From Escherichia coli (lineage in GTDB: Bacteria > Pseudomonadota > Gammaproteobacteria > Enterobacterales > Enterobacteriaceae): a DNA stretch of 64,000 bases. A program made the translations under genes and the position numbers. Shown piece by piece: positions 1 through 64,000 of the stretch. The stretch lies in NCBI RefSeq assembly GCF_003334405.1, contig NZ_QOWM01000002.1; one strand, given 5' to 3'. The notes under the pieces are model-generated. The model had not been told where the DNA came from. It was given only the letters and a program-made list of their open reading frames with translations, and did not search any database. How positions within the stretch are numbered: the stretch's first letter is position 1; every line of letters begins with the position of its first letter.

Positions 1-19926: not shown

Positions 19927-21408
19927 TCAGTTACGGAAAGGGTTATGACCGTTACTGGTGGTAGTGCGTGCGGATGTTTGCTGAACGACTGGTGCCGGGC
20001 TATCAGGCGCATAACCATCAGCAATAGCATTCTGTTCCGGCGTTTGCGGTGCAACGTTTTCCGGATTAGTGGAAACCGGTTTGCTCAGCGCATTGTTCAG
20101 TGCCAGCAGATCCTGCTCGTTCAACGTACCCAGAGCTGACTTAATATTCAGCTGATTAATCAGGTAGTTATAACGCGCATTCGCCAGCTCTTGCTTGGCG
20201 TTGTACAACGTGGTGGTCGCATCCAACACATCAACAATGGTACGCGTACCGACCGAGTAGCCCGCTTCCATCGCGTCTAATGAGCTTTGAGCGGAAACTA
20301 CGGCTTGTTTGTAGGCGTTAATGCTACTGATAGATGCATTAATGTTGTTGAAGGAGGAACGCACGGTCTGCACGACGCTACGATGGGCACTTTCCAGTTG
20401 CTCGCTGGCACCGACAAAGTTGTACTGTGCCTGTTTCACCTGCGAGTTAACCATTCCGCCCTGATAAATCGGCAGCGAGAAGCTCAGGCCAACTTTGTTC
20501 TGGCCCATATTGCTATCGTCATACTGGGTACCAGCGGCACCACGGGTTTTCGAACCGCTATAAGAGGTGTCAGAAATCCCGGTAGAAGCCGTTAAATCCA
20601 GAGTCGGTAAGTGACCATCCTGCGCCTGGCGAATTTGCTCGCGCGCCAGGTCCTGGCTCAAGCGTGCCTGTAACAGCGACAGGTTGCGTTTTTCGGCTTC
20701 TTTCAGCAGCGCGTTAACCGGCTGTGGTTTGTCGGTTTTAAAGTTTTCGACATTCAGCGCAGCCAGTTCCGGATAGTAGTTACCGGTGATCTGGCGCAGC
20801 TGCTCTACCGCGTTATCAAGGTTATTACGTGCGGTCACTTCGTTCGCCAGCACGGTATCGTACTGTGCGCGGGCGTTCTGCACGTCGGTGATCGCTACCA
20901 GGCCCACGTTAAAACGTTGGGTGGTTTGATCTAATTGACGGTAGATCGCTTCTTTTTGTGCCTGTGTATAGGAAAGAACGTCAATAGCATTCAACACGTT
21001 GAAATAAGCGGTCGCGGTGTTGAGGATCAAGGTTTGCTGATCGGTCTGATACGTGACGTCCTGAATCCCTGCTGCTTTTTCCTGCAGCGTTAACGCACGC
21101 CATTTCGACATATCAAAAATGGATTGAGTTAACTGCAAGGACGCACTGGTCGCGTTAGAGTTGATGCCGTTCGCGTCGCGGTAGCCGTTGCTATAGGTGT
21201 AATCTGCACCTAAACCTAGCTGTGGCAGTAATGGACTGCGCGCTTCATTAATTTTTTCAAAGGCAGCATCACGATCGGCGGCAGACTTACGCAATTCCGG
21301 GTTACTAAGGCGTGCTTGCTGATAAACTTGCATCAGGTTCTCGGCCTGGCTCAACGAACTGAACCCAGAAAGGCTCAGGCCGATAAGAATGGGGAGCAAT
21401 TTCTTCAT
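19927..21408 (-). CDS. tolC: Outer membrane efflux channel TolC
   Basis: 493-aa ORF from ATG 21408, signal peptide MKKLLPILIGLSLSGFSSLSQA followed by ENLMQVYQQARLSNPELRKS...; track start 21447 is an upstream extension. Confidence 0.95.
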   Translation of the reverse strand: MKKLLPILIGLSLSGFSSLSQAENLMQVYQQARLSNPELRKSAADRDAAFEKINEARSPLLPQLGLGADYTYSNGYRDANGINSNATSASLQLTQSIFDMSKWRALTLQEKAAGIQDVTYQTDQQTLILNTATAYFNVLNAIDVLSYTQAQKEAIYRQLDQTTQRFNVGLVAITDVQNARAQYDTVLANEVTARNNLDNAVEQLRQITGNYYPELAALNVENFKTDKPQPVNALLKEAEKRNLSLLQARLSQDLAREQIRQAQDGHLPTLDLTASTGISDTSYSGSKTRGAAGTQYDDSNMGQNKVGLSFSLPIYQGGMVNSQVKQAQYNFVGASEQLESAHRSVVQTVRSSFNNINASISSINAYKQAVVSAQSSLDAMEAGYSVGTRTIVDVLDATTTLYNAKQELANARYNYLINQLNIKSALGTLNEQDLLALNNALSKPVSTNPENVAPQTPEQNAIADGYAPDSPAPVVQQTSARTTTSNGHNPFRN

Positions 21409-21612
21409 TTGCATTCCTTGTGGTGAAGCAGTATTTAGCGCGATCAAACTGTAAAATTATTGCGGATTCTAGCAGAAGCCGCTACCGCAAAAGGTTGGCG
21501 TTACGTGCCATAGGGCGTTAATGTGCCTCAATTTAACACATGACTGCTCAAACGGCAGTCAAACGTCGCTGAAATTCACATTTAATTCACTATTAGTGCC
21601 AGGACATTAACA

Positions 21613-22242
21613 ATGCTTAAGCCAGACAACCTGCCCGTTACATTTGGCAAAAACGATGTAGAAATTATTGCACGAGAAACACTTTATCGCGGCTTTTTTT
21701 CATTAGATCTTTATAGATTTCGTCATCGTCTATTCAACGGGCAAATGAGTCATGAGGTGCGGCGGGAAATTTTTGAGCGCGGTCACGCCGCAGTCTTGCT
21801 ACCCTTTGACCCAGTGCGTGATGAAGTTGTGCTGATTGAGCAGATTCGGATTGCCGCGTACGACACCAGCGAAACCCCTTGGCTACTGGAGATGGTTGCC
21901 GGGATGATTGAAGAGGGTGAAAGTGTGGAAGATGTTGCCCGTCGCGAAGCGATTGAAGAGGCGGGACTGATAGTCAAACGGACCAAACCGGTGTTAAGTT
22001 TCCTGGCAAGCCCGGGGGGCACCAGTGAGCGTTCGTCAATTATGGTGGGCGAAGTGGACGCCACGACCGCAAGCGGTATTCACGGTCTGGCTGATGAAAA
22101 CGAAGATATTCGCGTTCATGTGGTAAGCCGGGAACAGGCATACCAGTGGGTAGAAGAGGGGAAAATCGACAACGCAGCGTCGGTCATCGCTTTGCAATGG
22201 CTGCAGCTGCATCATCAAGCGTTAAAAAATGAGTGGGCATAA
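21613..22242 (+). CDS. nudF: ADP-ribose pyrophosphatase (Nudix hydrolase)
   Basis: 209-aa ORF with Nudix box [22 protein letters not shown]. Confidence 0.9.
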
Positions 22243-22665
22243 ATGAAGCGTTACACACCTGACTTTCCTGAAATGATGCGCCTGTGCGAGATGAACTTTT
22301 CACAATTGCGCCGTTTGTTACCGCGCAATGACGCACCCGGCGAAACTGTAAGCTATCAGGTGGCAAACGCACAATATCGGCTGACGATTGTGGAATCGAC
22401 CCGATACACTACCCTGGTGACAATAGAACAGACTGCGCCCGCGATCAGTTACTGGAGCCTTCCGTCAATGACGGTGCGTCTGTATCATGACGCGATGGTG
22501 GCTGAAGTGTGTTCAAGCCAGCAGATTTTTCGCTTCAAAGCGCGGTATGATTATCCTAATAAAAAGTTGCATCAACGCGACGAAAAGCATCAAATTAATC
22601 AGTTTTTAGCGGACTGGTTGCGATACTGTTTAGCACATGGAGCGATGGCGATTCCGGTTTATTAG
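22243..22665 (+). CDS. yqiB: DUF1249 family protein YqiB
   Basis: 140-aa ORF; start codon overlaps nudF stop (TAAATG); conserved operon position. Confidence 0.8.
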
Positions 22666-22689
22666 CGTCGTGAAACCTAAGGACACCAT

Positions 22690-23517
22690 TTGGAAAGCCT
22701 GTTAACCCTTCCTCTGGCTGGTGAGGCCAGAGTCAGGATTTTACAAATTACCGACACTCACCTGTTTGCACAAAAGCACGAAGCCCTGTTAGGGGTAAAC
22801 ACCTGGGAGAGTTACCAGGCGGTGCTGGAGGCGATTCGGCCACACCAGCACGAATTCGACCTGATTGTCGCGACAGGTGATTTAGCGCAGGATCAATCCT
22901 CTGCGGCCTATCAGCATTTCGCTGAAGGCATCGCAAGTTTTCGTGCGCCCTGCGTCTGGCTGCCGGGCAACCACGATTTCCAGCCCGCGATGTACAGCGC
23001 GTTACAGGATGCGGGTATCTCCCCGGCGAAGCGCGTGTTTATTGGTGAGCAATGGCAAATCCTGTTGCTGGATAGCCAGGTGTTTGGCGTGCCGCACGGT
23101 GAGCTGAGCGAGTTTCAGCTTGAGTGGCTGGAACGTAAACTGGCCGATGCGCCAGAACGCCATACGTTGCTGCTGCTGCATCATCATCCGCTACCTGCGG
23201 GTTGTAGTTGGCTCGATCAACACAGTCTGCGTAACGCGGGCGAACTGGATACCGTGCTGGCGAAGTTTCCGCACGTCAAATACTTGCTGTGCGGTCATAT
23301 TCATCAGGAGCTGGATCTCGACTGGAATGGTCGCCGCCTGCTGGCAACGCCGTCGACCTGTGTGCAGTTTAAGCCGCACTGTTCCAACTTTACGCTGGAT
23401 ACCATCGCGCCCGGCTGGCGTACTCTCGAGTTACATGCTGATGGCACGCTGACCACCGAGGTGCATCGCCTGGCGGACACACGTTTCCAACCTGATACCG
23501 CTTCAGAAGGCTACTGA
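22690..23517 (+). CDS. cpdA: 3',5'-cyclic AMP phosphodiesterase (metallophosphoesterase)
   Basis: 275-aa ORF; motifs DTHL, GDLAQD, GNHD; track start is a TTG codon. Confidence 0.9.
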
Positions 23518-24098
23518 TGTCTACGCTTCTTTATTTACACGGTTTCAACAGCTCGCCGCGCTCTGCAAAAGCGAGCTTGTTAAAAAACTGGCTGGCGGAA
23601 CATCACCCTGACGTTGAGATGATCATTCCGCAGTTGCCGCCGTATCCTTCCGACGCGGCAGAGCTGCTGGAATCCATTGTCCTGGAACATGGCGGTGATT
23701 CGCTGGGTATTGTCGGTTCGTCACTGGGGGGATATTACGCCACCTGGTTGTCACAATGTTTTATGCTGCCCGCAGTGGTGGTAAACCCGGCGGTGCGCCC
23801 GTTTGAACTGCTGACGGACTATCTCGGTCAGAACGAGAACCCCTACACCGGGCAGCAATATGTGCTAGAGTCACGCCATATTTACGATCTTAAAGTCATG
23901 CAGATTGACCCGCTGGAAGCGCCGGATTTGATCTGGCTGCTGCAACAGACGGGAGATGAAGTGCTGGATTACCGCCAGGCGGTGGCGTACTACGCTTCCT
24001 GCCGCCAGACTGTCATAGAAGGCGGCAACCACGCATTCACGGGCTTCGAAGATTATTTCAACCCGATCGTCGATTTTCTTGGTCTGCACCATCTCTGA
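23517..24098 (+). CDS. yqiA: Esterase YqiA (alpha/beta hydrolase)
   Basis: 193-aa ORF with GXSXG motif (GSSLGG); start overlaps cpdA stop. Confidence 0.85.
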
Positions 24099-24123
24099 CG
24101 ATCAACTCGAATTACTAACTTAA

Positions 24124-26019
<1,896 letters not shown>

Positions 26020-26030
26020 AGGAAAGAACA

Positions 26031-26056
26031 TTGCCCGGTCAGGATGGCCGGGCAAA
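26031..26056. terminator. Hairpin between convergent parE and ygiN
   Basis: ttgcccgg-tcaggatgg-ccgggcaa stem-loop. Confidence 0.5.
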
Positions 26057-26066
26057 CAAGGCAGGA

Positions 26067-26381
26067 TTAAATCCCTGGCTGCAGAATACGGATATTCATC
26101 TCCAGCACGTCACCTTTTACGGCTTCGCTATACGCCTTCATGTGCGGGGTTTGCAGATGCGCTTCAAGATGCGCGATGCTTTCCCACTGCTCAATCATCA
26201 CGATAGAATCCGGTGCCATAGACTGGAAACTCACGCCAGCTGCGCAATCCACCATTGGCGCATAGCCGTGGCAACCTTCTTCTTTCAGTACGGTTGGAAC
26301 GATTTTAGCAAACTGATCCAATACCGCCTGACGGTGATGTTGACCAGGACGAGTACGGATTTCTGCGATTACGGTAAGCAT
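26067..26381 (-). CDS. ygiN: Quinol monooxygenase (ABM domain)
   Basis: 104-aa ORF MLTVIAEIRTRPGQHHRQAVLDQF... Confidence 0.9.
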   Translation of the reverse strand: MLTVIAEIRTRPGQHHRQAVLDQFAKIVPTVLKEEGCHGYAPMVDCAAGVSFQSMAPDSIVMIEQWESIAHLEAHLQTPHMKAYSEAVKGDVLEMNIRILQPGI

Positions 26382-26411
26382 GGTTAACTCCTTCTAAAGC
26401 CTGAGCTCTAG

Positions 26412-26993
26412 TTAACCAAAAATTTCCACAAGATGCTTGCGATATTCTTCAGTATAGCGGGGAACATCAGGCATTTTTATCACGTCATTAGCGATAAATG
26501 TCGGCAGCGGTTCCATACCGAGGAATTGGTTTGCTTTATGGAACGGCAGATACACACCGTCAACGCCAACGCCGTGGAAGAACTGATCTTTTTCGGTGAA
26601 GGCTTCCATTGGTGCGTTCCAGGTCAGAGAAAGCATATATTTTTTGCCCTGTACCAGGCCGCCGGAACCGTATTTTTTCGACGGATCTTTGCGGGTACGA
26701 CCATCGCTGGCATACAGCGTCCCGTGACCTTCGGTGAATACATCATCAATGTATTTTTTCACTGTCCACGGCGCGCCCATCCACCAGCCTGGCATCTGCC
26801 AGATCACCACATCAGCCCAGAGAAAGTTTTGTACTTCCGCTTTGACATCGTAGTCGCTGTCGGCGCGAACGATGCGGACATCATGCCCAAGGTCGCGCAG
26901 TGTGCCATCCGCGACTTCGGTCAGGGTGTCGTTCAGTTGACCATTGGAGTGGGCGAATTTTTTCGCGCCGTTGATAATCAGGATGTTGCTCAT
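26412..26993 (-). CDS. mdaB: NADPH:quinone oxidoreductase MdaB (flavodoxin-like fold)
   Basis: 193-aa ORF MSNILIINGAKKFAHSNGQLNDTL... Confidence 0.9.
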   Translation of the reverse strand: MSNILIINGAKKFAHSNGQLNDTLTEVADGTLRDLGHDVRIVRADSDYDVKAEVQNFLWADVVIWQMPGWWMGAPWTVKKYIDDVFTEGHGTLYASDGRTRKDPSKKYGSGGLVQGKKYMLSLTWNAPMEAFTEKDQFFHGVGVDGVYLPFHKANQFLGMEPLPTFIANDVIKMPDVPRYTEEYRKHLVEIFG

Positions 26994-27311
26994 TTTTTAA
27001 CCTCAAGGTGAGACGTTTGCCGACTATAGTACGTCACAGAGCGGTACGGTGAAATTAGCAAAATGTGCAAAGTCTTTTGCAAATTTAGCAAAAGTCTGAT
27101 CTTACTCTGACTCACCGATGCAGGATAAATATTTTCTGAAAATGACAATACTGATAGCCATTCCTCATAATTCTTACTCGCACCGGAATAATTTACACGT
27201 TTGGTTCGGTTTTTTTGGGGATTGAAAATATGGCTTTGAATAAGTAAAAGATGAAAGTATCAACGTGTCATGTTGATAATTATAAATGGATTTTTATGAG
27301 CGTACTGATAT

Positions 27312-27644
27312 ATGTTAAAGCAGAAAATTAAAACAATATTTGAAGCATTGCTATATATAATGCTTACTTATTGGTTAATAGATTCTTTTTTTGCTTTCAA
27401 TAAGTATGACTGGATGCTTGAGTCGGGAGGAAATATTTGCAGTATACCTTCCGTTTCAGGCGAAGATCGTATATTGCAAGCAATGATTGCAGCATTTTTT
27501 CTTCTTACGCCACTTATTATTCTTATCTTAAGAAAACTCTTTATGCGGGAAATGTTCGAGTTTTGGGTATATGTATTCTCGCTCGGTATTTGTCTGGTTT
27601 GTGGTTGGTGGCTTTTTTGGGGACGGTTTATATTTTGCTATTAG
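27312..27644 (+). CDS. ygiZ: Small inner membrane protein YgiZ, AT-rich gene
   Basis: 110-aa ORF with 3-4 hydrophobic segments; markedly AT-rich coding sequence and AT-rich upstream region. Confidence 0.7.
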   Translation: MLKQKIKTIFEALLYIMLTYWLIDSFFAFNKYDWMLESGGNICSIPSVSGEDRILQAMIAAFFLLTPLIILILRKLFMREMFEFWVYVFSLGICLVCGWWLFWGRFIFCY

Positions 27645-27689
27645 TAAAATCTATGAGAGTCGTTTTAACGGCTCTCATAGACAGAGAAG

Positions 27690-29039
27690 TTACCAGCTTA
27701 CCTTCGCCTCAAATCCACCTTGTTCCGCATTCCCAAATTCAACATTCATGCCATGCAATTTGGCGATTCGCTGGACAATCGATAGCCCAAGCCCGCTGCC
27801 GGTAGCGGTTTGTCCGGGTGGGCGATAGAAGCGTTCGCCAATTCGCGCCAGTGCCTCTGGTGTCACACCGGGGCCGTTATCCCTCACGATGAAATTATCA
27901 GCATTCAGCGTGACGTCTACCACGCTGCCCTGTGGACTGTAGCGCACGGCGTTATCCAGCAAATTTCGCACCAACAAACTTAGCAATAGCGGTTGCCCGG
28001 TGCGTTTGATGCTGTGGGCATTGAGTGTCAGTCGCACGTCAATTTTCGCCTGCTGCGCCGTGTGGTAAATATCCATCACCGACGATTGCAGGAGATCTTC
28101 AAGCGGGATCTCCGCGACGTCCTGAAGGTTATCCAGTGAGTCCAGCCGCGATAGCGTGAGCAGTTGATCAACCAGACGAGTAGCGCGATCGATCCCGGAA
28201 TGTAATTGGAGCAGTGCTTTTTTCCGCGCCTGCGGATCATCGTCAGAGAGCTGCGCAACTTCGGTTTGCACTTTCAGCGCCGTTAACGGGCTACGAAGTT
28301 CGTGAGCTGCGTCGGAGGTAAAGCGTCGTTCACGAACCATCATCGCATGTGTGCGGGCGAACAGTTGATTTAGCGACTCAACCAGTGGCCGCACTTCGCT
28401 GGGTACGCCAGTCGCGTTTAGTGGTTTTTCCGAGTCAGGGTCACGCATACGTAGTGCCAGCGCCAGTTTGTTCAGCGGCGCGAGTTCACGACCCAGTAGT
28501 ACCATCATGATGATTAACATAATCGGCAGTGCGACCAGCCACGGGATCAATTGCCCGGCAACAATCGCCAGCGCCATGTCTTCACGGTATTCCCATTCCT
28601 GGCCAACAACGATGCGATATTTGCCATCAGGTGAGGTCATCCAGACAAAACGCCAAGGATCGTCTTCACCGACCAGTTGCCCGTCAGCAAAACCTTCCCG
28701 TTGATAGCTATAGGGAATATCTTCTCCGTTATCGCCATCATTAAGGACCATTCTGCCGTCGTGGGTAAAGATGGCAAAGGTCAGCGCATCGTCATCAACA
28801 TGACCGTGTTTTAATCTATTTGGCGTCTGTGCCATGCGATCCGCCGCGTTGATTTCGTTGAGATCGAGCGTACTTAACCGCTTGGCAAACAGCATCAGTT
28901 GGGTGTCGAACAATTCATCGACGTTATCCGTTGTTTGTTTCCAGGCGACAAAGCTGGAAAGCAGCCAGGTCACCGAGGCCAGAATTAAAAAGATTAGCGT
29001 CAGCCTGACGCGCAGACTAAGACGTTGGGTAAATTTCAT
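27690..29039 (-). CDS. qseC: Sensor histidine kinase QseC
   Basis: 449-aa ORF; two TM segments, HisKA H-box (AAHELRSPL), HATPase_c G-boxes. Confidence 0.9.
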
Positions 29040-29695
29040 TTCTCACCTAATGTGTAACCAATACCATGCACGGTACGAATAAAATCACTACCGAGTTTGC
29101 GTCGCAGATGATGCACATGCACTTCAACGGCATTACTGGTGACCTCTTCGTCCCAGGTATACAGTTTCTCTTCAATCAGTTTGCGCGGCAGTACCCGACC
29201 AGCGTTACGCATCAGTAATTCCAGCAGGGCAAATTCTTTTGGTTTCAGTGTTAAGGGTTCGCCAGCCAGCGTGGCGATACGTTTGCCGGGGTCGAGCATG
29301 ACGTTACCGTGGCGCAGCTCGTTGCTGGCCTGGCCGTTGGTTCGGCGCATCAGAGCTTCCAGCCTGGCGGCGACTTCTATCAACGCAAAAGGTTTACACA
29401 GATAATCGTCAGCTCCCAGACGCAGCCCTTCTACACGTTCCGCCAGCGCATCGCGCGCGGTCAGGATCAGTACCGGCTCACGCTGACCTTTTTCTCGCCA
29501 TTCGCGCAAAATATCGCGACCATCCATGCCTGGTAAGGTTAAATCCAGGATCACCGCATCATAAGGTGCGCTATAAAGCGCCTCTTTTCCCTGACGACCT
29601 TGTGTAAACCAGTCGACGCTAAAACCCATTTTACTAAGGCCCGTTTTGATGCCGTCGCCAATCAGCATGTCATCTTCTATCAGTAAAATTCGCAT
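29036..29695 (-). CDS. qseB: OmpR-family response regulator QseB
   Basis: 219-aa [18 protein letters not shown]..., receiver + winged-helix domains; 4-bp ATGA overlap with qseC. Confidence 0.9.
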
Positions 29696-29846
29696 TTTTT
29701 CATCCCTGCGATAACCGTATTTGCTGCCAGTAAACCGTGTTGTAACGCGCTCTGTACAGCACTAAATTTTATTTTTTTCCCTTAAGAAGTTGTTAAGGAC
29801 TATCTTGTTAAATGCTCGGAAACAGACATTAAAGGGAGTAATAAAC

Positions 29847-30239
29847 ATGAAAAAATTCGCAGCAGTAATCGCAGTAATGGCCCTGTGCAGCGCACCGGTG
29901 ATGGCAGCAGAGCAGGGCGGTTTTTCTGGCCCATCGGCAACGCAAAGTCAGGCCGGAGGATTCCAGGGGCCGAACGGCAGCGTAACGACTGTAGAAAGCG
30001 CAAAATCCCTGCGTGACGACACCTGGGTAACCCTGCGCGGCAATATCGTTGAACGCATCTCTGACGATCTCTACGTGTTCAAAGATGCCAGCGGTACTAT
30101 CAATGTTGATATCGACCACAAACGCTGGAACGGCGTGACGGTGACGCCGAAAGATACGGTTGAGATTCAGGGTGAAGTCGATAAAGACTGGAATTCTGTT
30201 GAAATTGACGTCAAACAGATCCGCAAAGTAAATCCGTAA
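29847..30239 (+). CDS. ygiW: Periplasmic OB-fold (BOF) stress protein YgiW
   Basis: ~130-aa ORF from ATG 29847 (AGGGAG RBS), signal peptide MKKFAAVIAVMALCSAPVMA; divergent from qseBC. Confidence 0.85.
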   Translation: MKKFAAVIAVMALCSAPVMAAEQGGFSGPSATQSQAGGFQGPNGSVTTVESAKSLRDDTWVTLRGNIVERISDDLYVFKDASGTINVDIDHKRWNGVTVTPKDTVEIQGEVDKDWNSVEIDVKQIRKVNP

Positions 30240-30291
30240 TTGTTACCGCTCCCGGGACGCGTTCCCGGGAATAATTTCGCAGGGAGGCAAA

Positions 30292-30774
30292 ATGACAAAC
30301 CTGACACTGGATGTAAACATTATCGATTTCCCATCAATACCTGTGGCGATGTTGCCGCACCGCTGTAGCCCTGAATTGCTCAACTACAGCGTGGCGAAAT
30401 TTATCATGTGGCGTAAAGAGACGGGGCTTTCTCCTGTTAACCAAAGCCAGACTTTTGGCGTCGCCTGGGACGACCCTGCCACCACCGCACCGGAAGCGTT
30501 TCGCTTTGATATCTGCGGCAGCGTTAGCGAACCGATTCCCGATAATCGTTATGGTGTGAGCAATGGTGAACTTACCGGTGGACGTTATGCCGTGGCCCGC
30601 CACGTTGGCGAGCTGGACGATATTTCACACACGGTATGGGGCATCATTCGCCACTGGCTGCCTGCAAGCGGCGAGAAAATGCGTAAAGCACCGATTCTGT
30701 TTCACTACACCAATCTTGCCGAAGGGGTGACAGAGCAGCGACTGGAAACGGATGTTTATGTGCCGTTGGCGTGA
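30292..30774 (+). CDS. ygiV: GyrI-like / AraC effector-binding-domain protein YgiV
   Basis: 160-aa ORF with AGGGAGG RBS. Confidence 0.8.
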   Translation: MTNLTLDVNIIDFPSIPVAMLPHRCSPELLNYSVAKFIMWRKETGLSPVNQSQTFGVAWDDPATTAPEAFRFDICGSVSEPIPDNRYGVSNGELTGGRYAVARHVGELDDISHTVWGIIRHWLPASGEKMRKAPILFHYTNLAEGVTEQRLETDVYVPLA

Positions 30775-30904
30775 TGCCTGACTCCAGCTTCCCTTATAAA
30801 TTCCTGCTTCAAACTGGCGCTACTAATGCGCCACTTTCTTATATGGTCAATCACTTTCCTTAAAGAATACGTTTTGTGTGGTCACTATCTCCGTACATCT
30901 AACT

Positions 30905-30950
30905 AACCTTTTAGGTGCTTTTTCATTGCTGTAATTAACCTTTTAGGTTA
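30905..30950 (+). promoter_or_regulatory. Two MqsA operator palindromes in the mqsRA promoter
   Basis: taACCTtttAGGTg (30905-30918) and taACCTtttAGGTta (30936-30950), matching the ACCT-N-AGGT MqsA site as recalled. Confidence 0.8.
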
Positions 30951-30978
30951 TAACTAAAGTAACAGGGAGGCGGGGGTT

Positions 30979-31275
30979 ATGGAAAAACGCACACCACATA
31001 CACGTTTGAGTCAGGTTAAAAAACTTGTCAATGCCGGGCAAGTTCGTACAACACGTAGTGCCCTGTTAAATGCAGATGAGTTAGGTTTGGATTTTGATGG
31101 TATGTGTAATGTTATCATTGGATTATCAGAGAGCGACTTTTATAAAAGCATGACCACCTACTCTGATCATACTATCTGGCAGGATGTTTACAGACCCAGG
31201 CTTGTTACAGGCCAGGTTTATCTTAAAATTACGGTAATTCATGACGTACTGATCGTCTCGTTTAAGGAGAAGTAA
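30979..31275 (+). CDS. mqsR: Type II toxin MqsR (mRNA interferase)
   Basis: 98-aa ORF MEKRTPHTRLSQVKKLVNAGQVRTTRSALLNADELGLDF... Confidence 0.95.
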   Translation: MEKRTPHTRLSQVKKLVNAGQVRTTRSALLNADELGLDFDGMCNVIIGLSESDFYKSMTTYSDHTIWQDVYRPRLVTGQVYLKITVIHDVLIVSFKEK

Positions 31276-31276
31276 T

Positions 31277-31672
31277 ATGAAATGTCCGGTTTGCCACCAG
31301 GGAGAAATGGTTTCTGGCATTAAAGATATTCCATACACCTTCCGTGGACGAAAAACAGTATTGAAAGGTATCCACGGTTTATATTGTGTCCATTGCGAAG
31401 AGAGCATCATGAATAAAGAAGAGTCAGATGCTTTCATGGCGCAAGTAAAGGCATTTCGGGCTTCGGTGAATGCCGAAACAGTGGCACCTGAATTTATAGT
31501 GAAGGTTCGAAAAAAGCTCTCTCTTACCCAAAAAGAGGCAAGCGAAATTTTTGGGGGAGGTGTAAATGCGTTTTCGCGTTACGAAAAAGGCAATGCCCAA
31601 CCTCATCCTTCCACAATCAAACTTTTACGTGTTCTGGATAAGCATCCAGAACTATTGAATGAAATCCGTTAA
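31277..31672 (+). CDS. mqsA: Antitoxin and transcriptional regulator MqsA (Zn-binding N-domain + Xre HTH)
   Basis: 131-aa ORF MKCPVCHQGEMVSG...CVHCEES... with two CxxC pairs; 1-bp gap after mqsR. Confidence 0.95.
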   Translation: MKCPVCHQGEMVSGIKDIPYTFRGRKTVLKGIHGLYCVHCEESIMNKEESDAFMAQVKAFRASVNAETVAPEFIVKVRKKLSLTQKEASEIFGGGVNAFSRYEKGNAQPHPSTIKLLRVLDKHPELLNEIR

Positions 31673-31804
31673 TTAATGGAAAAGCGGGGGCAACTCGCTT
31701 TTTTCTTTACCGGAGTGTGAGCCAAATCACTCGCGATAAGTTTGAGCGAACAATGCCACAGGCGTATTGTTGTTGGGCTTATAATTTCTCCGGTAAGGAA
31801 TACC

Positions 31805-33412
31805 ATGTATACGCGAAATTTATTATGGCTGGTCAGCCTGGTAAGTGCGGCTCCTCTCTACGCTGCTGACGTTCCCGCCAACACACCGCTCGCCCCGCAA
31901 CAAGTCTTTCGTTACAACAATCATAGCGACCCAGGTACGCTCGACCCGCAAAAGGTGGAGGAGAATACTGCCGCGCAGATTGTGCTGGATCTGTTTGAAG
32001 GTCTGGTATGGATGGACGGTGAAGGCCAGGTGCAGCCCGCTCAGGCTGAACGCTGGGAGATACTGGACGGCGGCAAGCGCTATATTTTCCATCTGCGTAG
32101 CGGTTTGCAGTGGTCCGACGGTCAGCCTCTGACGGCAGAGGATTTTGTCCTCGGCTGGCAGCGCGCGGTTGACCCGAAAACGGCAAGCCCTTTTGCTGGC
32201 TATCTGGCACAGGCGCACATTAACAATGCCGCAGCTATTGTTGCGGGTAAAGCAGATGTTACATCGCTGGGTGTCAAAGCGACGGATGATCGTACTCTTG
32301 AAGTTACGCTTGAGCAGCCGGTTCCTTGGTTCACGACGATGCTCGCCTGGCCGACGCTGTTCCCGGTTCCTCATCATGTCATCGCTAAACATGGCGATAG
32401 CTGGAGTAAGCCAGAGAACATGGTTTACAACGGTGCCTTTGTGCTTGATCAGTGGGTAGTTAACGAAAAGATTACTGCACGCAAAAATCCAAAGTACCGC
32501 GATGCGCAACATACAGTATTGCAACAGGTTGAGTATCTGGCGCTAGATAATTCGGTCACCGGCTATAACCGCTATCGCGCGGGAGAGGTCGATCTCACCT
32601 GGGTTCCGGCGCAGCAAATTCCCGCCATTGAAAAATCACTGCCTGGCGAGCTACGAATTATTCCGCGTCTGAACAGCGAATATTACAACTTCAACCTTGA
32701 GAAACCGCCATTTAACGATGTGCGAGTGCGTCGGGCGCTATATCTTACGGTTGATCGACAGCTTATTGCGCAAAAGGTACTGGGGTTGAGAACGCCCGCA
32801 ACCACGCTGACGCCGCCAGAGGTAAAAGGCTTTAGCGCGACGACGTTCGATGAACTGCAAAAGCCAATGAGTGAGCGCGTCGCGATGGCAAAAGCCTTGC
32901 TGAAACAGGCGGGATACGACGCCTCTCATCCGCTACGCTTTGAGCTGTTCTACAACAAGTACGATCTGCATGAAAAGACCGCGATAGCGTTGTCTTCCGA
33001 ATGGAAAAAATGGCTGGGTGCACAGGTGACGCTGCGCACAATGGAGTGGAAAACCTATCTTGATGCCCGACGAGCCGGTGATTTCATGCTGTCTCGGCAG
33101 TCGTGGGATGCGACGTACAATGATGCTTCCAGCTTCCTGAACACGCTCAAAAGCGATAGTGAAGAAAACGTCGGTCACTGGAAAAATGCGCAGTATGACG
33201 CCTTACTAAACCAGGCCACGCAGATCACTGATGCGACAAAGCGTAATGCGTTGTATCAGCAGGCAGAAGTGATCATCAACCAACAGGCACCGCTGATTCC
33301 TATCTACTATCAGCCGTTAATCAAACTGCTTAAACCCTACGTTGGCGGTTTTCCGCTGCATAATCCCCAGGATTATGTCTACAGCAAAGAGTTGTATATC
33401 AAGGCACATTGA
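31805..33412 (+). CDS. ygiS: Periplasmic solute-binding protein (family 5, OppA-like) YgiS
   Basis: 535-aa ORF from ATG 31805, signal peptide MYTRNLLWLVSLVSAAPLYA; no cognate permease or ATPase genes adjacent. Confidence 0.85.
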   Translation: MYTRNLLWLVSLVSAAPLYAADVPANTPLAPQQVFRYNNHSDPGTLDPQKVEENTAAQIVLDLFEGLVWMDGEGQVQPAQAERWEILDGGKRYIFHLRSGLQWSDGQPLTAEDFVLGWQRAVDPKTASPFAGYLAQAHINNAAAIVAGKADVTSLGVKATDDRTLEVTLEQPVPWFTTMLAWPTLFPVPHHVIAKHGDSWSKPENMVYNGAFVLDQWVVNEKITARKNPKYRDAQHTVLQQVEYLALDNSVTGYNRYRAGEVDLTWVPAQQIPAIEKSLPGELRIIPRLNSEYYNFNLEKPPFNDVRVRRALYLTVDRQLIAQKVLGLRTPATTLTPPEVKGFSATTFDELQKPMSERVAMAKALLKQAGYDASHPLRFELFYNKYDLHEKTAIALSSEWKKWLGAQVTLRTMEWKTYLDARRAGDFMLSRQSWDATYNDASSFLNTLKSDSEENVGHWKNAQYDALLNQATQITDATKRNALYQQAEVIINQQAPLIPIYYQPLIKLLKPYVGGFPLHNPQDYVYSKELYIKAH

Positions 33413-33549
33413 TGCCTTTATCGCCGTCGGAGCACGTCCGGCGGCGCTATTCACGCTGATCTCCTGTGACTCGACGCGGCAGATAATGTAGTATCTCCGG
33501 CAATATTGCCCCTTTGAAGGCTGGCGAATAAGTTGAGGAATCAGAATTA

Positions 33550-35808
33550 ATGAGCGATATGGCAGAGCGCCTTGCGCTACATGAATTTACGGAAAACGCC
33601 TACTTAAACTACTCCATGTACGTGATCATGGACCGTGCGTTGCCGTTTATTGGTGATGGTCTGAAACCTGTTCAGCGCCGCATTGTGTATGCGATGTCTG
33701 AACTGGGCCTGAATGCCAGCGCCAAATTTAAAAAATCGGCCCGTACCGTCGGTGACGTACTGGGTAAATACCATCCGCACGGCGATAGCGCCTGTTATGA
33801 AGCGATGGTCCTGATGGCGCAACCGTTCTCTTACCGTTATCCGCTGGTTGATGGTCAGGGGAACTGGGGCGCGCCGGACGATCCGAAATCGTTCGCGGCA
33901 ATGCGTTACACCGAATCCCGGTTGTCGAAATATTCCGAGCTGCTATTGAGCGAGCTGGGGCAGGGGACGGCTGACTGGGTGCCAAACTTCGACGGCACTT
34001 TGCAGGAGCCGAAAATGCTACCTGCCCGTCTGCCAAACATTTTGCTTAACGGCACCACCGGTATTGCCGTCGGCATGGCGACCGATATTCCACCGCATAA
34101 CCTGCGTGAAGTGGCTCAGGCGGCAATCGCATTAATCGACCAGCCGAAAACCACGCTCGATCAGCTGCTGGATATCGTGCAGGGGCCGGATTATCCGACT
34201 GAAGCGGAAATTATCACTTCGCGCGCCGAGATCCGTAAAATCTACGAGAACGGACGTGGTTCAGTGCGTATGCGCGCGGTGTGGAAGAAAGAAGATGGCG
34301 CGGTGGTTATCAGCGCATTGCCGCATCAGGTTTCAGGTGCGCGCGTACTGGAGCAAATTGCTGCGCAAATGCGCAACAAAAAGCTGCCGATGGTTGACGA
34401 TCTGCGCGATGAATCTGACCACGAGAACCCGACCCGCCTGGTGATTGTGCCGCGTTCCAACCGCGTGGATATGGATCAGGTGATGAACCACCTCTTCGCT
34501 ACCACCGATCTGGAAAAGAGCTATCGTATTAACCTTAATATGATCGGTCTGGATGGTCGTCCGGCGGTGAAAAACCTGCTGGAAATCCTCTCCGAATGGC
34601 TGGTGTTCCGCCGCGATACCGTGCGCCGCCGACTGAACTATCGTCTGGAGAAAGTCCTCAAGCGCCTGCATATCCTCGAAGGTTTGCTGGTGGCGTTTCT
34701 CAATATCGACGAAGTGATTGAGATCATTCGTAATGAAGATGAACCGAAACCGGCGCTGATGTCGCGGTTTGGCCTTACGGAAACCCAGGCGGAAGCGATC
34801 CTCGAACTGAAACTGCGTCATCTTGCCAAACTGGAAGAGATGAAGATTCGCGGTGAGCAGAGTGAACTGGAAAAAGAGCGCGACCAGTTGCAGGGCATTT
34901 TGGCTTCCGAGCGTAAAATGAATAACCTGCTGAAGAAAGAACTGCAGGCAGACGCGCAAGCCTACGGTGACGATCGTCGTTCGCCGTTGCAGGAACGCGA
35001 AGAAGCGAAAGCGATGAGCGAGCACGACATGCTGCCGTCTGAACCTGTCACCATTGTGCTGTCGCAGATGGGCTGGGTACGCAGCGCTAAAGGCCATGAT
35101 ATCGACGCGCCGGGCCTGAATTATAAAGCGGGTGATAGCTTCAAAGCGGCGGTGAAAGGTAAGAGCAACCAACCGGTAGTGTTTGTTGATTCCACCGGTC
35201 GTAGCTATGCCATTGACCCGATTACGCTGCCGTCGGCGCGTGGTCAGGGCGAGCCGCTCACCGGCAAATTAACGTTGCCGCCTGGGGCGACCGTTGACCA
35301 TATGCTGATGGAAAGCGACGATCAGAAACTGCTGATGGCTTCCGATGCGGGTTACGGTTTCGTCTGCACCTTTAACGATCTGGTGGCGCGTAACCGTGCA
35401 GGTAAGGCTTTGATCACCTTACCGGAAAATGCCCATGTTATGCCGCCGGTGGTGATTGAAGATGCTTCCGATATGCTGCTGGCAATCACTCAGGCAGGCC
35501 GTATGTTGATGTTCCCGGTAAGTGATCTGCCGCAGCTGTCGAAGGGCAAAGGCAACAAGATTATCAACATTCCATCGGCAGAAGCCGCGCGTGGAGAAGA
35601 TGGTCTGGCGCAATTGTACGTTCTGCCGCCGCAAAGCACGCTGACCATTCATGTTGGGAAACGCAAAATTAAACTGCGCCCGGAAGAGTTACAGAAAGTC
35701 ACTGGCGAACGTGGACGCCGCGGTACGTTGATGCGCGGTTTGCAGCGTATCGATCGTGTTGAGATCGACTCTCCTCGCCGTGCCAGCAGCGGTGATAGCG
35801 AAGAGTAA
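33550..35808 (+). CDS. parC: DNA topoisomerase IV subunit A
   Basis: 752-aa ORF; GyrA-like N-terminus incl. catalytic-Tyr region (AAMRYTE). Confidence 0.95.
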
Positions 35809-36041
35809 TATGCCGGGGAGGGCGCTGTTTCCTCCCGCTTGCAAGGAACGCCGGATGAAACGTTAAGTCGTCATCCGGCAGCGTATTCAACCCCCGGAAA
35901 CGATAAAAATTCCCTTGAAACCGTTGTTTATTCATGCGTTGCGATTAACAATACGCTTTTCCAGAGAGCGGCTTTTAACAATGCCCTAACCTGATTTCAG
36001 GTGACGTACAATGCCAGTCTCTCAGACCTTCAGAGGGTGTT

Positions 36042-36779
36042 ATGCTATATATCTTTCGTCTTATTATTACCGTGATTTACAGCATCTTAGTCTGTGTATT
36101 CGGCTCCATTTACTGCCTTTTCAGCCCGCGTAACCCGAAACATGTGGCCACCTTTGGGCATATGTTTGGCCGTCTTGCGCCGCTGTTTGGCCTGAAAGTT
36201 GAGTGCCGTAAACCTACAGACGCTGAAAGCTACGGCAATGCTATCTATATCGCTAACCACCAGAACAACTATGACATGGTGACAGCATCGAACATCGTGC
36301 AACCGCCGACGGTGACGGTAGGTAAAAAGAGCTTGCTGTGGATCCCCTTCTTCGGGCAGTTGTACTGGTTAACCGGCAACTTATTGATCGACAGAAACAA
36401 TCGCACTAAAGCTCACGGCACCATTGCGGAAGTAGTGAATCACTTCAAAAAACGCCGTATTTCCATCTGGATGTTCCCGGAAGGAACCCGCAGCCGTGGT
36501 CGCGGCCTGCTACCGTTCAAGACTGGAGCATTTCACGCGGCAATTGCGGCGGGCGTCCCGATTATTCCCGTGTGCGTCTCTACAACTTCGAATAAGATTA
36601 ATCTTAATCGACTGCACAACGGTCTGGTGATTGTCGAAATGCTGCCGCCAATTGACGTCAGTCAGTATGGCAAAGATCAGGTTCGTGAGCTGGCTGCCCA
36701 TTGTCGTTCGATAATGGAACAAAAAATCGCCGAGCTCGATAAAGAAGTCGCAGAACGCGAAGCCGCCGGAAAAGTTTAA
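36042..36779 (+). CDS. plsC: 1-acyl-sn-glycerol-3-phosphate acyltransferase
   Basis: 245-aa ORF with acyltransferase HX4D motif (NHQNNYD) and FPEGTR motif. Confidence 0.95.
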   Translation: MLYIFRLIITVIYSILVCVFGSIYCLFSPRNPKHVATFGHMFGRLAPLFGLKVECRKPTDAESYGNAIYIANHQNNYDMVTASNIVQPPTVTVGKKSLLWIPFFGQLYWLTGNLLIDRNNRTKAHGTIAEVVNHFKKRRISIWMFPEGTRSRGRGLLPFKTGAFHAAIAAGVPIIPVCVSTTSNKINLNRLHNGLVIVEMLPPIDVSQYGKDQVRELAAHCRSIMEQKIAELDKEVAEREAAGKV

Positions 36780-36853
36780 GTCGGCAATCTGTATTTTTGC
36801 GGGGAACACTTTCCTGCACGGTATTACTTTAGCCAGTTTTACATGGAGCAAAT

Positions 36854-38266
36854 ATGTCACTCAGTCGGCGTCAGTTCATTCAGGCATCGGGGATTGCACT
36901 TTGTGCAGGCGCTGTTCCCCTGAAGGCCAGCGCAGCCGGGCAACAGCAACCGCTACCCGTTCCGCCGCTACTTGAATCTCGCCGTGGGCAACCGCTGTTT
37001 ATGACTGTACAACGTGCGCACTGGTCATTTACGCCAGGGACACGCGCGTCGGTCTGGGGAATCAATGGTCGTTACCTGGGGCCGACTATCCGCGTCTGGA
37101 AGGGCGACGATGTTAAGCTTATTTACAGCAACCGCCTGACAGAAAATGTCTCAATGACGGTGGCCGGGCTACAGGTACCAGGCCCGCTGATGGGCGGTCC
37201 GGCACGGATGATGTCGCCAAACGCTGACTGGGCACCCGTACTGCCCATTCGCCAGAACGCAGCTACTCTGTGGTATCACGCCAATACTCCCAACCGCACG
37301 GCTCAGCAGGTCTATAACGGCCTTGCCGGAATGTGGCTGGTGGAAGATGAAGTCAGCAAGTCGCTGCCTATCCCCAACCATTATGGTGTGGATGATTTTC
37401 CGGTCATTATCCAGGATAAACGGCTGGATAACTTTGGTACGCCAGAATACAACGAACCGGGAAGCGGCGGCTTTGTTGGTGATACGCTGCTGGTTAACGG
37501 TGTACAAAGCCCGTACGTTGAAGTCTCGCGTGGCTGGGTGCGTTTGCGACTGCTGAACGCGTCGAACTCTCGTCGCTATCAACTACAGATGAACGATGGT
37601 CGCCCGTTACATGTGATTTCTGGCGATCAGGGATTCCTGCCTGCTCCTGTATCGGTGAAGCAACTTTCGCTGGCACCGGGCGAGCGCCGCGAGATTCTGG
37701 TGGATATGAGCAACGGCGATGAAGTGTCGATCACCTGTGGCGAAGCGGCGAGCATTGTTGATCGTATTCGTGGCTTCTTTGAGCCATCCAGTATTCTGGT
37801 TTCTACCCTGGTGCTAACGCTGCGCCCAACCGGCCTTCTGCCGCTGGTCACAGACAGTCTTCCGATGCGCTTGCTGCCAACTGAAATCATGGCTGGTTCG
37901 CCAATTCGCAGTCGCGATATCAGTCTGGGTGATGACCCGGGTATTAATGGACAGCTGTGGGACGTCAACCGTATTGATGTCACCGCGCAGCAAGGAACGT
38001 GGGAACGCTGGACGGTACGCGCGGACGAGCCGCAAGCGTTCCATATTGAAGGCGTAATGTTCCAGATCCGTAACGTGAATGGCGCGATGCCGTTCCCGGA
38101 AGACAGAGGCTGGAAAGATACCGTTTGGGTTGACGGACAAGTGGAGCTGCTTGTTTATTTCGGTCAGCCTTCCTGGGCGCACTTCCCGTTCTACTTCAAC
38201 AGTCAGACGCTGGAAATGGCGGACCGTGGCTCGATTGGGCAACTGTTGGTCAATCCGGTACCGTAA
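36854..38266 (+). CDS. ftsP: Cell division protein FtsP (SufI), Tat-exported multicopper-oxidase-like
   Basis: 470-aa ORF with twin-arginine signal MSLSRRQFIQASGIALCAGA. Confidence 0.95.
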   Translation: MSLSRRQFIQASGIALCAGAVPLKASAAGQQQPLPVPPLLESRRGQPLFMTVQRAHWSFTPGTRASVWGINGRYLGPTIRVWKGDDVKLIYSNRLTENVSMTVAGLQVPGPLMGGPARMMSPNADWAPVLPIRQNAATLWYHANTPNRTAQQVYNGLAGMWLVEDEVSKSLPIPNHYGVDDFPVIIQDKRLDNFGTPEYNEPGSGGFVGDTLLVNGVQSPYVEVSRGWVRLRLLNASNSRRYQLQMNDGRPLHVISGDQGFLPAPVSVKQLSLAPGERREILVDMSNGDEVSITCGEAASIVDRIRGFFEPSSILVSTLVLTLRPTGLLPLVTDSLPMRLLPTEIMAGSPIRSRDISLGDDPGINGQLWDVNRIDVTAQQGTWERWTVRADEPQAFHIEGVMFQIRNVNGAMPFPEDRGWKDTVWVDGQVELLVYFGQPSWAHFPFYFNSQTLEMADRGSIGQLLVNPVP

Positions 38267-38376
38267 TCTTCATACTCGCCCGAGGAGGGCGAGTATGGAA
38301 TACCTTTCGATTTCTCTTTCGTTCCGGCTTATAATCCCCGGCCTTTGATTATTTTTTTATCATTTCTGGAAGCAAA

Positions 38377-40596
38377 ATGAGCTCTATCTCCCTGATCCAA
38401 CCGGATCGCGACCTGTTCTCCTGGCCGCAGTACTGGGCCGCCTGTTTTGGACCGGCACCGTTTTTGCCGATGTCTCGTGAAGAGATGGATCAACTTGGCT
38501 GGGATAGCTGCGACATCATTTTGGTTACTGGCGACGCGTATGTCGATCACCCAAGCTTCGGGATGGCGATTTGCGGTCGTATGCTGGAAGCGCAGGGCTT
38601 TCGCGTCGGGATCATCGCCCAGCCGGACTGGAGCAGCAAAGACGACTTTATGCGTCTGGGTAAACCGAATCTGTTTTTCGGTGTTACTGCTGGCAACATG
38701 GATTCGATGATCAACCGTTATACCGCCGATCGCCGTTTACGTCATGACGATGCCTACACGCCGGATAACGTCGCGGGTAAGCGCCCGGATCGCGCCACAC
38801 TGGTTTATACCCAGCGTTGTAAAGAGGCGTGGAAAGATGTACCGGTGATCCTCGGCGGTATTGAGGCTAGTCTGCGCCGTACCGCGCATTATGATTACTG
38901 GTCCGATACCGTGCGCCGTTCCGTGCTGGTGGATTCGAAAGCCGACATGCTGATGTTTGGTAACGGTGAGCGTCCGCTGGTGGAAGTGGCGCATCGTCTG
39001 GCGATGGGCGAGCCAATTAGTGAAATCCGCGATGTGCGTAATACCGCGATTATCGTGAAAGAGGCGCTGCCTGGCTGGAGCGGCGTGGATTCCACCCGTC
39101 TTGATACCCCTGGAAAAATCGACCCAATCCCGCATCCGTATGGTGAAGATTTGCCGTGCGCGGATAACAAACCGGTGGCACCGAAAAAGCAGGAAGCCAA
39201 AGCCGTAACCGTGCAGCCACCGCGCCCGAAACCGTGGGAAAAAACCTACGTGTTGCTGCCTTCTTTCGAGAAAGTGAAGGGCGATAAAGTGCTGTACGCC
39301 CATGCTTCGCGTATTCTGCACCACGAAACCAACCCAGGCTGTGCCCGCGCATTGATGCAAAAACACGGCGACCGCTATGTGTGGATCAACCCGCCTGCTA
39401 TTCCGCTTTCTACCGAAGAGATGGACAGCGTTTTTGCGCTGCCATACAAGCGCGTGCCACATCCGGCCTATGGCAATGCCCGTATTCCGGCTTACGAAAT
39501 GATCCGTTTTTCGGTCAACATTATGCGTGGCTGCTTTGGCGGCTGCTCTTTCTGTTCTATCACCGAGCACGAAGGGCGCATTATTCAGAGCCGTTCCGAA
39601 GATTCGATCATTAATGAGATCGAAGCGATCCGCGACACCGTTCCAGGTTTTACGGGCGTGATTTCCGATCTTGGTGGGCCAACTGCCAACATGTATATGT
39701 TGCGCTGCAAATCGCCACGCGCTGAACAAACTTGTCGCCGTTTGTCGTGCGTTTATCCGGATATTTGTCCGCACATGGACACGAACCACGAACCAACGAT
39801 CAACCTCTATCGCCGTGCGCGTGATCTGAAAGGCATTAAAAAGATCCTGATTGCCTCTGGTGTGCGTTATGACATAGCCGTAGAAGATCCGCGCTATATC
39901 AAAGAACTGGCGACCCATCACGTCGGCGGTTATCTGAAGATTGCCCCGGAACATACCGAAGAAGGGCCGTTATCGAAGATGATGAAGCCGGGCATGGGCA
40001 GCTATGACCGCTTTAAAGAGCTGTTCGATACTTACTCAAAACAGGCAGGTAAAGAGCAGTATCTGATCCCCTATTTCATCTCCGCGCACCCCGGTACGCG
40101 TGATGAAGATATGGTGAATCTGGCGCTGTGGCTGAAAAAGCACCGCTTCCGCCTCGACCAGGTGCAGAACTTCTATCCGTCGCCGCTGGCGAACTCAACC
40201 ACCATGTATTACACCGGGAAAAACCCGCTGGCGAAGATTGGTTATAAGAGCGAAGACGTCTTCGTACCGAAGGGCGACAAACAGCGTCGTTTGCATAAAG
40301 CGTTGTTGCGTTACCACGATCCGGCAAACTGGCCGTTAATCCGCCAGGCGCTGGAAGCGATGGGCAAAAAGCATCTGATTGGCAGCCGTCGCGATTGCTT
40401 AGTGCCTGCGCCAACCATTGAAGAGATGCGTGAAGCTCGTCGCCAGAACCGCAATACCCGTCCGGCGTTGACGAAACATACGCCGATGGCGACCCAGCGT
40501 CAGACGCCTGCTACGGCAAAAAAAGCGTCGTCTACGCAATCTCGTCCGGTGAATGCTGGTGCGAAGAAACGGCCTAAAGCGGCGGTTGGACGTTAA
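38377..40596 (+). CDS. ygiQ: Radical SAM family protein YgiQ (UPF0313), function unknown
   Basis: 739-aa ORF; Cys-rich radical-SAM-type motif CFGGCSFC; basic C-terminal tail. Confidence 0.9.
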
Positions 40597-40602
40597 AAAA
40601 TA

Positions 40603-40638
40603 TCCCCGGCAACTGACACGCTACCGGGGATTTTTTTA
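40603..40638. terminator. Terminator between convergent ygiQ and yqhH
   Basis: tccccgg-loop-ccgggga hairpin followed by TTTTTTTAT; yqhH stop lies at its edge. Confidence 0.75.
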
Positions 40639-40896
40639 TCATTCTGCGTACATACGCAAGCAGCGCAGGCAATCAAAATAGTCCTGAGCATCAAGACGCG
40701 TATTGGCTCTGTTAGCTTCGGATTTGGCAGCATAGATTTGTGGGCGTAGTGCTTTCATATCCTGCTCAAGCCGGGCGATTTTGGCATTTAATGTTTGCAC
40801 ATTGCTCGCCAGCTGATTGACCTTTTGCTCATTGACGCAGCCACTGAGCAAGCAGGTTGCCAGAACAACAGCTCCCACGGTGAAAATCGTTTTCAT
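40639..40896 (-). CDS. yqhH: Lpp-like outer membrane lipoprotein YqhH
   Basis: 85-aa ORF with lipobox LLSGC and Lpp-like heptad segment ([17 protein letters not shown]). Confidence 0.85.
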
Positions 40897-40946
40897 ATAG
40901 TGTTCCCTTTTATTTATTGTTCCGGCTAATTGTTATTTAATTCAGC

Positions 40947-41873
40947 TCATTGCTTTAATCTGGCGGCAGTTTTTGCCTCAATCTGCTTAAGTAGGCTGCC
41001 GCTGTTCGGGCGGATAAAATCAGCGATTTCCCACTTGCCTTCGCGCCGCTGTAAAACCAGTTCTTGCTCTTCGTTGTTGCCATTGGTCAGCGTAAAACGA
41101 ACATGAATGCGGGCGGAATCGGCGGTTTTCTCCAGGACTCGAATTTCATCAACGCGTGAAAATAGCGACTCTTCGCCAAAACAGATCGGATTGTCGTAAA
41201 TAAATTGCCGTTCTATTTGCATATCTTCATCGGGATTATTGGCCGTCTTGAAGGTGGTTTTATAGAAGGCATTAACCGCCTGGCGGTAAGAGTCGGAAAC
41301 CACCCACGTCCACGGCCAGCTATAATCAGCAATATGTTCAAAGAGTTCGGCAACAAAGGCTTCCGGCTGTTCTTTTTGCAACGAAGCTAAAGCGGCCAGC
41401 GTTTTTTCATTCTCGCTATTAACTGCTTGTAAGACGCTGCCATGATTGCTGACAATATCGTCAATGACCCAACGACCATTTTCCGCCACCATTTTCAGTG
41501 TCTGCGTGGTCTTTTCTTTATCATCTTTAAAGATACGAAAGCGCACAACGGCATCGGCATGATCGGCGTCAGTTTGGGTTATCGCAACGCTTTCTAGCAC
41601 CAGATCGCCAAAATCCTGACAATCACAAACCGGATCATAATCCAGCCAGCCAATATTGCCCGGCAGCGTAAGATTGTCGTTCAGGGTAAGCGCCTGTTGA
41701 ATACGCGCAGAAGTTATCGCCCGCTCTCCGGTTTCACCAAAATAAGGGGCAGTGGCATCTGATTTATAGTTCTGATAAATATGCCGGACTGTTTGTTCTA
41801 CGGTCTGTGAGGGGGGCTGTGCGTGTACGGTAAAACTTGCCAGGGCTGCTAAAAACAGAAGTATTATTTTCAT
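40947..41873 (-). CDS. yqhG: DUF3828 family periplasmic protein YqhG
   Basis: 308-aa ORF with signal peptide MKIILLFLAALASFTVHA; conserved position upstream of yqhH. Confidence 0.8.
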   Translation of the reverse strand: MKIILLFLAALASFTVHAQPPSQTVEQTVRHIYQNYKSDATAPYFGETGERAITSARIQQALTLNDNLTLPGNIGWLDYDPVCDCQDFGDLVLESVAITQTDADHADAVVRFRIFKDDKEKTTQTLKMVAENGRWVIDDIVSNHGSVLQAVNSENEKTLAALASLQKEQPEAFVAELFEHIADYSWPWTWVVSDSYRQAVNAFYKTTFKTANNPDEDMQIERQFIYDNPICFGEESLFSRVDEIRVLEKTADSARIHVRFTLTNGNNEEQELVLQRREGKWEIADFIRPNSGSLLKQIEAKTAARLKQ

Positions 41874-42072
41874 CTGTTTTTCACCTCTCCGTTGCGTTTA
41901 TCCCGGATATAGATGAGTTGTTCTTTTAAGAGCTTCCGGCTCTGCATGATGATGTCCTTATATTTGGCATTCCTGAACAAGGAAGAGTAACAACGGGCGG
42001 GACGCGAGGGGAATAAATGATTTCTGAAAAGTCCGGTAGCGGAACATTACCGCCACCGGGAGAATTTGCATG

Positions 42073-42900
42073 TTAGCCGCCGAACTGGTCAGGATCGGGA
42101 CCGAGACGCTTGCCCTGATCGAGTTTTGCAATTTCGCCGAGTTCGTCTTTGTCGAGACGGAAATCCCAGACATCAAAGTTTTCGGCAATACGTGAAGGTG
42201 TGACCGATTTCGGGATCACCACCAGGCCGCTATCCAGATGCCAGCGGATAACAATCTGCGCCGGGGTTTTGCCGTATTTATCTGCCAGATCGCGAATGAC
42301 TTTCTGATCGAAAACGCCTTTCCCTCCTTGCGCTAATGGGCTCCAGGATTCGGTCTGGATTTTGTGTGTCGCGTTCCAGGCGTGTAGCTGGCGTTGTTGC
42401 ATCAGCGGATGAAGTTCGATCTGGTTTATCACAGGCGTCACGCCAGTTTCATCAATCAGGCGTTGCAGGTGATGGATCTGGAAGTTGCACACGCCGATGC
42501 TTTTGATTAATCCCTCTTTTTGCAATTCGATCATGCCTTTCCATGCTTCGACATAATGGTCGATAGCGGGAACGGGCCAGTGCATTAAGTAGAGGTCGAT
42601 ATAATCAAGCTGGAGTTTTTTCAGGCTGTCGAGCAGGGCTTCGCGGGGGCGCTTGTGGTCGTCGTTCCACAGCTTAGTGGTGATGAACAGTTCTTCTCTG
42701 TTGACTGAGGCATTTTTCAGGGCTTTGCCGACACCTTCTTCGTTCTTGTAGGCCGCGGCGGTATCAATCGAGCGATAACCCACTTCTAACGCTTTTTGAA
42801 TGGCGGTGATTACTTCCTCATTACTTGCTTGCCAGACGCCCAGTCCCAGCTGGGGCATGACATTGCCATCCTGTAGCTTAATAACGGTTGGATTAGCCAT
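42073..42900 (-). CDS. dkgA: 2,5-diketo-D-gluconate / methylglyoxal reductase A (aldo-keto reductase)
   Basis: 275-aa ORF MANPTVIKLQDGNVMPQLGLGVWQ..., AKR family. Confidence 0.9.
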   Translation of the reverse strand: MANPTVIKLQDGNVMPQLGLGVWQASNEEVITAIQKALEVGYRSIDTAAAYKNEEGVGKALKNASVNREELFITTKLWNDDHKRPREALLDSLKKLQLDYIDLYLMHWPVPAIDHYVEAWKGMIELQKEGLIKSIGVCNFQIHHLQRLIDETGVTPVINQIELHPLMQQRQLHAWNATHKIQTESWSPLAQGGKGVFDQKVIRDLADKYGKTPAQIVIRWHLDSGLVVIPKSVTPSRIAENFDVWDFRLDKDELGEIAKLDQGKRLGPDPDQFGG

Positions 42901-43004
42901 ACGTTCCTCCTTTATATGAACTCACCGGAGCAGGCTCCGGTGAGGTGTTGTGAACTTAAGTCTGGACGAAATGCCCGAAAACGAAAGTTTGAGGCGTAAA
43001 AAGC

Positions 43005-64000: not shown

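Follow-up and report, generated by a model that had tools for sequence, protein, structure and literature searches.

The stretch of DNA analysed here, a window of 64,000 nucleotides from Escherichia coli (contig NZ_QOWM01000002.1 of assembly GCF_003334405.1), contains the small gene ygiZ between mdaB and qseC. It is located on the plus strand, divergent from mdaB and convergent with qseC, both of which are located on the minus strand. This arrangement between two core genes had been correctly described in an original prediction made from the sequence alone, and so had the nature of the gene product as a small polytopic membrane protein, as ygiZ encodes 110 amino acids with three hydrophobic segments and three modelled helices. 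The following features were assigned to the locus:

26412 to 26993, minus strand: mdaB, NADPH:quinone oxidoreductase, from open reading frame and RefSeq annotation, 50.5% G+C; core flank, outside the island
27052 to 27097, unstranded: conserved mdaB promoter block with repeats and a marbox-like match; outside the island
27098 to 27689, plus strand: the whole variable segment (the island), defined relative to the empty site; probable remnant of an hcp-X-ygiZ type VI auxiliary cassette
27098 to 27170, plus strand: left end of the island, corresponding to the region 5' of hcp, about 96% identity with full-cassette strains (blastn of K-12 against Nissle and against O157:H7, alignment)
27171 to 27301, plus strand: 131-bp stretch specific to the ygiZ-only haplotype, replacing 1,260 bp (hcp and toxin gene X) of the cassette strains
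27312 to 27644, plus strand: ygiZ, encoding a three-helix transmembrane protein of 110 amino acids (DUF2645); putative orphan gene for immunity against the SLT-like toxin candidate X
27650 to 27681, unstranded: perfect-stem hairpin (inverted repeat) between the convergent ygiZ and qseC; part of the island, no T-run
27690 to 29039, minus strand: qseC, sensor kinase, from open reading frame and RefSeq annotation; core flank, outside the island

The expected AT-richness of the ygiZ region was borne out. Positions 27000 to 27690 have a G+C content of 35.2% as compared to 50.6% for the whole window (z = -3.08 in 691-bp windows), which makes them the second-lowest region of the window, only 0.42% of all 691-bp windows being equally low. 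The spacer between mdaB and ygiZ (26994 to 27311, 35.2%) and the ygiZ reading frame itself (27312 to 27644, 34.2%) are both affected, as compared to 50.5% in mdaB and 53.0% in qseC, and the GC3 of ygiZ (0.333) is the lowest among the 35 annotated genes of the window (mean 0.54, z -2.8). The AT-rich insert is indeed variable among strains, but it had been placed too far to the left, at 27000 to 27690. Its true span is 27098 to 27689, and the first approximately 100 bp (27000 to 27097) are conserved mdaB promoter, which was excluded from the insert because it is also present in strains without ygiZ. In O157:H7 and in a dog isolate, window position 27097 is joined to position 27690 via 5 bp, yielding a clean 109-bp junction in O157:H7. 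No integrase, tRNA gene, mobility gene or clear target-site duplication was found at the island borders 27098/27689, and a search for terminal repeats there yielded a weak TTAC microhomology and an imperfect 11-of-13 match only, which were not relied on.

Repeated TAGCAAAA/TGCAAA motifs upstream of mdaB, suggested earlier to be mar/sox-type boxes for this gene, are real. They form a 12-nt direct repeat (AAATTAGCAAAA at 27052 to 27063 and AATTTAGCAAAA at 27082 to 27093) and an inverted repeat (AGTCTTTTGCAAA at 27071 to 27083 and TTAGCAAAAGTCT at 27085 to 27097), and are contained in a block of about 25 bp which is identical across Escherichia, Citrobacter, Pseudocitrobacter and the empty-site strain. 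One marbox match with 2 mismatches to the 20-bp degenerate consensus was found at 27053 to 27071 on the minus strand, at a distance of 60 to 78 bp from the ATG of mdaB on its upstream side. Matches of this quality are not enriched in the window, with 125 found versus 140 expected from shuffles. The gene mdaB is cited as a member of the mar regulon (PMC2989944). A role of the repeats as mar/sox-type boxes appears plausible from the sequence.

A survey of 5,426 complete E. coli genomes showed three allelic states of the mdaB-qseC site. The empty site of 109 bp, as in O157:H7, occurs in about 826 genomes, so that ygiZ is not universal but missing in about 15% of the sample, as could be anticipated for an accessory gene. 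The majority allele of the species, found in about 3,340 genomes (about 62%), is ygiZ alone, the form seen in K-12. The third state is a full cassette of three genes, hcp, a gene here called X, and ygiZ, which is present in 1,262 genomes including Nissle and ST131. The allelic relation of the two ygiZ-containing forms was established by blastn of K-12 against Nissle, where homology ends 72 bp upstream of hcp and restarts at the stop codon of X. The K-12 ygiZ and the cassette-linked ygiZ of Nissle occupy the same locus and are 94% identical in nucleotides and 91% in amino acids. The main point overlooked earlier is that ygiZ is the final gene of a putative hcp-toxin-immunity cassette.

The 131-bp stretch at 27171 to 27301, which takes the place of hcp and X, is common to other ygiZ-only lineages, yet strongly diverged among them. 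No significant remnant of hcp or X was detected in it at the DNA or protein level by blastn and tblastn, and no homologue of X or Hcp is encoded in any frame of the 64-kb window. The stretch contains a palindromic inverted repeat at 27255 to 27281 and presumably carries the K-12 ygiZ promoter. Promoter-like hexamers were located at 27142 to 27171 and 27251 to 27280, the promoter scan performing no better than on shuffles. The hairpin at 27650 to 27681 has a predicted folding energy of -22.1 kcal/mol (z -5.3, none of 200 shuffles as stable). It is shared with Nissle and missing at the empty site. It received no intrinsic-terminator score, a terminator scan finding none, and is probably a transcript-end or insulator structure. 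An Rfam scan of 26300 to 28300 at E <= 1 returned no match.

Concerning the age of the island, a copy in Citrobacter occupies the same site, and the dS of the island between Citrobacter and E. coli is 1.1–1.2 as compared to 0.85–0.98 for mdaB and 1.7–1.9 for qseC. Because this divergence matches that of the flanking genes, the island is, as judged from synonymous sites, old and not a recent acquisition. The flank-like dS favours an ancient insertion followed by long-lived polymorphism, and the spacer of 106 bp between preB and mdaB in S. Typhimurium (PMC2653508) favours the empty site as the ancestral state. The proposed horizontal acquisition can thus be kept in part. Deviant composition and codon usage as well as presence or absence among strains mark the island as accessory, but it is not recent and carries no signatures of mobility.

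The Hcp of the cassette is a true TssD (TIGR03344, E 2e-58). The protein X encoded next to it has about 236 amino acids and an N-terminus (MKSDLTIKNRYCTIPQAKFRKWDE) without a hydrophobic core, with neither signal peptide nor lipobox. Its predicted fold is lysozyme-like or SLT-like, and in the model an invariant glutamate, the putative catalytic Glu-Ser and the downstream conserved motifs are all present. These motifs correspond to the SLT type (Glu-Ser ... Gln ... Tyr-Asn-x-Gly) and point to a lytic transglycosylase more than to a hydrolase. Searches with X as single sequence or as profile against Pfam, NCBIfam and PDB gave no informative match, and the Pfam SLT model (PF01464) did not match X or any of 25 relatives at E <= 10, the only link being a transitive one via the protein P0207. 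It counts against the enzymatic assignment of X that it draws on a model of medium confidence, on motifs and on this one transitive homologue. On the model, X would have the two properties required of an effector, a toxic enzymatic domain and no Sec or Tat signal.

These genes are connected to type VI secretion systems (T6SS) by synteny. Genome contigs were scanned with an alignment of X. In 15 of 15 retrieved X loci the order is Hcp-X-DUF2645, the three genes sharing a strand and being separated by -4 to +16 bp, and the hosts are Chania, a Serratia conjugative plasmid, Pectobacterium, two Buttiauxella species, Citrobacter and Pseudocitrobacter. The gap from X to DUF2645 is -4 to +6 bp in 11 cassettes, which is the small and often overlapping same-strand gene directly downstream of a toxin that is characteristic of cargo effectors. 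The same downstream arrangement was found in four further loci of different context (L028 to L031): a PAAR-X fusion followed by DUF2645 (L028), an X-like and DUF2645-like pair flanked by tssL and tssM within a T6SS cluster of E. coli (L029), a pair adjoining an Rhs array in Paracidovorax (L030), and a pair in Salmonella beside Rap1a/Tae4, Tge2/Tgi2 and Tlde1 (L031). The small proteins downstream of the X-like genes match our own DUF2645 profile with E values of 2e-10 to 4e-4, and the X fold occurs also at the C-terminus of Rhs proteins. The toxin candidate is thus linked to T6SS components by the upstream Hcp, by the PAAR fusion and by the copy between tssL and tssM.

The three proteins diverge at different rates. 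Mean identities are 0.66 for Hcp, 0.65 for X and 0.40 for DUF2645, which is the fastest-diverging of the three, and the identities of X and DUF2645 are more strongly correlated (r = 0.94) than those of Hcp and X (0.78). In the two cassettes of Serratia sp. H1w, Hcp is 93%, X 67% and DUF2645 39% identical. On sequence grounds this pattern fits an effector-immunity pair. The cassette decays asymmetrically: DUF2645 survives alone in the ygiZ-only E. coli genomes and in one further locus (L010), and in Citrobacter it is intact where X is split or Hcp truncated. A case that counts against the immunity reading is Buttiauxella gaviniae, where the DUF2645 gene has a frameshift and a stop codon and the X frame is intact.

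It may be asked at this point whether the region is anything else than generic horizontally acquired, AT-rich, H-NS-silenced DNA which happens to encode a small membrane protein of unknown role. The low G+C content, the lowest GC3 of the window and the presence/absence polymorphism all agree with this, as does the occurrence of the same cassette on a plasmid and beside integrase or IS genes in other genera. The description is true as far as it goes, but the strict synteny and the links to PAAR and T6SS genes suggest a specific function for the island, its dS to the Citrobacter copy does not allow a recent arrival, and the cassettes of Chania and of the Serratia plasmid show no AT-richness. As a sufficient explanation we consider it unlikely.

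In our opinion the findings are best explained by the assumption that 27098 to 27689 is the decayed remnant of a three-gene T6SS auxiliary cassette, hcp-X-ygiZ, inserted at the mdaB-qseC site in Escherichia, Citrobacter and Pseudocitrobacter, with X as the toxin and YgiZ as its immunity protein. A probability of about 0.7 is assigned to this reading. X, with its divergent SLT (lytic transglycosylase or lysozyme-like) domain, would be loaded onto the T6SS via the adjacent Hcp, or via PAAR where it is fused, and would be fired into the periplasm of a rival, there cutting the glycan strands of peptidoglycan. YgiZ would be the cognate immunity protein, a three-helix inner-membrane protein with cytoplasmic N-terminus, of which an acidic conserved loop (residues 30–55, with invariant Tyr32 and Cys43) and the C-terminal Cys109 would face the periplasm and neutralise X. 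The K-12 lineage would have lost hcp and X, with 1,260 bp being reduced to 131 bp, and would have kept ygiZ under a promoter of its own. E. coli K-12 and B contain no T6SS (PMC6730261), and because of this the gene in K-12 is regarded as an orphan, its only plausible use there being protection against X-armed relatives such as B2 strains. What the analysis itself shows is the allelic relation of the ygiZ forms, the synteny, the predicted fold and motifs of X, the linkage with T6SS genes and the purifying selection on ygiZ. From these we infer that X is toxic and delivered in a T6SS-dependent manner, that YgiZ neutralises it, and that K-12 may be protected.

Analysis of the YgiZ protein is compatible with this topology. 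YgiZ matches Pfam DUF2645 (PF10840) with an E value of 1.3e-9 over residues 13–109, a small family with 28 clusters at 50% identity among 1.84 billion representatives. The AlphaFold2 model (pLDDT 82) yields three long helices at residues 2–27, 50–77 and 81–109. The positively charged residues are those of the N-terminus and of the loop joining helices 2 and 3, from which an orientation with the N-terminus inside and the C-terminus (WGRFIFCY) outside is predicted. What counts against the immunity reading is that inhibition by a polytopic protein with no more than about 25 exposed loop residues would be unusual. The immunity proteins known for T6SS glycoside hydrolases, Tsi3 and Tgi2, are soluble periplasmic proteins or lipoproteins.

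A different role for the same topology would be that of a holin-like exporter or anchor, by which DUF2645 moves the signal-less transglycosylase X into the periplasm of the producer itself, opening the wall for T6SS assembly or protein release. MltE and TagX are an analogy for such local wall opening in T6SS assembly, and the pair between tssL and tssM in a core T6SS cluster could indeed serve assembly instead of attack, which counts against our reading. The lack of a signal peptide in X would be accounted for, and the combination of a three-helix protein of about 100 amino acids with a muralytic enzyme is reminiscent of phage lysis pairs. By their architecture, however, both the PAAR-X fusions and the Rhs proteins ending in an X-like domain are delivered toxins, and the Salmonella pair sits within an array of effector-immunity pairs. 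About 62% of E. coli genomes contain DUF2645 alone. K-12 is one of them and lacks a T6SS, so that an exporter would find nothing to export there. With the enzyme gene preceding it, a cytoplasmic N-terminus by prediction and a C-terminus devoid of charges, DUF2645 is unlike class I holins, for which lambda S105 was taken for comparison, and the fast divergence of DUF2645 in correlation with X is the pattern of a specificity pair. Taken together, export by DUF2645 is improbable. A phage holin-endolysin pair proper was also considered and rejected on account of the gene order, the predicted N-in, C-out topology and the C-terminus of YgiZ, which is neither charged nor cytoplasmic.

In favour of a maintained function of ygiZ, its dN/dS is 0.21–0.33 (about 0.25) in every comparison but one, both among ygiZ-only pairs and between ygiZ-only and cassette-linked alleles. 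For K-12 versus other ygiZ-only alleles it is 0.24–0.33, the estimates among ygiZ-only alleles resting on 9–13 substitutions. The exception is the S10/TUM1586 pair with a dN/dS of 0.75 from only four differences. As far as can be judged from these substitution rates, ygiZ is under purifying selection. Of the 4,600 ygiZ carriers among the 5,426 genomes, 4,582 have a reading frame spanning 80% or more of the query, and the predicted periplasmic loop of the K-12 protein differs from the cassette-linked allele at one residue. The ygiZ promoter has been mapped and is activated by BglJ-RcsB, putative targets of which include also rhsA and rhsB, in a study where the testing of H-NS and StpA did not include ygiZ (PMC3950696).

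The remaining alternative, that ygiZ in K-12 is a functionless relic or has been recruited within the Rcs regulon to respond to envelope stress in general, with no connection to T6SS toxins, agrees with the absence of a T6SS from K-12, with the near silence of the gene unless BglJ is expressed (PMC3950696), and with the truncated forms common in Shigella (P0027, 79 amino acids), but is the least probable of all, as the dN/dS values are not neutral, the frame is kept intact by almost all carriers, the periplasmic loop is nearly unchanged, and a stress role would not exclude immunity. Overexpression of ygiZ has been found to increase sabinene tolerance and its deletion to increase transformation efficiency. 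These phenotypes, which would suit a stress role, have nothing obvious to do with T6SS and count against the immunity reading. An orphan immunity gene is nevertheless, from comparison of the alleles, the most likely identity of ygiZ: a close homologue is paired with an effector in other strains, the cognate effector is absent from the window, and the gene is intact, selected and driven by an activatable promoter.

Among known systems, Tge1/Tse3-Tsi3 of P. aeruginosa and Tge2-Tgi2 of P. protegens and Salmonella SPI-6 have only the fold in common with X, which has no sequence similarity to any Tge and no PDB match to Tse3 or Tge2. They differ further in that the motifs of X are those of a putative lytic transglycosylase and not of a hydrolase, and in that the partner of X is a predicted three-helix integral membrane protein instead of a soluble periplasmic protein or lipoprotein. 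From the family 1 lytic transglycosylases with SLT domain (PF01464; Slt70, MltE, MltC) X is set apart by the lack of a direct Pfam SLT match at E = 10 and of a signal peptide or lipobox, and by its linkage to Hcp or PAAR, so that it looks like a weapon and not like a housekeeping autolysin. The orphan T6SS immunity genes of V. cholerae and E. coli (PMC6730261) resemble ygiZ in that an immunity homologue is kept without effector and is nearly identical to the paired gene of other strains. They differ from it because ygiZ lies outside any T6SS cluster, in a strain without T6SS, is driven by a regulated promoter of its own and constitutes the majority form in the species. Hcp-linked cargo islands and Hcp-ET fusions in E. 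coli, as far as they are summarised from Ma et al. 2017 in PMC6730261, likewise have an orphan hcp outside the main cluster with a toxin-immunity module directly downstream; unlike in the fusions, X is a separate gene, and its predicted target is the cell wall and not nucleic acids. Identity of the island with the hcp2B locus of APEC was rejected, as the hcp2B-vgrG2 operon lies within T6SS2 (PMC5874247).

No paper linking ygiZ to T6SS was found in the literature searched, which left most subscription journals outside its coverage, so that an earlier description is possible. With this restriction, X and DUF2645 may tentatively be viewed as a widespread, hitherto undescribed family of T6SS effector-immunity pairs, in which the toxin is a lytic transglycosylase and its neutralising partner a polytopic protein of the inner membrane, although the odds for this are clearly below even. 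The X family has no Pfam or NCBIfam model and is absent from two catalogues of Salmonella effectors (PMC10469887, PMC12288458). It has further members within a T6SS cluster of E. coli and within an SPI-6-like array of effectors in Salmonella. If immunity by a polytopic protein is true, X may act at the membrane face of the wall, on nascent glycan strands or lipid II-linked material, or immunity may use a route beyond simple plugging of the active site.

For ygiZ, described in the literature as an uncharacterised inner-membrane protein, and for DUF2645 a specific and testable role can now be proposed. If it is true, the orphan ygiZ of most commensal and laboratory E. coli would decide about survival when their carriers meet B2 strains armed with X, among them Nissle 1917 and ST131, and armed, immune-only and naive alleles would form a simple three-allele system for studying how immunity genes outlive weapons in natural populations of gut bacteria. 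A further prediction is that the antidote is already present in the laboratory strains of E. coli in which toxicity is tested, so that ygiZ could mask the toxicity of X in standard K-12 or BL21 assays.

The ygiZ gene of this strain lies in a region (parE to qseB) which matches K-12-type chromosomes of E. coli with the same annotations at 99.9% identity:

24127-26019, plus strand, parE
26067-26381, minus strand, ygiN
26412-26993, minus strand, mdaB
27312-27644, plus strand, ygiZ
27690-29039, minus strand, qseC
29036-29695, minus strand, qseB

The AT-richness claimed for the ygiZ interval in the original prediction was borne out. The G+C content is 35.2% in 27000-27690 compared with 50.6% in the window (z = -3.08), only 0.42% of equal-sized windows being as low, and the third-position G+C of ygiZ (0.333) is the minimum among the 35 annotated genes. 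The next most AT-rich coding stretch is the mqsR-mqsA toxin-antitoxin pair at 30979-31672 (third-position G+C 0.38 and 0.36), a second presence/absence island 3.3 kb away from ygiZ, which is absent from Nissle 1917 and from a dog isolate, where ygiV is directly followed by ygiS or parC. The remaining low-G+C parts of the window (34-41%, at about 8300-16300) coincide with the cryptic fimbrial genes yqiI, yqiH, an usher gene, and ygiL, with IS2 annotated directly beside the usher gene in a K-12-like reference strain.

A megablast search with 26900-27750 as query against 5,426 complete E. coli genomes yielded three states of the site between mdaB and qseC, given here with example strains:

Empty, with 109 bp from mdaB to qseC: O157:H7 and the dog isolate; ygiZ missing in about 826 genomes
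ygiZ only, the K-12 form: K-12, S10 and TUM1586; about 3,340 genomes
hcp (160 amino acids), a hypothetical gene here called X (236 amino acids) and ygiZ: Nissle 1917, ST131 and APEC O2:K1; 1,262 genomes

Alignment to the empty site places the variable segment at 27098-27689 instead of the 27000-27690 first proposed. Between K-12 and Nissle the homology breaks off at 27170, 72 bp 5' of hcp, and restarts at 27302 with the stop codon of X, K-12 having 131 bp in place of the 1,260 bp which carry hcp and X in Nissle. Comparison of these 131 bp with hcp and X detected similarity to neither gene. The stretch is common to other ygiZ-only lineages and strongly diverged among them, which argues that the ygiZ-only haplotype is old. 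Within it, at 27255-27281 and some 30 bp before the start codon of ygiZ, is a near-perfect palindrome (AAGTATCAACGTG / CATGTTGATAATT), which may be a regulator site and is degraded in the TUM1586-type haplotype. Another variable junction, adjoining the mdaB-ygiN pair, is that of parE and ygiN (26020-26066). In Nissle, TUM11352, O157:H7 and the dog isolate a MurR/RpiR regulator instead of parE precedes ygiN, together with an iron-siderophore ABC transporter cluster where the loci are of sufficient length, and strain S10 has an MFS transporter there.

Homologues of X with 54-74% identity, annotated as hypothetical throughout, were found in Citrobacter, Pseudocitrobacter, Pectobacterium, Erwinia, Serratia, Chania, and Buttiauxella. 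All 15 retrieved loci encoding X had the order Hcp, X, DUF2645 (the Pfam family of YgiZ), all three genes being on the same strand and spaced by -4 to +16 bp. In Citrobacter and Pseudocitrobacter the cassette occupies the same site between mdaB and qseC, in Chania it adjoins integrase and IS genes, and in Serratia it is carried by a conjugative plasmid. Its G+C content is 34-39% in Escherichia, Citrobacter, Pseudocitrobacter, Pectobacterium, and Buttiauxella, and 49-51% in Chania and on the Serratia plasmid; low G+C is thus no inherent property of the family. The DUF2645 family is small: clustering at 50% identity gives 28 clusters within a set of 1.84 billion representative proteins. Only one of the DUF2645 contexts inspected outside E. 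coli, in an enterobacterial metagenome bin (locus L010, 4242-4885), had no hcp or X nearby. Here a single DUF2645 gene shares 4 bp with the end of a monooxygenase gene of the ABM family, to which ygiN belongs; an HxlR regulator lies upstream and guaBA nearby.

X had no match in Pfam, NCBIfam, or PDB sequences and no signal peptide at its N-terminus. In a Foldseek search of AFDB the fold of X recurred both as the C-terminal part of Rhs proteins and in entries named 'Transglycosylase SLT domain-containing'. A profile search reached a protein (P0207) with a Pfam SLT domain at residues 165-297 (E 4.6e-5), which coincides with the region aligned to X (hhalign 99.5%, E 2e-22). The invariant columns of X include E82-S83 in AWIESGG, G114 and Q119 in TSFGS..MQI, and Y188-N189-R190-G191, which correspond to the Glu-Ser, Gly-Leu-Met-Gln, and Ala-Tyr-Asn-x-Gly motifs of family 1 lytic transglycosylases.

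The Hcp of the cassette is a genuine TssD (TIGR03344, E 2e-58), and further loci, from the wider X family, give links to type VI secretion. A PAAR-X fusion is directly followed by a DUF2645 gene (L028). In an E. coli locus (L029, 5001-5971) an X-like gene (228 amino acids) and a DUF2645-like gene (95 amino acids) lie between tssL and tssM of the type VI core cluster, and in Salmonella (L031, 3766-4736) the same pair heads an array with Rap1a/Tae4, a Tge2-like glucosaminidase with Tgi2, and Tlde1. In Paracidovorax citrulli (L030) such a pair is found beside an Rhs array. The downstream proteins of these four loci (94-100 amino acids) all match the DUF2645 profile built here (E 2e-10 to 4e-4) and have in common a Glu/Lys-Tyr motif right after the first helix. 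Passages of PMC10469887 and PMC12288458 on effectors and candidates of Salmonella SPI-6 did not show the pair of the E. coli and Salmonella loci, and a literature search found no paper tying ygiZ or DUF2645 to type VI secretion.

The best explanation for the observed allelic relationship, synteny, fold, and type VI linkage is that ygiZ is an orphan immunity gene, the remnant of an Hcp-linked cassette for an SLT-type cell wall toxin, in a strain of a type (K-12) without a type VI secretion system (PMC6730261). X would be toxic, would be delivered, and would be neutralised by YgiZ. The chief peculiarity is that the proposed inhibitor of a peptidoglycan-cleaving enzyme should be a polytopic membrane protein. 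In the main rival explanation DUF2645 would be the partner that exports or anchors a transglycosylase of type VI assembly; against this speak the PAAR and Rhs fusions as well as the survival of ygiZ without any partner.

Sequence divergence is what would be expected of specificity-determining toxin-antidote pairs on a conserved carrier. Over 11 cassettes the mean pairwise identity is 0.40 for DUF2645, the fastest diverging, 0.65 for X, and 0.66 for Hcp, and identities correlate with r = 0.94 between X and DUF2645 compared with 0.78 between Hcp and X. Between the two cassettes of Serratia sp. H1w (L017, 4507-6058, and L019, 2904-4448) identity falls from 93% for Hcp to 67% for X and 39% for DUF2645. 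The genes of the cassette do not decay evenly: DUF2645 often remains alone or next to a broken X or Hcp. The single exception is Buttiauxella gaviniae ATCC 51604 (L018, 5719-6100), where DUF2645 has a frameshift and an in-frame stop beside an X with intact reading frame and catalytic-type Glu; this could be a draft-assembly error or a tolerated loss in a strain with silent type VI secretion.

YgiZ, termed an uncharacterised inner-membrane protein in studies of the gene, matches DUF2645 with E 1.3e-9. As predicted it is a small polytopic membrane protein, with three hydrophobic segments, positive charges at the N-terminus and in the second loop, and three long helices in the AlphaFold2 model (pLDDT 82). 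The K-12 protein differs from a cassette-linked allele by one residue in the predicted periplasmic loop. The gene is subject to purifying selection, dN/dS being 0.21-0.33 in every comparison except S10 with TUM1586 (0.75, from only four differences), compared with 0-0.15 for mdaB and qseC. Between E. coli and Citrobacter the dS of ygiZ (1.1-1.2) is about that of the flanks (mdaB 0.85-0.98, qseC 1.7-1.9), and the island has therefore been at the site roughly since the genera separated. At 109 bp, the empty site in O157:H7 comes close in size to the preB-mdaB spacer reported for Salmonella Typhimurium (106 bp, PMC2653508). The history of the site may be either an ancient insertion kept as a long-lived polymorphism or repeated loss or allele replacement.

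The repeated motifs predicted upstream of mdaB exist, as a 12-nt direct repeat (27052-27063 and 27082-27093) and an inverted repeat (27071-27083 and 27085-27097), and lie outside the island. As the block (27052-27097) is present in empty-site strains and its core GCAAAATGTGCAAAGTCTTTTGC does not vary between Escherichia, Citrobacter, and Pseudocitrobacter, it belongs to the mdaB promoter. A match to the marbox consensus with 2 mismatches is found at 27053-27071 on the minus strand; this consensus is degenerate, its matches in the window being no more numerous than in shuffled sequence. The mar regulon has been cited as including mdaB (PMC2989944), and in Salmonella this gene is activated by PreA/QseB (PMC2653508). 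The motifs are reasonable candidates for mar/sox-type boxes and, as an alternative of equal standing, for QseB binding. The ygiZ promoter has been shown to be activated by BglJ-RcsB, the putative targets of which include rhsA and rhsB as well (PMC3950696). The promoter of yqhG-yqhH is another one reported to be activated by BglJ-RcsB (PMC3950696); yqhG and yqhH lie within the same window (40639-41873), yqhG with a somewhat low third-position G+C of 0.47. Between the convergent ygiZ and qseC the island contains a hairpin at 27650-27681 with a 14-bp stem (-22.1 kcal/mol, z -5.3).

Follow-up and report, generated by a model that had tools for sequence, protein, structure and literature searches.

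The 64-kb stretch of Escherichia coli DNA analyzed here (hereafter the window) carries an intact mqsR toxin gene and an intact mqsA antitoxin gene, located between ygiV and ygiS. The genes of this region that are relevant to our analysis are the following:

30292-30774, plus strand: ygiV
30979-31275, plus strand: mqsR, an intact ORF encoding a GCU-specific endoribonuclease toxin of 98 amino acids
31277-31672, plus strand: mqsA, encoding a 131 amino acid antitoxin and autorepressor with an N-terminal zinc domain and a C-terminal helix-turn-helix (HTH) domain
31805-33412, plus strand: ygiS, encoding a 535 amino acid orphan periplasmic solute-binding protein of family 5
33550-35808, plus strand: parC, the next gene after ygiS

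On the 5' side, qseB and qseC are encoded on the opposite strand, with ygiW (plus strand) located between qseB and ygiV.

The operon has a toxin-first organization in which mqsA directly follows mqsR, with a single base (31276) between the mqsR stop codon and the mqsA start codon. The MqsR protein matches Pfam family PF15723 over the full length of the model (6.1e-35, model positions 1-95 of 95) and chain B of PDB entry 3HI2 over residues 1-98 (1.8e-62). Inactivating substitutions in mqsR were looked for by alignment. The residues K56, Q68, Y81, and K96, which Brown and colleagues in 2009 reportedly found to be required for toxicity, are all present and are invariant among 27 aligned family members, indicating that the toxin gene is intact. 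MqsA matches Pfam family PF15731 (8e-56, spanning residues 1-131) and scores above the cut-offs of TIGR03830 (146.7 vs. 61.8 bits) and of the zinc finger model TIGR03831 (43.7 vs. 20.2). Its translation contains two CxxC pairs (C3/C6 and C37/C40) and an HTH_3 match at residues 76-117, and the protein matches PDB entries 3GN5, 3O9X, 2KZ8, 3GA8, and 3FMY. RefSeq annotation names the two genes mqsR and mqsA.

These results bear out a preliminary description of this DNA, made from the sequence alone, which had recognized an mqsRA pair with a duplicated operator. The identification is upheld by the PF15723, PF15731, and above-cut-off TIGR03830 matches, by the PDB matches, and by 100% DNA identity to MG1655, and the ORFs and their translations agree with the lengths, the 1-bp gap, the CxxC pairs, and the HTH domain given there. 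The locus is therefore the well-studied, already known type II toxin-antitoxin pair MqsR/MqsA of E. coli K-12 (YgiU/YgiT, b3022/b3021), with the same proteins, the same operators, and no differences from that system. [quoted passage not shown] HigB/HigA and other toxin-first HTH-Xre modules share with mqsRA the reversed gene order, a RelE-like RNase fold, and autorepression at palindromes, and the C-terminal domain of MqsA has a weak match to HigA-2 (PDB 5JAA; E = 4.6e-4). Unlike HigB/HigA, the MqsRA system has a toxin-binding N-terminal zinc domain that is unique to MqsA, together with a toxin that is ribosome-independent and GCU-specific (PMC4803016). It should be noted that the operon itself has one GCU site in mqsR and three in mqsA (3.5 and 4.5, respectively, are predicted from base composition), a depletion that is not significant.

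Operators and promoters of mqsRA in the window and across the family

The regulatory elements located upstream of and within mqsR are the following:

30905-30917, plus strand: operator palindrome 1, AACCT TTT AGGTg, just 5' of the -35 hexamer, a published MqsA site (PMC4894380)
30926-30931, plus strand: putative -35 hexamer TTGCTG of the operon promoter pRA
30936-30950, plus strand: operator palindrome 2, TAACCT TTT AGGTTA, in the promoter spacer and overlapping the -10 hexamer by two bases, also a published MqsA site (PMC4894380)
30949-30954, plus strand: putative -10 hexamer TATAAC of pRA
30964-30970, plus strand: Shine-Dalgarno sequence AGGGAGG of mqsR, 8 nt 5' of the ATG
31113-31118, plus strand: TATCAT, probable -10 hexamer of the internal promoter pA2, placed from published spacings (PMC6918082) and a promoter scan
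31202-31229, plus strand: TTGTTA-16-TAAAAT, a sigma-70-like element found by the promoter scan, probably the internal promoter pA1

The core operator motif ACCTTTTAGGT is present at 30906-30916 and 30938-30948, within the extended palindromes AACCTTTTAGGTG (30905-30917) and TAACCTTTTAGGTTA (30936-30950). The two ACCT-TTT-AGGT palindromes thus lie where the preliminary description had placed them, with a spacing of 32 bp, both start-to-start and center-to-center, instead of the "about 31 bp" given there. A search for further ACCT-N2-4-AGGT palindromes, which that description had proposed, returned one more site in the window, at 27000-27009 near mdaB. Taken alone, the resulting count of three matches in 64 kb is not significant (1.36 expected; 15 of 100 shuffles reach three). 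The identical pair of 12-mers AACCTTTTAGGT, 32 bp apart and directly 5' of mqsR, is a non-chance arrangement. Moreover, among 78 loci of mqsR homologues from other species, the exact motif occurs at 1.8 per kb within the first 200 bp 5' of the gene vs. 0.043 per kb in the rest of the loci, an enrichment of approximately 40-fold. The paired 12-mers and this enrichment indicate that the palindromes are real functional elements. No MqsA-type palindrome was found upstream of ygiS when the whole window was searched for ACCT-N2-4-AGGT and for AACCTTTTAGGT with up to two mismatches.

The operators and this core finding are already in the literature. The two palindromes have been described as MqsA binding sites in two copies, with EMSA evidence of binding for this exact sequence (PMC4894380), and reporter fusions have shown repression for the same sequence from pRA, a weak and autorepressed promoter (Fraikin et al., 2019; PMC6918082). 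According to work cited in PMC6918082, MqsR relieves the binding of MqsA to DNA and has no co-repressor role. The structure of MqsA on the promoter is credited to Brown et al. (2011) in the citation given by PMC4803016, and PDB entry 3O9X fits this attribution.

A simple promoter scan of the sequence did not call pRA, since its -35 hexamer matches the consensus at only three of six positions. We infer the arrangement of operators, -35, and -10 in pRA from the promoter register that is kept across approximately 70 homologous loci: TTGCTG occupies the position of TTGCCA, which precedes a 17-nt spacer in the class I promoters defined below (53 of 62), and TATAAC begins at the final T of the AGGTT arm, as does the TAnnnT of 60 of 62 class I promoters and of other enteric loci. 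With palindrome 2 placed between the two hexamers and sharing bases with the -10 element (TATAAC, 30949-54), MqsA bound at this site would occlude the promoter and block RNA polymerase. Palindrome 1, three helical turns upstream and just before the -35 hexamer, would recruit a second MqsA dimer to the same DNA face, and this second dimer would tighten repression.

Two constitutive promoters inside mqsR, pA1 and pA2, have been reported to drive mqsA (Fraikin et al., 2019; PMC6918082). A sigma-70 site was predicted there within the mqsR ORF, with the transcription start 8 nt downstream; each start lies 8 nt past its promoter, and transcription from pA2 begins 111 nt 5' of that from pA1 (PMC6918082). 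With these spacings, transcription from pA1 would begin near 31237, and that from pA2 near 31126, immediately past TATCAT. As both starts land at matching elements, the published layout appears to fit the window cleanly. Promoters pA1 and pA2 thus provide additional antitoxin, with pA1 driving mqsA independently of mqsR.

A comparable operon has been described in Pseudomonas putida KT2440 (PP_4205/PP_4204), which has the same toxin-first order and the same ACCT-N3-AGGT half-sites, and in which MqsR, as in E. coli, keeps MqsA off the DNA with no co-repression (PMC5422877). The two operons differ in that P. putida has a single palindrome near the start codon, whereas E. coli has two (PMC5422877). 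To place this difference in the family, we aligned upstream regions of mqsR homologues, anchoring each at its palindrome closest to the start codon. A match to AACCTNNNAGGTT with at most two mismatches was present in 70 of 79 upstream regions, so that the palindrome at the position of operator 2 is kept in 70 of 79 homologue promoters. The single-operator layout of P. putida is common to 62 of 70 scorable loci, while two palindromes are found in E. coli and six further members of the Enterobacterales. We accordingly distinguished class I (62 loci) from class II (seven Enterobacterales loci, including the window).

Class I promoters have the consensus taAcC.a.TTGCcAAaattAACCaA.TAGGTTAat.T. A -35 element of the form TTGnnn (mostly TTGCCA) is located 16-18 nt (mostly 17) before the -10 element in 53 loci, and the spacer is occupied by the palindrome. 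In 60 loci, the -10 element TAnnnT starts from the final T of AGGTT, and in 51 loci a distance of 6-8 nt separates its end from the ATG. Shine-Dalgarno-like motifs are present in only eight of 79 leaders, four of which are enteric (the window, L007, L011, and L033). The MEK N-terminus of MqsR is conserved in the family alignment (E2 and K3 are invariant, and M1 is found in at least 90% of the sequences), which makes the annotated mqsR start codons reliable. Taking into account the position of the -10 element, the near absence of Shine-Dalgarno motifs, and the reliable start codons, a leaderless mqsR mRNA is predicted for class I.

Class II consists of the window and loci of Symbiopectobacterium, Sodalis, Brenneria, Yersinia, Serratia, and Rouxiella. 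Its members share with class I the core register of -35, palindrome, and -10. All seven loci carry a second full palindrome 30-34 bp upstream, the distance from the -10 element to the ATG is 24-34 nt, and a Shine-Dalgarno-like motif is present in four of the seven. Judged from these alignments, the two-operator, Shine-Dalgarno-led mqsRA promoter is predicted to be specific to Enterobacterales, and most family members are predicted to combine one operator with a leaderless mqsR. It is possible, although we hold this only tentatively and at somewhat less than even confidence, that the E. coli promoter is an Enterobacterales-specific derivative of the one-operator leaderless layout. As far as our searches of the literature show, this family-wide promoter pattern and the leaderless prediction have apparently not been described.

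The 927-bp mqsRA cassette

Alignment of the window to E. coli genomes that lack mqsRA delimited an accessory segment that contains the whole operon:

30777-31703, plus strand: mqsRA accessory cassette, 927 bp, with boundaries that are uncertain by a few bases
30815-30833, plus strand: GC-rich hairpin at the left cassette end, 3' of the ygiV stop codon (terminator scan; -10.9 kcal/mol, z = -3.3)
31678-31708, plus strand: intrinsic terminator of mqsRA, with an 11-bp stem, a 5-nt loop, and a U-run (-12.8 kcal/mol, z = -3.55)

The contents of the cassette are self-contained, comprising the left hairpin, the promoter with its operators, the two genes, and the terminator. The left hairpin resembles a terminator and may shield the cassette from read-through from ygiV. 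An Rfam scan of positions 30700-31900 gave zero matches.

Among 5426 complete E. coli genomes, 2299 (42%) carry the cassette and 58% lack it. It is always chromosomal, at a median of one place per genome, and every copy examined lies between ygiV and ygiS; genomes that lack it have "GGGAA" in place of the stretch from just past the ygiV stop codon to 31703. Two E. coli copies filed under plasmids (H53 and H54) were set aside as chromosomal sequence, given that one is a 4.9-Mb record and the other carries parC, plsC, and ftsP. The cassette DNA of the window is 100% identical to that of MG1655 and many other strains, and identity across the 2299 copies is at least 99%, in contrast to 95-100% for ygiS. 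Its GC content is 41%, vs. 51% for the window and 51-53% for the flanks (52-53% for the flanking genes).

Outside E. coli, the nearest MqsR proteins are only 68-75% identical. These nearest sources are Pluralibacter, Brenneria, Erwinia, Rahnella, and Yersinia, and also Pseudomonas, Betaproteobacteria, and Acidobacteria. Homologues of MqsR are encoded on 73 plasmids, 30 of them conjugative, and none was found in 50,697 phage records searched for a phage origin. The cassette ends were inspected for marks of mobility and showed no target-site duplication, terminal repeats, or recombinase, with short matches at chance level only.

The surroundings of ygiS also bear on the history of the locus. In what is roughly a sister-genus relative (75-86% nucleotide identity), the gene order is qseCB-ygiW-ygiS-parC, without ygiV or mqsRA. 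YgiS orthologues with 83, 71, and 58% identity are likewise solitary, in three differing genomic contexts; of the two more distant ones, one adjoins a MarR gene and a MatE-family gene, and the other adjoins moa genes. Neither mqsRA nor permease genes were found beside YgiS orthologues of other enterics. The outgroup and orthologue contexts indicate that the ygiS-parC arrangement is older, that ygiS is consistently an orphan, and that mqsRA arrived later. From the base composition, the low diversity, and the sister-genus outgroup, we infer that the presence/absence pattern reflects an insertion rather than a deletion, and the most economical reading is that the cassette is accessory and was horizontally acquired. 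Taking the evidence together, we are very confident that the window carries the canonical K-12 MqsR/MqsA operon and that this operon resides on a compact cassette of 927 bp, acquired horizontally and inserted between ygiV and ygiS. Nothing in the sequence was found to speak against this identification.

Adjacency to ygiS and alternative functions of the locus

YgiS matches the NCBIfam equivalog PRK09755 with 1293 bits, and its 559 bits against the OppA model fall short of the cut-off of that model (947). Within several kb of ygiS, whose neighbors are mqsA and parC, there are no genes for an ABC permease or ATPase; compared with an importer operon of the Opp/Dpp type, ygiS has the family-5 binding protein and lacks the cognate permease and ATPase genes. 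The earlier characterization of ygiS as an orphan binding protein is thus correct. The same description had called the mqsRA-ygiS adjacency conserved and suggestive of functional coupling, and this is largely unsupported by the comparative data. Within the cassette-bearing 42% of E. coli the adjacency does hold, as the mqsA-ygiS junction is present in 2294 of 2299 such genomes. Full-length ygiS is present in 4053 E. coli genomes, and comparison with the 2294 junctions leaves approximately 1760 that have ygiS without mqsRA (for example, L002). Beyond E. coli, we analyzed 80 mqsRA loci with 6-kb flanks; mqsA follows mqsR in approximately 79 of the 80, and none encodes a YgiS or YgiV homologue within these flanks. 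The strong terminator at 31678-31708 ends the operon, so that ygiS would form a separate transcription unit. The ygiS gene is a neighbor of the toxin-antitoxin module and not part of it, and the position of the cassette most likely reflects a chance insertion site in an E. coli lineage.

One observation leans toward coupling, and it is the only one to do so. In approximately 1340 genomes ygiS is largely deleted, and as far as seen these have no mqsRA (for example, L003), while the 5' end of ygiS is kept in all but approximately five of the 2299 cassette genomes; the cassette is thus almost never found with a damaged ygiS. Single ancestral events on a clonal tree would give the same pattern. 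Selection might separately account for this co-occurrence of the cassette with an intact ygiS, a possibility to which we give the same tentative, somewhat less than even confidence as to the derived origin of the E. coli promoter.

A functional unit of mqsRA and ygiS, in which MqsR preferentially degrades ygiS mRNA, YgiS-dependent deoxycholate uptake is reduced, and the adjacency is selected, is a published proposal (summarized in PMC4963858 and PMC6918082). As PMC4963858 summarizes it, MqsR cleavage of the ygiS mRNA was reported to give tolerance to deoxycholate, a bile salt. The claim is disputed, as Fraikin et al. (2019) saw no influence of mqsRA on tolerance to deoxycholate, suggested that the original deletion might have been polar on ygiS, and pointed out that overexpression of MqsR raises ygiS transcript abundance (PMC6918082). 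In the window, ygiS is rich in GCU (43 sites or 26.7 per kb, ranking 40th among 43 long ORFs), but qseC has the same density and three other ORFs have a higher one, so that GCU content does not single out ygiS as a special MqsR target. The near-constant junction among cassette genomes and the near absence of the cassette from the ygiS-deleted genomes count in favor of this proposal, yet single events followed by clonal descent can account for both. Against it also stand the terminator between mqsA and ygiS, the lack of an operator before ygiS, the approximately 1760 genomes with ygiS alone, the YgiS orthologues of other enterics without mqsRA, and the 80 loci of other species without a YgiS homologue within 6 kb. 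The coupling idea is neither new nor backed by the comparative data, and we consider a functional unit unlikely. 

Two further proposals assign the locus a role beyond that of an autoregulated toxin-antitoxin pair. MqsA has been published to bind at csgD, rpoS, and cspD (PMC4894380, PMC4803016), and as a global regulator it would use the pRA operator as one of many functional ACCT-N2-3-AGGT sites (rpoS, csgD, cspD), with more in the window. The extra palindrome at 27000-27009, AACCTCAAGGTg, lies a few bases 5' of the mdaB start codon and could be counted in favor; however, its spacer is N2, it coincides in part with a GAGG ribosome-binding site on the mdaB strand, and the motif count of the window is at the chance level given above. 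With single-copy reporters and moderate MqsA, csgD, cspD, and rpoS were unregulated, and such sites were deemed to be of low affinity (Fraikin et al.; PMC6918082). We consider a global role improbable. Less probable still is that the cassette is an anti-phage defense module of the tripartite MqsR/MqsA/MqsC kind, even though toxin-antitoxin modules are often defense elements, the mqsRA cassette is accessory, and MqsRAC of E. coli C496_10 inhibits phage T2 (PMC10783111). The C496_10 system resembles that of the window in its MqsR-family RNase toxin and MqsA-family antitoxin and differs in its anti-T2 phenotype and in its third gene, which encodes a SecB-type chaperone (PMC10783111). In the window, mqsA is followed by the terminator and then by the family-5 binding protein gene, with no chaperone gene of the MqsC kind. 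The possibility that MqsC might be YgiS was discarded, as MqsC is the SecB-type chaperone from strain C496_10, and K-12 is without the tripartite system according to the same authors (PMC10783111). In the PADLOC search, MqsR was unmatched, MqsA had weak HTH matches only, and YgiS had no defense-system match; the absence of MqsR homologues from the phage records likewise speaks against a defense module. The canonical K-12 toxin-antitoxin operon on a horizontally acquired cassette remains our preferred reading.

These results show that mqsRA and ygiS are neighbors in only part of E. coli and that their adjacency is not a conserved property of this toxin-antitoxin family. Because it is not conserved, the adjacency offers no genomic-context evidence in favor of the disputed MqsR-YgiS bile-salt claim. 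The presence of the cassette at one site in 42% of E. coli genomes, and its absence from the rest, provides natural isogenic-like contrasts for testing the role, if any, of chromosomal mqsRA. If the promoter classes predicted here are correct, toxin synthesis in most mqsRA systems would be under leaderless translation and would differ in its response to stress and ribosome state, and the enteric lineage would have rewired transcription through a second operator and translation through a Shine-Dalgarno sequence.

Presence and absence of the mqsRA cassette in E. coli

Our analysis identified the 927-bp mqsRA cassette (window 30777-31703) in 2299 of 5426 complete E. coli genomes, with at least 99% identity in all 2299 and, in every copy examined, a location between ygiV and ygiS. 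The remaining complete genomes carry 'GGGAA' in its place; mqsRA in E. coli is a presence/absence polymorphism. A search of the cassette ends (30777-31703) for terminal repeats or a target duplication found none.

Two E. coli records filed as plasmids in PLSDB also contain mqsRA. NZ_CP141089.1 (H53) is 4.9 Mb in length, and NZ_MG591698.1 (H54, locus L084) has mqsRA flanked by qseBC, parC, plsC and ftsP. Given this size and these chromosomal neighbor genes, we rejected both as plasmids and regard them as chromosomal sequence, and they should not be taken to show that plasmids carry this mqsRA allele.

It should be noted that the sequence directly 3' of the mqsA stop codon (window 31671-31690, AATTAATGGAAAAGCGGGGG), which lies at the terminator and cassette end, is similar to the ribosome-binding-site/start region of mqsR (30957-30989, …AGGCGGGGGTTATGGAAAAACG). 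This likeness, which is probably due to chance, involves a pair of short direct repeats that overlap, one of 20 nt (70%) and one of 11 nt (91%).

Deletions, insertions and a predicted hairpin around ygiS

The ygiS gene is mostly deleted in approximately 1340 complete E. coli genomes, leaving its final 40-70 bp, and at least two different deletion end-points were seen. The ygiS 5' end is kept in all but at most ~5 of the 2299 cassette-bearing genomes, and therefore nearly all of the ygiS-deleted genomes are without mqsRA. In addition, natural IS1 insertions are present at the mqsRA-ygiS locus in four E. coli records. These features, together with a long predicted hairpin ahead of ygiS, are:

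Window ~31774/31827 to ~33370: ygiS deletion; 4070-4193 in L003, a ygiS-deleted E. coli locus
NZ_CP093317.1 (H1): IS1 in mqsR, annotated as two pieces
NZ_CP025913.1 (H13): IS1 in mqsR, annotated as two pieces
NZ_AP027474.1 (H38): IS1 inside ygiS
NZ_CM146015.1 (H78): IS1 inside the 701-bp stretch from the mqsA 3' end to the ygiS 5' end
Window 31703-31800: predicted hairpin bracketing the whole ygiV/mqsA-ygiS intergenic leader

The IS1-split mqsR genes of H1 and H13 would be natural toxin knock-outs.

The hairpin (-38.9 kcal/mol, z -3.8) has 13-nt arms, TTCTTTACCGGAG and CTCCGGTAAGGAA, plus further pairing, and had no match in Rfam. The start of its left arm coincides exactly with the right-hand end of the cassette, the Shine-Dalgarno sequence of ygiS falls in its right arm, and a perfect TATAAT lies within the hairpin at 31780-31785. 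The predicted structure might control ygiS translation.

Operators and promoter classes in the MqsRA family

Across the 64-kb window, the operator palindrome motif occurs at chance level. One further palindrome lies near mdaB:

Window 27000-27009: third palindrome, AACCTCAAGGTg, with an N2 spacer, 7-16 nt before the start codon of mdaB

This palindrome overlaps the GAGG ribosome-binding site of mdaB and has the N2 spacer in common with the reported csgD site.

Outside E. coli, in locus L085 (Logan SRR12713725 contig 62, 4490-6608), from a related enteric whose nucleotide identity to the window is 75-86%, ygiS comes directly after ygiW and ygiV is missing, and thus ygiV, too, may be a later arrival at this locus. 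In locus L043, from a Hydrogenophilales MAG, the best MqsA match (4571-4963) is located ~1 kb upstream of the fetched mqsR and not directly downstream, pointing to another MqsA-family gene, or another module, in the vicinity.

When the 120 bp upstream of mqsR were compared in loci L004-L083, the promoters of the MqsRA family fell into two classes. Class II, comprising the window and six other Enterobacterales loci, carries a pair of operators at a spacing of 30-34 bp, together with a leader that contains a Shine-Dalgarno sequence. Class I (62 loci) has one operator, placed between TTGCCA -35 and TAnnnT -10 elements. Since this -10 element ends 6-8 nt before the mqsR ATG and a Shine-Dalgarno sequence is absent, the class I toxin mRNA is predicted to be leaderless.

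What the first reader, a model, noticed from the sequence alone, without database searches (positions are those of the whole stretch)
38377..40596. ygiQ: large radical-SAM protein of unknown function embedded in the plsC-ftsP neighbourhood
The 739-aa ORF carries a Cys-rich motif (CFGGCSFC) typical of radical SAM enzymes together with a large N-terminal extension and a highly basic C-terminal tail (…[51 protein letters not shown]) that could bind nucleic acid. No substrate is established, to my knowledge.
Basis: partly seen in the sequence, partly recalled or inferred. Interest (0 to 1): 0.35.

Follow-up and report, generated by a model that had tools for sequence, protein, structure and literature searches.

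The report
E. coli ygiQ, orphan radical-SAM enzyme
This ORF is the well-known but still uncharacterised E. coli K-12 gene ygiQ, a genuine radical-SAM enzyme that also has a conserved four-cysteine metal site and a strongly basic disordered tail, features that point (unproven) to a nucleic-acid or ribosome-linked substrate.

Summary
Window 38377-40596 (+) encodes a 739-aa protein 100% identical to E. coli K-12 YgiQ. It is the name-giving member of family TIGR03904/UPF0313 and is present in 5420 of 5426 complete E. coli genomes. No paper in the searched open-access library assigns a substrate.

New details from this work:
- The high-confidence AlphaFold model most resembles cobalamin-dependent class B radical-SAM methylases (MgmA, TsrM, TokK, CysS), then the methylthiotransferases RimO and MiaB. 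No B12-binding signature reaches significance in any of 87 family members.
- A second, conserved four-Cys site sits inside the core (C444/C453/C458/C464). The first Cys is relocated in a subfamily.
- The basic, Arg/Gly/Pro-rich disordered tail recurs across the family. Its sequence is not conserved, except for a proteobacterial LTQHTGLPPR-like motif.
- There is no conserved gene neighbourhood.
- ygiQ is co-expressed with ribosomal genes, and its ribosome-binding site is complementary to RyhB.

Best guess (about 0.4): a stand-alone enzyme that modifies the translation machinery. The gene is already known, so interest is modest.

The parts
38377..40596 (+). ygiQ coding sequence (739 aa plus stop)
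   Evidence: ORF list. 100% identical to MG1655 ygiQ. TIGR03904 883.5 bits against a cut-off of 462.
38461..39096 (+). N-terminal Rossmann/flavodoxin-like domain (about residues 29-240; first half of Pfam Radical_SAM_N)
39103..39243 (+). Disordered Pro/Lys-rich linker (residues 243-289), a lineage-specific insertion
   Evidence: pLDDT below 50. Gapped in about 95% of family representatives, and homologues match as two stretches on either side of it.
39244..39513 (+). Small alpha/beta bridging subdomain (residues 290-379; second half of Radical_SAM_N)
   Evidence: Pfam PF08497 extends to residue 379. High pLDDT and assigned secondary structure.
39514..40131 (+). Radical-SAM core (residues 380-585)
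   Evidence: Pfam PF04055, E=3.7e-11. Structural matches to radical-SAM cores.
39532..39555 (+). CX3CX2C motif CFGGCSFC (C386, C390, C393): predicted ligands of the SAM-binding [4Fe-4S] cluster
   Evidence: The only such motif in the protein. 97-98% conserved. Aligned to the cluster motifs of MgmA, RimO and MiaB.
39706..39768 (+). Second conserved four-Cys site C444-X8-C453-X4-C458-X5-C464, inserted after the GGPTAN (GGE-like) loop: candidate auxiliary Fe-S or Zn site
   Evidence: C453, C458 and C464 are 92-94% conserved and C444 is 80% conserved. Sequences that lack C444 have a Cys at position 450 (CxxC variant). 79 of 87 keep at least 4 Cys in this segment. Present in 70 of 71 proteobacterial homologues. 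pLDDT 94-97.
40156..40455 (+). Folded part of DUF3362 (residues 594-693): the QVQxFxPxPxT strand motif followed by a helical subdomain
   Evidence: Pfam PF11842, E=1.3e-40. Helices at 606-613, 634-644, 649-661 and 681-693.
40456..40593 (+). Disordered polycationic C-terminal tail (residues 694-739)
   Evidence: pLDDT 41-48. Net charge +12 over residues 691-739. Net charge of the last 45 aa has a median of +9 in 71 proteobacterial homologues against 0 in 480 control ORFs (Mann-Whitney p about 1e-37). Composition is R 22%, G 12%, P 9%, with aliphatic residues depleted.
40465..40485 (+). Short linear motif ALTKHTP inside the tail (residues 697-703), the enterobacterial form of [LF]xT[QK]HTGLPPR
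   Evidence: The T[QKR]H[TNS] core with conserved flanks occurs in 44 of 71 proteobacterial tails, often preceded by ARRKNSTP.
38366..38375 (+). CUGGAAGCAA: the Shine-Dalgarno region, perfectly complementary to the RyhB core UUGCUUCCAG
   Evidence: RyhB was located by Rfam in MG1655 and its sequence read. The complement search is. Ribosome profiling lists ygiQ as RyhB-repressed (PMC4666370).
38330..38335 (+). Perfect TATAAT hexamer 41 nt upstream of the ATG: candidate -10 element of ygiQ's own promoter (its -35 is weak)
   Evidence: Read directly from the sequence. The consensus scan did not flag it because the -35 matches only 3 of 6. This is an inference.
38269..38299 (+). 13-bp GC-rich hairpin just after the ftsP stop codon
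   Evidence: Fold energy -23.9 kcal/mol, z=-5.9, 0 of 200 shuffles as stable. It lacks a canonical U-tract.
40602..40631 (.). Bidirectional intrinsic terminator shared by the convergent genes ygiQ and yqhH
   Evidence: Terminator scan. Folds on both strands at -15.6 and -24.0 kcal/mol with z=-4.2 and -6.0, flanked by an A-tract and a T-tract.

Best explanation
YgiQ is a monocistronic housekeeping radical-SAM enzyme.

Shown here:
- It has a canonical CX3CX2C site in a radical-SAM core.
- In front of the core are a Rossmann-like N-domain, of the kind that class B enzymes use for cobalamin and methylthiotransferases use for an auxiliary cluster, and a small alpha/beta bridging subdomain.
- A family-wide conserved four-Cys site is inserted in the core.
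- After the core come a helical C-domain and a polycationic disordered tail.

Inferred mechanism:
- The reduced [4Fe-4S] cluster cleaves SAM to a 5'-deoxyadenosyl radical.
- That radical abstracts a hydrogen from an unactivated carbon of a macromolecular, polyanion-associated substrate. The most likely substrate is a component of the translation machinery: rRNA, tRNA, or a ribosomal or translation-factor protein modified on the ribosome.
- The second cofactor site then completes a C-C (methyl) or C-S bond formation. That site is either the four-Cys cluster or a cofactor held by the N-domain.
- The basic body and the Arg/Gly-rich tail supply non-specific RNA affinity. The embedded LT(Q/K)HTG motif may be a docking element.
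- Expression follows ribosome synthesis and is shut off by RyhB when iron is scarce.

Confidence split: identity as a radical-SAM enzyme of the YgiQ family is above 0.95. A nucleic-acid or translation-machinery substrate is about 0.4. No specific reaction can be named.
For: Identity:
- 100% identical to K-12 ygiQ; TIGR03904 883.5 bits; the three Pfam domains.

Fold:
- AlphaFold model pLDDT 89.2, pTM 0.87.

Four-Cys site:
- 92-94% conservation of three cysteines and compensatory relocation of the fourth.

Polyanion binding:
- 59 of 87 representatives have a tail net charge of at least +5, although the tails cannot be aligned and range from 0 to 344 aa.
- Proteobacterial tails have a median charge of +9 against 0 for controls, p about 1e-37.
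- Tail composition is R 22%, G 12%, P 9%, with aliphatic residues depleted 5-10 fold. That is RGG-like, not an amphipathic membrane anchor.
- The rest of the protein (all but the last 90 residues) is also basic: median pI 8.45 against 6.33 for neighbouring ORFs.

Link to translation:
- Two independent co-expression analyses place ygiQ with ribosomal proteins and rRNA/tRNA modification genes (PMC6412132; PMC3285575).

Stand-alone housekeeping pattern:
- No conserved neighbour in 80 proteobacterial loci or in 23 loci from more distant lineages.
- Chromosomal in nearly all E. coli genomes. Not a defence gene, phage gene or plasmid gene.

Iron sparing:
- A 10-nt perfect RyhB complement lies over the Shine-Dalgarno sequence, and ribosome profiling reports RyhB repression.

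Precedents:
- The nearest structural relatives include enzymes acting on a protein (MgmA), on ribosomal protein S12 (RimO) and on tRNA (MiaB).
- The other orphan E. coli radical-SAM protein, YhcC, was reported in 2026 to act in tRNA modification (title and abstract of PMC13228596).
Against: - No experiment links YgiQ to any RNA or protein modification.
- From my own knowledge, the known E. coli rRNA and tRNA modifications all already have assigned enzymes, so the product would have to be undiscovered, condition-specific or redundant.
- The delta-ygiQ strain keeps m6A2030 of 23S rRNA, but that rules out only one site (PMC3936739).
- Co-expression with ribosomal genes may simply reflect growth-rate control.
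- Basic disordered tails also bind DNA, polyphosphate and acidic membranes.
- No recognisable RNA-binding domain (TRAM, S1, PUA, KH) was detected.
- The near-invariant N-domain residues are largely acidic (D46, D53, D57, D109, D125, E163, D173, D190), which does not suggest direct RNA contact at that site.
- The gene is interrupted by IS1 in Photobacterium damselae subsp. piscicida, so it is dispensable there (PMC10441182).
Confidence: 0.4

Rival explanations
1. YgiQ is a true cobalamin-dependent (class B) radical-SAM methylase. The N-domain would bind cobalamin, and one SAM would supply the radical while a second supplies the methyl group through methylcobalamin. It would be active only when E. 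coli imports B12. The substrate could be a protein side chain (as for MgmA) or a small molecule. This is compatible with the best explanation if the substrate belongs to the translation machinery.
For: - Conserved loop residues lie after beta-1 (YVDHP; H58 in 85%), after beta-3 (G106, D109, S110) and after beta-4 (G160, G161). From my own knowledge, these are the topological positions of the DxHxxG, SxL and GG motifs of B12-binding domains.
- COG1032 groups YgiQ with B12-type radical-SAM proteins (bioRxiv 10.1101/2024.09.16.613360).
Against: - Pfam B12-binding is not significant for YgiQ (E=0.96) or for any of 87 relatives at E<=1e-3.
- The class B NCBIfam models score 14-27 bits against cut-offs of 251-650, and only around the Cys motif.
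- The canonical DxHxxG motif is absent; YgiQ has DHPSFG.
- CheY-like receiver domains score as well as B12 domains.
- From my own knowledge, class B enzymes do not share the conserved four-Cys insertion.
Confidence: 0.2
2. YgiQ is a sulfur-inserting enzyme of the LipA, RimO or MiaB type. The four-Cys site would hold an auxiliary [4Fe-4S] cluster that donates or carries sulfur to the substrate radical.
For: - The conserved C453-X4-C458-X5-C464 spacing equals the CX4CX5C auxiliary-cluster motif of lipoyl synthase (my own knowledge).
- Lipoyl synthase structures appear among the weaker Foldseek matches.
Against: - The N-domain has none of the three conserved cysteines that define the methylthiotransferase UPF0004 domain.
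- There is no TRAM domain.
- A fully Cys-ligated cluster has no open iron site, which sulfur-donor clusters normally have. A Cys4 site fits structural Zn or an electron-transfer cluster equally well.
- From my own knowledge, no unassigned thiolated product is known in E. coli.
Confidence: 0.12
3. YgiQ acts at the membrane or on DNA rather than on RNA or the ribosome. In this view the basic tail tethers the enzyme to acidic phospholipids or to the nucleoid, and adjacency to plsC, ftsP and parC in enterics and to uppP and ftsK in some gut Firmicutes reflects a role in the envelope, in cell division or in chromosome handling.
For: - The gene lies next to parC, plsC and ftsP in Enterobacterales.
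- It lies directly downstream of an ftsK homologue, within roughly 20 nt, in three divergent gut-bacterial contigs. Two of their YgiQ proteins could be compared and are 58% identical.
- Polycationic tails bind any polyanion.
- Among the weak local NCBIfam hits (14.9-24 bits) are radical-SAM models whose annotated substrates are lipids: ladderane-type lipid and hopanoid enzymes.
Against: - Both adjacencies are lineage-specific. Only 6 of 80 proteobacterial loci keep plsC and ftsP, and the most closely related family representatives whose contigs were examined lack ftsK.
- A strong hairpin separates ftsP from ygiQ.
- The tail lacks the hydrophobic face of a membrane-targeting helix: aliphatic residues are depleted 5-10 fold.
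- Co-expression is with ribosomal genes, not with envelope or division genes.
- Multicopy suppression of ftsEX by these clones was attributed to ftsP, and the ygiQ carried on them was incomplete (PMC7648144).
Confidence: 0.12
4. YgiQ is not a modification enzyme. It could be a cofactor chaperone or an Fe-S or redox-sensing protein that keeps a radical-SAM fold, as HemW does.
For: - No phenotype or product has been found since the gene was first annotated.
- From my own knowledge, HemW is a precedent for a radical-SAM-fold protein with a non-enzymatic role.
Against: - The SAM-cluster cysteines, the GGPTAN (GGE-like) loop and more than 50 further positions are near-invariant across the 87 aligned representatives, out of a family of at least 1476 sequence clusters.
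- That degree of conservation is typical of a catalytic site.
Confidence: 0.05

Closest known systems
YgiQ family (NCBIfam TIGR03904; UniProt UPF0313; Pfam Radical_SAM_N + Radical_SAM + DUF3362)
   Same: This protein is the name-giving member: 100% identical to K-12 YgiQ, 883.5 bits against a cut-off of 462, with all three Pfam domains.
   Different: Nothing differs. The family itself has no assigned function in the searched literature.
Class B cobalamin-dependent radical-SAM methylases (MgmA/QCMT 9ccb, TsrM 6wte, TokK 7kdx, CysS 9n1b, OxsB 5ul2)
   Different: - Sequence identity is only 8-18%.
- There is no significant B12-binding profile match.
- NCBIfam scores are far below the cut-offs.
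- YgiQ adds a roughly 90-residue bridging subdomain, a four-Cys insertion, DUF3362 and a basic tail.
- Cobalamin binding is untested.
Methylthiotransferases RimO and MiaB (4jc0, 7mjv)
   Different: - YgiQ has no conserved cysteines in the N-domain.
- It has no TRAM domain.
- TIGR00089 scores 25.9 bits against a cut-off of 251.
- YgiQ's extra cysteines lie inside the core.
AprD4 (6fd2), a radical-SAM diol dehydratase
   Different: About 9-10% identity. From my own knowledge AprD4 does not use cobalamin, which shows that this N-domain fold does not by itself predict B12 dependence. It acts on a small-molecule aminoglycoside within a biosynthetic cluster, whereas ygiQ stands alone.
Lipoyl synthase LipA/LIAS
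   Same: The CX4CX5C spacing of three of the four extra cysteines equals the LipA auxiliary-cluster motif (my own knowledge). LIAS appears among the weaker Foldseek matches.
   Different: In LipA the motif is N-terminal to the core and the fourth ligand is a serine. In YgiQ the motif is inserted after the GGE-like loop and a fourth Cys is conserved. The match is weak (E about 2e-3).
YhcC, the other long-standing orphan E. coli radical-SAM protein
   Same: A stand-alone 'y-gene' radical-SAM enzyme. It was reported in 2026 to act in mnm5s2U tRNA modification under anaerobic conditions (title and abstract of PMC13228596). That is a precedent for a hidden, condition-specific role in translation.
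   Different: It belongs to a different radical-SAM family and has a different architecture. No homology beyond the superfamily was tested here.

Membership tests
Radical SAM superfamily | CX3CX2C (or variant) three-Cys motif that ligates the SAM-binding [4Fe-4S] cluster | tested here: met
   C386-X3-C390-X2-C393 is the only such motif in the protein. It is 97-98% conserved in 87 relatives and aligns to the cluster motifs of MgmA, RimO and MiaB.
Radical SAM superfamily | Significant match to the Radical_SAM core profile and a partial TIM-barrel fold | tested here: met
Radical SAM superfamily | Reductive cleavage of SAM to 5'-deoxyadenosine by the purified protein | not testable with these tools
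   Requires anaerobic biochemistry. No such report was found in the searched literature.
YgiQ family (TIGR03904 / UPF0313) | Whole-protein score above the curated equivalog cut-off | tested here: met
   883.5 bits against a cut-off of 462.35, covering profile positions 1-557 of 558.
YgiQ family (TIGR03904 / UPF0313) | Domain order Radical_SAM_N, Radical_SAM, DUF3362 | tested here: met
   PF08497 at 29-379, PF04055 at 380-585, PF11842 at 594-721.
Class B (cobalamin-dependent) radical SAM enzymes | N-terminal Rossmann-like domain with the fold of a cobalamin-binding domain | tested here: met
Class B (cobalamin-dependent) radical SAM enzymes | Significant match to the B12-binding profile (PF02310) or to a class B NCBIfam model | tested here: not met
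   PF02310 E=0.96 over residues 50-80. 0 of 87 relatives reach E<=1e-3. TIGR04014, TIGR04072, TIGR04013 and NF038361 score 19-27 bits against cut-offs of 251-575.
Class B (cobalamin-dependent) radical SAM enzymes | Bound cobalamin and cobalamin-dependent activity | not testable with these tools
   Needs purified protein.
Methylthiotransferases (MiaB/RimO/MtaB) | N-terminal UPF0004 domain with three conserved cysteines for the auxiliary cluster | tested here: not met
   No cysteine in residues 1-380 is conserved above 17%.
Methylthiotransferases (MiaB/RimO/MtaB) | C-terminal TRAM domain and a score above the family cut-off | tested here: not met
   No TRAM match in YgiQ or in 87 relatives. TIGR00089 scores 25.9 bits against 251, and TIGR01125 scores 23.6 against 357.
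Radical SAM enzymes with an auxiliary Fe-S cluster (general) | An additional conserved set of at least three Cys ligands besides CX3CX2C | tested here: met
   The segment around C444/C453/C458/C464 keeps at least four Cys in 79 of 87 relatives, with the first Cys relocated in a subfamily. Present in 70 of 71 proteobacterial homologues.
Radical SAM enzymes with an auxiliary Fe-S cluster (general) | The extra cysteines actually bind an Fe-S cluster rather than Zn | not testable with these tools
   Needs metal analysis and spectroscopy.
Anti-phage defence or mobile-element genes | Match to a defence-system model, or carriage on phages or plasmids | tested here: not met
   PADLOC gives 0 families. 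The 'phage' hits examined are bacterial chromosomal fragments, and most of the rest are short or unannotated records. The 'plasmid' hits are very large replicons or records of chromosome size; 30 of 41 are non-mobilizable.

The most novel reading that the evidence does not exclude
YgiQ installs a modification on rRNA, tRNA or a ribosome-bound protein that has not yet been detected, possibly only under particular conditions such as anaerobiosis, iron sufficiency or B12 supply. It would do so with an unusual cofactor set: the radical-SAM cluster, a core-inserted Cys4 cluster, and possibly a cobalamin-like cofactor in the N-domain. It would be recruited by a polycationic disordered tail that carries a conserved docking motif. 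That would make it the founding member of a very large bacterial family of translation-machinery modifiers, with at least 1476 sequence clusters at 50% identity.
Probability: 0.25. Interest if true: 0.65.

Novelty: already known. Interest (0 to 1): 0.3.

Why it matters
From my own knowledge, ygiQ is one of the last E. coli K-12 radical-SAM genes that is not a glycyl-radical activase and still has no assigned reaction. Its family is very large: 1476 clusters at 50% identity reach E<=1e-30. It occurs from Enterobacterales to Fusobacterium and to gut bacteria whose taxonomy was not determined. Finding its substrate would annotate a very large number of genes and might reveal a new modification or a new radical-SAM cofactor arrangement.

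The first-stage finding adds nothing to the existing annotation. This follow-up offers concrete handles for experiments:
- the Cys4 site;
- the tail and its short motif;
- the RyhB pairing site;
- the structural kinship to class B enzymes.

Tried and rejected
1. Gene neighbourhood. I clustered the ORFs flanking the homologue in 80 proteobacterial loci. The most frequent neighbours were generic families (an ABC ATPase in 14 of 80 loci, PAS kinases, GGDEF-EAL proteins) in variable orientation. The plsC-ftsP linkage appeared in only 6 loci. Eighteen further loci from nine distant family representatives, plus five gut contigs, gave unrelated contexts. An ftsK-ygiQ adjacency in three gut contigs did not extend to the nearest representatives.

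2. Domain fusions. Scanning 87 relatives against Pfam found no recurrent extra domain. One AICARFT hit and one DUF11 hit look like assembly or ORF-calling artefacts.

3. Phage, plasmid or defence origin. All three were rejected.

4. Sequence search of the PDB. It gave only short local hits around the Cys motif.

5. Literature.
- 'YgiQ' in PMC8950095 is really the Sden_1168 P-methylase. The matching model NF038361 scores 18.9 bits against a cut-off of 575.
- PMC5577257 attributes RsmJ to ygiQ. From my own knowledge RsmJ is YhiQ, so this is an error.
- A search by locus tags returned only unrelated papers.

6. The first genome scan, using the 87-sequence alignment, failed because no stretch was conserved enough. 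It was repeated with a 35-sequence alignment. The 80 loci it returned were nearly all Gamma- or Betaproteobacteria, so breadth across phyla had to come from single look-ups.

7. The 405-aa antisense ORF at 38737-39954 matches no family and is treated as a shadow ORF.

8. Not done.
- A separate fold search of DUF3362 alone. It was judged to be of low value because its first part simply completes the radical-SAM barrel motif.
- Measuring the Cys-Cys distances, because model coordinates are not exposed.

9. The long RyhB duplex predicted by duplexfold (-47 kcal/mol) is not credible, because it ignores intramolecular structure. Only the 10-nt perfect complement is used.
Full report
**1. What is there**

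- The ORF list gives one long ORF at exactly 38377..40596 on the + strand: ATG start, 739 aa, with the quoted C-terminal sequence.
- The DNA is 100% identical to ygiQ of E. coli K-12 MG1655, annotated 'YgiQ family radical SAM protein' (WP_000095187.1).
- It matches 5420 of 5426 complete E. coli genomes, essentially always on the chromosome.
- The window is therefore the K-12 region containing parC, plsC, ftsP, ygiQ and the convergent genes yqhH, yqhG and dkgA.

**2. Is the Cys motif a radical-SAM site?**

Yes.
- CFGGCSFC is C386-X3-C390-X2-C393, the only such motif among the 14 cysteines.
- The protein scores 883.5 bits against the curated equivalog TIGR03904, whose cut-off is 462.
- It matches Pfam Radical_SAM_N (29-379, 1e-139), Radical_SAM (380-585, 3.7e-11) and DUF3362 (594-721, 1.3e-40).
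- An exhaustive profile search of 1.84 billion cluster representatives found 1476 clusters at E<=1e-30.
- In an alignment of 87 full-length representatives the three motif cysteines are 97-98% conserved.

**3. Structure**

- An AlphaFold2 model built on that alignment is confident: pLDDT 89.2, pTM 0.87. The low-confidence parts are residues 1-7, a linker at 243-289 and the tail at 694-739.
  - then RimO (15.6), AprD4 (14.2), MiaB (13.8) and OxsB (13.3).
- Foldseek gives a broadly similar ranking.
- At the sequence level the B12-binding profile is not significant: E=0.96 for YgiQ, and 0 of 87 relatives reach E<=1e-3.
- Every class B or methylthiotransferase NCBIfam model scores 15-27 bits, far below its cut-off, and only around the Cys motif.
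- So the 'B12-like N-domain' is real as a fold but unproven as a cofactor site. AprD4 and the methylthiotransferases share this fold; from my own knowledge they do not use cobalamin.
- The N-domain is nevertheless highly constrained. Near-invariant residues include D46, D53, D57, H58 (85%), D109, S110, G160, G161, E163, S165, R167, R168, H171 and D173. It must therefore do something specific.

**4.

- Inside the core, just after the conserved GGPTAN loop, lies C444-X8-C453-X4-C458-X5-C464.
- C453, C458 and C464 are 92-94% conserved and C444 is 80% conserved.
- Most sequences that lack C444 have a cysteine at position 450 instead, giving a CxxC-X4-C-X5-C variant.
- 79 of 87 sequences keep at least four cysteines in this segment. 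Most of the exceptions look like garbled or frame-shifted ORFs.
- In 70 of 71 proteobacterial homologues both motifs are present. In 68 of those 70 they lie exactly 58 residues apart.
- Relocation of a ligand while the count is kept is good evidence for a real tetra-Cys metal site. It could be an auxiliary Fe-S cluster or Zn; sequence alone cannot tell which.
- The CX4CX5C spacing equals the lipoyl synthase auxiliary-cluster motif (my own knowledge). This is a lead, not a test.

**5. The tail**

The E. coli tail:
- The last 69 residues have 17 K/R and a net charge of +13. Residues 681-739 have pI about 12.
- Residues 694-739 are predicted to be disordered.

Across the 87 representatives:
- The region after alignment position 645 ranges from 0 to 344 aa and cannot be aligned, yet 59 have a net charge of at least +5.
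- The pooled tails of 74 of these representatives (13 garbled sequences excluded) are 22% Arg (2.7 times the core), 12% Gly and 9% Pro. Aliphatic residues are depleted 5-10 fold.
- The longest tails are RGG- or RD-repeat-like.

In 71 proteobacterial homologues:
- The last 45 residues have a median net charge of +9, against 0 for 480 neighbouring control ORFs (Mann-Whitney p about 1e-37).
- The rest of the protein is basic too: median pI 8.45 against 6.33.

Selection therefore acts on charge, not on sequence. That is the signature of a polyanion-binding disordered region, and it is unlike an amphipathic membrane anchor.

One short motif is conserved inside the tail. [LF]xT[QK]HTGLPPR, often preceded by ARRKNSTP, occurs in 44 of 71 proteobacterial tails. 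In E. coli it reads ALTKHTP, residues 697-703. Its partner is unknown.

**6. Genomic and regulatory context**

- ygiQ appears to be monocistronic.
  - A 13-bp hairpin (-23.9 kcal/mol, z=-5.9) follows the ftsP stop codon.
  - A perfect TATAAT lies 41 nt upstream of the ATG.
  - A bidirectional terminator is shared with yqhH.
- Across 80 proteobacterial loci no neighbour is conserved. The plsC-ftsP linkage is confined to Enterobacterales.
- Distant representatives have unrelated contexts.
- Three gut-bacterial contigs, filed in GenBank as 'Bacteriophage sp.', show pnp, uppP, ftsK and ygiQ in that order. This arrangement is not general.
- No domain fusions recur.
- The gene is not a defence, phage or plasmid gene.
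- The Shine-Dalgarno region CUGGAAGCAA (38366-38375) is a 10-nt perfect complement of the RyhB core. A ribosome-profiling study lists ygiQ among RyhB-repressed genes (PMC4666370). This fits iron-sparing repression of an Fe-S enzyme that the cell can do without.

**7. Literature**

- None of the 26 listed papers (of 29 that mention ygiQ) appears, from its title and abstract or from the 16 read in context, to characterise the gene.
- Two independent co-expression analyses place it with translation genes.
  - PMC6412132 puts it in a module of translation genes.
  - PMC3285575 puts it in the ribosomal-protein community, together with rlmN, trmA, trmD, truB, queA, mnmG, rimM, rbfA and obgE.
- Delta-ygiQ retains m6A2030 of 23S rRNA (PMC3936739).
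- Two apparent functional mentions are errors of naming.
  - 'YgiQ' in PMC8950095 is the Sden_1168 P-methylase.
  - 'RsmJ encoded by ygiQ' in PMC5577257 should, from my own knowledge, read yhiQ.
- The other orphan E. coli radical-SAM protein, YhcC, was reported in 2026 to act in tRNA modification under anaerobic conditions (title and abstract only). That is a useful precedent.

**8. Most likely mechanism**

Shown:
- a radical-SAM core with a canonical cluster site;
- a constrained Rossmann-like N-domain;
- a conserved second Cys4 site;
- a polycationic disordered tail;
- stand-alone housekeeping genomics;
- co-expression with ribosomal genes;
- a RyhB pairing site.

Inferred:
- SAM is cleaved to a 5'-deoxyadenosyl radical, which abstracts a hydrogen from a substrate held on, or consisting of, a polyanion.
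- The most probable substrate class is rRNA, tRNA or a ribosome-bound protein.
- A second cofactor, either the Cys4 cluster or something bound by the N-domain, completes methyl or sulfur transfer.

I put about 0.4 on the translation-machinery substrate class. No specific reaction can be named.

Rivals:
- true cobalamin dependence (0.2), which is compatible with the main idea;
- LipA- or methylthiotransferase-like sulfur insertion (0.12);
- a membrane or DNA target (0.12);
- a non-catalytic role (0.05).

The main counter-argument is from my own knowledge: the known E. coli rRNA and tRNA modifications already have assigned enzymes. The product would therefore have to be undiscovered, conditional or redundant.

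**9. Verdict**

- The finding is a correct re-identification of a known, annotated orphan gene. The novelty class is 'already known'.
- The open question of what YgiQ does is real and long-standing, but the finding as written does not advance it.
- The follow-up adds testable handles: the Cys4 site, the tail and its motif, the RyhB site and the structural kinship to class B enzymes.
- Interest is about 0.3.

Noticed in passing
window 39706-39768 (YgiQ residues 444-464): A second conserved four-cysteine motif, C-X8-C-X4-C-X5-C, lies inside the radical-SAM core. A subfamily uses CxxC-X4-C-X5-C instead.
   Followed up: yes
window 40465-40485 (YgiQ residues 697-703); also L020-L073 tails: A short linear motif is embedded in the otherwise unalignable basic tail. 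It reads ALTKHTP in enterics and LTQHTGLPPR, preceded by ARRKNSTP, in Pseudomonadales and Burkholderiales. It is found in 44 of 71 proteobacterial homologues. Its partner is unknown.
   Followed up: partly
window 38366-38375: The ygiQ Shine-Dalgarno region CUGGAAGCAA is a perfect 10-nt complement of the RyhB core UUGCUUCCAG. This agrees with the published ribosome-profiling evidence that RyhB represses ygiQ.
   Followed up: yes
window 38269-38299: A very stable 13-bp hairpin (-23.9 kcal/mol) lies immediately after the ftsP stop codon and has no canonical U-tract. It may be a terminator, an attenuator or an mRNA-stabilising element between ftsP and ygiQ.
   Followed up: partly
window 40602-40631: A bidirectional intrinsic terminator, flanked by an A-tract and a T-tract, is shared by the convergent genes ygiQ and yqhH.
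   Followed up: partly
L091, L093, L095 (GenBank MT835572.1, MT836253.1, MT836718.1): Records filed as 'UNVERIFIED: Bacteriophage sp.' from human faeces are bacterial chromosomal fragments. L091 carries pnp, a ClpP-like gene, uppP, ftsK and a ygiQ homologue; L093 and L095 share the last four. The ygiQ homologue starts within roughly 20 nt of the ftsK stop in three divergent organisms. Both here and in enterics (parC, ftsP) ygiQ lies next to cell-division or chromosome-segregation genes, which is probably coincidence.
   Followed up: partly
literature (PMC5577257; PMC8950095): There are two naming errors around ygiQ. One paper states that RsmJ (m2G1516 of 16S rRNA) is encoded by ygiQ; from my own knowledge it is yhiQ. 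One review uses 'YgiQ' for the Shewanella denitrificans Sden_1168 P-methylase, which is not a YgiQ-family protein.
   Followed up: yes
L098 2444-5706 (metagenome contig encoding representative P0010): Downstream of this YgiQ homologue lie an FHA-domain gene, an NFACT gene (from my own knowledge, the RqcH ribosome-quality-control family), a Memo gene and an AMMECR1 gene. The same arrangement is seen, in part, in L097, L099 and L100, all of which encode the identical protein P0010.
   Followed up: no
window 38737-39954 (- strand): A 405-aa ORF runs antisense to ygiQ. It matches no NCBIfam family and is not annotated in RefSeq, so it is most likely a shadow ORF of the GC-rich coding strand.
   Followed up: yes
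window 5584-5733, 5959-6108, 14805-14953, 42939-43002, 48783-48853, 59823-59899: Rfam gathering-threshold hits elsewhere in the window: two SIB antitoxin RNAs, an FMN riboswitch, the ES173 sRNA about 40 nt upstream of dkgA, and naRNA4 (REP-type) elements. The element at 59823-59899 is hit on both strands.
   Followed up: no
window about 30979-31672: The mqsR/mqsA toxin-antitoxin pair lies about 7 kb upstream of ygiQ, according to the MG1655 annotation mapped onto the window. It is unrelated to the finding.
   Followed up: no
literature (PMC10441182): In Photobacterium damselae subsp. piscicida the YgiQ-family gene is annotated as two fragments that flank an IS1-like transposase. This suggests the gene is dispensable in that pathogen.
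   Followed up: no
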